Part shown: positions 1-64,000 of the stretch, one piece after another | Numbering within the stretch: the stretch's first letter is position 1 | Layout of the letters: every line of letters starts with the position of its first letter | IMG/VR virus record: IMGVR_UViG_3300032038_000069 | Coordinates: 4,184 to 68,183 of that record | Origin: a virus | Taxonomy: Duplodnaviria; Caudoviricetes | Reading direction: 5' to 3' (one strand) | DNA: 64,000 nt | Made by a program: the position numbers and the translations under genes | Notes under the pieces: generated by a model | What the model saw: only the letters and a program-made list of their open reading frames with translations | Told to the model about the DNA's origin: nothing | Database searches by the model: none

Positions 1-28
1 GTCATCCCTATGGAAGAGCTCTTGCTGC

Positions 29-475
29 TTAGTCACGAGGTAAATCATTCTTGGAATAAAGCATCAAGTTATTGAAGTCAATAATCAGATTGTTTTCTTT
101 CAGGAATATAGAACCCAGCATGCCATGCAGCTGGATGCCATGAGCCTCACGGATCATTTCAAATGGTGCATCCAGGTCAGCCACCAGGAAGACAGTGGAA
201 TAGTTTACCTTTCCACCCTCGAAGTTGATTTTACAGGCAGAGACCTCTTTAGTGCCTCCTACACCCGTGATGAGCTGCTTGTTGGAAAGTTCATGTTCCT
301 CATACTCCAAATCAGCTAATGCACTGCTATTGATAAGGTTCTTGTCAGAACCCGTATCAATGATAAAATAAAGCTGTTTGTCACCCTGTGTAAAAGATGC
401 TATGGGGATATTAGGGCTGGTAAAACCCTGACTGAAAGAAATTGCAAGAAGAGATTTATTATTAGTTTTGTTCAT
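29..475 (-). CDS. Retropepsin-like aspartyl protease
   Basis: FIIDTGS catalytic motif, GVGG flap-like segment and HGMLG motif in 148 aa. Confidence 0.75.
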   Translation of the reverse strand: MNKTNNKSLLAISFSQGFTSPNIPIASFTQGDKQLYFIIDTGSDKNLINSSALADLEYEEHELSNKQLITGVGGTKEVSACKINFEGGKVNYSTVFLVADLDAPFEMIREAHGIQLHGMLGSIFLKENNLIIDFNNLMLYSKNDLPRD

Positions 476-495
476 AGATTTTTTGGTTGTTTAAG

Positions 496-514
496 ATTGC
501 TGCTATACAGCAAT
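496..514. repeat. 19-bp intergenic inverted repeat (family copy 1)
   Basis: ATTGCTG-CTATA-CAGCAAT, perfect 7-bp arms. Confidence 0.85.
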
Positions 515-523
515 ATACGTGAC

Positions 524-1063
524 TTACTGTTGGGGTGTGTCTGTGCTGCCAAAGCCTCCTCTTGACTTACCATCAAGAGAATCTACCTGCTTAAGGGTTA
601 CCTTGCTGGAGAAGAGCCATTGAAGCTTCTGCAAGAAGGTAGCTTTCTGGGACAGCTGTATCCTGAACTGACAGAGACGGGTGCCCTTAGGAATGGTTAC
701 CTCTTGGGTGGCTACTACAGGCAGCTTCCACTCATCATCCTCTCCATAATAGAGGTTGTCAATGATGCCTATGGAATTGGTTTGAAGCAACCCATGCTTC
801 AAGAATGCAGAGCTGCGTGGGACTAGTATGCCCTCATAACCTTTGGGCATCTTGATACGAACTCCCAATGGGATGAGAGTAGAGAAGAAATCCACATCAC
901 GTATGTTCTCTGATGAGTTGGGCTTATCCTTACGTTTGTGGAGCTTATGGGCATAGGGGGCCTTCAGTGTGATGTCCTCAGCAGTGAAGAGGTCAATCCA
1001 GTCACCTACTTTGTATACTTCAGGCATGCAGCCTGGTGTTAGTTCTAGAATCTTGATTGTCAT
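524..1063 (-). CDS. dut: Trimeric dUTPase
   Basis: Motifs DWIDL, PRSS, GIIDNLYYG, QFRI and C-terminal RGGFGST. Confidence 0.92.
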   Translation of the reverse strand: MTIKILELTPGCMPEVYKVGDWIDLFTAEDITLKAPYAHKLHKRKDKPNSSENIRDVDFFSTLIPLGVRIKMPKGYEGILVPRSSAFLKHGLLQTNSIGIIDNLYYGEDDEWKLPVVATQEVTIPKGTRLCQFRIQLSQKATFLQKLQWLFSSKVTLKQVDSLDGKSRGGFGSTDTPQQ

Positions 1064-1066
1064 AAA

Positions 1067-1540
1067 TTAATGTTTTTGTAATAAATGAGTAATATCGGAC
1101 TGAGAGTAGCTACCATCTCCATGATGCTCTATGTGGTAGAGATGTTGGTTGGTGGTGGGGGAGTCAAGTCCTCCTGAGTCAGAGTCATAATGACCTAACT
1201 TAAGGTAGTCAAGATGGCCTATGATTCCCAAATGATTCTTAGGGAGGGCATCCAGACCACAGTACCATGCAGTCTTTACACGCTTGTGGGCATACATGAA
1301 GAGCTCGGTAAGAGCATCTATATCATGCTCACCTCCAAGCAATAACAGGCAGGTGATGCCTTGGTGTTTCTTGAGGAGATGCTCAAGGCACTGCTGTGTG
1401 AGAGGAGTACCTTTGTCTTCCCATAGTTCACGCTGGTTGCAGGCTGGGCATCTGATAGTACATCCAGAGATAGAGAGTCCCAGGGTTATTTCCCCTGGGA
1501 TTTCTCTGAAGACTTCTTTACAATAGAGGTATTTTAGCAT
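1067..1540 (-). CDS. nrdG: Anaerobic ribonucleotide reductase activase (radical SAM)
   Basis: GCTIRCPAC (CxxxCxxC), LGGE; adjacent to nrdD. Confidence 0.9.
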   Translation of the reverse strand: MLKYLYCKEVFREIPGEITLGLSISGCTIRCPACNQRELWEDKGTPLTQQCLEHLLKKHQGITCLLLLGGEHDIDALTELFMYAHKRVKTAWYCGLDALPKNHLGIIGHLDYLKLGHYDSDSGGLDSPTTNQHLYHIEHHGDGSYSQSDITHLLQKH

Positions 1541-3741
1541 ATTGTTTCTTTTTTAGCAAAGTAACGGTTGGAACCCTCCTTCTGACGAGCCTCACTCCAT
1601 GCTTTGACAGGGCGAAGGTAGCCAATAATACGCGTCCACTGAGTTACTTTCTCTGAACCACACTGAGGACACTTATCAAATGGATGTTTGGCAATGAAGC
1701 CACAACCATCACATTGTGTTTGGGGAACATTAAAGGTAATGTAGCTATTGCCTACCTGTACTGCATATTCAAGAAGTTTAGTGTACTGCTCTTTAGAGAG
1801 ATTGTCTTGGAGATTAAGGTGAGATGCCTGTCCTCCATCAATGGACTTGGCAATCTGACCTCCCTGCATGGCAATCTTATCAAGGATGGAAGTATCATCA
1901 TGAGCATCATAGATATAACTATTGTAGAGGTTTTCATCCTCTGGTACCCAATAGTTTTCAGATTTGTCCCAATTATAGTTCTTAACTCCAAGAGACTCAG
2001 CAGGAACCAATTCAAGATTGAACTTAAATTTCTTCTCAGAATGCTGCTTGTTATAGTCTTTGATAACACCAAGAATCCATGAGGCAAAGTCCATGTAATC
2101 CTTATTGTTGGATACTGTGAGACCTAAGAATCTTGCTGCTTCATTGAGGCCATTGACTCCAATAGTACAGTAGAGCTTATCAAAAGAGATGTATCCTGCT
2201 TTGGTTTGAGGAAACATGCCTTGCTTATCCATCTTGTATAGGCCAGTCTTGTAGGCTTTCTGATAGTCATAGACTCTATCAAGGATAGATTTAAGATAAT
2301 CATTAAACTCTATTTGTATAAGCAATCCTCTTCCTGACCATGCTTTCCCAGTTTCTTTATCTATAATATTATGTTCCCTACAGAAATCCTGCATAATCCT
2401 ATTAAGATTAAGAGTCATTACATTACAAGAACCTGTCTGGACACCAGTAAGACCTGTAGTAGAGGAGAAAGTATTCTCTGTAATTTCATTGCGTAGCCTA
2501 CAGCAACTGCTTATGCTATCAGCGTTCTCTGAGAGATACACAAAGAAACTATCACCTTCTGCCCATTGGGTAGTTACAAAATCTTTGTACTCCTTATCCA
2601 ACACATCTTTACCATCAGTGAGAAGACACACTGTCATGACAGGGAAAGTCAAGAGAGTTTTGGTTCTCTCTTCATTGAGCCACTTCATGTATCTCTTCTG
2701 AAGCCAGCTAACTGCCTCCCAATGAGGCTTAGTTCCATCAGGGAAAGCAAAATCATCGAACATAGTATGCCAATAGTAGGAATCAAAGACATTGAAATTT
2801 GTGAAAGGAGACTGATAACCACGATTACCTGCTGGTTGGTTAATGTAATGAGTAACAGATTGGAAGTACTGGTCGATGGTTTGTCCTATGGTACGATGCT
2901 GAAGGTTGTGCTCATTGGTAATGATGACATCAGCCTTTTTGTAGTATTCCTCGCCCCATTCTTTCTCACAGAAATAGGAGAAGAAATTGAAGAACTCACC
3001 ATAGGCTCCAGCACCTTTCTTCTGAGCAGAAAGCAGGAATACAAGATTCTGAAACTGTCCTATAAAGCTACCCAGATGCTTAGGAGCATGATTCCTGGTG
3101 CCATCTACAGAGCTTGTGCCATCTACCAACAAAGGATAGAGAGTATAAGCAGAGCAGTAAGGCTTTAGGATGGGAGAGCTCTCATCGTGCTGATAGAGGA
3201 TATGATGCTCTAAGTCTTTGACATACTGGTCCCTATAGGGAGAGTTAATTTCAGCAAGTAGCTCTTTCATCTGAGACCTTTGAATGATGCGGGAAGTATC
3301 TTTATAGAGTTCCCCTTCGAGCGTAGCAGCATTCTTCTTGTTGCTATTGGCATTATCGTCGGTATTGGAAAGGTTGGTAGCAGACTCACTGGACTCAGAG
3401 TACTTGTGAATATAGTTCAGTTTGTCTTTGATAAGCCTTGCCTGCTTATGCTGCTCACGGTAGAACATGTAAGCCTTACCAACAAGAAACCATTTTGGGT
3501 TGCTGATAAGAAATTTCTCCACTGCATTTTGGATATTCTCTACTGTGAGGTCTATAGACATTTTCTCATAAGTGTCATCTCCTTTACAGAACTCCTTAAT
3601 CTGCTTCAACTCTGCATCATTCAATGAGTAGTTGTTAGCCTTGAAAGCCTTTAGAATTGCATTTTCAATCTTTTGGGGATTAAACTCTTCCTTACTTCCG
3701 TCTCTTTTAATTACGTACATATTATTTACTGTGTTAAGCAT
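1534..3741 (-). CDS. nrdD: Class III anaerobic ribonucleoside-triphosphate reductase
   Basis: N-terminal ATP cone (VIKRDG), SSCCRL, C-terminal Zn ribbon (CDGC...CPQC) and glycyl-radical loop TRIIGYL. Confidence 0.95.
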   Translation of the reverse strand: MLNTVNNMYVIKRDGSKEEFNPQKIENAILKAFKANNYSLNDAELKQIKEFCKGDDTYEKMSIDLTVENIQNAVEKFLISNPKWFLVGKAYMFYREQHKQARLIKDKLNYIHKYSESSESATNLSNTDDNANSNKKNAATLEGELYKDTSRIIQRSQMKELLAEINSPYRDQYVKDLEHHILYQHDESSPILKPYCSAYTLYPLLVDGTSSVDGTRNHAPKHLGSFIGQFQNLVFLLSAQKKGAGAYGEFFNFFSYFCEKEWGEEYYKKADVIITNEHNLQHRTIGQTIDQYFQSVTHYINQPAGNRGYQSPFTNFNVFDSYYWHTMFDDFAFPDGTKPHWEAVSWLQKRYMKWLNEERTKTLLTFPVMTVCLLTDGKDVLDKEYKDFVTTQWAEGDSFFVYLSENADSISSCCRLRNEITENTFSSTTGLTGVQTGSCNVMTLNLNRIMQDFCREHNIIDKETGKAWSGRGLLIQIEFNDYLKSILDRVYDYQKAYKTGLYKMDKQGMFPQTKAGYISFDKLYCTIGVNGLNEAARFLGLTVSNNKDYMDFASWILGVIKDYNKQHSEKKFKFNLELVPAESLGVKNYNWDKSENYWVPEDENLYNSYIYDAHDDTSILDKIAMQGGQIAKSIDGGQASHLNLQDNLSKEQYTKLLEYAVQVGNSYITFNVPQTQCDGCGFIAKHPFDKCPQCGSEKVTQWTRIIGYLRPVKAWSEARQKEGSNRYFAKKETIC

Positions 3742-3759
3742 TTAAAAAACTAGGGAATA

Positions 3760-3778
3760 GTTGTTGCAGGACAACAAC
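3760..3778. repeat. 19-bp intergenic inverted repeat (family copy 2)
   Basis: GTTGTTG-CAGGA-CAACAAC just upstream of nrdD. Confidence 0.85.
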
Positions 3779-3789
3779 CTGTGGACAAA

Positions 3790-4833
3790 CTACGGCAGTT
3801 TGATGCACTCTATGGTATTGATACCTTCCAGGCTGATGCCATTGGGAACTTTTGGCCTCATGTTCAGGTATAACTGCAGCTCTTGGCCTATTTCGAAGGG
3901 GTCTCTTACTTCATTACCATCATCATCAATGAGAGTTCCCTTGCTTTTGGTGAGGGGGAATTTCCAAACCAATGGAGTGAGGGATTTTGGATTGACAATA
4001 ATGAATCTATAGTCCTCAAGAGTGAAGTCCTTGAAGTAAGGATCAGCTTCTATATTAGCCTTGATGAGTCTCCAATAAAGACGTGCCTGGATGTAATAGT
4101 GCCACTTCTTAAAGTTCTGCTGGAAGTCCCACTCAAGGCATCCTAGGCTTGTCTTCAAGTCAATGGGATAAATGACCTTCTTATCATAGTCTACTATCAG
4201 TTCATCGGCCATACAGCGGTAGCCTACTCCACCAAAACGAGCCTTAAACTTCAGCTGATAGTACCTGCGTATGGGAGATAACTCATCATCAGGAGCAAAA
4301 TAGCCACGGGTGGCAGGAGACTCACGGAGGGCATCGACACAGTTGAGTACATCATTATAGGTGTCACGGGAGATGATGGTCTTAGAACCTGCCTCATACT
4401 TCAGGCTATAGTACAGGGAGCATCTCTCAGTGACTACCCTGATACGAGTGTCATCCTTCCAGTTCTTCTGGAACTCAAAGGTGTTGGCAGCCTCCAGAAT
4501 ATAGGTAGCAGGGATGACATCCAGACGGACATAGTTGCTGCTGTAATTGTCGAACAGATGGTTGACTATCTGGAGCTCCTTGTCACCAATAGATGGGAAG
4601 TCAGCCACAAAGAAGAGATTGTTGAACTCCTCTTCCCCTCCTGTGATAATGGCATCCACACAAGAGCCAAGAGTAAGGGAAGGGCTCTCCTTACGGTCGA
4701 AGAGGTGGTCAAGACCATTGAATCCCAATGACTCATAGGTGGAAAGAGTGCTGTAGGACAGCTCTGGAAGCTGCCTATACTCAGGCTCGGAGATGGGCAG
4801 TGAGATGCTGCTTAACTCTTTTACTATCTGCAT
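3790..4833 (-). CDS. PD-(D/E)XK exonuclease-like protein
   Basis: LSYSTLS...LGSCVD N-terminus; RCMADEL...IDLKT nuclease core; YYIQARLY. Confidence 0.65.
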   Translation of the reverse strand: MQIVKELSSISLPISEPEYRQLPELSYSTLSTYESLGFNGLDHLFDRKESPSLTLGSCVDAIITGGEEEFNNLFFVADFPSIGDKELQIVNHLFDNYSSNYVRLDVIPATYILEAANTFEFQKNWKDDTRIRVVTERCSLYYSLKYEAGSKTIISRDTYNDVLNCVDALRESPATRGYFAPDDELSPIRRYYQLKFKARFGGVGYRCMADELIVDYDKKVIYPIDLKTSLGCLEWDFQQNFKKWHYYIQARLYWRLIKANIEADPYFKDFTLEDYRFIIVNPKSLTPLVWKFPLTKSKGTLIDDDGNEVRDPFEIGQELQLYLNMRPKVPNGISLEGINTIECIKLP

Positions 4834-4835
4834 AG

Positions 4836-5111
4836 TTACTCAGCCTGACGTTTAGCATTCTCCACATACCAATAGTAAAGGTCTTTCTCAGCCTGGAAGA
4901 TAGCAGCCAAGCCATTCATCTTATCATCGAAGGCTTTGCATGGTTTGGTCTTGGACCTCTGTTCAAGGTCATCAAACTCTTGTGTGATGACAGGCATGAA
5001 CTCATGGAGATACTTGATAAACTTCTGTACTTTCTCTGTGTAGCTCTCCCGCTTGGCATAGCTGATGGGAGCAGCAGTATTATTGCTTTTGTAGTTTGCT
5101 ATGTTACTCAT
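4836..5111 (-). CDS. Hypothetical protein (91 aa)
   Basis: ORF packed in operon with AT-rich upstream region. Confidence 0.6.
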   Translation of the reverse strand: MSNIANYKSNNTAAPISYAKRESYTEKVQKFIKYLHEFMPVITQEFDDLEQRSKTKPCKAFDDKMNGLAAIFQAEKDLYYWYVENAKRQAE

Positions 5112-5129
5112 AAGGTGTTAATAAATAAT

Positions 5130-5720
5130 TTAGTTTTTTACTAGTTGCCAGTTATAATTATAGGCATACTCCCTCTTGCCAGTGAGAGACTGGAGGATAG
5201 AGCCTAGGGGTTTTCCCTGGAGATGGAGAGCCTGCATGGCCTCTTGGATGGAATCAAACTCATGACCTGTAGGAGATGCTTCAGGCACTGAGGCTCTGTG
5301 GCTCTTCTTGGGTTTAGGGGACACAAGGATGTGGTAGCCTAAATATGGCCAATGATTGTCAAGGGCCAGCAGGAGCTGCCTGCCACAGTCATGAATCTGA
5401 TAGAAGCAAGTGGAAGGCTCATTCTCGATGAGATACTTGAAGAGCATCTTCTTTTTGTTTTTCCACTCAGGGGTCTCGAATCCTTTACATTCGAGGATGA
5501 TGCTGGAGCCAATCTCAAAGTCAGGGGTATAGGTGATGGCCCTTACCTTGTCTTTCTGGTAGGGGCATCTGAATCCCTCCTGTAGCACTATCTTCCTGCA
5601 CTCATACTGGTAGGGGATGCCTAAAGCATCGAGAGTTTCTGCTGTCTTAGCCTCAAGAGTAGAACGGAAGTTTACTCCATTCCACTCCTTAGGCTGGACA
5701 TTCTGTATACGCTCACTCAC
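5130..5720 (-). CDS. T7 endonuclease I-like / DUF1064-like PD-(D/E)XK endonuclease (possible resolvase)
   Basis: FRSTLEA...YQYE...YTPDF...ECKGF pattern. Confidence 0.7.
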   Translation of the reverse strand: MSERIQNVQPKEWNGVNFRSTLEAKTAETLDALGIPYQYECRKIVLQEGFRCPYQKDKVRAITYTPDFEIGSSIILECKGFETPEWKNKKKMLFKYLIENEPSTCFYQIHDCGRQLLLALDNHWPYLGYHILVSPKPKKSHRASVPEASPTGHEFDSIQEAMQALHLQGKPLGSILQSLTGKREYAYNYNWQLVKN

Positions 5721-6046
5721 TCTTCTTGGTTATCAAGCAGTTCTGCAACAGCCTCTTCCATGTCAATGAGACGCTCTGAAAGTTCAGAGACCACATTGAG
5801 GAGGTACTCAATGGCCTCTTCGGTACTCTCAAGCTTGATGCACTTCTCTCTTTTCTCACCACCCTTTACCTCGATGATTTCCTCATCAAGCAGGAAGTCA
5901 ACCAACTCGGGGATGAACTTACACTCCAGATGATGGTGTGTCACAGAGCCATTCTTCTCACGGGTGAAATCAAGCTCAATCATGTCGCCGAACTGCAACT
6001 CATCGTCAGTTCCTGCCATAAAATACTTTTCTTCTTTTTTCTTCAT
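5717..6046 (-). CDS. Hypothetical acidic protein
   Basis: 4-nt overlap with the downstream gene. Confidence 0.6.
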   Translation of the reverse strand: MKKKEEKYFMAGTDDELQFGDMIELDFTREKNGSVTHHHLECKFIPELVDFLLDEEIIEVKGGEKREKCIKLESTEEAIEYLLNVVSELSERLIDMEEAVAELLDNQEE

Positions 6047-6097
6047 TTTACTTTACTTTTTATGAGCCATGGCAGAGCCATGACCTGCATTAGAAAA

Positions 6098-6808
6098 CTA
6101 TTGTTCAGAATACCACTGTATGCCATACCCATTGAGGCCAATGAGGATACTGTTGATATCATGCCAGATGGATGATGGCATTCTGGAGTGGTTGCGGGCA
6201 TACCATGCAGGATGTTTGGTGCAGAGGACATGGTTGGACTGCTCGTTGATGCAATGTCTGAAGGACTGAGCCTGAGAGCCCATGAGCACATAGACAATGC
6301 CTACAGTATGCCTAGAGAGACTGGTAAGGAGACTACTGATGAATGGTCTCCACAGTAGGGAATGAGACCCTGGCTGCCCTGCAATACAGGAAAGTGCACT
6401 GTTAAGCAGCAGCACTCCCTGCTCTTCCCACTTCTCCAAACTCGGGTCAAAGTTAATGATTCCATGTGGAACTGTAAAATCAATAACAGAATCACTTAGG
6501 ACTGACAATGAGGGAGAAAAAGATGAGGAGGGAGTGGAGGGTCTGTTGGCAAAGGCAATGCCAGTTGCCACAGGAATGGAAGTGGTTGTGCCACAACCAG
6601 ATAGAGTTGGATAGGGGTCCTGACCAATAATAACCACCCGAAGACTGCTTAAGGGACAAAGATGGAAAGCCTTAAAAATATCTTTAATCTGAGGGCAGAT
6701 GATGAGGTTGTCACGGTGTGCCAACATACATAACCTCTGTATCAGGCTATCAGCTTCTTGGAGATTGATGACCTGTTGCCATGGGCCAAAGTACTCTTGG
6801 ATGGTCAT
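6098..6808 (-). CDS. ung: Uracil-DNA glycosylase, family 1
   Basis: VVIIGQDPY, GIAF, W..QGVLLLN, HPA motifs. Confidence 0.92.
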   Translation of the reverse strand: MTIQEYFGPWQQVINLQEADSLIQRLCMLAHRDNLIICPQIKDIFKAFHLCPLSSLRVVIIGQDPYPTLSGCGTTTSIPVATGIAFANRPSTPSSSFSPSLSVLSDSVIDFTVPHGIINFDPSLEKWEEQGVLLLNSALSCIAGQPGSHSLLWRPFISSLLTSLSRHTVGIVYVLMGSQAQSFRHCINEQSNHVLCTKHPAWYARNHSRMPSSIWHDINSILIGLNGYGIQWYSEQ

Positions 6809-7467
6809 AGGAGACTATCAGCCAACTGAAGCAGTTGCTCATTGGTGGTGTTGATAGATGGGGCATCTACTGCCCTGAATGTGAAAGGCATAGGGCCTAT
6901 CTCAGCAGTGGTAGCAGCATACGTCCTACTACCTCCTACGTAAGAGTAGGTGGACAGAGCAGTGGAGAGGAACTTTCCTGTGATGAACCGCTCCATGGAG
7001 TTGCTCTTATTGATGACTACATCGGGCAGTATGTGCAGGCAGGGACTCAGGAGCTTTATGCCTTGATTGTACTCTTGGTTTCTCTCCAGTTTCCATGAGA
7101 GGCACATGATTGGCAGAAAGTCGGAGTTGAAGACAAGCCCATCAGTGACATAATAGCTATCCTGCCCCACTTCCACCTTATAGAACTGGTCTTTAACAGT
7201 AGTTCTCAAAGCCTGTTTCATAGCTGCCTCAAGAGACTTGTAGGAAGTTGTATGTGTAGAAGGCTTGATGGAAATGATAAACTTATCTGTGTCGGCAGAA
7301 ATTTGACCATTCTTTATAAGTCTTACTATGCAGACTGGAAGCTCAGTAGGTCCATCTGGGAATGGTATTTCAATATAGTAAGGATAAGCCATGGTAGTGC
7401 TCTCATGTCCATTACAACCTAAATGACCAGTACCCAGAATCATATTAATACAGTCGTCCAGATTCAT
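6805..7467 (-). CDS. Hypothetical protein translationally coupled to the E1-like gene
   Basis: Start overlaps the E1 stop codon; 220 aa, no motif recognised. Confidence 0.65.
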   Translation of the reverse strand: MNLDDCINMILGTGHLGCNGHESTTMAYPYYIEIPFPDGPTELPVCIVRLIKNGQISADTDKFIISIKPSTHTTSYKSLEAAMKQALRTTVKDQFYKVEVGQDSYYVTDGLVFNSDFLPIMCLSWKLERNQEYNQGIKLLSPCLHILPDVVINKSNSMERFITGKFLSTALSTYSYVGGSRTYAATTAEIGPMPFTFRAVDAPSINTTNEQLLQLADSLL

Positions 7468-8732
7468 TACTTGATGGTTTTGAATAACATGTTCTGAGCA
7501 TCATACTCAGTGAAGAAAGGCAAGTCATAAGGAAGAACAGGGTCAAGCCTGTCAGCTACCCAGTTGGTGAGGAGATTGACTATGAAGGAGCTAATCATGC
7601 ATGCCATGTAGGTAGTTTGCTTCATGGAACAGACAGTCTCGTCAGCTTCAGAGTCATCAAAGAGAAACTCCTGTTCATACCTATTCATGTTGTAGGTATC
7701 ATCACCAGGGATGCAGAACACCTGGAGAGTGTCGATGCTTAACCTGCCATCAATGAAGACACAGTCCCTACGCTCTTCCTTAGGTTTCTGGCGAACATGC
7801 TGTTTCCAGCTCTGGAAGAATGTCTCTCTGGCAGTCATATTATCGAAGCCACATATCATGATGTCTCCAGCATCGGATGATGAAGTGAACCTAGAGGTGA
7901 TGGCATAGACATTACGAGTAGTAGTGAAATCAGAGATAAGGCTAGCCATAGCATCGGCCTTATGCTGCCCTACCTGATTTCTGCCATAGAACTGTCCAGA
8001 CTCATTGGCAGTCTCTACAGTATCATCATCATAGAGGCAGATAGTGGCAGGACACATACGAGCCAGCTGAAGGGCAGTCCAGCTACCGATACCCCCAAGT
8101 CCAGCAAGAATGATGCGAGACTGCTGGATGAGACTATACCACTCAGTGCCAGAGAATCTAGAGGTGGAATCATTGACAAGGAGGGTTGGAGAATTAAGAG
8201 GAATGAGAGATGGGTCGGAAGGTACTTGAGGCTGAGAGGGCTCTGAGGATTGCTGAGGCACAACAGGCTCTTCTGTTCTGGTAGAGTCAGCCTCGGTTAG
8301 TTCTCCAGACTCTATTCTCTCCATCCAATCAGCATCTTCTCTTGCATCCAGGCCTAACCCCTCTGCCATATTCTCCATTTGGTCTCTATCTATAATGAGA
8401 GTACCATCTCTGTATACACCATCATTTGTTACACTGTAAGTGACAGTATCTTGTATTTGAGCCTGAATACCGTCTCCAATATGTATAGGACCATCAGTAA
8501 TCTCCTCCTCTCCCCACTCCCCCTCGTCAGTTACCTCTTCAGGTTCCTGCATCTCAATGAAGTCATTGGACTCTAGAATATCATCAAAGTCAGAGTCAGT
8601 GAGCTGCTGAGTGGAAGGTTCAGATGGAGGAAGGTTAAGGTTGGAGACTACCTGCTCTACAGAAGTATTAGCAGAAGAAGTCTCAGAGGGCCCTACTCCT
8701 AATTCATTTAAAAAGCTATCTAAATCATCCAT
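7467..8732 (-). CDS. ThiF/E1-like activating enzyme with acidic N-terminal extension
   Basis: GLGGIGS, YDDDTVETAN, KADA, CGFDNMTAR, IDGRL; candidate catalytic Cys in CSMKQ. Confidence 0.88.
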   Translation of the reverse strand: MDDLDSFLNELGVGPSETSSANTSVEQVVSNLNLPPSEPSTQQLTDSDFDDILESNDFIEMQEPEEVTDEGEWGEEEITDGPIHIGDGIQAQIQDTVTYSVTNDGVYRDGTLIIDRDQMENMAEGLGLDAREDADWMERIESGELTEADSTRTEEPVVPQQSSEPSQPQVPSDPSLIPLNSPTLLVNDSTSRFSGTEWYSLIQQSRIILAGLGGIGSWTALQLARMCPATICLYDDDTVETANESGQFYGRNQVGQHKADAMASLISDFTTTRNVYAITSRFTSSSDAGDIMICGFDNMTARETFFQSWKQHVRQKPKEERRDCVFIDGRLSIDTLQVFCIPGDDTYNMNRYEQEFLFDDSEADETVCSMKQTTYMACMISSFIVNLLTNWVADRLDPVLPYDLPFFTEYDAQNMLFKTIK

Positions 8733-8737
8733 GATTA

Positions 8738-9925
8738 TTAACCATTAGCATAACGTAACAACATTGCACTATAGTAATGAATGTACTTGCTGAAGTCGTA
8801 GTACTTAGAGACCTCATCGTACATAGCTGAAGCAAGAGTGGAACGGTAGTAATCCCAATCTTCAAGTACCCATTCAGGAGTAGTAGGGTCGGAGAAATGG
8901 TTGAGCTGATACTCTACTATGAAATCCACCCAATCGTCAATAGCTAGTTCTCCCTCGGGGAATATGCGTTCATACATGGTGTTCATGTGGCGTTTAACCC
9001 ACTGAAGAAGGTCGAACTTATCACCCAAGATGAAGGAGCAGGCTAGCATTTGAGAGACAGCCCTATAGATGAGGTTAGGGTCTGGAGTCCAATCATCAGG
9101 AGTGATGCTCTTGGCATCATTTGGTTCGGAGAATAGTGGGAGTTCCTTGGTACTGCTTTTTAGCTCTTTATCCTTGCGCCAGCTATAGAAATCAAAGTCA
9201 TCAGAGTCCTTTGTATAGATATTGACAGGGGCTTTAGATGCCTCTTCCTGTTTCTTACGCTGGGCTATCTCATCGAAGCGAGTGTCCAAATAGTCAAGAG
9301 GATTATTCACAGTCTGGCGGTCAATATCCATCATGAAATACTCAATATAAGTATCCTTGACAGACTGTGGGTAGACATTGGAAGCAGGGTCAACTGAAGC
9401 TACAGTACCCTCACCGAAGAATTCATAAGAGGAGCCTAGGTTGCGGATTTCCTGCTCTGTCTGTATCTTACGGGTGACAGCAGCACAGTAAGTACCTGCA
9501 TTATTGACTATAAGAGACACAAAGCAGCTGGTATCATTGCCCTCTGACTGAAGAGTAGAAAGATCAGTGCCAGAGAAGAAGGCACTCATACTGTGATGTG
9601 AATGAATCAACCCTAAGTCACACTCGAAGAGGTCGATATTATTGGCAATATAGGCAGCTACATCTTCACTCATAGAGAACTGAGTGAAGGTGGCATTACC
9701 CAAGTCCATGGGATAGATGTCACGGCAGGTGATGGTCAGGTTGCCTTCCTCGAAAGAGCCTTCATGAGAATAGAATAGCACTCCAGACCATTCAGTGGAT
9801 GGAAACTTACGAAGCAAATACCTTATTTTCTCTTCTACTGAGGATGGGATGACCATCTTATAGACAGACTGTCCTTTGATGAGTCGTGGTAAGGGCTTGG
9901 GAGTCTGAGTTGATGTTGTGTTCAT
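8738..9925 (-). CDS. JAB/MPN+ metallo-isopeptidase
   Basis: EWSG glutamate and IHSHHSMSAFFSGTD (HxH...SxxD) JAMM motif. Confidence 0.9.
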   Translation of the reverse strand: MNTTSTQTPKPLPRLIKGQSVYKMVIPSSVEEKIRYLLRKFPSTEWSGVLFYSHEGSFEEGNLTITCRDIYPMDLGNATFTQFSMSEDVAAYIANNIDLFECDLGLIHSHHSMSAFFSGTDLSTLQSEGNDTSCFVSLIVNNAGTYCAAVTRKIQTEQEIRNLGSSYEFFGEGTVASVDPASNVYPQSVKDTYIEYFMMDIDRQTVNNPLDYLDTRFDEIAQRKKQEEASKAPVNIYTKDSDDFDFYSWRKDKELKSSTKELPLFSEPNDAKSITPDDWTPDPNLIYRAVSQMLACSFILGDKFDLLQWVKRHMNTMYERIFPEGELAIDDWVDFIVEYQLNHFSDPTTPEWVLEDWDYYRSTLASAMYDEVSKYYDFSKYIHYYSAMLLRYANG

Positions 9926-10994
9926 TTTTATACTTATAATTAATGGTTTGGGTAATATTGATGAGTATCTTCATGGCAATGGTTTTCTCCAAGATGGAGG
10001 TCTGAAGCATCTCACTATTATTGCTGGAAGAGGTGATGCGGAGGTGCACCTCCTGTCCCTTGAAGTGACATACCAAAGCTCCTTGATAGCCTTGGGCATA
10101 GTCATTGCTGAGCTGTGAAGAGCCTAGCTGGTAGAACTTACCATCAGAGGCAAAGACACGGAGGAGTATTCCATCGGTAAAGAGCCTATTGACTGCTGTC
10201 TGAGTAGACTTAAGCTGGGTGTTGTAGAACTCTATGAAAGCATTACTGATGTCAATCATAAAGTCGAAGAAAGACATAGCAGGCTGATAGATACCCTCTT
10301 GATACTTTAAAACCAAATGACCATGCTGTAGATACCAATGGGTGAACTCATTGAGAAGAGAATTGCCATTCTCAAGAGTAGTATTCTGGAACTGGCGAAG
10401 ACCACTGGAGTAGCCTCTGGAATACCCTCTTGAGGCAGAAGGATAATCCTCATACCCATAAAGACGGTCAGCTGCTCCTATGCGCTCAAGATACCTATAG
10501 GGAACACCAGTGATGGACTCTACCTGAACATACATGGACAATTCCTGACAGAAAAGCATCCACTTGGTTTCATCGGAATCCATCTTGAGAGAATTGATGG
10601 TCTGGATGATAGGCCCACGGCCTAAGCAAGGCAGCTGGAATGACTGGAAATGGCCTTTAGGGATGTCGCAGATATGAGAGTGCATATAGTTGGAATAGAA
10701 CTGGTCGGAAGTATAGGAGCCTCGGTTGAGGGTGAACCCACGGGACTCAAAGGGAATAGTGCCATCCAGTTCGAGGAGGACCTTGGCATAAAGGTCGGTG
10801 ATGAGTACAGAATTGTTGTGCTCATTAGTGACAGTAACCCTAGGCCACCATACCAGTATATAAGGTCGGCCATTATCCCTCTCAGTATCGCACTGGAGGT
10901 CAGTATGGCTCTCACCAAAGAAGTCAGAGAATACCTGATAGACCTGTTGGACATGCTGATAGTTGTCTCCACTTAAATTAGACAGTAAAGCCAT
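9858..10994 (-). CDS. Prokaryotic E2-like conjugating enzyme
   Basis: HSHI...PCLG motif like the HPH...CLG of prokaryotic E2 families; lies between Ubl and JAB. Confidence 0.72.
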   Translation of the reverse strand: MALLSNLSGDNYQHVQQVYQVFSDFFGESHTDLQCDTERDNGRPYILVWWPRVTVTNEHNNSVLITDLYAKVLLELDGTIPFESRGFTLNRGSYTSDQFYSNYMHSHICDIPKGHFQSFQLPCLGRGPIIQTINSLKMDSDETKWMLFCQELSMYVQVESITGVPYRYLERIGAADRLYGYEDYPSASRGYSRGYSSGLRQFQNTTLENGNSLLNEFTHWYLQHGHLVLKYQEGIYQPAMSFFDFMIDISNAFIEFYNTQLKSTQTAVNRLFTDGILLRVFASDGKFYQLGSSQLSNDYAQGYQGALVCHFKGQEVHLRITSSSNNSEMLQTSILEKTIAMKILINITQTINYKYKNEHNINSDSQALTTTHQRTVCL

Positions 10995-11022
10995 AGAGGT
11001 ATGGATAGTGAATTAAGGAAAT

Positions 11023-11060
11023 AAAAAAGAAAGGGTACAGGAGAAATTCTCCCATACCCT
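11023..11060 (-). terminator. Intrinsic terminator after the Ubl gene
   Basis: Minus strand AGGGTATGGGAG-AATTT-CTCCTGTACCCT followed by TTCTTTTTT. Confidence 0.75.
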
Positions 11061-11089
11061 CGGCAAAAGAAAAGCATGTGTGACTGTAC

Positions 11090-11767
11090 TTATAGACTAG
11101 CTATCATGCTGTTAAGCTCATCATCAGAGATATTGATGTGGCTGCCAACCTCTTTCATACGAGCTGCCAGTTCCTGAGTCATCTCGGCAATAGCCTCAAG
11201 GTCTGAAGGAGAGAGAATATTGATATTGGCCAGCAGTTTGATATGGTCATAGACAGAGATGACCATGCGCTGGGCAGGAGTAGCCTCAGGAAGAGGCTCA
11301 TTATCAGACTCCTCAGGCTCAACAGGAACATCTACCAAAGGCTCATCAGAAGTGCTTGTGTTAGCATCAATGAAAGCCCAGAGGGCAGCAGTAGGCACCT
11401 GAGTGTAGTTGCGGCCATACTCAGCCTTGATGGTCTCCATGATGTCACGGCCCAAACCTTTGATGACCTCATAAGCCTCCTTGCGGCCCCTGGTCTCAGC
11501 ACCAGAGGCAATATTCTTGGAGGTATTGGTGAGGAGGAATACCAAGTTGTTGGTGGGTACTCCACGGTACATGACATTCTGAGGAAGGAGGCTGTCACGG
11601 CCAATCAGTTTGGTCTTGGTGATGCCCTCTGTGAATTCCATACCACTGAAGTCAATGCCATGAGCAGTCATAGCATCCTGAAGCTCACCAAGAGTGGTAG
11701 CAGTGGTCATGAACTTGTACTTCTTCTGAGTTTTGGTGTCGGCGATAAGAATTTCTCTGTTTTCCAT
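11090..11767 (-). CDS. Ubiquitin-like (beta-grasp) domain protein with C-terminal helical extension
   Basis: N-terminal ~89 aa with pattern ATTLGELQ..M...GIDF..M.F.EG...L.....LP, ending KNIASG; first gene of the E2/JAB/E1 cassette. Fold is inferred. Confidence 0.68.
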   Translation of the reverse strand: MENREILIADTKTQKKYKFMTTATTLGELQDAMTAHGIDFSGMEFTEGITKTKLIGRDSLLPQNVMYRGVPTNNLVFLLTNTSKNIASGAETRGRKEAYEVIKGLGRDIMETIKAEYGRNYTQVPTAALWAFIDANTSTSDEPLVDVPVEPEESDNEPLPEATPAQRMVISVYDHIKLLANINILSPSDLEAIAEMTQELAARMKEVGSHINISDDELNSMIASL

Positions 11768-11838
11768 AATTGTTTAAAACGTTTTAAATAATGATTGTTA
11801 TTGGGATAGGAGCAGGGCAGTGCCCTGCATTACTCAAC

Positions 11839-12843
11839 CTATGGGAAGAGTGACTTGAGTTGCTGGAACTGGGACTTATCAGTAAGGGACTTGTAATAGT
11901 CACTATAGTCCTTACAGGAACCAAGGTCGGGAAGGACCATTTGGAAGCCAGTCTCAGCCGAGAGTTTACGGGCATCTGCAATGCCTGGAGAGTCAGCATC
12001 GAAGGATATATAGATGTGCTTATACCTTCGTTTGAGTTCTTGGATGGCTGTTGTGGACATACTATAGCCCTCACCCTGAAGGCATAGGGCAGGAATATGA
12101 AGCTGGCAGGAGATGCAAAGGGCATCCTTGAGAGATGAACAGATAATCACCTTTTCTCCCTGCTGAGGAATCTTAGTCCAGAGACCAATGACAGAACCAT
12201 CCATTTTGGAACACCACTTAAAGCCTTTGGTGTTGTAGGGTTGGTAGATTTTAAGTTGAAGATTGCCTTCTTTCCTTTCAAGGAAACAATAAGCAAATTT
12301 ATCGGCAGGAAAAATGTACTGACGAGTGGAATTATCAACCTTTTTAGTGATAATCTTATGGGAGATAGGATGAATATCAGCATAGTGGAGCCATTTGTGC
12401 TCAATACCATAGGAAGCCCAATACTCATAGTCATAATCATGCCATGGGCGGACAGTCACCTGAACCTTAGACTGCTCATTGGCCTCCTTACGGGTAAGGA
12501 CTCTCATCTGTTTGGGTTTGATGGTGAGCTCCTGACTATTTTCTTTCTGCATAAGGTCAATAATCTTATCGAATACTTGATGGAAAGAACACTTCCATAG
12601 CAGACACAGGAAATCAAGGATATTGCCTTGAGTATCAGCCTCCCCGAAGTCCTTGAAGCGGATGTGCTGGTTATTGTCCATATAGATGCTGAAAGAAGGA
12701 TGACTATCCTTTCGGAATGGACTATTGATACGACATGGTATGGAGGTAATCTGAGGGAAGGCAGCCTTGAGTACCTCTACCTCAGAGTAGCGTTGGAACA
12801 GCTCAGTCTTACTGATGCTGGTAGATGTCTTGCCTATGACCAT
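11839..12843 (-). CDS. DNA primase (DnaG-like)
   Basis: SPFRKDSHPSF Zn-finger-like region, SSLKD and FDADSPG Toprim motifs; start placed at MVIGK. Confidence 0.85.
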   Translation of the reverse strand: MVIGKTSTSISKTELFQRYSEVEVLKAAFPQITSIPCRINSPFRKDSHPSFSIYMDNNQHIRFKDFGEADTQGNILDFLCLLWKCSFHQVFDKIIDLMQKENSQELTIKPKQMRVLTRKEANEQSKVQVTVRPWHDYDYEYWASYGIEHKWLHYADIHPISHKIITKKVDNSTRQYIFPADKFAYCFLERKEGNLQLKIYQPYNTKGFKWCSKMDGSVIGLWTKIPQQGEKVIICSSLKDALCISCQLHIPALCLQGEGYSMSTTAIQELKRRYKHIYISFDADSPGIADARKLSAETGFQMVLPDLGSCKDYSDYYKSLTDKSQFQQLKSLFP

Positions 12844-12881
12844 AAGAATTATCACTTAAAAAGGGTTAATGAAGATGGGAA

Positions 12882-13784
12882 TTAAGCCTCCCAGAGCATT
12901 TCACTGGAGAAATCGTCCTTAGGAGCCTCTGCTGAAGGAGCCTCAAAGTTGGTAGGCTCTACAGTCCACTCCTGAAGAGGACAGACACGATAGTCAGTGG
13001 TAGCCCATGAGCCGCGGGCCTTAGCAGAAGCCAGATTACCCTCCAGCTTAGCAAGAGCCTTGGAGCCAGCATTGTTGTGGAGAATGAAGTCACCACGGTT
13101 GCACACAGTCTGATACTGACGGCCATCCTCAGAGGTACGTACACCATAGAGGAGCTTCACCTTATTGTTGGGCTGCATCTCAAGAGCCTCACGGAGCTCA
13201 GAGAAATCACCCTTGAAATAGTCCTTGAAGTGCTCCAGCTTGAACTTACCATCATCAGCCTTGTCATTAAGTACCCATGTTCCATTGATATAATCCATAG
13301 AGGAAGGCACACCCAGATACTTCTTGAGGAAATCCACCAAATCACACTCACCTACAGCAGCCATGCGATAGTGGTTCTGGTCAATCTTATAGTTGCCAGG
13401 AAGCTGATGGTTGGCCTTGGCCTCCTCAGTGTTAACACGGGTATAGTTGCCATAGGCATCAATAACCTGCACTGTAGAGCCATCCTGACTATAGGCAGGG
13501 GCATTGCGGAGAGTGAAGGAAAGGATATTGGTAGTCTCAATATCATTGCATGTCTTAGGGTCAGTACGAACTACAAAGTTGATACGAACCTCCTTGCCAT
13601 TGTCTGTATCAACCACATACTCAGGGTCATTCTGAGACTCAAAGCCACGAAGCTCATCAAGCTCTTTCTTAGAGGGATTGACAGCCAGCACATAGCTGCT
13701 ACCCAGACCTACATAACGTTTGAAACCCTGTGACTCGGTAGACTCCTTGGTCTTACCAACTACTAGAAAACTGTAATTTGACAT
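12882..13784 (-). CDS. Replication-module protein, possibly ssDNA-binding
   Basis: Start re-placed at MSNYSF (AT-rich upstream; the longer ORF overlaps the neighbour); acidic C-terminal tail; between primase and AAA ATPase. Confidence 0.55.
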   Translation of the reverse strand: MSNYSFLVVGKTKESTESQGFKRYVGLGSSYVLAVNPSKKELDELRGFESQNDPEYVVDTDNGKEVRINFVVRTDPKTCNDIETTNILSFTLRNAPAYSQDGSTVQVIDAYGNYTRVNTEEAKANHQLPGNYKIDQNHYRMAAVGECDLVDFLKKYLGVPSSMDYINGTWVLNDKADDGKFKLEHFKDYFKGDFSELREALEMQPNNKVKLLYGVRTSEDGRQYQTVCNRGDFILHNNAGSKALAKLEGNLASAKARGSWATTDYRVCPLQEWTVEPTNFEAPSAEAPKDDFSSEMLWEA

Positions 13785-13815
13785 AAAAAATGAATGAAAT
13801 AAAATGTTATAAAAA

Positions 13816-14268
13816 TTAGAATACTGTCTCAGGCTGCTCTTGTTCTGCTGTCTGCTCTTCCTCATGGACAGCCTCCTGCTGAACATTCTCAGCATCTGTA
13901 TCATAGTCAGAACCAGGAAGACCCTCGGTTGTTGGAGGCTCAGGAACAGAGATGACATACTCTTTCTTGTCAGCATCGTAGGTGACAATATCAGTGGGCA
14001 CATACTTGGTGTCCTTAAGAGGCTTGCCCTCCTTATCGAACTTACCATTGGGCTCAATAATCTTCTTAACCAGCTCATCTACATGGAAGCCTACAATCTG
14101 GACAATGCCTGCCTCAAGAGCCTCAATCTGTACCTTATAGCCCTTGTACTCTGCTGCCAGACGCTTGATTTTCTCTTCCAGAGGCTGCATCTTGCGCTTG
14201 AGAGGGTCAATCATCTTAGCTGCGTTCTTTACTTGCTGAAACTGTGAATACTTAATTCTTTTTTCCAT
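13816..14268 (-). CDS. Hypothetical coiled-coil protein with acidic tail
   Basis: 150-aa ORF with TTAACCCATTTAAA motif upstream. Confidence 0.65.
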   Translation of the reverse strand: MEKRIKYSQFQQVKNAAKMIDPLKRKMQPLEEKIKRLAAEYKGYKVQIEALEAGIVQIVGFHVDELVKKIIEPNGKFDKEGKPLKDTKYVPTDIVTYDADKKEYVISVPEPPTTEGLPGSDYDTDAENVQQEAVHEEEQTAEQEQPETVF

Positions 14269-14342
14269 AATTGTTTTTGGGTTTTTAAATGGGTTAATGA
14301 ATATTTTTTATTGCGATGGCAGAGCCATCACCTACATTGAAA

Positions 14343-15158
14343 CTAAACTGCTTTCGGAGGGAATATTGGAGACATATCAATATGAAGATTGCCCTCTTCA
14401 TCAGACACACCTACCTCAAAGGCTTTCTCACGGAGATGCAAGGGACGGGAGCCTCGGATATTATTGTCACCACCCTTGAAAGAAATGATGGTCTTGTTGC
14501 CCTGACGAGAGACATAACCAATGGCATCAGCCTCTCCACATATGATATCTCCAGTCTTTCCTGCAAGGTCAACAACCATCTCAGTGGTCTCCTCATCATT
14601 CTTCTTAATCTGACGGTCTTTGGTATGACAAACCAAGATGAGAGTCTCACAGAGAGGACGGAACATGCCTATCATCTCTTTCAAGGCATTGCGCATATAA
14701 AGGTAGCCTGCACCATTAGGTAGCTGGCGGACATCAGCCTTAGGGTCAACTACTTTCCTGCCATTCTCCATGAGGATATTTCCGATGGAATCTTTCTTGT
14801 AGCCCCAGGTGGCTCCCATAGATGTTTTTCTATAGAGGGCTGCTGCATAAGGAAGTGAAAACTCTTCCAAGCGAGTGGCATTATCAATGGTGATGAAGCG
14901 ATAGAAGGGCTTGTCACCATTCTCATGGTTCTTCTGCTCTACAGCCGCCTTAATCTGGAAGATATCAGCAGCACTGCGGGCCTGGATGCACATGACATCT
15001 AATGCACGATAGCCATCCTCAAGGTCAATGATAAGATTGTTGTCAAGAGAGGCCATGAGAGAGGATTTGCCAGACTTGGGCTTACCAAATAATACCATCA
15101 GACGTGGGTTGTAGTCTGTGGCTTTCCTACGTTCAGTAGGTAATACGATGTTACTCAT
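14343..15158 (-). CDS. AAA_24 / Sak4-like ATPase
   Basis: FGKPKSGKS Walker A, IDLEDG, ITIDNAT, LVCH, DAIGY. Confidence 0.82.
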   Translation of the reverse strand: MSNIVLPTERRKATDYNPRLMVLFGKPKSGKSSLMASLDNNLIIDLEDGYRALDVMCIQARSAADIFQIKAAVEQKNHENGDKPFYRFITIDNATRLEEFSLPYAAALYRKTSMGATWGYKKDSIGNILMENGRKVVDPKADVRQLPNGAGYLYMRNALKEMIGMFRPLCETLILVCHTKDRQIKKNDEETTEMVVDLAGKTGDIICGEADAIGYVSRQGNKTIISFKGGDNNIRGSRPLHLREKAFEVGVSDEEGNLHIDMSPIFPPKAV

Positions 15159-15200
15159 TTTAAGAAAACTTCTACTCTGTTTTTAACTATTAATTACTAG

Positions 15201-15219
15201 GTTGTTGCAGTACAACAAC
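15201..15219. repeat. 19-bp intergenic inverted repeat (family copy 3)
   Basis: GTTGTTG-CAGTA-CAACAAC. Confidence 0.85.
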
Positions 15220-15232
15220 AAACAAAACATTG

Positions 15233-15271
15233 CAAAGATAAGCACTATCAAGAAGACAGAAATATGCCTAA
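15233..15271 (-). promoter_or_regulatory. Bacteroidota-type promoter with TTAGG upstream element
   Basis: TATCTTTG -7 box (15240-15233); TTAGG begins 31 nt upstream (15271). Confidence 0.7.
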
Positions 15272-15298
15272 ATGGAGTGCTAAGCATTTAGTGAAAAG

Positions 15299-16459
15299 CT
15301 AAGGATGGGTTAACTGGAGAGGTTGGTTGTGCTCCAGATTCTCCAAATACTGAATGTATCGGTAATAACGCTCTAACCCAACCTTATCATCAGGTTTTGG
15401 AAGCTCACGGAAGGTACTTGTGGCACCATCGAAGAAGAGAGGACAGGTGTGTCCTGCTGCACCATAGTCACGATCATCAAGAATCTCAAGGAACCTGCAA
15501 TAGTTGGTGAGACGATTGATGTTATAATCCTTATATATTCCATTAGGAAGCTCAAGGATGAACTTAGCAGGATTGTAGAGGCCAATGATGCAATTGACAT
15601 CTCTGGATGTGGTTTTACAGTCACCTAAGCCATCAACAGTGGGTCTCATACGGCCTAACTTGATATTCTCTATACCTTCCTGGGACTGAGCCTGATGCTG
15701 GATGAGCACAAAGATATAGTTGAGCTGCTTCTTGAGGATAATACCATATTTACTCATCTTCTCGATGGTCTCTCGGAGGTCCTTACAGCCTTTCTCAGTG
15801 CTAAGATTGGCTGCATTATCCAAAATAATGATACGGTACTCATCAGGGTCATCCTGAGTATAGGGCTTGATAGGGTCAATGACTCTCTTATCTTCCAACT
15901 CACCAGTCAGTTCATTGGGAATTTGGATGGTAGTGAAGTTCATGTGTCCATGGCTAAGAGCATAGTCACGACACTTCTTGTTGATGCCTGTGGGATTCTT
16001 GTCAGTATCATTGAAGATAACCATATTCTCGAAGGCTTGGATATATCTCTGATACTTCTCAGACTCCAGCAGTTCAAGGATATGAGGGTCACAAGGACTA
16101 TCCACACTGCGAAGCTCACGGGTGGAAATATGTATCTTATCCAGACGGGAGAGCAGATGGCACAGGAACTCATTATATTTTTCCTTGGCTGCCATTTCAA
16201 GAGAGAAATAAAGTACCTTTACCTTGAGCTCTGGGTGCTCCATCATGTAGAACAAAGGCTCATAGATGAAGATATAATCAGCAAGTTTTGACTTTCCAAC
16301 TTTTTGATTTGCCGAGATGATTAGGTATTTACTTTGTTCTACTCCAGGATATACTCTGCGGAATCTCTCGAAGGGGAATGGAAGGCAATTGTACTTACCT
16401 TCTAGGATGCGCTGTCTGCGCTGGAGATTCTCAGATTGTATCTCTTGAAACTTGCTCAT
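15299..16459 (-). CDS. DnaB-like (SF4) replicative helicase
   Basis: SANQKVGKS Walker A, FSLEM, IILDN Walker B, LIQHQ, ANL/DVN...GLYNP motifs. Confidence 0.8.
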   Translation of the reverse strand: MSKFQEIQSENLQRRQRILEGKYNCLPFPFERFRRVYPGVEQSKYLIISANQKVGKSKLADYIFIYEPLFYMMEHPELKVKVLYFSLEMAAKEKYNEFLCHLLSRLDKIHISTRELRSVDSPCDPHILELLESEKYQRYIQAFENMVIFNDTDKNPTGINKKCRDYALSHGHMNFTTIQIPNELTGELEDKRVIDPIKPYTQDDPDEYRIIILDNAANLSTEKGCKDLRETIEKMSKYGIILKKQLNYIFVLIQHQAQSQEGIENIKLGRMRPTVDGLGDCKTTSRDVNCIIGLYNPAKFILELPNGIYKDYNINRLTNYCRFLEILDDRDYGAAGHTCPLFFDGATSTFRELPKPDDKVGLERYYRYIQYLENLEHNQPLQLTHP

Positions 16460-17091
16460 ACTAACTTATTGAACCATGCATCAGGATTATTTACTTCCAC
16501 TCCCCCTTCCTCACTTTCCTTGTTCTCCAAGAAGGTCAGAAGGTCAGATACCTGCTCGACATAACCATCACCATTTTCTCCCTGCTTTACAGGATTCTTC
16601 ATGATGAAGTACTTAGCAAGTCTCATTCCCACATAATTACCATTAAAGGAAGCCACATATCTCTTGGTAGCATCAATAATATCCTCATCAGAATATTCAT
16701 TACCAAACTGGGTAAAAAACCTCTTCAGGGACTTGGCTACCTCAGACTTGTTACACCTATAATAATAAGGTGTCTCACGTCCAAATCTGTCCCTCATCTT
16801 GCACTGTGGAAAGCAGTCCTTAACCTTAATGGCAAGTTCTAAAAGTTCCTCATCACTTCTGGTATTATTTCCAGAAGAGTCACAGATAATTTCATCAAGT
16901 ACTTCAGACCAATGCTGAGTGATAAGATAACTATCCTTATCTTTAACAAGAATTTTCCTATTTACCATGTTGTCTAGGAGTCCTTTCATAGTGGTTGTAC
17001 TACTCAGGTTCCTAACAACCAAAGCAAGGAGAGACTCTTGTAGGGTCATCTTGTACTTGATGCATACTTTTTCATCAATTTTTACTTTCAT
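16456..17091 (-). CDS. Hypothetical protein, possible helicase loader/initiator
   Basis: Coupled directly upstream of the DnaB-like gene; function inferred from position only. Confidence 0.5.
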   Translation of the reverse strand: MKVKIDEKVCIKYKMTLQESLLALVVRNLSSTTTMKGLLDNMVNRKILVKDKDSYLITQHWSEVLDEIICDSSGNNTRSDEELLELAIKVKDCFPQCKMRDRFGRETPYYYRCNKSEVAKSLKRFFTQFGNEYSDEDIIDATKRYVASFNGNYVGMRLAKYFIMKNPVKQGENGDGYVEQVSDLLTFLENKESEEGGVEVNNPDAWFNKLV

Positions 17092-17378
17092 TTTGGCTTT
17101 GTTTTCTTTAGTGTATACTGATAATACTCCTTCATTTGTTCTCCAGAGTTCTCATGCTGCCACTCCACACCTGTGTAGTAGTAGCAGTAGCTGGTTACAT
17201 TGCCTTTGTGATAGTCTCTGTATACTTTCTTTGGGTCTTTACCTCGGAGGTGCCTCTCGATATAGTTCTTAGCAGCAGTTCGGGTGTTGAATATTTCCTT
17301 TGCCACAAGTTCAAACTTGTCTTCCAGGTCACCTCTGACCCAGTCTTTGTCATGATGGTAAACTTCTACTTGATACAT
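17088..17378 (-). CDS. Hypothetical protein
   Basis: Overlapping start/stop codons with neighbours. Confidence 0.6.
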   Translation of the reverse strand: MYQVEVYHHDKDWVRGDLEDKFELVAKEIFNTRTAAKNYIERHLRGKDPKKVYRDYHKGNVTSYCYYYTGVEWQHENSGEQMKEYYQYTLKKTKPK

Positions 17379-17380
17379 AA

Positions 17381-18580
17381 TTAAATTTCTTGAATAGAAT
17401 GAATTGTTTTGATAGAATTAGGATTGAATCCCTCAATCATTGCCTTGGCTAGTTCTTCCTCGCGAGTACCTGTATAGTAAGGAACTATAATAACAGGAGA
17501 CTTGTGGCGAAGAGACCTTCCGATGCGTTGGGGGACACTAATTTCAGAGGATGAGAGATTGCAGAAGACTGCATACTTACAGTCAACAAGGTTTGCATTC
17601 TCATTAAGGATATTCACTGCAGTGATGTGATTGATTATCTTTGCATTGAAATCTTTGTAGAGCTGGTCTGCATCTGCATTCTTAGAATGTATGCACCAGC
17701 GGCCAGCATACTCTGCTTGCTGGATGGTCTTGCAGAAGGTGATGGTACGATGCTTGTTGAGATGCTTAAGGATGTCACAAATGATGGGCAGCTTTATCTC
17801 TGCAAGATATTCCAGTCTCTTGCCACTATGGAAAAGCCATGACTGCTTCATGTTCTCATGACGTGTCTGCATATACTTCTGCTTCTCCCACTCAATGAGC
17901 TTGTTGTACTCAAGGAGTTTCTGCTTTTGTGTGCAGGAAAGGATGGCATGTACCTTCTGACGCTTGTATTTCCAGATATCCTTCAGCTCGCCATGAATGA
18001 CTGGACCACTAGCACGGGCATTGATTTCCCATGTTTCTGTTGGCTGACGGTTGTCCAGGATGAGAGGAAAGAGAAGTATCTGAGGCTCTGGAAGGATATT
18101 ATCCTCGATTGCTTCTGTAATGTCACAAGAGACTATCTGGGCATGATACCTGTAGCGGAAGAGCTGTTTGAGTTTCTTAGGGATAGTAGCAGAAAGGCCA
18201 ATGAAATAGTTGAACCTGACATGCTTAAGACAGTCAAGCCTTATATCAGAGCCTATATGATGAACTTCATCTGCTATGATTACATCGAAGAAGGAGTCAG
18301 TGCATTTATGAAGAGACTCATAGCACTCCATGCGGATGCTGGCATTAATGCCTCCCCACTTCTCTATCTCCTCCTTCCATGTCTGCTTATGGACACGCTT
18401 GGCTACTAGTATCAGGATATTTATTTCTTTCTTGTCCTTGTACCGCTGACTATTGGTAAGGTAGTTAGACATCTTCAGAGACAGAGCGGTTTTTCCAAAT
18501 CCCGTTGGTAGTTCTAGCAAAATACAATTGCTGTTTTTCAGAGAATGTATGCATTCTTCTAAAATGTTCTCTCTCGTCAT
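17381..18580 (-). CDS. Superfamily 2 (DEAD/DEAH-like) helicase
   Basis: LPTGFGKT, DEVH, GLSAT, QRIGR motifs; first 30 codons lie inside the endonuclease element. Confidence 0.88.
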   Translation of the reverse strand: MTRENILEECIHSLKNSNCILLELPTGFGKTALSLKMSNYLTNSQRYKDKKEINILILVAKRVHKQTWKEEIEKWGGINASIRMECYESLHKCTDSFFDVIIADEVHHIGSDIRLDCLKHVRFNYFIGLSATIPKKLKQLFRYRYHAQIVSCDITEAIEDNILPEPQILLFPLILDNRQPTETWEINARASGPVIHGELKDIWKYKRQKVHAILSCTQKQKLLEYNKLIEWEKQKYMQTRHENMKQSWLFHSGKRLEYLAEIKLPIICDILKHLNKHRTITFCKTIQQAEYAGRWCIHSKNADADQLYKDFNAKIINHITAVNILNENANLVDCKYAVFCNLSSSEISVPQRIGRSLRHKSPVIIVPYYTGTREEELAKAMIEGFNPNSIKTIHSIQEI

Positions 18581-19409
18581 ATTTATTTTTTATAAATTTG
18601 TCATATTTACGCTGTAAAAAGATTGTAGCATTATTGTATAGTAATTCTCCAAATTTAGCAGATTTTTCAGAAGCAATGCTTATGGAATAGGTGTTAGAAT
18701 TTGGCCTTCTTTTATCTTTATGGAAAATATGTGTTAATATATTTGGAAAGAACTGTTTTACTCCTTCCAAAAACTCTTTAGTACCTATTATTTCAAAAAT
18801 TGCATAACCTGAACTATTGTTTCTTACACATCCATCTCCATCAACATAGCCCCTGATAAAATGAATAATTAAATCTTCAGAAGCAAATAAAGATTTATCT
18901 GGAAAAGTGAGAATTAATGATTTGTTGGGAATACAACCTTTAGAAATGAGAGTGCTATGGAAATGCTTATCTACCATAGTTAGCCTACAGCGTGAAAACT
19001 TTTTTCCACAACATTTGGCATTTCCCATTCTTACTTCATTTTTATTTTTTAGAAAGGAACGAAATTTTTCAAGGTGCTCTTTGTCATCTCCCTTTAATCC
19101 TAATTCTACAGTTTTTCCATCACTAGAAACATACCCATCAGCATACATAAAACCGAGCCAATAAGCTTTTTCTTCTGTATCAATTGTGTCAAAGACGGTA
19201 TTATCAAATTTTAATTCATTGTGGTAATTAGGGAGATTTAATCCCAATTTTCTAAGCCATCTGTGAACACATGTATAGTCAACCTTTAACTCTTTAGCTA
19301 TTTGATTACCCGTCATTTGCTTATTAACACATTCTACTAACTTTTCTCTGTAAGTAATGTTTTCTCCAGGAAACAAACTATTAAACAACCATTTACCCAT
19401 ATTGCACAC
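18465..19409 (-). CDS. LAGLIDADG homing endonuclease with N-terminal HTH
   Basis: YWLGFMYADG and HFIRGYVDGDG motifs; NQIAKELKV...VHRWL HTH; AT-rich. Confidence 0.88.
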   Translation of the reverse strand: MCNMGKWLFNSLFPGENITYREKLVECVNKQMTGNQIAKELKVDYTCVHRWLRKLGLNLPNYHNELKFDNTVFDTIDTEEKAYWLGFMYADGYVSSDGKTVELGLKGDDKEHLEKFRSFLKNKNEVRMGNAKCCGKKFSRCRLTMVDKHFHSTLISKGCIPNKSLILTFPDKSLFASEDLIIHFIRGYVDGDGCVRNNSSGYAIFEIIGTKEFLEGVKQFFPNILTHIFHKDKRRPNSNTYSISIASEKSAKFGELLYNNATIFLQRKYDKFIKNKYDEREHFRRMHTFSEKQQLYFARTTNGIWKNRSVSEDV

Positions 19410-19501
19410 ATTTTAAAAATTATGTACAAAATTAGGTATAATGGTTATAAATAGCTACAGGCTTAGATAGATGTTAAGTCTTTCTAAACCCGTTGCTAAT
19501 T
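18491..19501 (-). mobile_element. Free-standing homing-endonuclease element inserted at helicase Walker A
   Basis: Removing 18491-19501 joins the stub ...GTGK in frame to TALSLK... of the helicase; own TAATTTTG -7 box at 19427-19434. Confidence 0.8.
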
Positions 19502-19591
19502 TTTTCCTGTTCCTGTAGCCAGCTCCATTAAGAGGCAGTTTCCAGAGGAGATGCTCTGGACACACTGGCTGTAGATTTCTTTACGGGTCAT
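19496..19591 (-). pseudogene. Orphaned original 5' end of the SF2 helicase
   Basis: Translates to MTRKEIYSQCVQSISSGNCLLMELATGTGKN*, collinear with MTRENILEECIHSLKNSNCILLELPTGFGK. Confidence 0.88.
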
Positions 19592-19639
19592 TTTAAAATA
19601 AAAAGTTAGGAATACCAGATTTCTGGATAGGTGGAGGCA

Positions 19640-19894
19640 TCAAGCTGCTGGTTCATGGGCTTCTAATGATGATAACCATGCATCAGCTTCCATCTCCTGG
19701 AGGGCTGTCTCTACATCCTCTGGAATGAAATTGATGGATGCCAATGCCTCTTCCTCACACTCATTATCCATAAGAGAGGACAGCTCGTAGGAGCAGTCAC
19801 GGAGGGCATCTTTGTAGGCCTGAGGCAAATCAGGCTGCTGAAGTCTCCCCTCCCATTGGGAGAGAAGACCTGTGAGTTGACTAAAGTAGATCAT
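19640..19894 (-). CDS. Hypothetical acidic protein
   Basis: 84-aa ORF coupled to the upstream gene. Confidence 0.6.
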   Translation of the reverse strand: MIYFSQLTGLLSQWEGRLQQPDLPQAYKDALRDCSYELSSLMDNECEEEALASINFIPEDVETALQEMEADAWLSSLEAHEPAA

Positions 19895-20184
19895 ACTATG
19901 CTTCTTACAAGACGTACAAACCGCTGCCAGATGTTACGGGTGATGGAAATGCCCATACCATTCTTTCTGTTGCGGGAGAAATGAACTGGTGAGATAGTAC
20001 CAAAGGCAAGTACCTCTGGACGCTTAGAGAGGGATGTATACCAATGAGCTGCCACTGCCTTAGGTGAGCGGTCAATCTCTTCAGACACAATAAGGAAACA
20101 CTTGTGAAGGTTTTGAGGGAAAGCCTTAACCTGACGCAGCAGTCTTTCATCTTCCTGCTGTGTCCACTTACGATTTCTAGACAT
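19891..20184 (-). CDS. Myb/SANT-like DNA-binding protein
   Basis: KWTQQEDERLL...RSPKAVAAHW matches the Myb W-T-x-E-E-D...R-x4-V-x3-W pattern. Confidence 0.65.
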   Translation of the reverse strand: MSRNRKWTQQEDERLLRQVKAFPQNLHKCFLIVSEEIDRSPKAVAAHWYTSLSKRPEVLAFGTISPVHFSRNRKNGMGISITRNIWQRFVRLVRSIV

Positions 20185-20218
20185 GTGATAATTTTAAAAA
20201 ATGGTTAATATGTGAATG

Positions 20219-20237
20219 ATGGCTGCACTACAGCCAT
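20219..20237. repeat. 19-bp intergenic inverted repeat (family copy 4)
   Basis: ATGGCTG-CACTA-CAGCCAT upstream of the Myb-like gene. Confidence 0.85.
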
Positions 20238-20250
20238 ATACTAAACACTC

Positions 20251-20285
20251 AAAAGAAAACCTCCCATGTTTCACAACAGGGGAGG
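20251..20285 (-). terminator. Intrinsic terminator with GUGA tetraloop
   Basis: CTCCCCTGTT-GTGA-AACATGGGAG followed by T tract. Confidence 0.75.
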
Positions 20286-20361
20286 CTAGGAATACAAACG
20301 AATTTAGTAAAATAAAAACACAATTAACTTAAATCTATTATGACAACTTACCTTGCGGTAG

Positions 20362-20433
20362 TACCCCCAGCAGGAATCGAACCTGCATCTAATCTTTAGG
20401 AGAGATTTGTTCTATCCATTGAACTATGAGGGC
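20362..20433 (-). tRNA. tRNA-Arg (anticodon CCT)
   Basis: Cloverleaf read by eye: acceptor GCCCTCA/TGGGGGT, anticodon arm AATCT-CTCCTAA-AGATT, GGTTCGATTCC T arm; no encoded CCA. Confidence 0.92.
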
Positions 20434-20435
20434 TC

Positions 20436-20466
20436 AAAACCCCTTCTATCTTCACAGACTAAAGGA
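20436..20466 (-). terminator. Terminator-like hairpin with GUGA loop
   Basis: CCTTTAGTCT-GTGA-AGATAGAAGG followed by GGTTTT. Confidence 0.55.
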
Positions 20467-20557
20467 GTAAAAAGCCTTTATTATGACCAAACTAATTCAA
20501 TACAAAGGTAACACTTTACCTTAGATACTCATACATTATTAATAAAATAGTTAGGTT

Positions 20558-20791
20558 TTATTCTACTTGCCACAATAAACTGTCTCTTACCTCCATCATG
20601 AGCTTTCTCATACGCTCTTGGCAGAAATGGCAGTTGCCTTTGTGAACTATTACGCACCCATAAAAGTTTTCGTTGCGTATATACTCACAGCTATCAATGA
20701 TGACTATATCATAGCCATCTACACTATTAGTGGATTTATTGCACCCCGTCATCATCAATGCTGCGAGTGCCAGTAATACTAGTTTTTTCAT
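20558..20791 (-). CDS. Small lipoprotein-like protein
   Basis: MKKLVLLALAALMMTGC lipobox-type signal. Confidence 0.65.
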   Translation of the reverse strand: MKKLVLLALAALMMTGCNKSTNSVDGYDIVIIDSCEYIRNENFYGCVIVHKGNCHFCQERMRKLMMEVRDSLLWQVE

Positions 20792-21122
20792 TGTTGTTTA
20801 TTCTTTTTATAATATCAAATATTCCTTGTCTGTAAATAGAAGCTAGACTTCTTGTATTAGAGAGCGGCTGAGAGCAGAAATCTGCCACCATTTCGTCTGG
20901 GTCTATACAACGCAACACATCAGCCCTGCCTTTCTCATATTCCATACGCAAGGCTTCTTTCATTGCTTTAATGGGGTCGGTTGAAGCGACCTCATCTTTT
21001 ACTTCAAGGGTGTCGAGGAAAGAAAGAATATCTTTCAAGCATACTAAATAGCCGCTATGATGTTCTTTAATTCTTTTCTCTATCTCCGCCAATAAAGCGT
21101 CTTTGTCTATATATTGTGCCAT
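20736..21122 (-). CDS. MAQYI-family hypothetical protein (paralog 1)
   Basis: Shares MAQYI.K...AEIEK and SFLDTLEVK with 21548..22120. Confidence 0.7.
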   Translation of the reverse strand: MAQYIDKDALLAEIEKRIKEHHSGYLVCLKDILSFLDTLEVKDEVASTDPIKAMKEALRMEYEKGRADVLRCIDPDEMVADFCSQPLSNTRSLASIYRQGIFDIIKRINNNEKTSITGTRSIDDDGVQ

Positions 21123-21124
21123 AA

Positions 21125-21277
21125 CTATAATGTTTCTCCAGTTGCTATAATTTTACAATACTTTCCGAATGCCCCTTCACCCTCATAATAAATGGTAAAA
21201 CCAACCAAATTATCTTCTTCATCGTACTGAGGATACATATAAAACTCCCCTTTTGGTGGATAATTCATTTTTTTCAT
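21125..21277 (-). CDS. Small hypothetical protein (50 aa, not in ORF track)
   Basis: Hand-translated MKKMNYPPKGEFYMYPQYDEEDNLVGF...; fills the gap exactly. Confidence 0.55.
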   Translation of the reverse strand: MKKMNYPPKGEFYMYPQYDEEDNLVGFTIYYEGEGAFGKYCKIIATGETL

Positions 21278-21280
21278 ACC

Positions 21281-21544
21281 TTACTCTCCTTTTATATAGT
21301 CTTTAAAGTCCTTAATTACACTATCTATTATAATTGGCATAGTATAGTTATCATCCCATTTCTCTTTTATCCATTCACAAGCCTTCTCAATAAAGGCGTC
21401 AGCAGGAACATATGTTACAAAGTTTTCAATACCTCCTTCATCCTCTATTCCTTGAACAAAATCATATTGATAACCACATACAACATCTCCTGTACTATAT
21501 TTGGTATCTTTGTGTAACCAAATCTTATCTGGCATTTGACTCAT
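21281..21544 (-). CDS. Hypothetical protein
   Basis: Tightly packed ORF; C-terminal AFIEKACEWIK module. Confidence 0.6.
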   Translation of the reverse strand: MSQMPDKIWLHKDTKYSTGDVVCGYQYDFVQGIEDEGGIENFVTYVPADAFIEKACEWIKEKWDDNYTMPIIIDSVIKDFKDYIKGE

Positions 21545-21547
21545 AGT

Positions 21548-22120
21548 TCAGTCCTCTTTTTTAACAATATCAAGCACTTCCTTATAGGCTTCTACTCTAT
21601 ATTTGCCCTCCGATGATTGGATGGGGCTGTATGACTTTATCAGCTTTTCTATCTCCGATTTTAAGTCCACCTCTTTCACTTCAACAGCATCTAATTTTAC
21701 TTCTTCTGGTTTCATCTTAATATTTTCTTTAAGATTATATACACCCCAAGCAGCAAAATGTAAACAAAGTCTCTCTAAAATAGGTTTGGCAACATTAGCA
21801 AAACTAATACCGTGAATTGTTTGCCACATCGTATGAAATTCATTTTTGAATTTTGCTTTTACTTCACCTTTAAGTTCAATAGGAATGCGCTTTTTGTTAA
21901 TTCTATTAACTGTTCCTTCGGCAACTTCTTTTTCAAGCCCTTGTAGTTCTTCATTTATCTCTTTCACTTCAAGGGTGTCGAGGAAAGACTCTAACTTAGA
22001 AAGAGCATTGTACTCTCCTTGTGCCTCTGCCGAATAGAAATTCATGTGTTCATCCATTGTACAGAGTTGCAGTTTCTCTATCTCCGCCATTACAGTGGAT
22101 TTATTTATATACTGTGCCAT
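21548..22120 (-). CDS. MAQYI-family hypothetical protein (paralog 2)
   Basis: Two copies of the LD.LEVKE module; 23-nt identity with paralog 1. Confidence 0.7.
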   Translation of the reverse strand: MAQYINKSTVMAEIEKLQLCTMDEHMNFYSAEAQGEYNALSKLESFLDTLEVKEINEELQGLEKEVAEGTVNRINKKRIPIELKGEVKAKFKNEFHTMWQTIHGISFANVAKPILERLCLHFAAWGVYNLKENIKMKPEEVKLDAVEVKEVDLKSEIEKLIKSYSPIQSSEGKYRVEAYKEVLDIVKKED

Positions 22121-22124
22121 AACT

Positions 22125-23279
22125 CTATTCTGTTAGTTTCTTTAAATCATTATACAATTCAATTAATACTTGTCCTTGTCCTGCATAGGATATATTTCCA
22201 GTAAGATTTAAGTCGTGCAATGCTCTCATTTGTTCATCGCTCGGCTTCCATCCTATTCTTTCTTTAAGGGATTTGAGCCAATCATACAGCTTTTCTTTCA
22301 GTGAATCCGTATATATAATAGAATCTATTATTTCAGACTTTTTTATTATATTCATAAGTACCTTAATAGTATTCTCATCCTCTTCACTCCAAGCAGGCTT
22401 GTCATACAGTGCTTCCTTAGCTTCCGCTGATACCATTCTTTGAGATATTTTCTTCAACTCTTTCTTCTCGGCATCCCATTCATAACCTGCATCAGTCATC
22501 GCTTTAAGCAGAGTATCACGTTGGGATTCGGTGGCTGGGTAACAGCTATTTGCAGTTTCCCAAGCGTGTTTACCATCACTAATTTCTTTACTACCATTTT
22601 TGCATAATGAGAAATGATAATATGCAGAATTATCTTTTAATTTCGCAAATATAAACAAAGAACCATCAGATGCTACAAGTACATCACCATCCTTGGCATC
22701 TTGGATGGTCCATTTTCTAAATAATTTTCCTTCCCATTCAAAAGGTATTTGTACTTCCCTTCCGTCAAAAGAAATTATATAAAGTCCATCAAGAATTCTT
22801 ACAATAATGCCGACCCTATTTTTATTGTCAATAATACAATCACCTACCTTAAACTTTGGCCCAATCTTATCAGCAAATTTCTGCATGTCTTCAATTCTTT
22901 CCTTTAGAGAAAGCATATAATCCACATTAGGATTTTCATTATAAACATATTTGAGTCTGTCATAAATCCATTGAAAGAACTCTGGATTTGTGGTTATATA
23001 ACCGTGTTTCATAGATTCAGCCTTATCAGAATTTTTTTCCTCGCCTTGCTTTTCAAGCCAAGCAAGAACATCACTTTTTGATACATCGTAACTACTCCAT
23101 AATTCGTTATCTGAGTCATATACCATCCCAAAAATTGCTTTCTCCACCTTCTCATCCTCACTCTTTTTGAGTTCGGGGAAGAATGCCTCTGCTTCCATCT
23201 GTTGTTCATGACTTAACTCTGAGTAGATACTTTCTATCCACTTCTGAGCCTCGTTGTATTTCTTTTCGTATATGTCCAT
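22125..23279 (-). CDS. Modular hypothetical protein (384 aa)
   Basis: Short recurring modules (FPELKKSEDE, PKFKVGD, WTIQDAKDGD, AWSEEDE, WKPSDEQM). Confidence 0.7.
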   Translation of the reverse strand: MDIYEKKYNEAQKWIESIYSELSHEQQMEAEAFFPELKKSEDEKVEKAIFGMVYDSDNELWSSYDVSKSDVLAWLEKQGEEKNSDKAESMKHGYITTNPEFFQWIYDRLKYVYNENPNVDYMLSLKERIEDMQKFADKIGPKFKVGDCIIDNKNRVGIIVRILDGLYIISFDGREVQIPFEWEGKLFRKWTIQDAKDGDVLVASDGSLFIFAKLKDNSAYYHFSLCKNGSKEISDGKHAWETANSCYPATESQRDTLLKAMTDAGYEWDAEKKELKKISQRMVSAEAKEALYDKPAWSEEDENTIKVLMNIIKKSEIIDSIIYTDSLKEKLYDWLKSLKERIGWKPSDEQMRALHDLNLTGNISYAGQGQVLIELYNDLKKLTE

Positions 23280-23284
23280 AATTA

Positions 23285-23593
23285 TTACTTTTTTAATTGC
23301 TTTAATATTGATACAATTCCTTCTGTTGCAAAGCTAGCAAAAGTAGAAACAAACGTCTCATCTTGGCTTAAACCCCCTCTACCCATAGTATCAAGGATAG
23401 CGTGAGTACACTCATGAATGTAGGTATTAAACATTGAACTCTCTGTCTGTATAGACCCGTCTACATTTGTAGCAATCTTGATATAGCCGTTATAGCAGCA
23501 GCATTTGCCAAGTTTTCCACCCAGTTCTTCACATATTTGGGTTTTTAGAATTTGACCTCCTATTTGTATTTCTTTGGGTAGTTCCATAGTCAT
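23285..23593 (-). CDS. Zincin-like metallopeptidase (HExxH)
   Basis: TYIHECTHAILD followed by E in QDETFV. Confidence 0.6.
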   Translation of the reverse strand: MTMELPKEIQIGGQILKTQICEELGGKLGKCCCYNGYIKIATNVDGSIQTESSMFNTYIHECTHAILDTMGRGGLSQDETFVSTFASFATEGIVSILKQLKK

Positions 23594-23874
23594 TCACTTT
23601 TACACTTATTTTCTGAATAGTAATCATACACAATAACATTAGGATAATGTTCCTTTATATGTTTTATTGCATCACAGTCATTTGTAAAAAGGTGTGGCGG
23701 AGCAAAACTTGGAGTACCCCACCAATGGATAAAAAATAGGACCGTATGTCTTTGTTCAATTCTATACAATAGAGGATAAAATGCCATTGAGCCTTCCTTA
23801 CTCAAATCATTTTTGATAATTCTAAATACTTTTCTCATAATACTTTTACCATTTATTATCATATTTATCTGCAC
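23590..23874 (-). CDS. Hypothetical protein (true start may be MRKVF)
   Basis: ORF in tandem array. Confidence 0.5.
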   Translation of the reverse strand: MQINMIINGKSIMRKVFRIIKNDLSKEGSMAFYPLLYRIEQRHTVLFFIHWWGTPSFAPPHLFTNDCDAIKHIKEHYPNVIVYDYYSENKCKSE

Positions 23875-24175
23875 TTAAAAGACCTCTTGCTGCATCAAGA
23901 TGCTTATAAACATCAGACCAAAGTGAATTATAGTGTGTATCATTCTTTACTGTTTGTGCAACAGTTTTTTCACAAAGCATATTAATTGCTTTATATATAT
24001 CATTCCATAATTCTTGTGTTTCATATTTCTCTGATTCAAGTTCTAATTCTTCAACTTTGTAGTAATCCCGTCCATCAAGAGAAAAGAAACTAATAGGTAT
24101 GCCAATGGCGTTGGTTCCGTGAACTTTAACATCTACAATCTTACCTGTTGCTTTCACTTTTGCTTTCATAATCAC
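23846..24175 (-). CDS. Hypothetical protein
   Basis: MKAKVKATG N-terminus; tandem array. Confidence 0.6.
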   Translation of the reverse strand: MIMKAKVKATGKIVDVKVHGTNAIGIPISFFSLDGRDYYKVEELELESEKYETQELWNDIYKAINMLCEKTVAQTVKNDTHYNSLWSDVYKHLDAARGLLSADKYDNKW

Positions 24176-24570
24176 AATAGTTTTTGTTCATGAAGTTTAA
24201 TAATCATTTCGTAACAAGCATCAACAGGGTTATCTGCGTAGCAGTCATATATATCACTGTTAACAGAGCCTATTGCATACCTTTCTTTAATGTCGCCTTG
24301 GTAGTCATTGATGGCGAGCGCAAGTTGTAGGTTACTTGGCAGTGCATTAAGCATAGCTGTGAGTGACCAGCAAGGAACCATATATCCATTTCTATAAGAG
24401 AAAAGATTTTCTTTAATTGCAATGTCTAAACCAACATTTATTTCCCAATTTTTTATAATCATTTTCTCTCGCATTCCTCCTGTTACTGCACAGTAAGTCA
24501 TATCAGCACTTTCAATCGGAAGTATCTCTGCCAGCTTGCGGCTTTGTTCTAGCGATGTATATGATTTCAT
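24172..24570 (-). CDS. Hypothetical protein
   Basis: YTSLEQSRKL...ADM...PCWSL...DACYEM; tandem array. Confidence 0.65.
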   Translation of the reverse strand: MKSYTSLEQSRKLAEILPIESADMTYCAVTGGMREKMIIKNWEINVGLDIAIKENLFSYRNGYMVPCWSLTAMLNALPSNLQLALAINDYQGDIKERYAIGSVNSDIYDCYADNPVDACYEMIIKLHEQKLL

Positions 24571-24824
24571 TTCTTTTCCTTTTTAAGTTGCTCAATAAGC
24601 GCATCTGCATATTTCATTGCTCTTGCGATAATGTTTATTTTCTCTTCGCTATTATCATAAACCAAATTAGGATTTGCTGAAAGACCTTGCAGAGCAGCAA
24701 TTGCAGCCTGATTTCTCAATGAATTGTAGGCTCCATTATAGCCAGTCTGCACACCTTCTCTGTATGCAAACCACGCACCTTCCTCAGATTTAAAAGTGCT
24801 AAGTATTTCTTCTTTTGTTGCCAT
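24567..24824 (-). CDS. Hypothetical protein
   Basis: AAIAALQGL...YADALIEQL; 4-nt overlap. Confidence 0.65.
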   Translation of the reverse strand: MATKEEILSTFKSEEGAWFAYREGVQTGYNGAYNSLRNQAAIAALQGLSANPNLVYDNSEEKINIIARAMKYADALIEQLKKEKK

Positions 24825-24827
24825 AAT

Positions 24828-25067
24828 CTATTTCTCCATTGCTTTACGAAAATGTTGTTCAAAGTCATTTGGAAGATTTAATTGATGGTTTATGTATTTG
24901 TATGCCTTATCAATCATTTCCTCCCTTGCAATCTCAACTGCTCTGAGTGCTTGCTCAGGTGTCAGCCAAGGATGGTAGTCTATTACAGGGTTTTGCATAT
25001 CGTCATATCCTTGGATGACATTGCTACAACCTCTTGTGTATTCTTTGATAAACTCTTCTGGTGTCAT
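24828..25067 (-). CDS. Hypothetical protein
   Basis: Tandem array ORF. Confidence 0.6.
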   Translation of the reverse strand: MTPEEFIKEYTRGCSNVIQGYDDMQNPVIDYHPWLTPEQALRAVEIAREEMIDKAYKYINHQLNLPNDFEQHFRKAMEK

Positions 25068-25341
25068 AGCTTATTCCTCCATACACATATTGAACAATCC
25101 TTACTGTCTTTCTCACAATAAAAGCAGTCATTGACAGTATTTGCACGTATATCTTCTAAATTCCTATTTAATTTCATAACTACTTATTCTTCCCAATTAA
25201 AACATACAAAAAATTCCCAAGCGAGGATATATAAACTAATACTAAGGAACTTATTACAATAGCCTACACCAATGGTGGGCAGCAAAACAAATTCATATTC
25301 TTTTATGTTTATATAAAGCCTTTGAAATCCAAAATTTACTT

Positions 25342-25746
25342 TCATATCTTATTTATCCATCTATTTAATAGTTCCTCTAGTTCCTCTTTAGAAAAAGATT
25401 TATTAATTTGTTCAGCTTCCACACCAGCTAGAAAAGCTTGTTCTTCCATTCCTTTAATTGTTTCAAGGGAATGGAGTGCTTGCCACTGGGCACCTGCTTC
25501 AAAAGCACATTCTATCTCATACTCATCATTGTAAGTAGGATAGTCAGGATTTCTAAGTTGTTCTTTAGCATAACCTGCTGCTGCTTCTTCCAAGTCCTCG
25601 CTTACAGACTCTTCTTGCAGGTTGTCGATGTATTCTAAGAGCTCTTTATATGCTTCACATCTATACTTGGCTTCAGCAGAACTACCTAAGTGCCATTCCT
25701 TAATTAGGTTTTCCAGTTTGGATTTGATTGTTTGTATTTGGTTCAT
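25342..25746 (-). CDS. Hypothetical protein
   Basis: SEDLEEAA...AFEAGAQWQ module. Confidence 0.65.
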   Translation of the reverse strand: MNQIQTIKSKLENLIKEWHLGSSAEAKYRCEAYKELLEYIDNLQEESVSEDLEEAAAGYAKEQLRNPDYPTYNDEYEIECAFEAGAQWQALHSLETIKGMEEQAFLAGVEAEQINKSFSKEELEELLNRWINKI

Positions 25747-25825
25747 ATTAATGGTTTGTTGCTAAGTTATTAATAATAAAAAGAAAAAAGAAAGGCAGGA
25801 CTAGTGTCCCACCTTCCTCACATAT

Positions 25826-25957
25826 CTAGAACAGGTCGAAGAAACCTTTACTGCCATCACCTAAGATAATGGCAATGAAGGCTATGACCATGATGAATGC
25901 AAAGAATATGGAGAGGAGATACTCAACTCTCTCATCATTGTAGCTATTTCTTGACAT
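25826..25957 (-). CDS. Small single-TM membrane protein (43 aa, not in ORF track)
   Basis: Hand-translated MSRNSYNDERVEYLLSIFFAFIMVIAFIAIILGDGSKGFFDLF; terminator-like sequence follows. Confidence 0.55.
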   Translation of the reverse strand: MSRNSYNDERVEYLLSIFFAFIMVIAFIAIILGDGSKGFFDLF

Positions 25958-26093
25958 GGCTTTGGGCTTTAAGATAGTTACTTGTGATTTCGCTGATAGG
26001 ATTGTCTAATTCATGATGGAAGGCAATGAATGTCTTCCCAAGGGACTCAAGCTCTTGCTTAATATCCCTTACTGCTTGTTGTTTTGCTGTCAT
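25944..26093 (-). CDS. Small hypothetical protein (start re-placed at MTAKQQ)
   Basis: The upstream part of the listed ORF is low-complexity intergenic sequence. Confidence 0.5.
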   Translation of the reverse strand: MTAKQQAVRDIKQELESLGKTFIAFHHELDNPISEITSNYLKAQSHVKK

Positions 26094-26224
26094 AATATGA
26101 AGATTTAAAGTGTGGATATATAGGTCAAAAATAAAAAAGCTTGGAGGTGGGAGGAGAAAGTACTTACTACTTCTCCCTCCACACTCCTTGCTCTTCAACT
26201 TAACCCTTTAAATAATAACTTTCA

Positions 26225-26257
26225 AGAAAAACCTGCCTATCTTCACAGACTGGCAGG
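26225..26257 (-). terminator. Intrinsic terminator with GUGA loop downstream of the tRNA/HNH locus
   Basis: CCTGCCAGTCT-GTGA-AGATAGGCAGG followed by TTTTTC. Confidence 0.75.
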
Positions 26258-26315
26258 GCAAACAATTAAAATGCAAAATGAAAACTATTTTCCTTAACAG
26301 GAACTGAGTGGTGAG

Positions 26316-26350
26316 TGGACCCTACAGGGCTTGAACCTGTGACCTTCTGA
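26316..26350 (-). pseudogene. 3' half of a split tRNA (outer tRNA)
   Basis: TCAGA-AGGTC-ACAGG TTCAAGC CCTGT-AGGGTCC-A; acceptor pairs with GGACCCT at 26874-26880. Confidence 0.88.
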
Positions 26351-26354
26351 TACA

Positions 26355-26756
26355 TTACCAATGAGATTTAATACCACCACATTTTCTGGAACAACAAGGA
26401 TTAGGATGAGTACTTAAGTTTTTTGGGTCAAATATGAATTCTTTACCACATACAGGGCAGATTCTTATTATCATTTCCTTATGTTTATGATCTTTTAATC
26501 TATTATAAGTACCAGAGATAACCTGAAGATTTTCTATTCTATCATCCATTTTGTCTCCATTAATGTGGTCAACATGGTCACTTTTAGGCACATCACAGCA
26601 ATAATAACTTGTATATAAGTATTTAGCATAAGACATGCTTGTTAGTGTTCCATCATTTCTTTTAAGAGTTGCTACTCTTCTGGGTTCTTTATTAGTATTG
26701 ATATATACTGTACAGAATCCCTTTTTTGCATAATAATTTGATATTGTTTGTTTCAT
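26355..26756 (-). CDS. HNH endonuclease with C-terminal Zn ribbon
   Basis: HVDHINGDKMDDRIENLQ; CPVC...CCSRKC; start re-placed at MKQTIS because the longer ORF runs through a tRNA. Confidence 0.88.
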   Translation of the reverse strand: MKQTISNYYAKKGFCTVYINTNKEPRRVATLKRNDGTLTSMSYAKYLYTSYYCCDVPKSDHVDHINGDKMDDRIENLQVISGTYNRLKDHKHKEMIIRICPVCGKEFIFDPKNLSTHPNPCCSRKCGGIKSHW

Positions 26757-26761
26757 AGTAG

Positions 26762-26835
26762 TAGGGAGTAAGGGACTTGAACCCCCAACCTTGAATGTAT
26801 AAGATTCCTGCGCTAACCAATTGCGCCAACTCCCC
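26762..26835 (-). tRNA. tRNA-Ile (anticodon TAT), nested in the split tRNA
   Basis: GGGGAGT/ACTCCCT acceptor, GCGC/GCGC D stem, GAAT-CTTATAC-ATTC anticodon arm, GGGGG-TTCAAGT-CCCTT T arm. Confidence 0.85.
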
Positions 26836-26848
26836 ACTTGGTAATATA

Positions 26849-26880
26849 TCAGCTTCTCTAACCAACTGAGATAAGGGTCC
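26849..26880 (-). pseudogene. 5' half of the split tRNA (outer tRNA)
   Basis: GGACCCT-TA-TCTC-AGTTGGTTA-GAGA-A-GCTGA: intact D arm and anticodon-stem 5' strand. Confidence 0.88.
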
Positions 26881-27151
26881 TGAATGCTATGTCAGCAAGT
26901 AGTGAAAAGTAACTATAAGCAATAGCAATAACCAAGACAAGAACCTGATGCAACAGACAAGAACTATATCTGCCTCCACAAATCAATGCTTCATAGGACA
27001 ATGTAGAAGTATTGTCGCATCAGACAAGGCACACAAAGTACCTTTATATGGTTTAACTTGCTTAAATACTAAAAAGTAAAACTGATCACACTTGCTGTTC
27101 AGGAAAGTTTTGGTACAATAACCTCAGTCTTTCCTTACATAGCAGTGAAGA

Positions 27152-28042
27152 CTATCTCTCCTTCTTACCCATCTGGGACACCTCATTGTAGATGTCTTTG
27201 AGGGAGTCGGGGATAATAATCTTCAGGGATTGTGCCTTGATAATCTGCTCGTCCTTATAAGCCTTTATCTTGGCCAGCAAGAGGTTCATCTGATTGGTAT
27301 AGACGGACATCTCATGCTCATATTTAAGGTTGGCATTACGCTCAGCCTCCTGTACTTTTGTCTCTACCTCATGCATGAGAGCATTCAGCTGTGCCTGATA
27401 CTCACGGTGCTTCTGCTGTAGCCTGAAATAGACAGCATCTACATCATCAGTAGTGACATTGGGGGTACGGGTATATACCACCATGTCACGGCCCTCACCT
27501 TGAGTAATGACAGGCTTGTCAATAATATCCTGAAGAGAGAGTCTCTCTTGAGAGAACTTACCATCAACATGGATATACTGGCCTATCTCTGCACATAGGG
27601 TGTTGAGCTGGTAGATGGTGTTACGTTGCTTAATGTTATAGGTAGCAATAACATCATCAGTATCAGGAGTATCCTCACGTACTGGACGTATAGGAAGTTC
27701 TAAGTCTAGAGCCTTAGCACAATCTTCTTCTGAGAGATTGTTAGCCTCTTTGATAAGACGGTCTTTGGCCTTAATAGCTTCCCTGAGCCATGCTATAAGG
27801 GATTTCAGCTTAGCCACATTCATCAAAGCATCTTCTACTTGAGAGAGCTCTTCAAGAGTGTTTCCTATGGAGAGAATCTTAGAGGTTCCTCCACTGAGAA
27901 GGGACATATCAGAGCGATAGAATTGTATGTTATTCAATGCTCTATCTAGTAACCTGTAGGCTTCTTTAGCCAGGTTGCAAATGTAGTTGGCAGAGGTGGT
28001 AGTTAAACCTACCTCGCCAAAAAAGATATTGTCTTTGTTCAT
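27152..28042 (-). CDS. Hypothetical coiled-coil protein (296 aa)
   Basis: Long ORF, helical C-terminus. Confidence 0.75.
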   Translation of the reverse strand: MNKDNIFFGEVGLTTTSANYICNLAKEAYRLLDRALNNIQFYRSDMSLLSGGTSKILSIGNTLEELSQVEDALMNVAKLKSLIAWLREAIKAKDRLIKEANNLSEEDCAKALDLELPIRPVREDTPDTDDVIATYNIKQRNTIYQLNTLCAEIGQYIHVDGKFSQERLSLQDIIDKPVITQGEGRDMVVYTRTPNVTTDDVDAVYFRLQQKHREYQAQLNALMHEVETKVQEAERNANLKYEHEMSVYTNQMNLLLAKIKAYKDEQIIKAQSLKIIIPDSLKDIYNEVSQMGKKER

Positions 28043-28063
28043 ATAGTGAGTGGATTATGATTT

Positions 28064-28318
28064 CTATTTTAGAAGCTCGAAAGGATAGTAACCAGACAGC
28101 CAATCCATGGTCTTCTGGTTACATACGAGTCTGTCTCTATAGTTCCATATAGTATTAAGGAGACACTGATATGGTTTAGCTGTATCACAGTGTATGTAGA
28201 TAACTTTCCTGAGGTAGGTTATCTTAATACCGTGATTGGTATAATAGTGTAACATTCCTTTAAGCACAGAGACTTCCCATGGCTTAAGGTTGATGAGTTT
28301 TACTGTGTGTAGCATTGC
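28064..28318 (-). CDS. Hypothetical protein (start re-placed at MLHTVK)
   Basis: The longer start overlaps a terminator. Confidence 0.55.
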   Translation of the reverse strand, partial: AMLHTVKLINLKPWEVSVLKGMLHYYTNHGIKITYLRKVIYIHCDTAKPYQCLLNTIWNYRDRLVCNQKTMDWLSGYYPFELLK

Positions 28319-28334
28319 ATTTACCTTAATAACA

Positions 28335-28383
28335 GAAAAAAGAATAGCCAATGGAGGACACGAAGTGTCCCCTCAAAGGCTAT
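28335..28383 (-). terminator. Terminator after MNIF paralog 1
   Basis: ATAGCC...GGACAC-TTC-GTGTCC...GGCTAT followed by TCTTTTTT. Confidence 0.7.
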
Positions 28384-28400
28384 ATCTTTAAATAGTATGA

Positions 28401-28682
28401 TTAGATTTCTACACGGTAGATATCTGCATCACCCTCACGGCTCAATGTGAGCAGCTTGGCTTTGCTGAGGTCTACATCATCTCCAATGCCCAATGTAGAA
28501 TTGGTAGACAGTGGGATGAATGTCTGACCACCAGACTTCATCAAGAAACATACGGAGTTTCCATACTGTGAGTCCACTACATGAGCCGACTGAACAGCAC
28601 CAATCTCATCAGCTGTGAAATTACGAGAAGCTGACACACCCCATTTACCTGCATAAACACGAAGAGAACTGAAAATGTTCAT
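28401..28682 (-). CDS. MNIFSSL-family protein, paralog 1
   Basis: 93 aa, highly similar to 29566..29847 and 30026..30307. Confidence 0.85.
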   Translation of the reverse strand: MNIFSSLRVYAGKWGVSASRNFTADEIGAVQSAHVVDSQYGNSVCFLMKSGGQTFIPLSTNSTLGIGDDVDLSKAKLLTLSREGDADIYRVEI

Positions 28683-29511
28683 CTAATTCACCAATGCCCT
28701 TTGGATTTGTTTTGGTATCTGGCACACCTGTTGAATGATAATGTTGAATGTTGAATGTTATAGTTTGGTTGGGGTGAATAATTATAACTCAGTCCGCCAA
28801 CCAAAGGCAAAGGAGGAGTGATTAGCGAGTCTAATGAGAGAGAAGATATAAGATATAAGGTATAGGTAATAGAGGTAGAAGGTAGAAGATAGTGGTATAA
28901 GATATATTCAATGTATGAAAAAATTGTGGATTGTGCAAGTTTTTTGAGGTAAAATTGCTTAAAAGAGTTTTAAAGTAGGTTGTTTTTTGCTGTGATTTTC
29001 TCCCATGAGGGGTTATGGGTAGAGTATGTAGAAGCAGTAAGAAATGATATTGCAGAAATGGTATAAAGTGTTTTTTGGACAATTGTTAAAGTGAGGTTAG
29101 AAGAGGGAGGTGTTATTTTAGCTCCCATTTGTCAACTATGTGCCTGATTATCAGTTAATTACGACAAGATAATTAACACTTGTGTTAGCACATAATTAAT
29201 TGCTTCTCCCTCATCTCTCCCCCTCATGCCTTGCACTTACAGCATAGGCTATAAGAGAAGAGGAAGGTAAGAAGATGTAGGAGAGAATAATGATGAGATA
29301 AAATCATTGCACCTGCCTTAGGGGGAAAATATAGCATTGAAGCTTATATATGCAAGATGTTGCAGACAAACCCATGGGGAAGGGCATAAAAAGATAGGGC
29401 TTCTTTCTCTTTTATTTATTTTCTCTTTCTTCTTTCTTTTATGTTACTTTTCTTTCTTCTTCCTCTTTTCTTTTTTTTCTCTTTCTTTGCATTGCACCTG
29501 CCTCCTCCCTT

Positions 29512-29548
29512 AAAAAAGAATAGCCAAGGGAAGGATTCCCCCTGGCTT
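29512..29548 (-). terminator. Terminator after MNIF paralog 2
   Basis: AGCCAGGGGGAA-TCC-TTCCCTTGGCT followed by ATTCTTTTTT. Confidence 0.7.
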
Positions 29549-29565
29549 ATTCTCCTATACATCTA

Positions 29566-29847
29566 TCAGATAGATACTCTATAGATGTCTGCATCTCCAT
29601 CCCTTGAAAGGGTTAAGAGAGATGCCTTGGTAAGGTCTACAGTCTCCCCAATACCCAGATTGCTATTCTGGTCTAGGGGAATATATGTTTGCCCACCACT
29701 CTTCATGAAGAAGCAAACACTGTTGCCATACTGACTGTCAACTACAGTTGCAGAAGCTACTGCATTGATTTCATCAGTTGTAAACTTGCGGCTGTTAGAC
29801 ACTGACCACTTACCTGCATACACTCTCAAAGCTGAAAAGATATTCAT
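29566..29847 (-). CDS. MNIFSSL-family protein, paralog 2
   Basis: Start re-placed at MNIFSAL by homology; 93 aa. Confidence 0.85.
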   Translation of the reverse strand: MNIFSALRVYAGKWSVSNSRKFTTDEINAVASATVVDSQYGNSVCFFMKSGGQTYIPLDQNSNLGIGETVDLTKASLLTLSRDGDADIYRVSI

Positions 29848-29971
29848 GACTTTTAATTTTAAAGGGTTAAACAATAACTTTGGCCACCTTGACCAGTTGC
29901 ATAGAAGGAGTGTTTAGCGTGTCTATTAGCTTGCATCTGCCATAAAAATATTGCTCCTGCCTGGTGTCTCT

Positions 29972-30007
29972 AAAAAAGAATGGCTACAGGCATTAAGCCC
30001 ATAGCCA
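29972..30007 (-). terminator. Terminator after MNIF paralog 3
   Basis: TGGCTATGGGC-TTAAT-GCCTGTAGCCA followed by TTCTTTTTT. Confidence 0.7.
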
Positions 30008-30025
30008 CTACTGTAAGGAAGAGGA

Positions 30026-30307
30026 TTAAATCCTCACCCTATAGATATCATCATCTCCTGGTCTGGAGAGTGTGAGCAGTGTAGCCTTAGAGAGGTCTAC
30101 AACCTCACCAACAGAGGCTGTACTGTTCTGATCAAGAGGTATATAGGTCTGTCCTCCAGACTTCATTACAAAGCACAGAGACAGTCCATACTCAGACTCC
30201 TTCACATAGTTGGAGGCCACAGCTGCAATCTCATCAGCAGTGAAAGCACGGCTATTAGATACACTCCACTTACCAGCATAGATACGAAGACTTGCAAAAA
30301 TATTCAT
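30026..30307 (-). CDS. MNIFSSL-family protein, paralog 3
   Basis: Start re-placed at MNIFASL; 93 aa. Confidence 0.85.
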   Translation of the reverse strand: MNIFASLRIYAGKWSVSNSRAFTADEIAAVASNYVKESEYGLSLCFVMKSGGQTYIPLDQNSTASVGEVVDLSKATLLTLSRPGDDDIYRVRI

Positions 30308-30425
30308 ACACTCAAAACCCACTTACAACTTGGCATAGCTCAGGCTAGCCAAGAGCCTTAAAGGGTACTGGCTTTTGTTATTTAAAGGGTTAGATTTGTG
30401 TTATTTCATGATATAGATGGAGGTA

Positions 30426-30737
30426 TTAATAGATAAGTTCAGACACTCTATAAACTTTTTCTGTACTATCTTTAACATCCTCATCATAGAATTTATTATC
30501 TCCTCTTCTTCCAATCATTCCAACTTCAATCCACTTAAAGCCTTTAAACTGTGTTCCAACAGGAACAGTTAAGGCAGACCAGAGAGGAATGTAACATTCA
30601 CGACCATCATCTACAGTACACTTAATAGATAAGCCATACTGACTTTCTATAACAGTTCCTGCAATCATTTCTGTGCCTTTTTTGCCAGTTGGCACCCACT
30701 TGGCATCATAATACACTAAACTACTAAATATCTTCAT
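30426..30737 (-). CDS. MNIFSSL-family protein, diverged paralog 4
   Basis: MKIFSSL..Y..KW, ESQYGLS and YIPL retained. Confidence 0.7.
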   Translation of the reverse strand: MKIFSSLVYYDAKWVPTGKKGTEMIAGTVIESQYGLSIKCTVDDGRECYIPLWSALTVPVGTQFKGFKWIEVGMIGRRGDNKFYDEDVKDSTEKVYRVSELIY

Positions 30738-30762
30738 AGCTGTTTATTTAAAGGGTTAATTA

Positions 30763-31053
30763 TTAAATTCTTGACACACAAGGACCAATGAACCACTGAG
30801 ATTTCATCTTTCCACTAAGTCCATCAATCTCTTTAAATTCTTTCAGAGTATAGAATCTTCTGAAGTGAAAATTCCTAGTACTAAGAGCCTTAATCTTCCT
30901 TTCAGACTCATCAACTTTAATCCAACCAAGTATAGGACCATCAATATAATTCTTGATAGCTTTCTTCTTCCTGGCAGGAATAGTAACCTCAATGACATAT
31001 CTGCCATTAGGTAGGTGAGCTTTTACCTCACACTGTTTGCAATGAATAAACAT
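30763..31053 (-). CDS. Hypothetical basic protein
   Basis: ORF in small-gene array. Confidence 0.6.
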   Translation of the reverse strand: MFIHCKQCEVKAHLPNGRYVIEVTIPARKKKAIKNYIDGPILGWIKVDESERKIKALSTRNFHFRRFYTLKEFKEIDGLSGKMKSQWFIGPCVSRI

Positions 31054-31055
31054 AA

Positions 31056-31367
31056 TTACTTATAAGCTTTAGGGTTAATTTGCTTACCAATCTCAGGCAT
31101 ATACTGCTTGTACTCTTTGCCTGTCTTCTTAGAAACTCTCTTGATGAAGGCTTTGCCACCAGAGGAAAGGTACACAGGATAGACTGTGCCCTTAGAGTCA
31201 GTGTAGGTGTATTGTGTCTTAGTCTCCTTACCTCCAGACTTTCCACCTTTGTTACTCACTTGAGTGAAAGTATTTCCACTCTTAACAACACTCTGAGCCT
31301 GAACTCCTACATTCAGACTGAACAGCATGATGGCTGCAATGATAATTTTCTTCATAGCTCTTAGCAA
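31056..31367 (-). CDS. Signal-peptide-bearing basic protein
   Basis: MKKIIIAAIMLFSLNVGVQA signal peptide, then Lys/Gly-rich domain. Confidence 0.7.
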   Translation of the reverse strand: MLRAMKKIIIAAIMLFSLNVGVQAQSVVKSGNTFTQVSNKGGKSGGKETKTQYTYTDSKGTVYPVYLSSGGKAFIKRVSKKTGKEYKQYMPEIGKQINPKAYK

Positions 31368-31579
31368 TTTTTATTAAATTCATCAAACAAGTTGTCACAA
31401 GAAAAAGCCAGACATACACCCTTGAAAGTATCAGTGATGTCTTCTATACTGTTATTATTCTCTGCAAAATAGAATGTTCCATACTGTGTCTTGTAAAAGC
31501 CAAAACCAGTAGCATTAGGATACAATCTCTTCAGTTCTTTATATACTTTGTTCTTCATTTTATTCTGAAGGTTCCACAC
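31361..31579 (-). CDS. Hypothetical protein
   Basis: Small-gene array. Confidence 0.55.
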   Translation of the reverse strand: MWNLQNKMKNKVYKELKRLYPNATGFGFYKTQYGTFYFAENNNSIEDITDTFKGVCLAFSCDNLFDEFNKNC

Positions 31580-31604
31580 TAGAGCAGCCTACAAGCTTTG
31601 GTTA

Positions 31605-31850
31605 TTAATACTCATCTTCTAGTTTTATTCTGCCTGTATTGAGCAGACATTCAATAGCAGCTTGACACTTGTCAGCTGTCTCACAGAAGTTCTCAATGAG
31701 GTCAGCAACCTCACCAATAGTAGCATTATCACTCCAGTCAACTTCTGGCTGGTCATCTACAGCAAGATCCTCTTTAGTCTTGCAGAATGAATAACTCAGG
31801 AAGCATGTACTGTTCTTCGACACTTCCAATATCTCACGGAAATCTGCCAT
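31605..31850 (-). CDS. Hypothetical acidic protein
   Basis: Small-gene array. Confidence 0.6.
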   Translation of the reverse strand: MADFREILEVSKNSTCFLSYSFCKTKEDLAVDDQPEVDWSDNATIGEVADLIENFCETADKCQAAIECLLNTGRIKLEDEY

Positions 31851-31862
31851 AACTTTATTTGT

Positions 31863-32315
31863 TTAATCAAACTTTAAGATAAAATCTGTATGCTTAGGAG
31901 TCATTAGTATAATATTTTTACCTCTAACAGCAAAATCTATTTTACTAGAGTCATATCCTTTGTAGGTAGCATCTCCAAGTAAAATATCCAGCATAAATCT
32001 TTCAACAATTTTGATTTTTTCACCAGAAGAGTATCCGACCTGATTAAAGTCGGATACAGAATCAAAATGTAGAGAAGTGTTATTTGTAAGCAACAATGTG
32101 GGCTGTATACTATCTCTATAGAACCAATACCACTCATGCCAAGCATCCGCATTATTTATAGCATTTGTATAAACAGTTGGAGAATCTGGTACTAGTATAT
32201 CATTTTTCAGCTTAAGAAAGAAAGCATACACAAAACCATCCTCCTCATTGAAAAAGTTTCTTCTGGCTTCATGGTAAGCTTCTTTTAGTTCTAAATACTT
32301 CTCTTTTGTTGCCAT
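31863..32315 (-). CDS. Hypothetical protein
   Basis: Small-gene array. Confidence 0.6.
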   Translation of the reverse strand: MATKEKYLELKEAYHEARRNFFNEEDGFVYAFFLKLKNDILVPDSPTVYTNAINNADAWHEWYWFYRDSIQPTLLLTNNTSLHFDSVSDFNQVGYSSGEKIKIVERFMLDILLGDATYKGYDSSKIDFAVRGKNIILMTPKHTDFILKFD

Positions 32316-32321
32316 AATTGT

Positions 32322-32621
32322 TTAATGTTTAGTTGTGAAATCCTCTTTACACAAAGCTTTTGTATAGTTATCATTGGTCCATTTTATTCCACCTTCAAAG
32401 GATGCCATTAACCATAGTGTACTTGGTAAATCCTCATCTGTAGGTCCTTGAGTATCAAAGACATTGACAGTCCACTTCTTATGCTCCTTTGAAATTTGCA
32501 TAGCAGTTTTCTCTGCTTCAACCTGAGTACTAAAGTACTCCTTATACACTGGGGCTGCTTTAATTGTGTGGCCCCATCTGTCCCTTTTATCATCAGGACC
32601 ATACTCAATCATGTACTTCAT
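32322..32621 (-). CDS. Hypothetical protein (start re-placed at MKYMIE)
   Basis: Avoids overlap with the 37-aa upstream ORF. Confidence 0.55.
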   Translation of the reverse strand: MKYMIEYGPDDKRDRWGHTIKAAPVYKEYFSTQVEAEKTAMQISKEHKKWTVNVFDTQGPTDEDLPSTLWLMASFEGGIKWTNDNYTKALCKEDFTTKH

Positions 32622-32625
32622 ACTT

Positions 32626-32739
32626 TTAGTTTTTAATTTTCCAATATCTGTTTCCTCTAGCAAACCTGTAATTGTCTGCCATTTTCCAAGAAGGGAAGCT
32701 ACCTATGTAGCCCCCTTCAGAATCATAGAGTTTATACAT
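32626..32739 (-). CDS. Small protein (37 aa, MYKLYDSEGG...)
   Basis: Start overlaps the stop of 32732..33304; fills the gap. Confidence 0.5.
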   Translation of the reverse strand: MYKLYDSEGGYIGSFPSWKMADNYRFARGNRYWKIKN

Positions 32740-33304
32740 GAAGATTACAGTTAAGATAGAGTTGAGTGCAATATTCATTATAGAATAGCCATCTCTCATC
32801 AGAGTTAAGCTCATACATCTCATAGAATGGATATACTAATGATACCCAAGACTCTCTCTTACCACTTATAATAGGTAGGTTACCATACTTATCTGCAAGC
32901 TCATGTGCAATCCTTGTTATTTGCTTCTCCCTATTAGCCCTATAATTATCAGCTTCATCAGGCCATTCAAACTCAGGATACTGCTGTGCATAGCATTCCT
33001 CAATCTCTTCTTGTTTCTGAAGATGTGCATAGTACTCATTCTCTTCCTCCTCCTTCTGCCTCCAGTATTCTTCCATAGCATCATACTCTGGGTTGAACTT
33101 TACATAGTCCACATCATAGAACTTTCTGACTTCAGAAGAAGAGTGAGAGGTTTTCCATACAGAGAAAGCAGCGTAAGCCCTCTCAATAGTAGAGAAAGGG
33201 CAGCAAACATACTCCCCATCCTCAATATATTGAGAGATAGAGTGTGTAGACCATCTTGCTATAAAATCAGCAAACTCAGTCCATTCAGAATTCTTGATTT
33301 CCAT
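32732..33304 (-). CDS. Hypothetical Glu/Tyr-rich protein
   Basis: 190-aa ORF with upstream ACCCTTTAAA motif. Confidence 0.65.
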   Translation of the reverse strand: MEIKNSEWTEFADFIARWSTHSISQYIEDGEYVCCPFSTIERAYAAFSVWKTSHSSSEVRKFYDVDYVKFNPEYDAMEEYWRQKEEEENEYYAHLQKQEEIEECYAQQYPEFEWPDEADNYRANREKQITRIAHELADKYGNLPIISGKRESWVSLVYPFYEMYELNSDERWLFYNEYCTQLYLNCNLHV

Positions 33305-33307
33305 AAT

Positions 33308-33460
33308 TTATTTCTTTAAAGGGTCAAACACTGTATTCTTCCACATCTCTTTCTTAAGCTCCCAGTAGGCTCTATAGCCTTCTGAGAGTGTAGACGGTTG
33401 GTTCTTAACTGGAGTACCAGTTCTCTGAGACCAGTACTCCAAAGCTTTCTTAATGTTCAT
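33308..33460 (-). CDS. Small hypothetical protein (start re-placed at MNIKKA)
   Basis: Avoids overlap with 33483..34043. Confidence 0.5.
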   Translation of the reverse strand: MNIKKALEYWSQRTGTPVKNQPSTLSEGYRAYWELKKEMWKNTVFDPLKK

Positions 33461-33482
33461 ATCTGTTTTGTTTAAAGGATTG

Positions 33483-34043
33483 TTATTTAAATTCTTTGTT
33501 GGGAGTAAACTTGTAGTGGCAAGCCCCATCGTGATAATCCCAACCCATGTGAAAATCCCACATTTGTATTCCATCATAGTACCCATTCTTTAATTTCCAT
33601 CCAGCCTTGAAGACTCCTTGATTTTCTCTAAACAAGTTAGTAAGTTTAATCTTAAAGTCCATAAGACCATTCCCTTCAAGGCAGTGTATCTTAGTATATA
33701 CTTCTCCTGGAGTATGAACATCTCCTACATTGAGAGTCATCCCTTCAGGAAAGTCATAGCAAAGAGATGAGAGAAAACTTACTTTATTTGGGCATCTTGT
33801 ATTTTCTCCATAAAGAGCACAAATACCTATTGGAGTAGGAAGAAAGAACTTAGGGGCATTGCCACAAACTGAATATAATTTCTTTGCAGCTTCAGAATAC
33901 AGCACTTTATTTCTTTTAATGGAGTTTTTACCCCACCTGCATTTTCTTCTGATGGGCAAGTAAGCAACCCATACTGAGAAAACTTTCATTCTACCATCAT
34001 CCTTTACAAGCTTAAAGGATATTACATAATCTTCACTTTTCAT
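33483..34043 (-). CDS. Hypothetical protein
   Basis: 186-aa ORF with upstream AACCCTTTAAA motif. Confidence 0.65.
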   Translation of the reverse strand: MKSEDYVISFKLVKDDGRMKVFSVWVAYLPIRRKCRWGKNSIKRNKVLYSEAAKKLYSVCGNAPKFFLPTPIGICALYGENTRCPNKVSFLSSLCYDFPEGMTLNVGDVHTPGEVYTKIHCLEGNGLMDFKIKLTNLFRENQGVFKAGWKLKNGYYDGIQMWDFHMGWDYHDGACHYKFTPNKEFK

Positions 34044-34106
34044 AATTCAAATATTTAAAGGGTTATTATTTAAGGAGCAGGAGTTTCCTACTCCCCTGTA
34101 TAGAGT

Positions 34107-34418
34107 TTAGATATGCAGATTGATATTTTCCTTGAAACACATGTTCATAGCATCGAAGATGGTGAAATAGTAGGTGTGCTTAAAATCTACTCCCGACCAA
34201 TAGCTAGGATGGATGTGATAGGTAACAATGCTCTTTCTTCCATCAACAGAATATCTATTACCAGCAATTCTACAATAGTTATTCTTTCTGTCCCAAATGA
34301 CTGAGTAGCCATACTTAGGAAGATAATACTCCACCATTAGGAGACCAGTTTTAGTTAACTCATACTTACAGAAGACCTTATCTCCAGTCTCTGCATTTCT
34401 TGCAATGTACTTTTTCAT
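34107..34418 (-). CDS. Hypothetical Tyr-rich protein
   Basis: Flanked by terminator-like hairpins on both sides. Confidence 0.65.
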   Translation of the reverse strand: MKKYIARNAETGDKVFCKYELTKTGLLMVEYYLPKYGYSVIWDRKNNYCRIAGNRYSVDGRKSIVTYHIHPSYWSGVDFKHTYYFTIFDAMNMCFKENINLHI

Positions 34419-34488
34419 CTTGCTTTGATTTTTAATTGTTTACTGTTTATTGAAGGGAAGGAGGCTTTCTCCTCCCCTTGATGAGAGA

Positions 34489-34752
34489 TTAGTAAGTCCT
34501 TTCCCAGCACTTAAACTGAGCTGACTTAACAGTTCTGTAAGGCATGGCAATCCATTTACCAAATACCTTAACCATAACTAGCTCATCAGGCTGTGGCTCC
34601 TTAGGAGTAACACTAACAGCCATTAGAGCCGTGTGCAACTCACTGCCCACAAATTCCTTATGGGCAAGTTCTAAACAGACCTTCCTAGCCTTCAGCTTGG
34701 ATACATCAGAAGAACCTACAAGGCCCCTCTTGATTTTAATTCTTTGTCTCAT
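34489..34752 (-). CDS. Hypothetical basic protein (start re-placed at MRQRIK)
   Basis: Followed by terminator hairpin at about 34455-34478. Confidence 0.55.
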   Translation of the reverse strand: MRQRIKIKRGLVGSSDVSKLKARKVCLELAHKEFVGSELHTALMAVSVTPKEPQPDELVMVKVFGKWIAMPYRTVKSAQFKCWERTY

Positions 34753-34948
34753 TGTTGCGGATTTTTGAGTTAAACACAATAGTTTCATCAATGAGAGCAA
34801 TCATTCCAGCTCCCAAAAACAGAGTTGTCAGGACACCATAGATGTTGTCAATGAACAGTGAGATAATAGCCGTTGCTAAACCTCCAGATACCAGAACAGC
34901 TCCCCTGAGGAGAGCTGTCTGAATTTTAGAGTTTGTAATCTTTTTCAT
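34736..34948 (-). CDS. Small two-TM membrane protein
   Basis: Two hydrophobic segments. Confidence 0.6.
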   Translation of the reverse strand: MKKITNSKIQTALLRGAVLVSGGLATAIISLFIDNIYGVLTTLFLGAGMIALIDETIVFNSKIRNNETKN

Positions 34949-35331
34949 AATAGTCCTATAATTAAGAATATCTGTATTGGGAAGTATGCCATACAGAAGA
35001 TAGCAATATCAGTAACCCATTCTTTCTTACACTCCATAGTGAATAACGGAGCTAACATAGAGATAGCAACAATAGAGAGCAGTATACAACCTACAATCTC
35101 CCTATTGTAAGAGCGTAACACACTGGCAGCAGGAACTGCAATACCTAACATTAAGGCTGTACCAACTATAGCAAGCCCTAAAATCTTCATAAATTCTTTC
35201 ATATTAGAAACTGTATTTAAGTGAATAAATGGTTTCCTCATAAGCCTCCTGCATCTCAGCAAGGTAATCCTGATAGTGTTCCCATTCCCACTCTTTAGAA
35301 GGAATATCATACATATTACAAGCATCCTCAA
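34945..35331 (-). CDS. Membrane protein (true start probably MKEFMK)
   Basis: Three hydrophobic segments in the C-terminal part. Confidence 0.55.
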   Translation of the reverse strand: MRMLVICMIFLLKSGNGNTIRITLLRCRRLMRKPFIHLNTVSNMKEFMKILGLAIVGTALMLGIAVPAASVLRSYNREIVGCILLSIVAISMLAPLFTMECKKEWVTDIAIFCMAYFPIQIFLIIGLL

Positions 35332-35680
35332 AGGAATGTCCCAATCTCATCCAAGATTCAATCTTAGTCCTATATGTAAGTGCCCAATGTTCAAGCACTT
35401 CATCATTCAGAGTCTGATAATCAGATACAAACAGCCTCATCCAAATCTTATCAGCATCCCAGAGTGCAATAGAAAGCAGGGAATCTTCAGGGTCATCTAC
35501 TATTCCACAGCAGTCAGCACCAACTGCTATGTCATTGTTCACCATCCTCTGGATAGCTTCCAGAGCTGTTGTTGCTGGCATGTCATTCCAGCCAAGTTTC
35601 TTGACAATGAGAGTTATGGCTCTCAGTTCTTGTTTGTTCATTTGCTTTTGTTTGATTATTGTTCTTGACAGTTGTCTCAA
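35204..35680 (-). CDS. Hypothetical protein
   Basis: First ORF of the small-gene array. Confidence 0.6.
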   Translation of the reverse strand: MRQLSRTIIKQKQMNKQELRAITLIVKKLGWNDMPATTALEAIQRMVNNDIAVGADCCGIVDDPEDSLLSIALWDADKIWMRLFVSDYQTLNDEVLEHWALTYRTKIESWMRLGHSFEDACNMYDIPSKEWEWEHYQDYLAEMQEAYEETIYSLKYSF

Positions 35681-35916
35681 TTGCTGAGACTGTGTAATCT
35701 TTGCTAAACTAACAGCTAGATTCTGTTAGTCTGCAGAGACCCAGGGGGGATGAACCCCAACTGTCAAAGACAGGGGGAGGTGTGATATGTTATCTCACGT
35801 CTTTATACATACTGCTCATTTTTCAAAGAAAACAGCCTTTTCCCGTTTATGTACATACTCTGCATCTTCATAAAAATCTCCCTCACACAGTGGTAATTTC
35901 TTAACCCTACAGTACC

Positions 35917-35955
35917 AAAAAATAAAGGAGAGAAACTTCACAGCCTCTCTCCCTC
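35917..35955 (-). terminator. Terminator with GUGA loop after the lysis genes
   Basis: GGAGAGAGGCT-GTGA-AGTTTCTCTCC followed by TTTATTTTTT. Confidence 0.7.
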
Positions 35956-36002
35956 ACATTATTAACCGCATGAAAAAACTAAAAACTAAACACCTCCGCC
36001 TT

Positions 36003-36464
36003 TTACACAATTATTAAAGAAATCTTCTCACCTCTCTTTAATGCTGGTTGGATATAATTATCTACCAACTTATAATAGTAGTTTGTTGATTGAAGTACTT
36101 TACCTTTTTCTAGGTTTCTTCCTGGGAATATACATCCAAGACTTTCCTCAGCTATATTACCTGGATGGATTCTTACTCCAGAGAACCCCTTAACATCATT
36201 GATATGAACTACCATACCATTATACTTCTTGGCCCAAGGTCTTGAAGCAAACTTAGGGGAATATGTCATAGTGACTTCATATGTACCTGTTGGTATGGCT
36301 GTTCTTCCATAGATTTTCTTGGCTTCTATCTCATAGGATTTCATGGCATCTGTAAGACCTCTGTCCTTATCCTCCAGAGTCTCAGAAAATCTTGTACCAT
36401 TAATATACATGACTCCTATAGTGTAGTCATCTTTCTTCCACTTTCTCTCTATTCTAATGATCAT
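36003..36464 (-). CDS. DUF5675-like putative L,D-peptidase (endolysin candidate)
   Basis: R....DYTIG.MYING...TLED, AIPTGTY, F.GVRIHPGN....S.GCI motifs. Confidence 0.72.
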   Translation of the reverse strand: MIIRIERKWKKDDYTIGVMYINGTRFSETLEDKDRGLTDAMKSYEIEAKKIYGRTAIPTGTYEVTMTYSPKFASRPWAKKYNGMVVHINDVKGFSGVRIHPGNIAEESLGCIFPGRNLEKGKVLQSTNYYYKLVDNYIQPALKRGEKISLIIV

Positions 36465-36823
36465 AGTTGCTCTTGACTTGTTTTGGAGTTATAGCTGTTA
36501 CCAAAGAATTTAATCAACTGCATCTGCAGATCAGCCACTTGCTGCCTTAACACCTCATTTTCTTTCTGAAGTGCTTCTATCTTTTTGTTCTGGGCAGAAA
36601 TAGTATTGCTGTTGTATTCTATAGTAGCCTCCATCCTTTTCTTTTGAGAATCGAGAGTTTCCTCCATCATTTTCTTATAGACATCAAACGAGTCACTCAT
36701 GTTTTTAATTTGCTGGGAATCTACTTCAGTATTATACTTCCTCTTCGTTAGTATGAAAGTCACAATACTGGACACTGTAGTACAGAACAGTCCTGTTAGT
36801 GTTATAATTACTTCTGAAGCCAT
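36461..36823 (-). CDS. Holin-like protein (N-terminal TM plus coiled coil)
   Basis: TM segment ~aa 5-25, coiled coil, coupled to the endolysin candidate. Confidence 0.55.
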   Translation of the reverse strand: MASEVIITLTGLFCTTVSSIVTFILTKRKYNTEVDSQQIKNMSDSFDVYKKMMEETLDSQKKRMEATIEYNSNTISAQNKKIEALQKENEVLRQQVADLQMQLIKFFGNSYNSKTSQEQL

Positions 36824-36953
36824 AATTCTATGTTTTAATCATTTAACCTAAAGTCTCTTAACCCTTACAAAGGTACTGGTTTTTTATATTCTGCTTTTTT
36901 GACTAAAGAAATGTCTGAGGGAGAATATAGAAATATCTTATTAAAAGGATTAT

Positions 36954-36992
36954 TTAGGTGCTTTCAGAGGCCAGTAATTTACCTTACCTTTG
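36954..36992 (+). promoter_or_regulatory. Promoter with TTAGG element
   Basis: TTAGG at 36954; TACCTTTG -7 box at 36985-36992. Confidence 0.7.
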
Positions 36993-37009
36993 CAACAAAG
37001 TATCTAGAT

Positions 37010-37612
37010 ATGAATAAATGGTTGATTTTAGCTGTTATCAGCTTGGGAATTGCTTTATTTGCATCTATGAAACAAAGCATCAGTGCAAATAAAAAATGGG
37101 AAATAGCTATGGCTAATGTAAAAGCCTATAGCAAGATGTTGAGCGAAGAGGAAGGTAAGAGTGCAGCTTATCAGTTGACTATAGATCAGCTGAAGTATTA
37201 TCAGGATTCTATACTCAAGAAACTGAATGACACAAGGAAAGAACTGGGTATTAAAGACAAAAGGCTCGAAGCTATGCAGTATGTAGCTTCCAGCTTTGTA
37301 AAAGCAGACACTATTGTTTATAGGGATACTATCTTCAGAGAGCCTTCATATGCCATGGATACACTTCTTGGAGATGAATGGTATAAAATAGAACTAGGCT
37401 TGAAGTACCCTTCAACAGTAACTGTTAAGCCTGAGTTCAAGAGTGAGAAGCATATAGTAGTCTCTACCAAGAAGGAGACTGTCAATCCTCCTAAGAAATT
37501 CTTCCTCTTCAGATGGTTCCAAAAGAAGCATTTAGTGCTTAAAGTGGATGTTGTAGAGAAGAATCCTTATGTAGATGGAGAAACTAGCAGATACGTAGAA
37601 ATCTTGAGATAG
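37010..37612 (+). CDS. Inner-spanin-like (Rz-like) protein
   Basis: Start re-placed at MNKWLIL (after the promoter); N-terminal TM, coiled coil, next to the lysis genes. Confidence 0.55.
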   Translation: MNKWLILAVISLGIALFASMKQSISANKKWEIAMANVKAYSKMLSEEEGKSAAYQLTIDQLKYYQDSILKKLNDTRKELGIKDKRLEAMQYVASSFVKADTIVYRDTIFREPSYAMDTLLGDEWYKIELGLKYPSTVTVKPEFKSEKHIVVSTKKETVNPPKKFFLFRWFQKKHLVLKVDVVEKNPYVDGETSRYVEILR

Positions 37613-37644
37613 ATGTTTGTTTTCATATAGATGTTTGTTTTCAT
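37610..37644. repeat. Tandem duplication, period 18 nt
   Basis: TAGATGTTTGTTTTCAT at 37610-37626 and 37628-37644. Confidence 0.85.
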
Positions 37645-37649
37645 TTGGT

Positions 37650-37682
37650 ACTCCCTTGTCTGTGAAGATATGGGAGTTTTTA
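37650..37682 (+). terminator. Terminator with GUGA loop
   Basis: ACTCCCTTGTCT-GTGA-AGATATGGGAGT followed by TTTAT. Confidence 0.7.
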
Positions 37683-38116
37683 TATTTCTACCTTATATAC
37701 TGCATCCACCACTGTTTCATCTAGGAGTTTTGCATACACCTTTTCTGTTATTCTGGTAGAGGAGTGCCCACATCATGTGTCATGAATATGTAATGAATGA
37801 GCATCAAAAGACAAGATGAGGGCCCATGGAAAGGCCCTAGAGAGAGAGTGTGTAATGACCCTTGGGAGAGATGGATGATTTCTTCAGGAGACAAAGATAG
37901 TAAAAAAGAGGGAGATAAAGGTACGGGATTAAGGTTAAAAAGTATTAAAATGAGGAAGATGATTAGGAAGTTTAAAGAAAATTGTTTAACTTTGTAGCAC
38001 ATTTACAATGATACATAAACCATTGAAAGACAGGCAGTAAATAAATGTAGTTGAAGTAAAGGTTTAAGCGGATTTGTTAGATAATCATCTATTGAATAAC
38101 CTAAATAGCATCAGAT

Positions 38117-38317
38117 ATGATATCAAAGAAAGAACAGAAGCAGTGGCAGGCAGAGGATGATGCCCGTACCATGGCCAATTACCAAGAGATACTTGGTGAC
38201 AAGAGCAGGCTGAACAGGGCTATCAAGGTAGCTCAGCAGCAGGCAAGGGACTTGAATAAGAGGGCAGCAGCCATGCAGAGTGTTGCCAAGACCAAATCAG
38301 CAGGGAGAAAGAAATGA
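38117..38317 (+). CDS. Small basic helical protein
   Basis: First ORF of the plus-strand operon. Confidence 0.7.
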   Translation: MISKKEQKQWQAEDDARTMANYQEILGDKSRLNRAIKVAQQQARDLNKRAAAMQSVAKTKSAGRKK

Positions 38318-38481
38318 TAGGTAAGGTAGATGATTATGACAGCCTTCCCATGATGACAGTCATGCAGGCACAGTCTTTGAGGAAGCTGGTGGATATGGTC
38401 AATGACGAGAATATCCAGAAGGATGACATTGTAGAGCTTTTCCATGATGAGGAGGGCTTTATCCTTATATATTATAAATAA
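38314..38481 (+). CDS. Small acidic protein (55 aa, not in ORF track)
   Basis: ATGA overlap with the previous stop; MIGKVDDYDSLPMM...ILIYYK. Confidence 0.6.
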   Translation: MIGKVDDYDSLPMMTVMQAQSLRKLVDMVNDENIQKDDIVELFHDEEGFILIYYK

Positions 38482-38499
38482 GGTATAGGAGGGAGTGAG

Positions 38500-38949
38500 A
38501 TGTCTGGTCGGAACAAAGTGAGTGAATATGACTCAGAGCCAGTGGTCTTCTGTGCGAGATGCTACTCCTTGAAGATAAAATATGAAGAGGCCATAGATGC
38601 TGAGTGCTGCATGGATTGCGGCTGTTCAGATGTCCGTGAGGCCAGTATAGAGGAATGGGAGAAGCTGTATGAGCATAGGTATGGCAAGAAATATGTTGTC
38701 AGAAGTAATGACCCCAGGAAGACCCCTATCTTCAAGATGCCTCTTACAAAGCTGAAGATGTATGTCTATGATCATCCCTCTCTAGATTATATTATTCACC
38801 GCCTCTACCCTCGGTTCCCCAAGGGACTCAGCAAGGCAGACAGTGTGATATTGCTATTTTCCAGTTTGATACGTGACAACAGATTAGATGAATTAAGATT
38901 ATTACTCATAAAATTACAAGACAATGGAAGAGAAGAAGTTAAACAGTAG
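38500..38949 (+). CDS. Zn-ribbon protein
   Basis: CARC...CMDC at the N-terminus. Confidence 0.7.
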   Translation: MSGRNKVSEYDSEPVVFCARCYSLKIKYEEAIDAECCMDCGCSDVREASIEEWEKLYEHRYGKKYVVRSNDPRKTPIFKMPLTKLKMYVYDHPSLDYIIHRLYPRFPKGLSKADSVILLFSSLIRDNRLDELRLLLIKLQDNGREEVKQ

Positions 38950-39244
38950 TGCTACTATGAAGTCTATTAAAGGTAAGAAAGAGGAAGCTCAGGAACCTCA
39001 GAAGCTGACTTATGAGCAGCTGAACAGTGCCTGTATGGAGCTTTACCAGCAGAATCAGAAGCTGATTAAGCAGGTACAGCAGCTGAACATGCAGAATGCT
39101 TTTACCCGTCTGGATTACCTGTTTAAGGTTTTGGAGAATGCTCATGTCATCAAGGACTCCGAGTTTGTGGGTCTCTGTGTGGATGAGATTAAGGAGGCCA
39201 TGATAGTGCCCAAGGAAGAGGCAGCAGCCTCTAAGGAGGGATAG
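38924..39244 (+). CDS. Hypothetical coiled-coil protein
   Basis: Operon context. Confidence 0.7.
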   Translation: MEEKKLNSSATMKSIKGKKEEAQEPQKLTYEQLNSACMELYQQNQKLIKQVQQLNMQNAFTRLDYLFKVLENAHVIKDSEFVGLCVDEIKEAMIVPKEEAAASKEG

Positions 39245-39245
39245 T

Positions 39246-39680
39246 ATGGAGCGTACAGCTGCACAAGGTGAGGGCAGGAAGTTACCCAAGCCTAATAATA
39301 TTGTCACTGTTCCCACCTCTTTGGATACAGACTTCTTCAAGTGGTGGTGTACTTTCCTCCGTCCTTTCATCAACTTGACCAACAGGGAGGTGGATGTGGT
39401 AGCCAGTTTCCTGCGTCAGAGGTGGGAGCTTTCAAAAAGTATCTCAGACCCAGCTTTGCTGGACACTATGGTGATGGATGAGAGTACCAAGTACAAGGTG
39501 ATAGAGGAATGCAATATCACCCAGCAGCATCTGTATGTGGTGATGAGCAACCTTAGGAAGCACCAGATTATCATCAATAATGTGATTAATCCAAGGCTGA
39601 TACCCAACATCAGACAGGATGATAATGGTACTTTCCAGCTGTTGATACTCTTTAAGGACATCAAGCCCACTGCTACATGA
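39246..39680 (+). CDS. Hypothetical protein, possible winged-HTH
   Basis: LTNREVDV...ITQQHLYVVMSNLRK pattern. Confidence 0.5.
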   Translation: MERTAAQGEGRKLPKPNNIVTVPTSLDTDFFKWWCTFLRPFINLTNREVDVVASFLRQRWELSKSISDPALLDTMVMDESTKYKVIEECNITQQHLYVVMSNLRKHQIIINNVINPRLIPNIRQDDNGTFQLLILFKDIKPTAT

Positions 39681-39964
39681 CCTATCGTGAGATTATCTCC
39701 AGGGTAGCTGAAGAGACAGGACTGCCAAAGAAGTTTGTGGACAGGGTGTATAAGTGTTATTGGAAGGCTATCAGGGCCCATATCACTTCCCTACCCCTTA
39801 AGGAAGACCTGACAGATGAGGAGTTCCTAAAGCTCCAGCCCAATGTGAACATACCCAGCATAGGCAAGCTTTATGTTACCCTGGAGAGATACCACAACAT
39901 GAAGAAGTCATATCAGATTAATTTAGAAAAATACGGTAATTATGCTAAAGATAAGAAAGATTAA
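39677..39964 (+). CDS. HU/IHF-like DNA-binding protein
   Basis: EIISRVAEETGLPKKFV...VNIPSIGKL. Confidence 0.75.
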   Translation: MTYREIISRVAEETGLPKKFVDRVYKCYWKAIRAHITSLPLKEDLTDEEFLKLQPNVNIPSIGKLYVTLERYHNMKKSYQINLEKYGNYAKDKKD

Positions 39965-40358
39965 ACCTTTGTTCACCACAGTGATTACCACAGGTGACAA
40001 GTTTGAGAAGGACATGACAGACCAAGGTCTGATTATAGCCAAGCAGGGAGACCTTAAGCTATGGCAGAAAGTAGTAGCCATAGGTTCTTCTGTAAGAGAT
40101 ATCAAGGTAGGGGACATGGTGATGATCAAGCCAGAGAACTATGCCAGAAAGAAATACAGTAAGGACTCTCTTCAGAATGACATGGATAACAATCCTGTTA
40201 TCTCCTATGACTTCAAGTGGGTAACACTGGAGGAAGAGGAAGGCTGCCCTGAGGAATGCCTTGTATTGAATGACAGAGATATAGAATATGTATTTGAGGG
40301 AGAGGAGAAGGAAGAGGCACCTTTGATTATGCCTCAGAAGAAGACTATTATTTGTTGA
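39942..40358 (+). CDS. GroES-like co-chaperonin
   Basis: KIKPL, KVVAIG...IKVGDMV, VLNDRDI motifs. Confidence 0.65.
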   Translation: MLKIRKIKPLFTTVITTGDKFEKDMTDQGLIIAKQGDLKLWQKVVAIGSSVRDIKVGDMVMIKPENYARKKYSKDSLQNDMDNNPVISYDFKWVTLEEEEGCPEECLVLNDRDIEYVFEGEEKEEAPLIMPQKKTIIC

Positions 40359-40399
40359 AGTCATTGTTGAATAGTTGAATTAAAGATTGTTTTTGGGAG

Positions 40400-40428
40400 A
40401 AGCCTGAGCCTTCGGGCTTGGGCTTTTT
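40400..40428 (+). terminator. Intrinsic terminator with UUCG loop
   Basis: AGCCTGAGCC-TTCG-GGCTTGGGCT-TTTT. Confidence 0.85.
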
Positions 40429-40439
40429 AAATTTAAGGA

Positions 40440-40458
40440 GTTGCTGCACTACAGCAAC
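40440..40458. repeat. 19-bp intergenic inverted repeat (family copy 5)
   Basis: GTTGCTG-CACTA-CAGCAAC. Confidence 0.85.
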
Positions 40459-40483
40459 ATACAGGACCAAAAAGTGTAATATT

Positions 40484-40657
40484 ATGGAGATGGAACCAGT
40501 ACTTTTAACTTTCGATAAGCCTTGGGATTACCAGCCCTTCAGTTATAAGCTAAAAGTAAAGAAAGACTTAGGAGAGTGTGTAGAAGAAGTAGAAGATGAC
40601 AAAGGTAATTTAGTCAAATCTTTAGTACATAAATATAAAGTAGAGATATGCGGTTGA
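40484..40657 (+). CDS. Small hypothetical protein (start re-placed at MEMEPV)
   Basis: The longer TTG start runs through the terminator and hairpin. Confidence 0.5.
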   Translation: MEMEPVLLTFDKPWDYQPFSYKLKVKKDLGECVEEVEDDKGNLVKSLVHKYKVEICG

Positions 40658-41199
40658 TAGCAGTTGAGAATTATGAGTTACAGGTTGCTCCAGAGGCTTT
40701 GCTGATAAGACCTATTAGGAGGCTATGGAATGCTGACAGAAGCCAGAGAAAGGAGAGCTTTTATCAGCAGATGAGTTATCTTTTCTTTATGGTAGACCCA
40801 AGGAGTTCATACTCCTATATGCTCGATTATGAGGAGAGGAGCAAGGCTATTATAGAGCAGGAAGGATTGCCTGAGGATTTTAAGCCCTCAGAACATCTGA
40901 TAGAGGCCATGAGGATATACAAGGAACATACAATTACACCTTCTCAGAAGCTGCTTACATCAGCTCTGAAGGCTGCAAATACAGTGAGTGAGTTCTTGGA
41001 GAACCCGAACATTTTAAAGGAAGAGGATGATAAGCATAGGCCTAAATACCAGGTTTCTACCATTACAGCTGCTTTAAAGAATGTGGAAGGTATAGTCACT
41101 ACCTTACAGAATCTTCAGAAGAAAGTTGAGCAGGAGTTAGAAGATGATGGAAAAGCCCGTGGTAGTCAGGAACTTACTATTGGTGATTTGATGTCTTAA
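40648..41199 (+). CDS. Conserved hypothetical protein, possible terminase small subunit
   Basis: Helical 183 aa upstream of the portal region; function inferred from context only. Confidence 0.45.
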   Translation: MRLIAVENYELQVAPEALLIRPIRRLWNADRSQRKESFYQQMSYLFFMVDPRSSYSYMLDYEERSKAIIEQEGLPEDFKPSEHLIEAMRIYKEHTITPSQKLLTSALKAANTVSEFLENPNILKEEDDKHRPKYQVSTITAALKNVEGIVTTLQNLQKKVEQELEDDGKARGSQELTIGDLMS

Positions 41200-41203
41200 C
41201 AAT

Positions 41204-41614
41204 ATGAAGTTTATTAAGTTTGTAGACTTGAAGATGTACCATGCTCAGGTGGTATTTCTTGTAGGAGTTACTGCCTATGATTTTGATATGCTGTACTATG
41301 ATAACAATAGGAAGATTACAGATGATGAGCGTAAGGAGTTTATAGGTGAGATTACTGATGAGCATGGCTGTAATGGGCTAACATGTCTGTTGGACTCTGG
41401 AGATGTGTTGGTGTATATTAGGCATGCAGAATATGGAGGAGATGTGGCTCATGAGATATACCATGCTGCTAATAAGGTGTTAGTGCAAAGAGGTTTTGAG
41501 GCTGTGGATGAGGAAGCATGGGCCTATCTAATTGGGTATTTGACAGATGAGTACTATGATGCCCTCAGGGATGAGATGGAGAAGATGGAGAGGAAGGATA
41601 AGAAAGATGATTAG
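41204..41614 (+). CDS. Zincin-like protein (HExxH)
   Basis: AHEIYHA...EEAWAYLIGY. Confidence 0.6.
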   Translation: MKFIKFVDLKMYHAQVVFLVGVTAYDFDMLYYDNNRKITDDERKEFIGEITDEHGCNGLTCLLDSGDVLVYIRHAEYGGDVAHEIYHAANKVLVQRGFEAVDEEAWAYLIGYLTDEYYDALRDEMEKMERKDKKDD

Positions 41615-41649
41615 GAGTTTGGAGGAATAAGATTATTTGCTTATTTTTG
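41611..41649 (+). promoter_or_regulatory. Promoter with TTAGG element
   Basis: TTAGG 41611, TTTG 41618-41621, 20-nt spacer, TATTTTTG 41642-41649. Confidence 0.75.
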
Positions 41650-41667
41650 CAGGAAAAATGTTGTGGT

Positions 41668-44600
41668 ATGAAACTATGGGATGACCTGTCAATGAGGGAG
41701 AAGGCTGAGATGATGAGGGTTGCTGTGAGCAATGGCATCACTACTTTGCCTGAGATTAAGCAGGCTTATAATGAGTTTGCCGAGGGTGGAGCTATGCCAG
41801 AGACACAGCCTGCTGAGAATGATGGCTGGAGTATGGAGGATGAGGCTAAATATAGAGAGTGGAGAAGCAAGCTTCCTTTCAACCTTAGGAATACTAATGA
41901 TAATGACTATGATATGAGGGAGGCTTACAAGGCTGGCATGCAGCCCACTCTGGAAAATGATGGCTTTTATCATCTGGGTTCCAGAAATCCAAAGACAGGG
42001 CGAATATTAAAGGCTCCTCACCATCCTACCTATCTTAAGGCTATTAACACTGATGCCAGGATGGGATACTACCCAAGGACAGAAAAAGGTATTACTTATA
42101 CTGACACTTGGAGGGGTAACCTCTTTGGTGATGGTGGATATAAGCCCTCTGAAAGAATTAAACAAAGGATTGCCCATTATGAAGGGAAGGCTATAACTGG
42201 TGCTACTGACCCTCTGAGTGGCAAGTGGGCTAAGAATAACAGTTTTGAGAGTGAGGCAAAGAATTTCTACAATGCCCTCCCACGAGATATTAGGGAGCAA
42301 GTGCTAAGTAATCCTGAATTAGCAGATAGTCTATACAGTTTTTCTTATAATGTAGGAGCTGGCAGGTTTAAGGAGAGAGTAGTTCCTGCTCTAAGAAACT
42401 ACTACAATGGTAAAGGCACAGTACAAGATATTGAAAACTCCATGTGGGCATCTGGAGACAGTAAACTAAGAGGTCTTCAGAGAAGAAGAGCAGAGGAAAG
42501 GAAAGGTGTTAGGAATGCTTTGATTGGAGATGTTCCCTATCTCCCCTCTGACACTCCCTCCTATCCCACCATATATGATATGCCTCAATATATCCCTGCT
42601 CAGCCTCAGGCTTTTTCTGCTCCTTTAACAAGTTATCAGCCTGTGATGCTTCCTGATGAGCAGCAGCCTATTGTGAGGGAGGCTATGGCCTACGATCCAA
42701 AGGAAATAGAGAGGCAAGAGAGGCAGAGAGGACTGAATAACTTTATGACTCTGATGAGTATGGCTAGTCCTCAGGAAAATGGCAACCCCTATCTTGATAC
42801 CATAGGTATGTTGGCAGGAAATCAATTTAAGAAGGGTGGCAAGATTTACATCAAACCAAATAACAGGGGTAAGTTTACAAAACTTAAGGAAAGAACGGGG
42901 CATTCTGCCACATGGTTTAAGGAGCATGGTACTCCTGCACAGAAAAAGATGGCCATCTTTGAACTGAATGCAAGGCATTGGAAGCATGGTCTTGGAGGTA
43001 ATTTATTTGATGGTACATCCCAACCATCACAGCAAATGGACAGGCCCAATATATTCAGGTATGATGATGGCAGGTATGTTTATCAGGCTGCTCCTGATGC
43101 TGAAGAGATAGAAGTATCACCTATTAACACTCTCCTTCCCAATCCCTCACAATGGACTTATCAGGATGCTTCAGGAAAGATATATACACCACATGCTACT
43201 CAGGTAGATACTGGCAGTATTATCCAGGATGAGGAAAGGAATCCCTTAGTAAGGGCAGCTAATAACTATATGAGAGAGGCTGCCTATAGAGCTAAGGATG
43301 GTACTTTAGCTTTACAAGGTAAATATACTATGCCTGCTATAGCTGCTAGTGCCTTATTGCCTGTTGCTGGAGAGGCTGCTTATCCTATACTGACAAATCC
43401 TTATGTAGATGCAGGTATTGCTTCAGCTTCTGCTGGACATGGATTGAATCATACTATCAATGAAGGTATTGATGGCTTGGGAGATGCTGCTATGACAGCT
43501 TTGGAGCTAGTTCCTTTGGGGAGGTTGGCTAAGCCTGTGTATGAAGGAGTAGTACAGCCAGGAATGAAACTGTTTAATTCCCCATTAACAGGTAACTGGA
43601 CTAAAATTGGAAATAGGGAGTACAGGTTGAGCCCTAATAGTCTTGGTGCCAATGGAAGTCCTTTGGAGTCAAGAGCTGTTGCCCCACAGATTACAGCAGA
43701 AAATGCTGCTAACATGACTCCTGAACAATTGGATGTTGCTTATAAAGCAGCGGTTGAGTCAGGAAATAGACCAGAAGCACTAAGATTATTAGAACAAGCT
43801 TATTTAAGAAGTGGTATTCCACGAACAGATATAACAGTGACTCCAGAGGGACATGCTGTCGGATGGTATCATGGTAGTGAGTGGGGAAACCATACAATTT
43901 TTGACAGTAGTGCTATGAATGCTACTATTGGTGGAGCATCTGCTCATGGGAAAGTAAAGGGCAATTTCTTAACTACAGATGTTCCTTCTGCCATGCGGTA
44001 TGCTGGAAGTAGTAGATACTCAAGTGCTAATGTTCCAGAATATACATCTCCCCAAACATTCAGTGAAAAAGTAAAAAATTTATTTGGAATATATAAACCA
44101 AGAAGATTATACCCTGCTGAAAGAGTTGGAGATTATGCCCCTAAGCCAGAAAGACTGTTTGATACTAAGGGTAAACCTGCCTTGGATCATATAGATAAGG
44201 TAGATAATGTAGTGTATCCTCTATATGTGAATCCTGGAAAAGATGTGATGAGACTTGATTTCCAAGGAAAGCCTTGGAGTCAAAGCCCTGTAGACTTTCC
44301 TAATAATTTTTATTTAAAAAGACATATAAGAGATGATGTCGCCAAGACATATAGGGATGAAATTGTACCATACAAAGACTATGAGACGGCTTACAAAGCT
44401 TGGATAGAAGATCCAATAAACATAAGACACGGTAGTACTTCCTTAGATGGAATGTATTTTGATGATGGAATACGTAGTATTGAGGGATTTAATTCAGCCC
44501 CAAGATATGAAACGGTGAGATTAATGGAGGAACGAGTACCTAATACTACCAATGGTGCTGTACAAACAGCAGCAAAAGAAGGAAAAACCTCTGTTTTAAT

Positions 44601-44832
44601 GCGCAATGTTATTGATTCTAATGGAGGCCCAGAGGGTATTCACTATGCTATAGATGACTTTGTAACACTTAAACCAAATCAACAAAAATTGGCAGATATA
44701 ACTTATGATGATAATGGGAATCTAATACCATTATCACAAAGGTTCAACTGGTATAATAGTGATATTAGATATGGATTACTTCCATTCTTAGGATTAGGAA
44801 CAGCAGGAACACTATATGGAAAGCAGGAGTAA
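41668..44832 (+). CDS. Polyvalent protein: lysozyme-like domain plus ADP-ribosyltransferase-like domain
   Basis: IAHYEG...YSFSYNVGAG...GLQRRRAEE (GH24-like); YHGS...FLTTD..SAMRYA and DITYDDNGNLIPLSQRF (ART-PolyVal/LPD-like); start re-placed at MKLWDD. Confidence 0.7.
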   Translation: MKLWDDLSMREKAEMMRVAVSNGITTLPEIKQAYNEFAEGGAMPETQPAENDGWSMEDEAKYREWRSKLPFNLRNTNDNDYDMREAYKAGMQPTLENDGFYHLGSRNPKTGRILKAPHHPTYLKAINTDARMGYYPRTEKGITYTDTWRGNLFGDGGYKPSERIKQRIAHYEGKAITGATDPLSGKWAKNNSFESEAKNFYNALPRDIREQVLSNPELADSLYSFSYNVGAGRFKERVVPALRNYYNGKGTVQDIENSMWASGDSKLRGLQRRRAEERKGVRNALIGDVPYLPSDTPSYPTIYDMPQYIPAQPQAFSAPLTSYQPVMLPDEQQPIVREAMAYDPKEIERQERQRGLNNFMTLMSMASPQENGNPYLDTIGMLAGNQFKKGGKIYIKPNNRGKFTKLKERTGHSATWFKEHGTPAQKKMAIFELNARHWKHGLGGNLFDGTSQPSQQMDRPNIFRYDDGRYVYQAAPDAEEIEVSPINTLLPNPSQWTYQDASGKIYTPHATQVDTGSIIQDEERNPLVRAANNYMREAAYRAKDGTLALQGKYTMPAIAASALLPVAGEAAYPILTNPYVDAGIASASAGHGLNHTINEGIDGLGDAAMTALELVPLGRLAKPVYEGVVQPGMKLFNSPLTGNWTKIGNREYRLSPNSLGANGSPLESRAVAPQITAENAANMTPEQLDVAYKAAVESGNRPEALRLLEQAYLRSGIPRTDITVTPEGHAVGWYHGSEWGNHTIFDSSAMNATIGGASAHGKVKGNFLTTDVPSAMRYAGSSRYSSANVPEYTSPQTFSEKVKNLFGIYKPRRLYPAERVGDYAPKPERLFDTKGKPALDHIDKVDNVVYPLYVNPGKDVMRLDFQGKPWSQSPVDFPNNFYLKRHIRDDVAKTYRDEIVPYKDYETAYKAWIEDPINIRHGSTSLDGMYFDDGIRSIEGFNSAPRYETVRLMEERVPNTTNGAVQTAAKEGKTSVLMRNVIDSNGGPEGIHYAIDDFVTLKPNQQKLADITYDDNGNLIPLSQRFNWYNSDIRYGLLPFLGLGTAGTLYGKQE

Positions 44833-44858
44833 CATCCTGCTTTTTCTTAGTGATTTAG

Positions 44859-44897
44859 TTAGGTGTTTGCCTTGTTGCATAGGTAGTGGTATCTTTG
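44859..44897 (+). promoter_or_regulatory. Promoter with TTAGG element
   Basis: TTAGG 44859, TTTG 44866-44869, 20-nt spacer, TATCTTTG 44890-44897. Confidence 0.75.
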
Positions 44898-45089
44898 CAT
44901 TGGGATAATGGTTTACCCGTGATGGGATGGGCATTGTCTTGTTGTGTTTTGTATTATAGTTAATTTTTGATTTCGATTTTTTAGGTGACAGTGGGCATGT
45001 TTTTTTAAGCGGATTTTTTCACATGCCCACTTTTTCTTTGCCTTTAAGGTTACTGTACAGGTGAAATTAAGGAGAGATAAGGGGAATTG

Positions 45090-45128
45090 TTAGGTGTTTT
45101 GTGTGAGTGTGTTTCTATTGTATTTTTG
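45090..45128 (+). promoter_or_regulatory. Portal promoter with TTAGG element
   Basis: TTAGG 45090, TTTG 45098-45101, 19-nt spacer, TATTTTTG 45121-45128. Confidence 0.75.
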
Positions 45129-45154
45129 CATGAAAAAGATAAAAAGATTGTTTC

Positions 45155-47551
45155 ATGGCATATAATGCAATAGGAGGGTTTCCTCCTCAACAACTATCTT
45201 TTAGCAGGAAGAATAAGGTGTGGCGCCGTAAATGTGTAGATTTCGGTGATGATCACAGCCTTCTTCACTATCACTTGACAAGGAAATCAGTCTTTGCCAT
45301 GAAGATAAACTATGACCTGCTGAATGGTAAGCTTCACATGCCAGACCTCCGTAAGTTATTGAATCCCTATGATTTGGATGCTTCTTTTATTCCAGATAAC
45401 ATACAGCATTACTCAGTGATTAATGCCAAGCTTGGAGTGCTTCGAGGCGAGGAGAGTGACAGGCTGTTTGACTTCAGGGTAATAGTAACTAATCCCCTTG
45501 CAGTATCAGAGGTAGAGGAGACCAAGAATCAGGAGGTAAATGCCAGACTGCAGCAATTGATAGCAGACACCTCTCAGAGTGAGGAGGATTTCAACCGAGA
45601 GCTGGAGAAGTTGTCAGACTATTTCCAGTATGAGTATCAGGATAAGAGGGAGATAAGGGCTAACATGCTGCTTCAGCACTATATGAAGGAGCAGGATGTG
45701 GAGCAGCTGTTCAACAAGGGGTTCATTGATGCCTATACAGTTGGAGAGGAAGCCTATCAGTGCGATATTGTAGGAGGAGAGCCTGTAATAGAGAAGATAG
45801 ACCCCATGAAGATGCGGGTTATCAGAAGTGGCTACTCTAACAAGATAGAGGATGCAGACATGATTATCCTTGAGGACTATTGGAGTCCTGGCAAGGTAGT
45901 GGATGTATTCTGGGACCAGTTGAGCAAGAAAGACATAGAGGCCATAGAGAATGCTCCAGACAACCTAGGCAGCAGCTATGCAGACAGCATGGACAATATA
46001 GACCCGAGATATGGTTTTGTGCCTAACTGGACATTGGACTGGACAGCAGGAGATAGCTTGATTAATCCTATGGAGCTGTTTGACCATCATCTTGACAGCT
46101 CTCTCCTACCCTATGACATGAATGGTAATGTGAGGGTACTGAGGGTATACTGGAAGTCAAGGAGGAAAATCAAGAAAGTGAAGAGTTATGACCCAGAGAC
46201 AGGAGAAGAGCAGTTTAACTTTTACCCTGAGACCTACCACTGTGACCCTATGAAGGGAGAGGAGGAGCAGGCATTCTGGGTTAATGAGGCATGGGAAGGC
46301 ACTAAGATTGGAGAAGATATCTATGTGAACATGAGACCCAGGCCTGTGCAGTATAACAGGCTGAGCAGTCCTTCCAGATGTCACTTTGGTATCATAGGAA
46401 GCATCTACAATATCAATGGAGATGAGCCTTACAGTCTGGTAGATATCATGAAGCCCTATGCTTATCTGTATGATGTCATCCATGACAGGCTGAATAAGAC
46501 CCTTGCCAAGAATCTGGGTAAGATAGTCAGGATGGACTTTGCCAAGGTGCCTAAGGGTTGGGATGTAGACAAGTGGATGTACTATATCCAAGTAAACAAT
46601 ATTGCAGCAGAGGACAGCTTCAAGGAGGGAGATATAGGCAGGAGCACTGGAGTCATGGCAGGAGCTATGAACAATGCTACCAATGGAGTGATAGATGCCT
46701 CCTTAGGCAATGAGATACAGCAGTATATCAGTCTGCTGGAATGGATTAGCACTAAGATAGGAGAGCTATCAGGTATCAGCAGGCAAAGAGAGGGACAGAT
46801 TAGTAATAGGGAGACTGTGGGAGGAGTAGAGAGAGCTACCCTTCAGAGTTCTCATATTACCAAGTGGCTGTTCTTTATCCATGACAGTGTAAAGAAGAGA
46901 GCCTTAGAGTGTTTCCTTGAGACAGCTAAGATAGCCTTGAAAGGCAGGAAGAAGAAGTTTGAGTATATCCTTTCCAATGGAGCCAGAACCATCACGGAGA
47001 TAGATGGTGATGAGTTTGCAGAATGTGACTATGGTCTGGTGGTAGACAACAGCAATGGTACACAGGAGCTTAACCAGAAACTTGAAATGCTTGCTCAGGC
47101 AGCTTTGCAGAACCAGCTGCTTGATTTCTCTACCATCATGAAGCTCTATACTACAGTATCTACCTCAGAGAAACAGAGGATGGTAGAAGCTAATGAGCGC
47201 AGGGCAAGAGACATGCAGCAGCAACAGCAGCAAGAGCAGATGCAGATACAGCAGCAGCAGATACAGATGCAGGCACAGTTAGAACAGCAGAAACAGCAGA
47301 TGGAGTATCAGATGCATCAGGAGGACAATGAGACCAAGCTGCTTGTTGCACAGATTAATAGTCAGGCTGAAGCACAGAGGTTTGCCATGATGAACCATGA
47401 TAATGATGAGGCTAATACTCTTGAGAGGGAGAAACTTGCAGAGAATGCCCGTCAATTCAATGAGAAGCTGGCTTTAGACAGGCAGAAGCAGAAAGATGAT
47501 GCAAGGTTGAAGGAAAAACAGATTAACAAGACAGCAGCTAAGAAGTCATGA
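45155..47551 (+). CDS. Portal protein, crAss-like
   Basis: 798 aa with FPPQ.L...K...W, YDL.NG, HYS.IN.K...L.GE, EAWEGTKIG, ETVGGVER and Gln-rich coiled-coil C-terminus, as recalled for crAss-like portals. Confidence 0.85.
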   Translation: MAYNAIGGFPPQQLSFSRKNKVWRRKCVDFGDDHSLLHYHLTRKSVFAMKINYDLLNGKLHMPDLRKLLNPYDLDASFIPDNIQHYSVINAKLGVLRGEESDRLFDFRVIVTNPLAVSEVEETKNQEVNARLQQLIADTSQSEEDFNRELEKLSDYFQYEYQDKREIRANMLLQHYMKEQDVEQLFNKGFIDAYTVGEEAYQCDIVGGEPVIEKIDPMKMRVIRSGYSNKIEDADMIILEDYWSPGKVVDVFWDQLSKKDIEAIENAPDNLGSSYADSMDNIDPRYGFVPNWTLDWTAGDSLINPMELFDHHLDSSLLPYDMNGNVRVLRVYWKSRRKIKKVKSYDPETGEEQFNFYPETYHCDPMKGEEEQAFWVNEAWEGTKIGEDIYVNMRPRPVQYNRLSSPSRCHFGIIGSIYNINGDEPYSLVDIMKPYAYLYDVIHDRLNKTLAKNLGKIVRMDFAKVPKGWDVDKWMYYIQVNNIAAEDSFKEGDIGRSTGVMAGAMNNATNGVIDASLGNEIQQYISLLEWISTKIGELSGISRQREGQISNRETVGGVERATLQSSHITKWLFFIHDSVKKRALECFLETAKIALKGRKKKFEYILSNGARTITEIDGDEFAECDYGLVVDNSNGTQELNQKLEMLAQAALQNQLLDFSTIMKLYTTVSTSEKQRMVEANERRARDMQQQQQQEQMQIQQQQIQMQAQLEQQKQQMEYQMHQEDNETKLLVAQINSQAEAQRFAMMNHDNDEANTLEREKLAENARQFNEKLALDRQKQKDDARLKEKQINKTAAKKS

Positions 47552-47787
47552 AACAGAAGGCAATATATGAGATAGGAATGCTGGAGCAGAATCTCCAAGA
47601 GAGGTTGCTAAAGAATTATTTTCTAGCCTCCAACAGAGCCAAGTGGGGTCATGTGTCGAGTGATTGTTTTTGGGCTCATCAAGCTATGGCAGGGATACTG
47701 ATGGAAGCATTACCTATGTCCCGTTATGTCAGTCCTAAGATGTATGATGCATTGTATAATATCTATTTAAAATTGAGTGTGAAGTAA
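47548..47787 (+). CDS. Hypothetical protein
   Basis: Coupled to the portal stop. Confidence 0.6.
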   Translation: MKQKAIYEIGMLEQNLQERLLKNYFLASNRAKWGHVSSDCFWAHQAMAGILMEALPMSRYVSPKMYDALYNIYLKLSVK

Positions 47788-48299
47788 TGGAAAGTTCAAA
47801 GTGCTTTAAGACAACTACTATAGACCAGTGCCTTGAGGAGATATCTCCTGAGGTTATCTATATGCTGATACCTGCTGAGTGGGCCTGTATTTACCAGAAG
47901 TTGCTGGTAGCCATAGCAGAGTTTGGAGAACAGATGTTGGCAGAGTGCAGTGCCTCCTGTAAGTCAAGTAACAGGAGCCTTATTAACTGCTGGTATATGT
48001 TTGCCTCGGCAGTAGCAGCCCATCAGTTAGGTAAGGACAAGCTGGCAGATACTTTGATAAAGTATATCAAAGGCCAGCTGAAGATTATCTATAAGAACAA
48101 CCACTGTGCGGAGTTTGACAGTATGGTTCCCCTGCCTATCAGCTGTGATGGTAAGCTTAGGGCATTCATAGGCTGTGACAATGAGACTAAGTTCTATGTG
48201 GATCTGGAAACAGGCAAGCTGTATGAGCAGTATCTGGAGGAAGAAGGGTCGAAGGAAGACTTTGAAGTAAGTGACAATCAATTAAATTACACTAAATAG
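47787..48299 (+). CDS. Hypothetical structural-module protein
   Basis: 170 aa, coupled ORF. Confidence 0.65.
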   Translation: MESSKCFKTTTIDQCLEEISPEVIYMLIPAEWACIYQKLLVAIAEFGEQMLAECSASCKSSNRSLINCWYMFASAVAAHQLGKDKLADTLIKYIKGQLKIIYKNNHCAEFDSMVPLPISCDGKLRAFIGCDNETKFYVDLETGKLYEQYLEEEGSKEDFEVSDNQLNYTK

Positions 48300-48300
48300 T

Positions 48301-49917
48301 ATGGGAAAGAATTGTAACCAGCAGCTAGAGCCTTCAGGAGTAATACTGGGTAAGTCAACCCGAGTATTAGGAAAGGTAGTACTGACTCCAGAGGGTTCAT
48401 ATGATGCCACAAGGGACTATGACTATCTGTGCCTTGTATATGATGAGTTTACCAAGTCATCTTTTATCTCGAAGAAGCAGGTTCCAGCAGGTACTCCATT
48501 GAGCAATGATGAGTACTGGCAGCCTATCAATAACAACAGTGAGGTCAGTACTTTCAGTACCCAGCTGATAAGCTTGAATAATATAGGCTCTCCTAGCAGG
48601 GATAGTATTCTGGTGTGGGATACAACTAATAACACCTTTGAGTGGGTGGATAAGCCTTATAGCAAGGCAGAGGTAGACAATAAGTTTGATGATGTGCAGT
48701 CTACTTTGGATTTTGATTCTACCCCTACAGCAGGAAGCCTCAATCCTGTAACATCGGATGGTATCAAGAGGTATGTGGACGCGCATCAGCCAGATTTAAG
48801 CGGAAAACAAGATGTGATTTCTGACCTTGCCGCTATCAGAAGCGGAGCGGCTTTAGGGACAACTGCAGTACAGACTGAGACTGACCCGACCGTTCCTGCT
48901 TGGGCAAAGACAAGCACTAAGCCAAGCTACACAGCACAAGAGGTTGGCGCATTGCCTGCTGATACTCAGTTTATGAACATCAATGGTGCTAATGTTAAGA
49001 GCAACAACAGTATTAATGTTTACACTCAAACAGCTGCTGACAGCAGGTTTGCCTCTAAGACGGAGCTTAGTGGTTATGCTACAGAAACTTATGTGAATAA
49101 TGCCCTTGTCAATGTGGTGTATGCTGGTGAGGATGTAGGTAGTGCCAACTCAGAAGGTGACGGTGAAGGTAGTGGAGATGTGACCCCATCGGGAGATTAT
49201 GTTACTACTTCTGATTTTAATGCGGCAATGCTTACAAAGGCTAATGATAATGCTGTAGTACATAAGACAGGTTCTGAGACTATTAGTGGTGAAAAGAATT
49301 TCAATGACAGAATACTACTTCACTCTACTATAGCTAGAGAACAAGAGCCTGTAGAGGGGGAAGAACAAACAAATACCACTGAAGATACAGTATTATCTGG
49401 AAGCTACATTTATCACCAAGGGCATGCTGACTTTAGTTGGATTACAACCAGTGTAGATGAAGAAGTAGATGTAGATGATAGTATCAGTCTGCAGAGTGCT
49501 CTTGATAAAAAAGTAAGCACTTCCAGCAATAGGCTTCTTCCTGCAGTCACTTCTGCTAATAATAATAAGATACTGAAAGTAGTTAATGGTACATGGACAC
49601 TAGCTGATGACGCTACTAGTGCTGGAGGAAGTGGAGTTGATTCTACAGCTGTGCATCAGACAGGAAATGAGACTGTAGATGGTGTAAAGAGACTAATAGG
49701 AACTTTGGCTGTAGAAGATGGTAGAGGTGGCCAGATTAGTTGTACAGACTTAGATAATTTTGATTGGATTGTAGTAAGAGGAGGTACTACTCTACAAAGT
49801 GTTCTTACTGCAATGACAAATAGAATAGCAGCTCTTGAGACTAAGTTAGCTAGTATATACTCTTATGATTCTAGTACAAATACTCTAACAATCAATGACC
49901 CTAATGGCAACTCTTGA
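48301..49917 (+). CDS. Tail fibre-like protein
   Basis: Thr/Ser/Gly-rich; ETDPTVPAWAK and VHKTGSETISG.K fibre-type repeats. Confidence 0.65.
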   Translation: MGKNCNQQLEPSGVILGKSTRVLGKVVLTPEGSYDATRDYDYLCLVYDEFTKSSFISKKQVPAGTPLSNDEYWQPINNNSEVSTFSTQLISLNNIGSPSRDSILVWDTTNNTFEWVDKPYSKAEVDNKFDDVQSTLDFDSTPTAGSLNPVTSDGIKRYVDAHQPDLSGKQDVISDLAAIRSGAALGTTAVQTETDPTVPAWAKTSTKPSYTAQEVGALPADTQFMNINGANVKSNNSINVYTQTAADSRFASKTELSGYATETYVNNALVNVVYAGEDVGSANSEGDGEGSGDVTPSGDYVTTSDFNAAMLTKANDNAVVHKTGSETISGEKNFNDRILLHSTIAREQEPVEGEEQTNTTEDTVLSGSYIYHQGHADFSWITTSVDEEVDVDDSISLQSALDKKVSTSSNRLLPAVTSANNNKILKVVNGTWTLADDATSAGGSGVDSTAVHQTGNETVDGVKRLIGTLAVEDGRGGQISCTDLDNFDWIVVRGGTTLQSVLTAMTNRIAALETKLASIYSYDSSTNTLTINDPNGNS

Positions 49918-51329
49918 TGGCTAAGATTGATAACTTGAAATATGGCAGTAATACTGTAGATTATCTGCAGTTTGACAGCAATGAGGTAAATACCTTGGTG
50001 TTGCCAAATGGGGATTATTGGGAGAAGGAGACTTTGGCTCCCAGTTTTGAGTTGAGCATCTATGGAGTAGATACTGATGGTAACTTTTTTATAGATAAGA
50101 GTTTTACAGCATCTGGTGTTAAACCTGCAGAAACTTCTAATCTTAAAGTATGTCTTAGTAGTCCTTCATCTATTGTATTACATATTAAAGGAGAAAATTA
50201 TGGTGATGCTTTAGTATCGAGTTATTACTCTGCTAATGGTTATACTGACACAGGTTTGGGGATACATTCTACTGGAGACCATTATCAAACTTGGAAGTGG
50301 GCTTCTATTGATAATAAAATGATTGTATTCAATAGAGCAAATGGTTTGGGGAACTGGCAAGGTGGCTATTCTAACGAGAACTATGTCTATCCTGGATTTA
50401 TGTACTCTAAAAAGGACGGGCTAACATTAGAGTCTGATGGTGAATACCATGTTTCAAACTCTAGTAATCCAAGTTTGGCAGGAGATTATTATTTGAAGAT
50501 ATATACTACAATTAATGAGAATGTCATTAATCTGGTAAGACCCTACATGTCAATGAAAGTAGTCAGAGTGCCTTCTGCAGGGTATTCTAGTCAGGCTAAA
50601 TTTATGACATTCCCCTATACTTTTGATTCTCCAACATATATAGATGATCCCTATTTTCTGCTGCTTAAACAGGGAACTTCTGGTATAACATATACAGATT
50701 TTTCTTCAACAAGCATTAGTAATTCAGAGCTATCATTAAGAGCGGTTAAAGATGGAACTTTGGACTACCATATCAACTATACTATTGAACCCAATAATAC
50801 AGATAGTTTAAGGGAGTGGTCAATTCTTTCTGTATATGGAGATGAAAATCTTTCCAATATTACCAGTAATCTATCATATAATCAGAAGAAGGTAATCATA
50901 AACTACCTGAATGATGGAGCAAGGTATTTGTACCCTTGCTGTATGCTACATTTTATTCAGGAAACTCCAGCTCTTAATAGAGTGTATTATGGACTATCTT
51001 TCCAGCATAATTACAGCAATTTTGATGACATTTATAATAATACTTTGTCTACAAATGCTTCTTATAATACCTTTTTTGAGACTTGCAGTAGTAAGATAAT
51101 AACAGCCAGAGACCCTCATATTACTCTTGAAATAGGTTATAACAGAGAATATATGGCATGGGCTAATGATGCTGAGTACTATCCAGATTTAACTTCTCTT
51201 ACATATACACAAGTATCTGATAATTATATATGGGGGGATAAGAGCTATACCATTATTCAGATTAATGGAAACAGTTTTAATCGTATTACTCGTACTAAGA
51301 TTAATTTTAATAGGAGGACTGCTTCATGA
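49914..51329 (+). CDS. Hypothetical beta-rich virion protein
   Basis: Tyr/Ser/Asn-rich 471 aa in the tail block. Confidence 0.55.
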   Translation: MMAKIDNLKYGSNTVDYLQFDSNEVNTLVLPNGDYWEKETLAPSFELSIYGVDTDGNFFIDKSFTASGVKPAETSNLKVCLSSPSSIVLHIKGENYGDALVSSYYSANGYTDTGLGIHSTGDHYQTWKWASIDNKMIVFNRANGLGNWQGGYSNENYVYPGFMYSKKDGLTLESDGEYHVSNSSNPSLAGDYYLKIYTTINENVINLVRPYMSMKVVRVPSAGYSSQAKFMTFPYTFDSPTYIDDPYFLLLKQGTSGITYTDFSSTSISNSELSLRAVKDGTLDYHINYTIEPNNTDSLREWSILSVYGDENLSNITSNLSYNQKKVIINYLNDGARYLYPCCMLHFIQETPALNRVYYGLSFQHNYSNFDDIYNNTLSTNASYNTFFETCSSKIITARDPHITLEIGYNREYMAWANDAEYYPDLTSLTYTQVSDNYIWGDKSYTIIQINGNSFNRITRTKINFNRRTAS

Positions 51330-52279
51330 GATTTGCTAATAACTATACTCTTGCTGGAGCTACAGCTCTGATGTACAACATCACACTGTCTGATTACTTT
51401 ACAGGAGGCAATAATAGTCATGATAACCTGCCTATCAAAAGTACCTACTCTGGGATGACAGATATTGGCTTGCGTTATAAGAAATCTACAGAGTCAGATT
51501 TTATCTATGTATCGGTAAAAAATACTAAGGCAGGAAATATTACCAGTACTAACTGTATCAATAATGGTAGTGGTGAGCATAAAACAGCTTCTGGAAGTGA
51601 GACTATAGCAGATTCTAATATGGGAAGTAACTATGTCTGCATCAGATATACTCCTTATAAGGGACACATTTATCCTTGTAAAGTAATGATTATGGGACTA
51701 GATGTAAATACTTCCTATGACATTGAGGGATATTATAAACTGGGAGGTGATCCTATAGGATTTCATTCCCAGACTATTTCCACATTAGCTACTTCCGCAA
51801 ACATGTCTTATCCAACATTAATTTGGGGTTCTGAGGTTCCTGCTGATGTAAAAGCAAGCTTAGAGCAGAAGTTTACAAATGCTGTAAATGCTACTGTTGA
51901 CTGCATTAATATGTGGCATGCTACATCTGTATCCTTTTCTCCGAGTGTAAGATATGAAAATAGTACTAGCAGTGCTAATGATGCTTATTCAATGAATGCG
52001 GGCTATAACAACCCTGTATCTGGCTTAACAGCAGAGACAAAGACAGAAAACAGTTGGCGAAGCACCCTTGTTCATGAGTTGGCCCATAACCAGATTCCAG
52101 TTAACTTGAATATTCCTGATAAGCTGGTTAAGTTTATGGAGTTTGCTACTGATATAGAAGGGGCAGAATGGAAATGGATGGGTAATGTATCTGGAATTCA
52201 TAACTATCCAGTTATCAGTAGTGCAGAATATACTTTTATTGAGGACTGTTTGGTAGTAGCTGCTTGTCAGCTAATGTAA
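51326..52279 (+). CDS. Virion protein with C-terminal zincin (HExxH) domain
   Basis: TLVHELAHNQ. Confidence 0.6.
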   Translation: MRFANNYTLAGATALMYNITLSDYFTGGNNSHDNLPIKSTYSGMTDIGLRYKKSTESDFIYVSVKNTKAGNITSTNCINNGSGEHKTASGSETIADSNMGSNYVCIRYTPYKGHIYPCKVMIMGLDVNTSYDIEGYYKLGGDPIGFHSQTISTLATSANMSYPTLIWGSEVPADVKASLEQKFTNAVNATVDCINMWHATSVSFSPSVRYENSTSSANDAYSMNAGYNNPVSGLTAETKTENSWRSTLVHELAHNQIPVNLNIPDKLVKFMEFATDIEGAEWKWMGNVSGIHNYPVISSAEYTFIEDCLVVAACQLM

Positions 52280-52304
52280 AATAACAATTAAAAACTAGAA
52301 TATT

Positions 52305-52568
52305 ATGGAAGGAATTTTAAAAGGACATTTGGTATGGATATTCGGAGCTATATTTATGGCTTTTATCCTTTGCTTTATGACGAGGAATATGCCTAATGAG
52401 ACAGCAGCTGGATGGTTTGTCACTGTGTTTGGTTGTCTATTCGCTGGGGTACTTCAGGGCTGGCATCATGCTAAGTATGAAACTGAGAGCTATGATTGGT
52501 TTAATGTAGGTCTGGCTTCTGTGATTTTCATCTTTGCTGGTGTTATAAGGGCTTTTGCAGAGTTTTAA
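52305..52568 (+). CDS. Three-TM membrane protein
   Basis: Three hydrophobic segments. Confidence 0.65.
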   Translation: MEGILKGHLVWIFGAIFMAFILCFMTRNMPNETAAGWFVTVFGCLFAGVLQGWHHAKYETESYDWFNVGLASVIFIFAGVIRAFAEF

Positions 52569-52570
52569 CT

Positions 52571-52589
52571 GATGCTGCAAAACAGCATC
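52571..52589. repeat. 19-bp intergenic inverted repeat (family copy 6)
   Basis: GATGCTG-CAAAA-CAGCATC. Confidence 0.85.
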
Positions 52590-52621
52590 TTACAATAAAA
52601 AGATTAAAAAATATAAAAAGT

Positions 52622-52870
52622 ATGAGAAGAATACGAGATATACTGTTCCAGCATGAGAAACTCCACTATACAGGGTTTCTATGGGCAAAACCAGAGGGTG
52701 ACTCTGCTAAGTTACTTATTTATAACAATGGAGAATGGGTAGACCTTATAGGAGGTGCAGATAATACTCCTGAGATTAATGCTCTTGAGGTTAAGGTTCA
52801 GGCATTAGAGGATTTTAAAATAGTGGTAGAGAACTACATGGATAATGAGGGTATATACTATGCCCAGTAA
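52622..52870 (+). CDS. WAKPEGD-family protein, paralog 1
   Basis: N-terminal ~45 aa shared with 52895..53362. Confidence 0.7.
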   Translation: MRRIRDILFQHEKLHYTGFLWAKPEGDSAKLLIYNNGEWVDLIGGADNTPEINALEVKVQALEDFKIVVENYMDNEGIYYAQ

Positions 52871-52894
52871 TATTGAATAAAAAATAATAAAGCT

Positions 52895-53362
52895 ATGAGA
52901 ATAAAAGACATATTGTTTCAAGCATTAGCTCCCCGCTTTAAGGGAGTGTTGTGGGCAAAACCAGAAGGTGATGCAGTGAAGTTACTCATCAATCATAATG
53001 GTGAATGGAAAGAGCTTGCGGGAGGCTCAGGTAGTGGTACATCAGGTAGTAGTACAGGATGTGATTGTGCTTATCAGGTGGTAATTAAATTAGATAATGA
53101 TGGTAATCCTACATTAATGAAAGGAGACTTTAATACTGCTTATAATAAATTAATAGTAGGGGAATATGTAGATGTTGCTGCTTATACTCTAAAGATAAAA
53201 TCAAGTGGTGTTGTAACTATTCAGTCTGAATTATTAAAGAATATTGCATGTGGTGAACGAAATGATATGAAAGTCATTGAATTAATTTTTAAGGATAGGC
53301 CACGTTATTATTGGACTGAAAGTGAACTTGCTATAGAAGATCAAGGTACTGCTGACTATTAA
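52895..53362 (+). CDS. WAKPEGD-family protein, paralog 2
   Basis: RI.DILFQ...WAKPEGD..KLLI..NGEW. Confidence 0.7.
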   Translation: MRIKDILFQALAPRFKGVLWAKPEGDAVKLLINHNGEWKELAGGSGSGTSGSSTGCDCAYQVVIKLDNDGNPTLMKGDFNTAYNKLIVGEYVDVAAYTLKIKSSGVVTIQSELLKNIACGERNDMKVIELIFKDRPRYYWTESELAIEDQGTADY

Positions 53363-53366
53363 ACCT

Positions 53367-53504
53367 ATGGAGTTTGCTACTAGTGTGCCAGGAGCAACAT
53401 GGAAATGGATGGGAACCCATAACTACCCTATTATCAGCAGTAACCACTATACTTATATAGATGATTGTCTGGTAGCAGCAGCATGTCAACTGACAAGGAA
53501 TTAA
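53367..53504 (+). pseudogene. Orphan 3' end of a homolog of the 51326..52279 zincin gene
   Basis: MEFATSVPGATWKWMGTHNYPIISSNHYTYIDDCLVAAACQL versus MEFATDIEGAEWKWMGNVSGIHNYPVISSAEYTFIEDCLVVAACQL. Confidence 0.85.
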
Positions 53505-53535
53505 ATAAAGTTTATTTAGATTAATAATTATAACT

Positions 53536-53838
53536 ATGAGGAAGATATATGAGAAGATAGCTGACTGGCTGGCTGACTATGGGGTGGATAAGTATCTGCA
53601 CCTGCTGGCTTGTCTGGTGATTACCTTTGTGGTGGCTGTGTTTGTGAGGACTACCTTTCATGATGATGGCTATATGAGTGCTGGCATTGGTGCTTGTGGA
53701 GCTATGATGGTAGGTTTCTTCAAAGAGTGGTGGGATAACCTCGCTACTGGGGACTTTGGGTGCAGTGACCTAGTGTTTGATGCAGTGGGATGCCTGATGG
53801 GAGCTGGAATGCTCTGTGTGTGGACTGCTGTGGTTTGA
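53536..53838 (+). CDS. Membrane protein (VanZ/DUF2279-like pattern)
   Basis: DKYLH...KEWWD...DL.FD..G with three TM segments. Confidence 0.55.
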   Translation: MRKIYEKIADWLADYGVDKYLHLLACLVITFVVAVFVRTTFHDDGYMSAGIGACGAMMVGFFKEWWDNLATGDFGCSDLVFDAVGCLMGAGMLCVWTAVV

Positions 53839-53899
53839 ATGTAGTACTACTGTAGTACTACAGCTTTATACATGACAGAAAGATATTGAGACTTTATAC

Positions 53900-54214
53900 T
53901 TGAGAGATATGATATTTGTAGGGACTGACTTGAAATTTGCCATTGATATTACTAGTGATGGCTTTGATATGACTAGGGATGACTGGACTGCTACAGTAGT
54001 ATGTGGTAAGAGGAAGGTTGTCTGTCAGCCAGACAATGGTGCTTTTCAGGGAGAAGATGATAAGTGGTATATTACCTTCAACACTTCTGATCTTGGAGCT
54101 GGGGAGTATTTTCTTATTGTAGACATTGATGTACCTGACACTGATTTTTCTGATAACCTAAGGCATGAGGTAATCAAGCTCAGTAATCCAATTTTGAATG
54201 TAGAAAAAGTATGA
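53900..54214 (+). CDS. Ig-like structural protein
   Basis: Beta-rich 104 aa, GTDLKF...G.Y pattern. Confidence 0.5.
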   Translation: MRDMIFVGTDLKFAIDITSDGFDMTRDDWTATVVCGKRKVVCQPDNGAFQGEDDKWYITFNTSDLGAGEYFLIVDIDVPDTDFSDNLRHEVIKLSNPILNVEKV

Positions 54215-54558
54215 TAAAAGGAGTTTACACAGAGACTAGTGGCTGTATCACTGTAGGCATACAGGGCTTTAGTGATAGCTCAGCAAGCTGTGAGTGGATA
54301 GATAGTAACACTACAGTAGACACTAGCTGTGTAGATAATGCTTCTGTTATAGTAGATAGTATACCTTTTGATATCAATGTTGACATCAACTGTAAGAATG
54401 ATGGCAGTGTTCACGGAACATTAGTAAGCTATAAGGTGGATGTATCAGTAGGACTTGTATGCACTGTATCTATTGGGCCTAATGGGGAACAGATGTGGTG
54501 GTGCAATGGTTATAAGGTATTATGGAATGATGGAGTACCAACATTATGGGTAAATTGA
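54211..54558 (+). CDS. Hypothetical beta-rich protein
   Basis: Coupled ORF. Confidence 0.55.
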   Translation: MIKGVYTETSGCITVGIQGFSDSSASCEWIDSNTTVDTSCVDNASVIVDSIPFDINVDINCKNDGSVHGTLVSYKVDVSVGLVCTVSIGPNGEQMWWCNGYKVLWNDGVPTLWVN

Positions 54559-54559
54559 T

Positions 54560-54766
54560 ATGGCAACAAGAGGAATAGCAATACAGGATGTAAATAACAT
54601 TCTTGACAGTAATGACATCAGGGGCACAGAGAAGATTCCTGTATCTTCAGGACAGAGTATCCCTCAGGTAGTAACCACACAGGAATTGAAAGAGTACATG
54701 AATCAAGGCATAGAAGCTGATGAGGAGTTGACTTTAGAGGAGATAGATGAATTGTTGAACTTTTAA
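54560..54766 (+). CDS. Small acidic protein
   Basis: C-terminal LTLEEIDELL resembles fibre-chaperone tails. Confidence 0.55.
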   Translation: MATRGIAIQDVNNILDSNDIRGTEKIPVSSGQSIPQVVTTQELKEYMNQGIEADEELTLEEIDELLNF

Positions 54767-54778
54767 ACTGATATAAAA

Positions 54779-55762
54779 ATGGGAAAATTTATAGGGCCAA
54801 CTGGCTTAATTTATCTTTGGACAAAAATAAAGAAGTATGTAGGTGATACTATCACAGCATTGAATCTTGGGGATACCTATCAGGCAAAGGAGTCTGGTAA
54901 AGGACTATCTACTAATGACTACACCACAGCAGAAAAGAATAAGCTGAATGGTATTGCAGCAGGTGCAGAGGTGAATGTGCAGGCTAACTGGGCTGAGACA
55001 GATTCCTCTGAGGACAGCTTTATCAAGAATAAACCTAGTATTCCCAGCAAGACATCAGACCTGACTAATGACAGTGGGTTCATTACTTCAGCTGATGTGC
55101 CCGAAGGAGCTGCAGCCTCTAGTTCCACACCATTGATGGATGGAACAGCTAGTGTGGGCACAGAGACAGCATTTGCCAGAGGAGACCACAGGCATCCCAC
55201 AGATACTTCAAGGCAGGCCGTGATTAGTGACCTTGCTGACATTAGGAGTGGAGCAGCAGCAGGAGCTACTGCCTACCAGAAACCTAGCACAGGCATTCCT
55301 GCCGCTGATTTGGCTAGTGCTGTGCAGACAAGCCTTGGAAAGGCTGATACAGCCCTCCAAAGCAGTGCTCTTGATAATTATGCACCAAAGGCCTCACCTG
55401 CTTTAACAGGTACTCCTACAGCACCTACAGCAACAGCAGGAACAAATACAACACAGATAGCCACTACAGCCTTTGTGACAGCTGCTGTGAGTGCTGCCTC
55501 TGCAGGCGTAGCTTCTTTCCAGGGAACTGTATCTGCTGCAAGTACAATCACAGGTACTGCTTATAAGAAAGGATGGTATTGGGTGGTAGGAACTGCTGGT
55601 ACTTATGTTGGTCAGGTTTGTGAGGCAGGAGATATGATATTTGCTATTAAAGATAAAGGTTCTGCCTATGCTGCTAGTGACTTCTCTGTAGTCCAGAATA
55701 ATATGGATATTCAGGAGATGACAACTGCTGAGATGGACACCGCCACCAACAACTGGACATAA
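54779..55762 (+). CDS. Tail fibre-like protein
   Basis: KGLSTNDYTTAEKNKL, ARGDHRHP, SPALTGTPTAPT...TQIATTAFV fibre modules. Confidence 0.75.
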   Translation: MGKFIGPTGLIYLWTKIKKYVGDTITALNLGDTYQAKESGKGLSTNDYTTAEKNKLNGIAAGAEVNVQANWAETDSSEDSFIKNKPSIPSKTSDLTNDSGFITSADVPEGAAASSSTPLMDGTASVGTETAFARGDHRHPTDTSRQAVISDLADIRSGAAAGATAYQKPSTGIPAADLASAVQTSLGKADTALQSSALDNYAPKASPALTGTPTAPTATAGTNTTQIATTAFVTAAVSAASAGVASFQGTVSAASTITGTAYKKGWYWVVGTAGTYVGQVCEAGDMIFAIKDKGSAYAASDFSVVQNNMDIQEMTTAEMDTATNNWT

Positions 55763-55763
55763 T

Positions 55764-55949
55764 ATGAATGAGGAAGAGTTAGAAGAGTGGGCAAAAGAGA
55801 AAGCCGAGGTATGGGTTAGAAGGCTTAAAGACTTTTTAAGAAGAAACCCATATAAGATATTTGGATATGATGCCCTCACCTACATGATAGAAAAAGCCTT
55901 TAAGCAAGGCTATCATAAGGCTCTTGAAAATATAAATAAAAATAAGTGA
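55764..55949 (+). CDS. Small charged hypothetical protein inserted between fibre genes
   Basis: 61 aa, fills the gap exactly. Confidence 0.55.
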   Translation: MNEEELEEWAKEKAEVWVRRLKDFLRRNPYKIFGYDALTYMIEKAFKQGYHKALENINKNK

Positions 55950-57409
55950 CTATGGGAATTTTCATTGGGCAACAAAGGCTAGGATACCTATGGGAGAAGA
56001 TAAAAAGTATTTTTGCCACAAAGGCAGAGATTGCTGCTATCCCTACTGCAAGAATCTATATGGGTTCCTGCTCTACTGCTGCAGCTACAAATCCGAAGGT
56101 ATGTGCTGTTGAGGATTTTCCTCTTGACACTGAGGGCAAGCCGCTTGTGGGTACGCTTATCTCCGTGAAGTTCTCTGCTACGAATACTTCGAAAAGCACC
56201 ACCCCAGAACTTAACGTGAATGACACGGGAGCCATCAGGATTTGGTATAACAATGCTGTGCTGGCTACTGCGAAGAGTGCTTATGCAGGGTATGCCAACA
56301 GGTACATCAACTATATGTATGACGGCACATACTGGGTGTTCCTGGGGCATAGCACGGATAACAACACTACCTATTCAGCACTTACTCAGGCAAAGATAGA
56401 TGCTGGAACGGAAACTACGGGAAGGCTTATCTCGGCAGACTTGCTGAGGGATAACTTCTATACGGAGAGTGAAGTGGATGGATTGCTTGGGAGTAAGGCT
56501 AACTCTAATGACTTAGCAACAGTGGCTACAAGTGGTAGCTATAATGATTTGGATGATACTCCTACTATTCCTATGGTGCCCACTAATGTGAGTGCCTTTA
56601 ACAATGATGCAGGGTATATTACAAGTTATACTGAGAGTGACCCTACTGTTCCTTCTCATGTAAAAGGGATTACAACTACCGATATAAGTAATTGGAACGG
56701 TAAACAAGCTGCTATTGCAGATTTATCTGATATTAGGAATGGTGCAGCTTTAGGTGCTACGGCATTGCAAAGTTATACTGAAACTGACCCTACCGTACCA
56801 GCTTGGGCAAAGGCTGCTAATAAGCCATCTTATACTGCTGCTGAAGTAGGTGCTTTGCCTGATAGTACAACTATTCCTACAAAGGTATCTGATTTAACCA
56901 ACGATAGTGGGTTTACAAGCAACACTGGTACTATTACAGGTATTACAATGAATGGTGTAAGTAAAGGTACATCAGGAGTTGTGAATCTCGGTACTGTGCT
57001 TACCGCACATCAAGATATTAGTGGGAAAGCTAACTCTACAGATGTGTATACCAAGGCGGAGACAGATACTATGCTGGAGGGGATGGTCATCTGTACTGAT
57101 GATGACGGGAGTGCCACTACTGCCAGCTTTGATGCTCAGGCTGATACTGTATGGCACAAGGCACAAGTACTTTCTGCTGCCCAACAAGCACAAGCAAGAA
57201 CAAACATTGGCGCTGGCACTGTTTCCTCTGTGACCGTCAATGGAACGACCTACACTCCTACTAATGGCGACGTAAACTTGGGGACTATCTCTGGAAGTGG
57301 AAGCGTCACTGTAGATACTGCTTTGAGTACAACATCTACTAACCCTGTGCAGAATAAAGTGATAGCAGCAGCTATTGGAGATATTGAAACACTTTTAGCA
57401 TCAATTTGA
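55946..57409 (+). CDS. Tail fibre-like protein
   Basis: N-terminus paralogous to 54779; LATVATSGSYNDL, ESDPTVP, AQQAQARTNIGA modules. Confidence 0.75.
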   Translation: MTMGIFIGQQRLGYLWEKIKSIFATKAEIAAIPTARIYMGSCSTAAATNPKVCAVEDFPLDTEGKPLVGTLISVKFSATNTSKSTTPELNVNDTGAIRIWYNNAVLATAKSAYAGYANRYINYMYDGTYWVFLGHSTDNNTTYSALTQAKIDAGTETTGRLISADLLRDNFYTESEVDGLLGSKANSNDLATVATSGSYNDLDDTPTIPMVPTNVSAFNNDAGYITSYTESDPTVPSHVKGITTTDISNWNGKQAAIADLSDIRNGAALGATALQSYTETDPTVPAWAKAANKPSYTAAEVGALPDSTTIPTKVSDLTNDSGFTSNTGTITGITMNGVSKGTSGVVNLGTVLTAHQDISGKANSTDVYTKAETDTMLEGMVICTDDDGSATTASFDAQADTVWHKAQVLSAAQQAQARTNIGAGTVSSVTVNGTTYTPTNGDVNLGTISGSGSVTVDTALSTTSTNPVQNKVIAAAIGDIETLLASI

Positions 57410-57410
57410 T

Positions 57411-57881
57411 ATGAGTATAGCAAGCGAAATAACAAGACTTCAGCAAGCCAAGAATGATTTGGCTACGAGCATCACAAATAAAGGGGTGACTGTTTCTGCG
57501 GCTACTACCATTGACGGATATGCTGCTTTGGTTGACCAAATTCAAGGGGGTGGAGGCTCGCAGCCTTATAAGACAATAACCTTAGCAGACTCACATGAAT
57601 CAGATTCTAAAGGGAATCCCAGTTATTGGGCAAATTATCTTGGATTACCTTTGTTAAGTGATTCTTCAGACAGAAATTTATATATTATTGTGTTCGAAGG
57701 CAATCAAGCAACAGCAAATTATAGAGTTGATTTTGCTCTCTACTTTAGGTATTCAAGTACAATAGGGTGTTTAAGTATTAGGAATAATAGAACTAATTAT
57801 ATGTCTCAATATGGTACATCCAGATCATTGTGGGCTTCAACAGGCACTGTATTAAAGGCTTATGAAATTCCTACAATTTAA
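57411..57881 (+). CDS. Fibre-associated protein
   Basis: MSIASEITRLQQAK..L...I..KGV N-terminus. Confidence 0.6.
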   Translation: MSIASEITRLQQAKNDLATSITNKGVTVSAATTIDGYAALVDQIQGGGGSQPYKTITLADSHESDSKGNPSYWANYLGLPLLSDSSDRNLYIIVFEGNQATANYRVDFALYFRYSSTIGCLSIRNNRTNYMSQYGTSRSLWASTGTVLKAYEIPTI

Positions 57882-57988
57882 TATAAACATATAATAAAGA
57901 AAGAAGTAATAACTGTTTGGCAATAGCGGAACAGGCAACTTTACATTAGGAGCAGATGTAATTTGATAATGTTTAAAAATATAAAGAT

Positions 57989-60964
57989 ATGACACAGATA
58001 AAAATTAAAAAAGCGAGGATTTCCCCTAGTGGTGAGCAGTTCTTCCCGATTACTCACACGAAGGCTGTGGTAGATGACAATGGCTACACTGCTGAAAGCA
58101 GGCTGGGAGCCATGCAGGATGAGATTAACAACCTTCAGGAGGGGGTTGTGGTAGTTGGCGAGGGTGTGACCCCTGTACCAAGTGACTTGACTCCTACGGA
58201 GAACAGTAGCAACTGGGTGACTAGTGGTGGGGTGTACAATGCTATTCATTCTCTTGATAGCAGTGGTATTACTTATGACAAGAATGCTTCTGACATTACT
58301 GTTGAGGAAGCTCTTGACAAGCTTTATGACACAAAAGACGAATATGAGAATGGTGGTATAGAAATAGACCCTACAAGCGGTACAATTTATCAAAGAAGTA
58401 TCTCTGGTACCACATGGGATACAGGTGGTAGTTATAGTTGTTTTATAAACATGAGTGAATATGCAGGACAAGAAGTATCAATCACTGGAAATGCTACTTA
58501 TTGGATTTGTTATGCATTTACTTCATCTACAGTTAATGATAATAATGGTGCTCCAGTAGTTAGTATAGTTGCAGGAAGAGCAACGGTTGGAGTGCCTGCA
58601 AATACAGTTGTTACCGATATAGTTCCTGATGGAACAAGCTATCTCTGTCTTAGAAAAGGTAGTACATCAGATTCGACTGATTATTTACCAGCAAGTGTTG
58701 TAGTAAATGAAACCGAAATAGATCTAACTGGTGGTACTATTAAGAAGGCAAAAATAGTAGCACCAGCATGGACAACTGGAGGAAACAGAAGATGTTCAAT
58801 CATACCTTTACCATACGGAGGTAGGACTATTGAAATTACTGCAAATGATACCCACCTATGTACTTATGCATTCTTTAAAGATGCTGCCACAACTGCAACT
58901 AATGGTAGTGCAGTTACTAATTTTGCAAAAAACAGTATGACCTCGTATATTGGTGCAGGTAGCACTGTTGTTAAAGAAATACCTGCTAATGCCACACATT
59001 TATATCTCTTTAGAGATTACTCTTCATCAACTACTGCTGTTGCTTATATGCCTAAGAAAGTATTTGTAAGAAACAATCTTAAGCTGACAGCAGATGATGT
59101 GAGGTATTCTGACTATTATAATAAAGACAGCAATGTGCAGACAGTGCTTAAGAGTGTTGATATGGATGTACGTGGTGTGGAAGTACTTGATAAATCTACA
59201 TTTAGTACTTTAGGTACTGATATAATAAGTCCTGGGATATTATTATACAAAGGAGATACAGTCACAGTCAATGGTAAACCAAATGCTTCTGGCCATATGC
59301 CTATACTAAGATGGTACAATAACTATATTACAACTTTGGTTCCTTATTCAGCTTCAGTATCAGTATATACATATACTGCAACTGAAGACATGTATGTTAG
59401 ACTGATTTCATATCCTAAAGCTACTTTTAAAATCTCTCGTGTAAATAAAAGGATTGACAATATAGAGAGGGCTTGCCATGATATTCCCAACAAAATGTAT
59501 CTTACTGAAATGCTTGGTAATGCTAGAAAACCTGAATATGAAACAGTAACTGGTAGTTATATCGGTTTAGACTTAACAATTAAAACTACTGGGGGTTTCT
59601 ATACAAGCCCTATTGCGTTAAGTGCTGGAGAAACCATACACTTGTATTGTGGCTATAATGGATGGTTGATAGAACATCTTGTGAAATCTGACTCAGAAGG
59701 AAATCTAATTTCTTCCGTTGGAAAAGCAATAACAAATACTCATTATACATACAGAGCAAAAGAAGATTGTTATATAATGGCATCAGGAGTTTATGATTTT
59801 ACAATTACAATTATCGGTAACAGTAAGATACAAGACTACATGGATGCCTATGATGCCAGAAATAGTGGTACTAGTATTCTTGATTTTTATGCAAATAAGC
59901 AGACCGAGAATATGCTCAGACAATTAAATTGGGGATATAATGCTAATAATGGTGGAACTGGAGTAGTAAAACCTTTGTGTCTTCTTCACTTTTCAGATAT
60001 TCATAATAACGAAGTTGGAGAGAGTGGTAGCGGTGCTGATGGTGTAAATAATATTAATAGAATAGTAACTTTCTATAATAAATATAAAAAAGATGGGAGC
60101 TCAGGATTTATCCATGACATTATTCATACTGGTGATTGTGTTGTATCTGACTATGGACAAGCATTTCCTTGGACAACTAGTGAAGATGTTGCTAAAATTT
60201 TGAATGTTATAGGCAACCATGATTTACAAGGAACTGGTGATATGACTCTTGTATATAACAGATATTTTGCTCCTTATGTAGAAGGATGGGGAGTTACGCT
60301 TCCTGAAAATGCTGCTGAAGAAGGAAGATGCTATTATTATAAAGACTATACTGTAAATAAAGTAAGACTTATCACTCTTATGAACTGGGGATGGTTAGGC
60401 AAGACTGGTACTACACAAACTTATCTTGCTTCTCAAAAGACTTGGTTCCAAGAAGTGCTTGAAGGTGCAAGAACTCAAGGACTTACTGTAATATGTGCAG
60501 TTCATACCCATCCAGCAAATGTAACCATGCTTGAAGGATGTAGTTTTAATAGTTGGGAATATAGATATCATGGAGATGTAAATGGAAGTCGGGCAAGTAC
60601 CCCTGTGGCAGATTCCACAAATGTAGGTGGCTATGCGGATGATGTGCAAAACTTTATTGATGCTGGTGGTGATTTTGCTTGTTGGATTTGTGGCCATACT
60701 CATTTTGATGCTGTAGGCCCACTATCAGGATTCCCAGACCAATTCTGTATTATCATTGAAAATGCTGCTTGTAGAAGTTATTGGTGTGCAGATCACAGAA
60801 TCACTGGTACACTTTCACAGGATTGTTTTAACGTGATGAGCATTGATACTTATTGCAAACGTGTGAATGTGATGAGAATTGGTTCTAACTTTGCTTCTGC
60901 ATTACAACACAAGGGAGCATTTAGCTATGATTATAAGAATAAGAAACTTTTAAATTGTTGGTAG
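57989..60964 (+). CDS. Large fibre/spike-like protein with C-terminal calcineurin-like metallophosphoesterase
   Basis: LHFSDIH, HTGD, IGNHD, VHTH, CGHTH: all five metallophosphoesterase motifs. Confidence 0.8.
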   Translation: MTQIKIKKARISPSGEQFFPITHTKAVVDDNGYTAESRLGAMQDEINNLQEGVVVVGEGVTPVPSDLTPTENSSNWVTSGGVYNAIHSLDSSGITYDKNASDITVEEALDKLYDTKDEYENGGIEIDPTSGTIYQRSISGTTWDTGGSYSCFINMSEYAGQEVSITGNATYWICYAFTSSTVNDNNGAPVVSIVAGRATVGVPANTVVTDIVPDGTSYLCLRKGSTSDSTDYLPASVVVNETEIDLTGGTIKKAKIVAPAWTTGGNRRCSIIPLPYGGRTIEITANDTHLCTYAFFKDAATTATNGSAVTNFAKNSMTSYIGAGSTVVKEIPANATHLYLFRDYSSSTTAVAYMPKKVFVRNNLKLTADDVRYSDYYNKDSNVQTVLKSVDMDVRGVEVLDKSTFSTLGTDIISPGILLYKGDTVTVNGKPNASGHMPILRWYNNYITTLVPYSASVSVYTYTATEDMYVRLISYPKATFKISRVNKRIDNIERACHDIPNKMYLTEMLGNARKPEYETVTGSYIGLDLTIKTTGGFYTSPIALSAGETIHLYCGYNGWLIEHLVKSDSEGNLISSVGKAITNTHYTYRAKEDCYIMASGVYDFTITIIGNSKIQDYMDAYDARNSGTSILDFYANKQTENMLRQLNWGYNANNGGTGVVKPLCLLHFSDIHNNEVGESGSGADGVNNINRIVTFYNKYKKDGSSGFIHDIIHTGDCVVSDYGQAFPWTTSEDVAKILNVIGNHDLQGTGDMTLVYNRYFAPYVEGWGVTLPENAAEEGRCYYYKDYTVNKVRLITLMNWGWLGKTGTTQTYLASQKTWFQEVLEGARTQGLTVICAVHTHPANVTMLEGCSFNSWEYRYHGDVNGSRASTPVADSTNVGGYADDVQNFIDAGGDFACWICGHTHFDAVGPLSGFPDQFCIIIENAACRSYWCADHRITGTLSQDCFNVMSIDTYCKRVNVMRIGSNFASALQHKGAFSYDYKNKKLLNCW

Positions 60965-61112
60965 GCGGATAATTGAGTGACTTCTAACTCGGTGAGTTTA
61001 GCAATAACAATAAATAATGAGATTATGAAAAATTTTTTAAATGGTAATTTAGTATGGGTGTTCGGCGCAGTATTCTGTGCCTTCATCCTATGCTAATTAA
61101 AATTATTAAATT

Positions 61113-61328
61113 ATGAACTATGATGAAGAGGACTATATATTAGATAATATAGAGCAGATAAGGAAGGAGACTCATGAGAATACTATAATGCTAAGGCAGA
61201 TTGTCAAGCTGATTAATACTTATCTGGCAAGGCATCATCAGGAGAATGAGGATGACTTCAACAGGAATGTTCTGGCTAATCTGATTAGTAGTACAATAGA
61301 CATCAATAAACTATTTAAAGGAAGATGA
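61113..61328 (+). CDS. Hypothetical protein
   Basis: 71-aa ORF after an AT-rich leader. Confidence 0.65.
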   Translation: MNYDEEDYILDNIEQIRKETHENTIMLRQIVKLINTYLARHHQENEDDFNRNVLANLISSTIDINKLFKGR

Positions 61329-61459
61329 TTATGGTAAAGAAAAGAGGTAATAAGAAAGCAACAGGTGGGGCTACTGGAAGAGCTAAGCCGTTGACAGCTA
61401 AGGTGAGTGTTACTAGAAGTGACAAGAGGAGATATGATTGTGGAGGAAAGCTTAAATAA
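61325..61459 (+). CDS. Small basic peptide (44 aa, not in ORF track)
   Basis: ATGA overlap; MIMVKKRGNKKATGG...RRYDCGGKLK. Confidence 0.6.
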   Translation: MIMVKKRGNKKATGGATGRAKPLTAKVSVTRSDKRRYDCGGKLK

Positions 61460-61844
61460 AAGTTTGTATAAGATAGAGCTGTATTTGATTAAGGTGATTC
61501 CCATGGTGTTGTCAGGGATAGCCCTGCTCAATACAGTTCTATCTTACCTCTATATTGATGTTCCTCTACTATCTTACCTTGGAGGTGTGTCAGTATTGAC
61601 TATTGCCTTTCTGTATATTTCCTCTTATGTGTTCAGGTTCTGTGCCTACCATAGGATGTTTATCCATTATATTACAGTCAACTGGGTGCTGAACATCATT
61701 GACTACTATATAGGTATTCCATTGAGTAACAAGGGATTATTCCTGATGTATATGGTGATTACTGGTATTACATTATTTATTATATTACACTACCATGTCA
61801 AGTCTAAAGAAACTGATAGTGAAGCTTCTGAGGGAAACAGCTGA
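61434..61844 (+). CDS. Four-TM membrane protein
   Basis: Hydrophobic segments; start re-placed at MIVEES. Confidence 0.65.
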   Translation: MIVEESLNKSLYKIELYLIKVIPMVLSGIALLNTVLSYLYIDVPLLSYLGGVSVLTIAFLYISSYVFRFCAYHRMFIHYITVNWVLNIIDYYIGIPLSNKGLFLMYMVITGITLFIILHYHVKSKETDSEASEGNS

Positions 61845-62073
61845 TAAGATAGATGTAGGTAACTCAGAACTTACCGACAGTGAGGCTATGGAGATTATGA
61901 GTGTTCTTAGCCATCAGGTAATGAGTAAAGAAGATGCTTGTATCTATATGAATATGAGTAGGAGTAAGTTTGATGATTTAGTAAGGGAGGGAAAGCTGCC
62001 TAAAGGAAGGAAGAGAAGAGGTTTTAAAGAACTTGTGTTCTATAAAGATGAGTTAGATATGTGGAAGAAGTAG
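61795..62073 (+). CDS. Excisionase/AlpA-like HTH protein
   Basis: MSKEDACIYMNMSRSKFDDLVREGKLP. Confidence 0.75.
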   Translation: MSSLKKLIVKLLRETADKIDVGNSELTDSEAMEIMSVLSHQVMSKEDACIYMNMSRSKFDDLVREGKLPKGRKRRGFKELVFYKDELDMWKK

Positions 62074-62111
62074 TCATAGTATGTCTACATACAGAACAAA
62101 GAGAGCAGGTG

Positions 62112-62375
62112 TTAAGCCTGCTCTCTTTCATCTGGAAATGGAAATAATCCTTCGAGAATATCTTTAGGCATTTTTGTATCCATGCCAGTGTTAGCTCCAT
62201 ACTCATCTTTATATTCAAGTATCCATGCTGCTGCTAATTCAAGAGCCTGCTTAAAGCCATCTATATAAGCTATTTCTAAAGCACCGAGGTCTCTATCTTC
62301 ATCATCTCTCCAGCACCAAAGATAGTCATCAACCCTTTCTTCTAGGGTCATTCTTTTGTTTATTGCTTTTCCCAT
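62112..62375 (-). CDS. Hypothetical protein with own promoter
   Basis: TATCTTTG at 62411-62404 with TTTG 20 nt upstream on the minus strand. Confidence 0.65.
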   Translation of the reverse strand: MGKAINKRMTLEERVDDYLWCWRDDEDRDLGALEIAYIDGFKQALELAAAWILEYKDEYGANTGMDTKMPKDILEGLFPFPDEREQA

Positions 62376-62525
62376 ATTATATGTAAATATTGGTTATTTT
62401 CTGCAAAGATAAGGAAAATAATCTATATCTCCAAATATTTGGGAATGTTTTTATTCTCTAACTACTTGATAGTTAGAGAGTTTTTGTTTATAAAAGGATT
62501 GTTAGGAACCCCATTATAATCTCCC

Positions 62526-62533
62526 TATCTTTG
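62526..62533 (+). promoter_or_regulatory. Bacteroidota -7 promoter box
   Basis: TATCTTTG upstream of 62620. Confidence 0.55.
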
Positions 62534-62619
62534 CAGTAGTTCTTGCAAGGATGAAAGACCCAAGGGAAAAGCCTTGGGCACAGTATCAAAGGTTTAACAG
62601 TTTAAAATTTTAAGAAATT

Positions 62620-63573
62620 ATGGGAGAAAATGGAGTTTTAGTATTCCCCGATGCAGCCAAAGGTGCTGCTTCTAGTATTGATCCTAACCTTCTATTAGCC
62701 CTTCAAAACAATGGAGGCATGGGAGGAGGCTATGGTTATTGGTGGATTATGTTCCTCTGGATGATGTGGATGCAGAATGGTCGCAATGGTAATTTCAGTG
62801 ACTATGTTGCTCAGGCTAATGGTAATGAGGGTCGTCAGTATCTTGCTGAGATTATGAATGGCAGGTTTGATAACCTTGGTCAGCTGGCTCAGATTGTGAA
62901 CACTGGTGTAGAGACTGTGAAGAATGGTATCTTTGCTCTTCAGAATAACATCAGTCAGGTAGGTGCTAATGTAGGTCTTACTGCTGCACAGACTCAGAAT
63001 GCTATTCTCTTGGGTAATGCTAATCTTAGTCAAAAATTATGTGAGTGCTGTTGCAACATGAGGTATGACCTTGCTCAGCAGACTAATGCTTTGCAGGCAC
63101 AGGCAGCTAATAACTTTGCTGCTTCACAGTTGCAGGCTGCTCAGAATCAGGCTGCTACACAGCTTCAGATGGCTCAGATTGAGAGTGCAGACCAGCTTGC
63201 TGTTTGCCAACAGACTAATGCCTTGGCTTCTCAGAATGAGCGTAATACCAACAGTATTCTTGGTGCTATTCAGACTCAGACTACTGCAATGACTAAGGAA
63301 TTCTGTGACCTAAAGGAGCGTGAGCTGCAGAATAAGATTAATACTCAGGGTGACATCATTACCCAGTTGAGGAATCAGATTAGTAATGATAACCAGACCC
63401 TTGTATTTAATAAGGCTCTCAGTGCTATTGATGATAAGATTGATAGTATTGCAGCTAAGCAGCCTCAGACAGTTCCTGTTGTATGGCCCAATTTGCAGGC
63501 CTACAATGTTACTCCTAATGTAGGATTTAATCCTTGGGGTTATGGATTTGGTGGACAAAGTTATTGGGGATAA
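62620..63573 (+). CDS. Gln/Asn/Ala-rich membrane-anchored coiled-coil protein
   Basis: GG..YWWIMFLW TM, CECCC motif, heptad-rich region, Pro-rich tail. Confidence 0.75.
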   Translation: MGENGVLVFPDAAKGAASSIDPNLLLALQNNGGMGGGYGYWWIMFLWMMWMQNGRNGNFSDYVAQANGNEGRQYLAEIMNGRFDNLGQLAQIVNTGVETVKNGIFALQNNISQVGANVGLTAAQTQNAILLGNANLSQKLCECCCNMRYDLAQQTNALQAQAANNFAASQLQAAQNQAATQLQMAQIESADQLAVCQQTNALASQNERNTNSILGAIQTQTTAMTKEFCDLKERELQNKINTQGDIITQLRNQISNDNQTLVFNKALSAIDDKIDSIAAKQPQTVPVVWPNLQAYNVTPNVGFNPWGYGFGGQSYWG

Positions 63574-63589
63574 TTAAACTAAGGTAACT

Positions 63590-63925
63590 ATGGCAATTTT
63601 TCCAACGCAATACATTAATGTGCGAGGTATCCCCACAATTAAAACAAGGGCAGTTGTTGTCTCAGATACTGCAGTGACTTTTAAGTTTGCTCCAGACTTT
63701 GATGGCAGGCCTTTCAGGGGATTGATACTGGTGTATATCTCTGAGGCTATTCCTGAGGGCACTACTACCACATTGCCTGTGCAGTTCTCCATGGCTGGTA
63801 CTACCAGTAATGTAACTGTGGCAGGAGGGGCTAATGTGACAGTGGCAGACCTTCCAGGGAAGGGTATTTACCTTGTCTACTTTGACAGGTGGGCAGATAC
63901 CTTGCAGCTGATAGGGTTGGTTTAA
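63590..63925 (+). CDS. Small beta-rich protein partnered with 62620..63573
   Basis: Adjacent ORF, followed by hairpin 63927-63945. Confidence 0.7.
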   Translation: MAIFPTQYINVRGIPTIKTRAVVVSDTAVTFKFAPDFDGRPFRGLILVYISEAIPEGTTTTLPVQFSMAGTTSNVTVAGGANVTVADLPGKGIYLVYFDRWADTLQLIGLV

Positions 63926-64000
63926 TACTGAGGCAGTGCCTCAGTTTATAGGACAGAGACTAATAAATAAAAAGTAATTAATTATGTTTTCAAATTTAAG

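Follow-up and report, generated by a model that had tools for sequence, protein, structure and literature searches.

A candidate ubiquitin-like activation and conjugation cassette carried by a crAss-like gut phage

A crAss-like gut phage carries, beside its primase gene, a cassette of four co-oriented genes that on balance we read as a phage-encoded pathway for the activation and conjugation of a ubiquitin-like protein (Ubl), with expression during the middle, or replication, stage of infection. The assignments of the Ubl, of its JAB peptidase and of its single-domain ThiF/UBA5-type E1 are solid; the cleavage site of the precursor, both thioesters, the activity of the E2-like protein and the protein nature of the targets are inferred.

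Gene order and conservation of the locus

The window, by which we mean the whole stretch of DNA analysed, comprises 64,000 nt of the Caudoviricetes record IMGVR_UViG_3300032038_000069 (positions 4,184 to 68,183 of that record). Read from its open reading frames (ORFs), the cassette spans 7467-11767 on the minus strand, with genes for a Ubl precursor (pro-Ubl; 11090-11767, 225 aa), an E2-like protein (9858-10994, 378 aa), a JAB peptidase (8738-9925, 395 aa) and an E1 (7467-8732, 421 aa). An earlier note on this DNA had placed four consecutive co-oriented genes between primase and ung: the ORFs, their coordinates, their strand and both flanks (primase at 11839-12855, phrog_12622, 1e-41; the UDG gene ung at 6098-6808, PF03167, 3e-12) stand as described, but a fifth gene, g5 (6805-7467, minus strand, 220 aa), lies between E1 and ung, its start overlapping the E1 stop. 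The motifs listed in that note (KNIASG, HSH and PCLG, the JAMM residues, the ATP-binding GLGGIGS and a candidate Cys) likewise read in the window as stated. As the motif residues of all four proteins are invariant or nearly so among relatives, and the E2-like family alone comprises 2,488 clusters at 50% identity, the cassette is well beyond chance.

The synteny survey that the note had called for found the order primase-Ubl-E2-like-JAB-E1-g5-UDG in 32/32 IMG/VR loci, as far as their contigs extend, and the same order is present in crAss001 (Gp79-Gp76). In Flavobacterium phage FpV4 all five genes recur in this order, but with ung upstream. The enzyme genes of the cassette abut or overlap: the E2-like and JAB ORFs share 68 nt, and the other possible JAB start, Met24, falls 1 nt past the E2-like stop. 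Between the Ubl and E2-like genes, terminator scanning and folding identified a terminator-like hairpin (11021..11061, minus strand; 14-bp stem and T run, -21.1 kcal/mol, z -4.2). A hairpin at this junction is present in most relatives, with equivalents of differing stem sequence in crAss001, Kolpuevirus and at least 12 IMG/VR relatives; its position 3' of the Ubl gene could allow the tag to be made in excess over the enzymes. RNA-seq of crAss001 showed middle genes switched on at 10-30 min post infection (PMC8375218), and these take in the position of the cassette module. By synteny with crAss001, the cassette would thus be expressed together with the replication genes.

The tag, its peptidase and its activating enzyme

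The Ubl domain (residues 1-89; 11501..11767, minus strand) ends in K84-N-I-A-S88-G89, with the G89 codon at 11501-11503. That the N-terminus of this protein is a beta-grasp, a point on which the earlier proposal had been staked beforehand, is borne out by modelling: AlphaFold2 folds residues 1-83 as a beta-grasp of topology b-b-a-b-b-b (blockwise pLDDT 85-92 for residues 1-80) with a flexible tail at 84-91, and Foldseek matches the model to ubiquitin, ISG15, SUMO and UBX structures in the PDB (prob 1.0, E 5e-4 to 5e-3). The K-x-I-x-S-G tail is invariant in 37 relatives, and crAss001, Dulem virus 41 and FpV4 likewise retain K84, S88 and G89. Speaking against a conjugated tag, the Ubl ends in S-G, not G-G.

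Behind G89 lies a C-terminal extension (residues 90-225 and the stop codon; 11090..11500, minus strand), which the JAB peptidase presumably removes by cutting after G89. Its model is helical, with an acidic linker, disorder at residues 139-158 and a conserved acidic/hydrophobic tip. Once released by JAB, the extension might instead be what the phage needs, perhaps as an accessory factor of replication, with the Ubl serving only as a cleavable N-terminal chaperone in the manner of eukaryotic ubiquitin-ribosomal protein fusions, and with E1 and the E2-like protein acting on another substrate. In keeping with this, the extension is found in every relative aligned, retains R95, Y99, N120, T122 and L129 as well as its tip, and is encoded next to the primase gene; its length and sequence vary, however, its conservation is far below that of the Ubl domain, and such a reading leaves E1 and the E2-like protein with no role, so that we regard it as very improbable.

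The third protein was described in the earlier note as carrying an intact JAMM motif, and this is confirmed. E45, H108-x-H110, S118 and D121 make up the full set and are conserved among relatives, and profile matches to CSN5, archaeal JAMM1 and Rpn11-like proteins span HxH...S..D; the match to PF14464 (Prok-JAB, 2e-5), at 24.9 bits, falls just below the cut-off of 25. The JAMM/MPN+ motif of this metallopeptidase (8738..9925, minus strand) lies within residues ~25-165, ahead of the C-terminal half.

The proposed ThiF/E1 ATP-binding domain is also well founded. The adenylation domain (residues 186-421; 7470..8177, minus strand) matches PF00899 (ThiF, 1.5e-17), and carries the full set of adenylation residues, R192, G211-x-G-G-I-G-S217, D235, D237, K258, D297 and R302. 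Profile matches in the PDB include PaaA, UBA5, MccB, ThiF, BubCD and Cap2; among the PADLOC models, Cap2 'E1-E2' is best (~1e-9) and BilD weak (1.7e-7). It speaks against a role in Ubl activation that the best sequence matches include adenylators of peptides or tRNA rather than of Ubls (PaaA, MccB, TcdA). C368 (within DETVCSMKQ, codon 7629-7631) is invariant in 18/18 E1 sequences, those of FpV4 and Dulem virus included. A profile search of the PDB with the C-terminal part found nothing; by position, C368 would be the catalytic Cys, and UBA5 likewise has its own (C250) towards the C-terminal end of this loop, the crossover loop (PMC11601596). Residues 1-185 (8178..8732, minus strand) form an acidic, variable extension, considered and rejected as an inactive adenylation domain: it is weakly conserved with many alignment gaps, and is missing from the E1 of both FpV4 (228 aa) and Dulem virus (235 aa).

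A diverged UBC/UEV-like protein and a fifth gene

The E2 proposed for 9858..10994 is upheld as to its UBC/UEV-like fold and HSH...PCLG motif, but not as to sequence, as no link to E2 families was found in Pfam, PADLOC or the PDB. Its N-terminal domain (residues 1-175; 10470..10994, minus strand) is modelled (pLDDT 84) as a helix, a four-stranded sheet, a long loop and further helices. VIA-align placed it closest to the Tsg101 UEV domain, which is non-catalytic (Z 6.3, 126 aligned, rmsd 3.7), followed by UbcH8 (Z 5.7), the Cap2 E2 domain (Z 5.0, 122 residues) and BubB (Z 4.6), in a range (Z up to 6.3) described by the tool as usual where a model has no clear match; judged by entry titles, ~39 of the best 50 structural rows are UBC, UEV or RWD proteins. 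The motif Y103-x-H105-S106-H107...C123-x-G125 (HSH codons 10674-10682; C123 codon 10626-10628, within PCLG) is invariant in 60 divergent members as well as in FpV4 and Dulem virus, its six named residues being kept at 19-22% identity. From topology and motif, with coordinates not superposed, C123 may be the counterpart of the E2 catalytic Cys. S106 could be the nucleophile instead, since S106-H107 is also invariant and Bub E2s use a Ser-His pair. An HxH-C-C zinc site is disfavoured because C149 is not conserved among divergent relatives. Fold (at a modest Z of 5-6.3) and motif together suggest that the protein is probably a transfer enzyme.

The pathway could, however, lack an E2 step: JAB and E1 would yield a Ubl adenylate or thiocarboxylate for sulfur carriage (as for ThiS, MoaD, TtuB, Urm1 and QbsE with the JAB QbsD), or E1 alone would attach the Ubl (as for archaeal SAMPs), with the UBC/UEV-like protein a non-catalytic Ubl-binding adaptor or of unrelated activity. 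Sulfur carriers trimmed by JAB are an established paradigm, the phage E1 is a minimal ThiF/MoeB/UBA5-type domain, and the E2-like protein is without sequence homology to active E2s and resembles most closely a ubiquitin binder. Against this, ThiS and MoaD are absent from the 50 best Foldseek PDB rows for the Ubl model, sulfur carriers typically end in G-G, and the cassette includes no rhodanese, cysteine desulfurase or PP-loop thiolase; moreover, such strict retention of a Cys with flanking H-S-H and G would be unexpected in an adaptor. We therefore consider this the less probable course, though one to be taken seriously.

The alpha/beta C-terminal domain of the E2-like protein (residues 176-378; 9858..10469, minus strand) conserves S250, N251, F253, I254, N258, F311, K312 and N352; family searches gave no match, and it is possibly a target-recognition part. 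The g5 gene follows E1 in 27/27 IMG/VR loci with a long enough contig, at 22-37% identity and with P44, Y105, Y106 and G110 invariant in the alignment, and could be placed in no family of Pfam or PHROG, nor did the Atlas yield a usable match.

Known systems and the proposed pathway

The cassette fits neither of the following two bacterial systems: Firstly, Type I Bub (formerly 6E.1) operons encode BubAB, BubCD and BubE (Ye et al. 2024, PMC11601596). In both, functions run Ubl, E2, JAB, E1 and a fifth protein, the Ubl bears a C-terminal appendage for JAB to remove (in the phage, presumably), E1 is a lone adenylation domain of homodimeric UBA5/ThiF type with no CYS insert, and the UBC-fold E2 is diverged, BubCD and BubB being among the PDB matches of the phage proteins. 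Bub, however, has Ubl-E2 and JAB-E1 fusions where the phage genes are separate, its Ubl appendage is the E2 rather than a helical extension, and g5 has no DUF6527 (BubE) match. Bub E1 and E2, being free of cysteines, form Tyr and Ser oxyesters (PMC11601596), whereas the phage proteins retain invariant C368 and C123; Bub resides on a bacterial mobile island, the cassette in a virulent-type phage. Secondly, the bacterial ISG15-like system Bil (BilA-BilB-BilC-BilD; Chambers et al., PMC10557695) shares four unfused genes that run Ubl, E2, JAB, E1 and the want of an E3, along with the weak BilD match and, as proposed for the phage, a C-terminal Gly exposed by JAB and cysteine chemistry. BilD, however, joins inactive (IAD) and active adenylation domains with a CYS insertion of ~80 residues, the phage E1 core (~235 aa) having neither; BilB has C-E-H-H after its Cys, a motif absent from the phage protein, whose H-S-H precedes the Cys; and BilA is trimmed briefly, where the phage Ubl would shed ~135 residues.

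Bil is a bacterial anti-phage defence, and the phage-owned cassette might be mainly counter-defence by interference rather than by tagging, its JAB stripping host Bil-like or CBASS-like conjugates (Ubl or cGAS-type) while the other three proteins are decoys that titrate host enzymes. Bil systems do modify tail proteins of phages, with JAB enzymes able to undo the modification (PMC11601596), and the phage JAB active site is intact; yet intact adenylation residues and invariant Cys in E1 and the E2-like protein would be needless in a decoy, and the JAB has a substrate within the cassette in the phage's own precursor. This we hold to be unlikely. Type II CBASS Cap2/Cap3 also combines E1 and E2 domains with a JAB peptidase, and Cap2 resembles the phage E1 and E2-like domain as given above, but it is a single E2-E1 fusion that works without a Ubl, the CD-NTase itself being what it conjugates; a cyclase and an effector are both missing from the cassette. 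With UBA5-UFC1-UFM1, SAMP/UbaA/JAMM1 and ThiF-ThiS the cassette would share the minimal homodimeric E1 with a catalytic Cys at the crossover-loop end, and also JAMM1-type Ubl maturation; the sequence matches of the phage proteins include UBA5, ThiF and JAMM1. SAMP and ThiS, however, are without an E2, UFM1 owes its processing to cysteine proteases rather than to a JAMM, and none of the three is viral.

In the conjugation pathway that we favour, the Ubl would be translated as a 225-aa precursor, from which the JAMM peptidase would cut a ~9.7-kDa beta-grasp protein ending ...I-A-S-G behind Gly89. A homodimer-type single-domain E1 (cf. UBA5, ThiF, BubCD) would adenylate Gly89 with ATP and take the Ubl as a thioester onto Cys368, which immediately precedes the long helix downstream of the crossover region. 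The Ubl would then be handed to Cys123 of the new, strongly diverged UBC-fold protein, in the loop preceding helix 2, with the upstream Y-x-H-S-H as stand-in for the E2 'HPN' motif. Target lysines would be selected by g5 or by the C-terminal domain of the E2-like protein, and the tags possibly removed again by the JAMM peptidase. It counts against this pathway that the cassette has no known E3 and no known target.

As to whether it had been described in related phages, which the earlier note could not settle, single genes are annotated ('ThiF', 'metalloprotease', 'E1 enzyme family protein'), and a literature search found no paper describing the cassette. As speculation, the phage may use it to tag host defence or replication proteins, or to strip host tags. 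Studies of Ubl kits of such composition have to date been confined to cells; here the genes for one, that of a probable transfer enzyme among them, belong to a phage.

Gene order and probable expression of the cassette

The window comes from a crAss-like phage, whose nearest named relatives are Steigviridae (e.g. crAss001, DAC15/17 and Kolpuevirus, at 33–54% protein identity). The earlier note had described four consecutive genes of a ubiquitin-like conjugation cassette between primase and ung. All four ORFs were recovered at exactly the coordinates it gave, on the minus strand and downstream of a DnaG-type primase gene (11839-12855; phrog_12622, 1e-41): pro-Ubl (11090-11767, 225 aa), the E2-like protein (9858-10994, 378 aa), JAB (8738-9925, 395 aa) and E1 (7467-8732, 421 aa). 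Every motif that it quoted is present in their translations. Its count was one gene short, as a fifth co-oriented gene, g5 (6805-7467, 220 aa), lies between E1 and the uracil-DNA glycosylase gene (UDG/ung; 6098-6808; PF03167, 3e-12). The synteny survey it had proposed found the order primase-Ubl-E2-like-JAB-E1-g5-UDG kept in 32 IMG/VR loci, as far as the contigs extend. The enzyme genes in these loci abut or overlap one another, and Ubl, E2-like protein, JAB and E1 are four separate ORFs in the window and in all 32. crAss001 has the same order from Gp80 to Gp74 (Gp77 being labelled 'metalloprotease' and Gp76 'ThiF'), as do Kolpuevirus and Dulem virus 41, and the Flavobacterium phage FpV4 carries the same five genes with ung relocated upstream.

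Scanning 185,579 species genomes revealed, within the limited reach of the scan, no cellular counterpart of the E2-like gene: the three contigs on which it was found are all of phage type and sit in MAG bins, and two of them measure 89-111 kb. Cassette-bearing crAss-like contigs (L037 and L039, CAAGQJ01 sequences 111 kb and 89 kb long, together with L038) lie inside MAGs named 'Bacilli bacterium' and 'Agathobacter sp.', a placement that is probably a binning artefact and not a host signal.

The only real intergenic gap in the cassette follows the Ubl gene and holds a hairpin with a 14-bp stem, then a T run (11061-11021, minus strand). Equivalent hairpins with other stem sequences recur at this position in crAss001, in Kolpuevirus and in at least 12 metagenomic relatives, an arrangement that would fit a tag produced in larger amounts than its enzymes. 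A conserved sequence of ~25 nt, ACATAACTGTTTGGCATTTAGTTGTG or close variants of it, stands just after the Ubl stop and before the hairpin in many related loci (L003, L004, L009, L011, L026, L032 and others); it is absent from the window, and could be a regulatory or promoter element. By strand-specific RNA-seq of crAss001, its replication module belongs to the middle genes, which turn on at 10-30 min post infection (PMC8375218).

The ubiquitin-like precursor and its candidate peptidase

The best-conserved part of pro-Ubl is residues 1-89, terminating in K84-x-I86-x-S88-G89, an ending that 37 relatives share without exception, as do crAss001, Dulem virus 41 and FpV4 (the latter three at 28-36% identity). 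An AlphaFold2 model, built from an alignment of relatives, gives a beta-grasp with strands at 4-10, 15-21, 43-47 and 75-81 and a helix at 26-35 (blockwise pLDDT 85-92 over residues 1-80). This is followed by a floppy tail of low pLDDT (84-91), containing the invariant S88-G89, and by a helical extension interrupted by an acidic disordered stretch. Foldseek comparison of the Ubl model with the PDB returned UBX, ISG15, ubiquitin, SUMO and Hub1 at E 5e-4 to 5e-3, with a probability of 1.0 for the UBX, ISG15, ubiquitin and SUMO matches; ThiS and MoaD were absent among the best 50 PDB rows. Strand and helix order and the ubiquitin-type matches bear out the beta-grasp N-terminus that had been proposed for the product of 11090..11767. 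Conserved tail, model and matches therefore show a ubiquitin-like domain made as a precursor with its conjugatable Gly internal, and exposure of G89 for adenylation would consequently need the predicted cleavage. The last ~35 residues of pro-Ubl (11090-11200) form a conserved acidic/hydrophobic tip, with the consensus I-S-D-x-D-I-D-D-M-I-A-x-L across relatives, which may resemble the SSB C-terminal tips that serve to recruit replication enzymes.

The candidate for this cleavage is the JAB protein. Its match to PF14464 (Prok-JAB; 2e-5) scores 24.9 bits, slightly under the 25-bit cut-off, and its JAMM motif E...H-x-H-x7-S-x2-D is complete (E45, H108-x-H110, S118, D121) and kept across 20-30 relatives. 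Searched against the PDB, the family profile picks up CSN5, archaeal JAMM1 and an Rpn11-like protein, aligned over the H-x-H...S..D block, and all of these peptidases cut behind a Ubl's C-terminal Gly. The last 230 residues of JAB received no assignment. The phage enzyme would accordingly be placed to trim the precursor after G89, and may take tags off again. A 'fusion chaperone' role of the Ubl belongs to the less likely readings and is highly improbable.

In one related locus, L019:8127-11369 (IMGVR_UViG_3300013936_000025), the JAB gene is interrupted exactly within the catalytic H-x-H: exon 1 ends ...ALVH and exon 2 restarts SHHNLGAFLSSQD ~1.9 kb on. Two LAGLIDADG endonuclease ORFs (PF03161, 7e-34) lie in the insert, as does a match at 8434-8646 to the group I intron model RF00028 (E 9e-9, 41.9 bits, the gathering score of 50 not being reached). 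A further locus, L023, is laid out alike.

From adenylation to a proposed E2-like transfer

E1 residues 186-421 make up an adenylation domain of the ThiF type (PF00899, 1.5e-17, 64 bits where the cut-off is 28.1), which the PADLOC Cap2 'E1-E2' and BilD models also match at 1e-9 to 1e-7. The family profile finds PaaA, UBA5, MccB, TcdA, ThiF, UBA7/UBA1, BubCD and Cap2, and the Arg finger, the Gly-rich loop and the Asp and Lys residues for ATP/Mg are all invariant (R192, G-x-G-G-I-G-S, D235, D237, K258, D297, R302). Residues 1-185 are acidic, gap-rich and variable, and are missing from the E1 of FpV4 (228 aa) and Dulem virus (235 aa). With a single adenylation domain and an N-terminus with which these two relatives dispense, the enzyme is therefore of the homodimeric UBA5/ThiF/BubCD kind and not of the pseudo-dimeric BilD/eukaryotic kind. 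The extension in the window (8178-8732) is unusually long and acidic, with an insert of ~50 residues (about residues 78-128) not present in aligned relatives. C368, within D-E-T-V-C-S-M-K-Q, is invariant in 18 of 18 sequences, FpV4 and Dulem virus included, and is found past a variable segment behind the D-G-R-L strand, directly ahead of a long C-terminal helix-like stretch. By position it would be equivalent to the E1 catalytic Cys, which lies in or beside the crossover loop; this equivalence we infer, because no solved E1 aligned over that part: a profile of the C-terminal 110 residues matched nothing in the PDB, and C368 was not alignable to UBA5 C250.

For the E2-like protein, Pfam, PADLOC and PHROG all gave no family; when 41 members were run against Pfam at E up to 10, neither UQ_con nor Prok-E2 came up, and profiles of 41 and of 60 members found no E2 among PDB sequences. 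Its own family is large, comprising 2,488 clusters at 50% identity. The structural model (pLDDT 84) contains a helix at 10-26, strands at 44-56, 62-73 and 88-95, a 27-residue loop at 101-127 that is modelled with confidence, and helices at 128-138 and 142-155. Against the PDB, Foldseek gave no match at E <= 0.001, the weaker rows being for the most part E2 and UEV proteins. VIA-align, run exhaustively over 48,161 chains, placed near the top the Tsg101 UEV (Z 5.9), a Leishmania E2 (Z 5.2), the Cap2 E2 domain (Z 5.0, residues 10-164 lying on its 7-157) and BubB (Z 4.6), and UBC/UEV/RWD proteins made up about 39 of the 50 rows listed, judged by entry titles. A second comparison gave the Tsg101 UEV at Z 6.3 (126 of 139 residues, rmsd 3.7) and UbcH8 at Z 5.7. 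These Z values are modest, Z < 8 being common in VIA-align for models without a true match, so that the fold is read as UBC-like because one superfamily dominates the list and the alignment takes in 85-90% of the target domain, not because of the score. As modelled, then, the N-terminal domain appears to have a UBC fold of helix, sheet, active-site loop and helices. The claim of the earlier note that this gene encodes an E2 holds as far as a UBC-like fold in the model (Z up to 6.3) and fails in respect of sequence membership in any E2 family.

In 60 divergent members, and at 19-22% identity also in FpV4 and Dulem virus, this domain keeps Y103-x-H105-S106-H107 and C123-x-G125 without change, and the Y-x-H-S-H block resembles, as we take it, the aromatic-H-P-N-I motif of E2s. 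C123 lies in the loop, five residues ahead of helix 2 (128-138), and is followed by conserved G125, G127, P128 and I129, with no E/H/H pattern. An HxH-C-C zinc site was considered and rejected, as FpV4 and Dulem virus do not keep C149, the second Cys. Transfer may instead take an oxyester route through Ser, since Bub E2s have an invariant Ser-His pair in place of Cys (PMC11601596) and the phage protein has S106-H107 as an invariant pair. Residues 176-378, the C-terminal half, are also conserved but match no known family, and are a candidate for target choice because in Bil the E2 itself has been proposed to choose targets. Most relatives carry an insert of 35-50 residues after residue ~36 that the window protein does not have. 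Weak matches to PF25565, a 'ubiquitin-like domain' (best 7e-4), occur in 4 of 41 members, and their position was not located in ten members tried. The ESM Atlas, its own models being poor, held nothing usable for the E2-like domain or g5. A complex prediction with two copies of the E1 core, Ubl(1-89) and E2-like(1-178) scored 0.00 without controls, and is evidence neither way.

A whole pathway of phage Ubl processing, E1 activation and E2-like transfer to target lysines is, on this evidence, probable. Once the precursor is trimmed, the dimeric E1 would adenylate G89 and then load the Ubl onto C368, from where it would pass to C123 of the UBC-like protein and thence to target lysines. The more specific proposal, of a self-contained E1-to-E2 thioester cascade with a previously unrecognised E2 family that tags host or phage proteins covalently in the replication phase, is put forward tentatively, as a serious contender. 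Its main rival has the Ubl processed and activated with no E2 step, as a sulfur carrier or for SAMP-style attachment, and the UBC/UEV-like protein acting as a binder. The lack of E2 family membership would sit comfortably with such a scheme, which we nonetheless consider rather unlikely: sulfur-carrier systems (ThiS/MoaD with ThiF/MoeB) have a G-G terminus, whereas the tail of the phage Ubl is S-G, and none of the nine neighbouring proteins scanned contains a rhodanese, desulfurase or thiolase domain.

Relation to bacterial systems and meaning for crAss-like phages

The cassette of this proposed conjugation pathway is a member of neither Bil nor Type I Bub. By order of functions, precursor processing and single-domain E1 it works most like Type I Bub; by its separate genes and its cysteines it is nearer Bil. 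Firstly, the Bil E1 has the architecture IAD-AAD-CYS and the Bil E2 a Cys with adjacent His in C-E-H-H (PMC10557695), whereas the phage E1 has one ThiF domain only and the C-E-H-H pattern is absent from its E2-like protein. Secondly, Type I Bub consists of Ubl-E2 and JAB-E1 fusions where the phage genes are separate, and its E1 and E2 use Tyr and Ser-His in place of a catalytic Cys where the phage keeps C368 and C123. Type I Bub also includes the serine protease BubE (DUF6527), for which g5 offers no match: against Pfam at E <= 0.1, g5 has only a sub-threshold match to DUF2969, and no invariant Ser or His.

A published description of the cassette in crAss-like phages was not found in the literature searched. 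The catalogue of conserved crAss genes (Yutin 2021) does not list it, and a 2026 preprint goes no further than to note a likeness to UBA5 in one protein family of gut phages. In GenBank, names are given to individual genes of the cassette, and for crAss001 the 'Thiamine biosynthesis protein' is better read as E1, the 'metalloprotease' as a JAMM Ubl peptidase and the two adjoining 'hypothetical proteins' as Ubl and E2-like protein.

Bacterial Ubl conjugation has so far been seen as anti-phage defence (Bil, type II CBASS and probably Bub); here it is borne by the phage and fixed beside the primase gene. Interference with such host Ubl-type defences is one of the less likely readings and an improbable one. 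The cassette is present in thousands of genomes of crAss-like phages, which rank with the most abundant viruses in the human gut. As it is found in cultured phages (crAss001, DAC15/17, Kolpuevirus and FpV4), it is directly testable. What it would contribute is a new E2-like family, a pro-Ubl whose long extension can be removed and, possibly, protein tagging as a phage strategy. Should the thioester cascade prove true, it would be the first complete Ubl conjugation system to belong to a bacterial virus, and might disable host defences or control the replisome whose genes surround it.

Follow-up and report, generated by a model that had tools for sequence, protein, structure and literature searches.

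A mobile tRNA-Ile(UAU) and HNH nuclease cassette that very probably stands in place of the anticodon loop in a phage tRNA gene

The window analyzed here is a 64,000-nt stretch (positions 4,184 to 68,183) of the Caudoviricetes virus record IMGVR_UViG_3300032038_000069, and all coordinates below are counted from its first letter. On its minus strand, two halves of a single tRNA gene lie at 26880-26849 and 26350-26316, which confirms the positions given for them in a preliminary description of this DNA. The 5' half (26849..26880) comprises the 5' strand of the acceptor stem, the D arm, and the 5' strand of the anticodon stem, GCTGA (in full, GGACCCT TA TCTC AGTTGGTTA GAGA A GCTGA), and its acceptor strand pairs at 7 of 7 positions with an acceptor 3' strand located 500 nt downstream. 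The 3' half (26316..26350) supplies the 3' strand of the anticodon stem, TCAGA, followed by the variable loop, the T arm, the acceptor 3' strand, and a discriminator A (TCAGA AGGTC ACAGG TTCAAGC CCTGT AGGGTCC A). When the halves are joined through any 7-nt loop, ARAGORN calls a cloverleaf in which the acceptor (7/7), D (4/4), and T (5/5) stems are fully paired, so the matching acceptor and D stems first reported for this outer tRNA hold up in the rejoined molecule; the anticodon stem has 4 of 5 pairs, the mismatch being G27.A43. As a control, 1 of 4000 random joins from the window, made with the same split, was called a tRNA. The split outer tRNA was not detected by ARAGORN in intron mode, and split tRNAs of this nested type escape tRNA finders more generally.

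A 498-nt insert separates the two strands of the outer anticodon stem. Its first segment is the 5' strand of a closing helix, TATATTACCAA (26838..26848, minus strand), followed by a GT spacer (26837-26836, minus strand) and then by a complete, 75-nt tRNA-Ile(UAU) with the anticodon loop CTTATAC (26761..26835, minus strand), identified by ARAGORN and by a scan with Rfam RF00005 (60.4 bits, E 3.4e-12). The sequence TACT separates this inner tRNA from an HNH_3 ORF of 133 aa plus stop (26355..26756, minus strand), which begins with an ATG at 26756, 5 nt past the discriminator base of the inner tRNA, and ends with a TAA at 26357-26355. Finally, the 3' strand of the closing helix, TTGGTAATGTA (26351..26361, minus strand), covers the final Trp codon and the TAA stop of the ORF. 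The two strands (26848-26838 with 26361-26351) form 11 contiguous pairs with a duplex energy of -11.2 kcal/mol, and these pairs, one of them G-U, prolong the anticodon stem without a break; the likelihood of such an extension by chance is approximately 3e-5, given the base composition of the window. The extension is therefore just as the preliminary description had it, including the G-U pair and the overlap with the HNH stop codon. The loop, which had been put at approximately 480 nt, does contain the tRNA-Ile(TAT) and the HNH ORF, and its size is corrected to 476 nt beyond the closing helix. Both the minimum-free-energy and the centroid folds of the whole 565 nt retain the outer acceptor, D, and T arms together with the long helix.

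Approximately 60 nt past the outer 3' end, a hairpin (CCCTGCC...GGCAGG) followed by TTTTT was read from the sequence and folded at 26227..26258 on the minus strand, and this hairpin may serve as the terminator of the unit. It is missing from a consensus terminator scan because its loop is 14 nt long. Promoter and terminator scans of positions 26050-27250 gave no signal over background, and no match to the Bacteroidota-type promoter pattern was found adjoining the element.

The nuclease assignment is supported by matches of the ORF to Pfam HNH_3 (29.8 bits, E 4.5e-7, above the cut-off of 24.8) and to phrog_14913, annotated as “HNH endonuclease” (E 5.7e-18). Both a DHINGD...N motif and a Cys4 cluster are invariant across 10 HNH homologues. 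A search of viral and metagenome contigs with the protein recovered relatives that are 45-77% identical, plus one fragment at 98%; most of the other related loci encode homologues at 52-77%. A locus search with the HNH alignment was swamped by generic HNH matches and returned two genuine relatives, both already collected, and a profile search of solved structures gave weak zinc-finger matches only. In bacterial genomes the family was encountered once only, on a 5-kb MAG contig, and it is therefore regarded as a phage family.

After removal of duplicates, 57 distinct loci encoding this HNH family were assembled from viral and metagenome contigs. The full nested layout is present at 20 of the 57; 13 retain no more than an orphan 3' half or part of the frame, which stands after the HNH stop codon; and the remaining 24 have no outer half, with a tRNA directly before the HNH gene in most cases. 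The nested “tRNA inside tRNA” layout recurs in many gut and rumen phages. The inner tRNA of complete nested copies is UAU, degenerate, or absent, and that of free-standing copies is CAU or UAU. In many nested copies the HNH start codon follows the inner tRNA by 2-5 nt, in others by 12-29 nt, and the stop codon always lies 0-12 nt ahead of the 3' strand of the outer anticodon stem. Nested cassettes also break assemblies, as seen in locus L149, where the contig ends within the cassette.

Individual members of the family show how far these parts can vary. Locus L124 has no inner tRNA, and its ORF sits alone in the anticodon arm, where a 13-bp helix that contains the ATG joins the start region to the stop region. 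L005 and L119 have a broken inner tRNA in what looks like a complete phage genome. Given these examples, delivery of a replacement tRNA is not obligatory. In L107 there is only a long-range stem, with no D or T arms; in L014 the frame has been kept after the loss of most of the payload; and L098, which has its inner tRNA and 3' frame in common with L095, carries a terminator-like run in place of the 5' half. The HNH ORF is intact at the 13 loci that have just a 3' half or part of the frame, and because many family members have lost the outer frame yet keep an intact HNH ORF, this frame is not essential to the element.

The preliminary description had proposed a search of related phages for the uninterrupted allele and its anticodon, and both were found for one group of nested loci, the L008 group. 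The outer halves of this group are identical to an intact tRNA at L139 with the loop CTCATAA and hence the anticodon CAT. An exact search for the CTCATAA stem-loop recovered 43 viral contigs with the intact allele, the flanks of which are collinear with those of the nested loci; none of the 43 has an HNH gene nearby, and no tRNA-Ile(UAU) is present in the stretches that were fetched. A clear example of the exchange is seen when the L008 group is compared with L186, L188, and L197: both flanks align, the sequence on either side is identical, and CTCATAA has been swapped for approximately 499 nt. The L008 group therefore presents an empty/filled polymorphism at one site in collinear genomes, and the absence of an anticodon loop from the outer tRNA, as originally noted, probably reflects replacement of the CTCATAA of intact alleles in full. 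Three complete, cassette-free genomes were found to contain no homologue of the inner tRNA, no HNH gene of the family, and no UAU tRNA, and each of them has a second CAT tRNA.

An empty allele of the window's own element was not found by exact searches with its halves or by a megablast search of GenBank phages with 20 kb of the window. The halves (32 and 35 nt) gave no exact match among viral contigs, and the flanking 296-aa protein, used as a query, returned no related loci. Relatives of the outer tRNA do exist, such as an intact phage tRNA at L215 that has the window's anticodon stem (including G27.A43), its variable loop, and its T arm, together with the loop CTCATAA; the four intact tRNAs closest to the window's outer body are all CAT. 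For two representative CAT tRNAs, the best E. coli matches were CAT genes that RefSeq labels tRNA-Ile, a label which, on a CAT gene, denotes the lysidine type. Judged by this similarity, the outer gene is likely to have been Ile2(CAU) rather than Met, short of proof because the E. coli matches are weak (E 4e-3 to 7). The window's outer acceptor stem has C4-G69 and C5-G68, which we take to be TilS determinants, and ATA makes up 26% of the Ile codons in the window's long ORFs. Whatever its former identity, the outer tRNA cannot decode now that its anticodon is gone. Likewise, the identity recognized by IleRS resides largely in the anticodon loop (PMC9976931), and since that loop has been lost, the outer body is unlikely to be charged. 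The earlier suggestion that the element destroys an AUA-decoding tRNA and delivers a replacement finds partial support, from related loci; for the window itself it is carried over from these relatives in place of an empty allele of its own, with Ile2 preferred to Met by similarity only.

Comparison of carrier phages points to mobility of the cassette. Among eight nested copies of one group, the inserts are 94-99.6% identical and the 600-nt flanks 67-93%, and it is because the insert is far more alike than the flanks that the cassette is considered mobile. In L149, 134 positions match the last 135 nt of the window's HNH gene, after which a different outer 3' half and unrelated DNA follow. Nested loci are interspersed with free and partial ones in the HNH tree, and its well-supported branches require six or more changes of state. 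Together, these features mark a homing element that passes between diverged phages and different target alleles, and the identities among inserts indicate that the spread of the cassette is recent.

We consider it very probable, on these grounds, that a phage tRNA gene of the Ile2(CAU) type had its 7-nt anticodon loop exchanged for a mobile homing cassette consisting of tRNA-Ile(UAU) and the HNH_3 gene. Presumably, the HNH nuclease cleaves intact CAU alleles within or close to the anticodon loop, and repair from a cassette-bearing genome would then copy the cassette, with the tRNA halves and flanks acting as homology arms. In the process, a resident, TilS-dependent AUA decoder would be destroyed, and a lysidine-free UAU decoder would arrive with the cassette and compensate for the loss. 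The C34-to-T change may also protect the tRNA gene of the cassette from cleavage by the nuclease. The loci with an orphan 3' half would fit one-sided repair or a later loss of the 5' half, for which L098 is a candidate.

Insertion into the anticodon loop and a helix that extends the anticodon stem recall the group I and protein-spliced introns of tRNA genes, and the outer cloverleaf is intact, so one might ask whether the insert is a true intron that is removed from the RNA, with ligation of the outer halves to a working tRNA. This seems highly improbable. No intron was matched in Rfam even at E up to 10, the insert contains approximately 106 non-coding nt, of which 75 are tRNA, and the helix is continuous, without a bulge-helix-bulge. 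Furthermore, CTCATAA has been replaced whole, and in no lineage do the junctions allow a consistent 7-nt loop to be reconstructed; with the anticodon gone, splicing could not restore a decoder.

Several specific candidates were rejected separately. A group I intron was dismissed because an Rfam scan of positions 25800-27400 at E up to 10 returned only the inner tRNA and noise, and the insert has no room for a ribozyme. A bulge-helix-bulge intron was dismissed as well, given that the window's helix is a continuous 16 bp and that other lineages have at most single-nucleotide bulges in varying places. An integrase-type island does not describe an insert that contains no integrase, is made up of a tRNA and an HNH ORF only, and is flanked by complementary tRNA halves, not by a duplication. 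Finally, a tmRNA-like reading was discarded since the arms of the body are of the Ile2 type and an Ala identity pair is absent. The phage record, which is 66% complete, contained no RtcB, splicing endonuclease, or RNA ligase and gave no match to PF01974, PF01139, or PF09414; hosts such as Bacteroides have RtcB, as seen in the control row of the same search.

The closing helix was compared across lineages. Its 5' strands are wholly different from one lineage to another (e.g., TATATTACCAA, TATTTAAATA, TTTTATTTC, TTATTACTA, TTATTTTCAATGA), and each is complementary to its own 3' partner, which in several lineages is the coding end of the HNH gene. Strands of the same lineage pair with a mean energy of -5.1 kcal/mol versus -1.7 kcal/mol for cross-lineage combinations, and none of 20000 permutations reached the observed mean. 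The same duplex test gave no excess at loci without outer halves (-4.15 versus -4.14). The length of the helix and its bulges vary between lineages, with 3-13 contiguous pairs, and the anticodon stem plus extension amounts to 11-18 bp of nearly continuous duplex.

Covariation was scored over an alignment (A2) of 17 nested elements, using the pairs of the window's structure. In this alignment, 83.6% of cells are paired versus 69% in shuffles, and changes on both sides are seen in 20 of 32 pairs. The preliminary description had taken the helix to be maintained and had pointed to covariation as a check; the lineage-specific complementarity of the strands supports the former, and for the latter the structure has a covariation score of 0.374, versus 0.129 in shuffles (0/500) and 0.108 or less when partners are slid. 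The outer stems are paired in 94% (acceptor), 97% (D), and 100% (T) of cells, and covariation here could have been inherited from different intact target alleles instead of arising through selection after insertion. It is the closing-helix result that requires either selection or some process by which complementary strands arise. A portion of the helix (TTACCAA / TTGGTAA) may be a short terminal inverted repeat that moves along with the cassette. A ready prediction is available in L149, the 5' part of which is missing: if the helix is selected, its 5' strand should be complementary to TTGGTAATACA.

In E. coli, RNAs embedded in a tRNA anticodon stem undergo processing and are stabilized, a principle known as the tRNA scaffold (PMC3753655). 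By analogy, we propose tentatively, with a confidence somewhat below even, that the outer halves and helix act at the RNA level, the transcript folding as a tRNA with a 16-bp anticodon arm that carries the payload. The helix would allow halves 500 nt apart to fold into a tRNA body, and RNase P and 3' processing would trim the outer ends. Excision of the inner tRNA by RNase P and RNase Z would then leave an HNH mRNA with a leader of 2-5 nt, making it near-leaderless, and the 3' end of this mRNA would be held fast by a tRNA-like structure of two pieces, a 43-nt 5' fragment and the 3' half to which it anneals. Such a tRNA-like frame would resemble a “tRNA scaffold” occurring in nature, shielding the nuclease mRNA and setting its limits.

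It is also possible, if rather unlikely, that the same DNA event took place and that the outer frame and helix have no function in RNA at all, being the remains of a dead tRNA gene after a recent insertion, with the halves acting as homology arms and refreshed from intact alleles whenever homing takes place. The helix would then have its source in the loop-edge pairs 32.38 and 33.37, in an inverted repeat of the cassette, and in AT-rich sequence. Consistent with such an origin, T33/A37/A38 of the old loop can account for the first pairs of the helix, and the cassette-side part of the window's helix is common to L149. The insert is far younger than its flanks, frames decay or vanish in many lineages with the HNH gene intact, and the L014 frame persists with most of its payload deleted, all of which speak in favor of this reading. 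Yet helices that are unrelated among lineages, and that lie in different registers to the stop codon, each pair with their own partner. For four lineages, the sequence that the 5' strand complements is the coding end of the HNH gene (TTGGTAA, TGGTAATAA, GAAATAAAA, TCATTGGAAATAG), an outcome that is hard to obtain without selection, and the complementarity is absent where the outer halves are absent.

A further alternative, which we judge improbable, grants that the helix is selected and assigns it a purpose other than tRNA shape, either as a long-range processing stem (e.g., an RNase III site from which tRNA and mRNA are released) or as a brake on translation that would bury the start or stop region, close the mRNA into a loop, and so keep the amount of a toxic HNH protein low. 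Translation of homing-endonuclease genes in group I introns is often kept down by RNA structure. A nearly continuous duplex of 11-18 bp could act in such a way, L107 has the long-range stem without the D and T arms, and in L124 the ATG lies within the helix itself. In nested copies, the ATG follows so closely behind the inner tRNA (2-5 nt, with a minority at 12-21 nt) that little or no free leader is left to the HNH gene. However, the variation in length and bulges, from 3 to 13 contiguous pairs, is atypical of a defined RNase III site, and the helix occurs only where both tRNA halves are present.

The reading that combines cassette insertion at the DNA level with a tRNA-like scaffold at the RNA level is our best overall explanation, although we place its probability just short of even. 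A bolder version, which at present appears unlikely, would make these loci a distinct, selected class of non-ribozyme, “tRNA-framed” elements that kill a lysidine-dependent AUA decoder, install a UAU decoder made immune by the C34-to-T change, and keep the dead cloverleaf and its tailored helix as a scaffold for RNase P and RNase Z and as a cap for the 3' end of the mRNA.

Literature searches brought up no account of a cassette of tRNA plus HNH gene dividing a tRNA gene, nor any published system that combines intron-free insertion in a tRNA gene, a replacement isoacceptor that the element brings along, and a closing helix with covariation. Individual features do have counterparts elsewhere. 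The HNH enzymes of the tRNA region of phage T5, for example, are reportedly free-standing homing endonucleases. In phage T4, the SegB nuclease recognizes tRNA-gene DNA and spreads with neighboring tRNA genes to phages that lack it; it lies between genes and recognizes a T-arm motif (PMC2330249). Like these enzymes, the present HNH protein is a phage nuclease encoded among or next to tRNA genes, with presence/absence polymorphism. Unlike SegB, a GIY-YIG nuclease, it is of the HNH_3 type, and its cassette is located inside a tRNA gene, in the place of the anticodon loop, together with a replacement isoacceptor and a covarying helix.

The group I introns of bacterial and phage tRNA genes, including that of tRNA-Ile(CAU), share the type of target and the position in the anticodon loop with this element, and they, too, can carry homing-endonuclease genes. 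In contrast to these introns, the cassette has no ribozyme core, the exons cannot be rejoined to an anticodon-bearing tRNA, and the host gene is killed. In the protein-spliced tRNA introns of archaea and eukaryotes, and in the split tRNAs of Nanoarchaeum, the cloverleaf is kept, and halves are joined by complementary extensions. The present element resembles them in that a helix prolongs the anticodon stem and the cloverleaf of the mature domain is kept; it differs in having no bulge-helix-bulge, no anticodon, a bacterial host, and no splicing endonuclease detected in the phage record.

Two further systems provide parallels for the proposed frame. In the engineered tRNA scaffold, foreign RNA is placed in the anticodon arm by way of a closing helix, and the chimera is matured as a tRNA would be and is shielded from nucleases (PMC3753655). 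That scaffold is a laboratory design for short, structured RNAs, whereas the element described here is natural and has a payload of a tRNA and a 400-nt mRNA. In fractured genes, a homing-endonuclease gene lies between gene halves that are rescued by split inteins (PMC2677866). Here as well, a homing-endonuclease gene splits its host gene into halves that still recognize each other. Unlike the protein trans-splicing of fractured genes, however, recognition in the present case is by pairing of RNA halves, function is not restored, and a second, carried gene compensates.

The cassette would illustrate how a homing endonuclease can enter an RNA gene of the essential type without an intron, the damage being offset by a substitute that it carries, in effect a tRNA-level “kill and replace” strategy. 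This suggests a possible origin for rare phage isoleucine tRNAs with a UAU anticodon, as nuclease-resistant, TilS-independent alleles, and it would supply puzzling “tRNA inside tRNA” arrangements with an engine of mobility. Finally, the covarying closing helix suggests that phages may make natural use of the tRNA-scaffold principle in order to process or protect an mRNA.

At the top of its anticodon stem, each of the two tRNAs of the window element carries an unusual G27.A43 mismatch (26853/26346 in the outer tRNA, 26809/26793 in the inner one). The same mismatch likewise occurs in an intact tRNA with a CAT anticodon (L215) and in several other outer frames, i.e., the tRNA halves that enclose a cassette. 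In addition, a comparison of window positions 26290-26489 with contig L149 (1-200) shows that the HNH 3' end of the window recurs there with an identity of 134/135, where it is followed by an outer tRNA 3' half that differs from the window's and by unrelated downstream genome. The L149 contig ends within the cassette interior, and elements of this kind may therefore break assemblies. At two further loci, L150 (150-200) and L103 (1440-1490), the HNH ORF enters an orphan tRNA 3' half, with its stop codon, TAG, contained in the T stem.

The inner tRNA is absent or damaged in several nested copies. For example, the copy in L124 (2461-2940) has no inner tRNA; its anticodon loop is replaced by the HNH ORF only, and the regions around the start and stop codons pair with each other in a helix of 13 bp. 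In the nested copy of L005 (2912-3445), which is the same as that of L119, approximately 32 nt are missing from the inner tRNA, including the anticodon, and both the HNH gene and the outer frame are intact. This phage of roughly 102 kb therefore seems to be without either AUA decoder (the outer-type CAT tRNA and the inner tRNA-Ile(UAU)). In another example, L014 (2880-3140) retains the outer frame, together with a helix of 6 bp, around an insert of only 132 nt that comprises a truncated inner tRNA and the final 30 HNH codons. As a deletion derivative, this copy illustrates how nested remnants without an ORF can originate. Finally, the flanks of L107, approximately 30 nt 5' of its inner tRNA (1973-2047) and 3' of its HNH stop codon (2457-2459), look like a collapsed frame: GGGTCC...GGGCCC can pair, as can AGGAGAT...ATCCCCT, and no D, T, or anticodon arm is present in these flanks.

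Other RNA genes were also encountered in related phages. In three phage contigs (L005:5913-6339, L008:5110-5462, and L012:4660-5038), ARAGORN called genes that resemble tmRNA and encode tag peptides, each lying within a few kb of the cassette. The cassette-free phage G005 encodes a CTA-anticodon tRNA of the amber suppressor type (L204:1580-1653, L210:2516-2589) adjoining an odd tRNA called with a 4-base anticodon, a pairing that hints at stop-codon recoding.

Approximately 60 nt past the outer tRNA 3' end of the window element, a minus-strand hairpin with a 14-nt loop (26227-26258) is followed by TTTTT and may be the element's terminator. If so, the element would be a stand-alone transcription unit.
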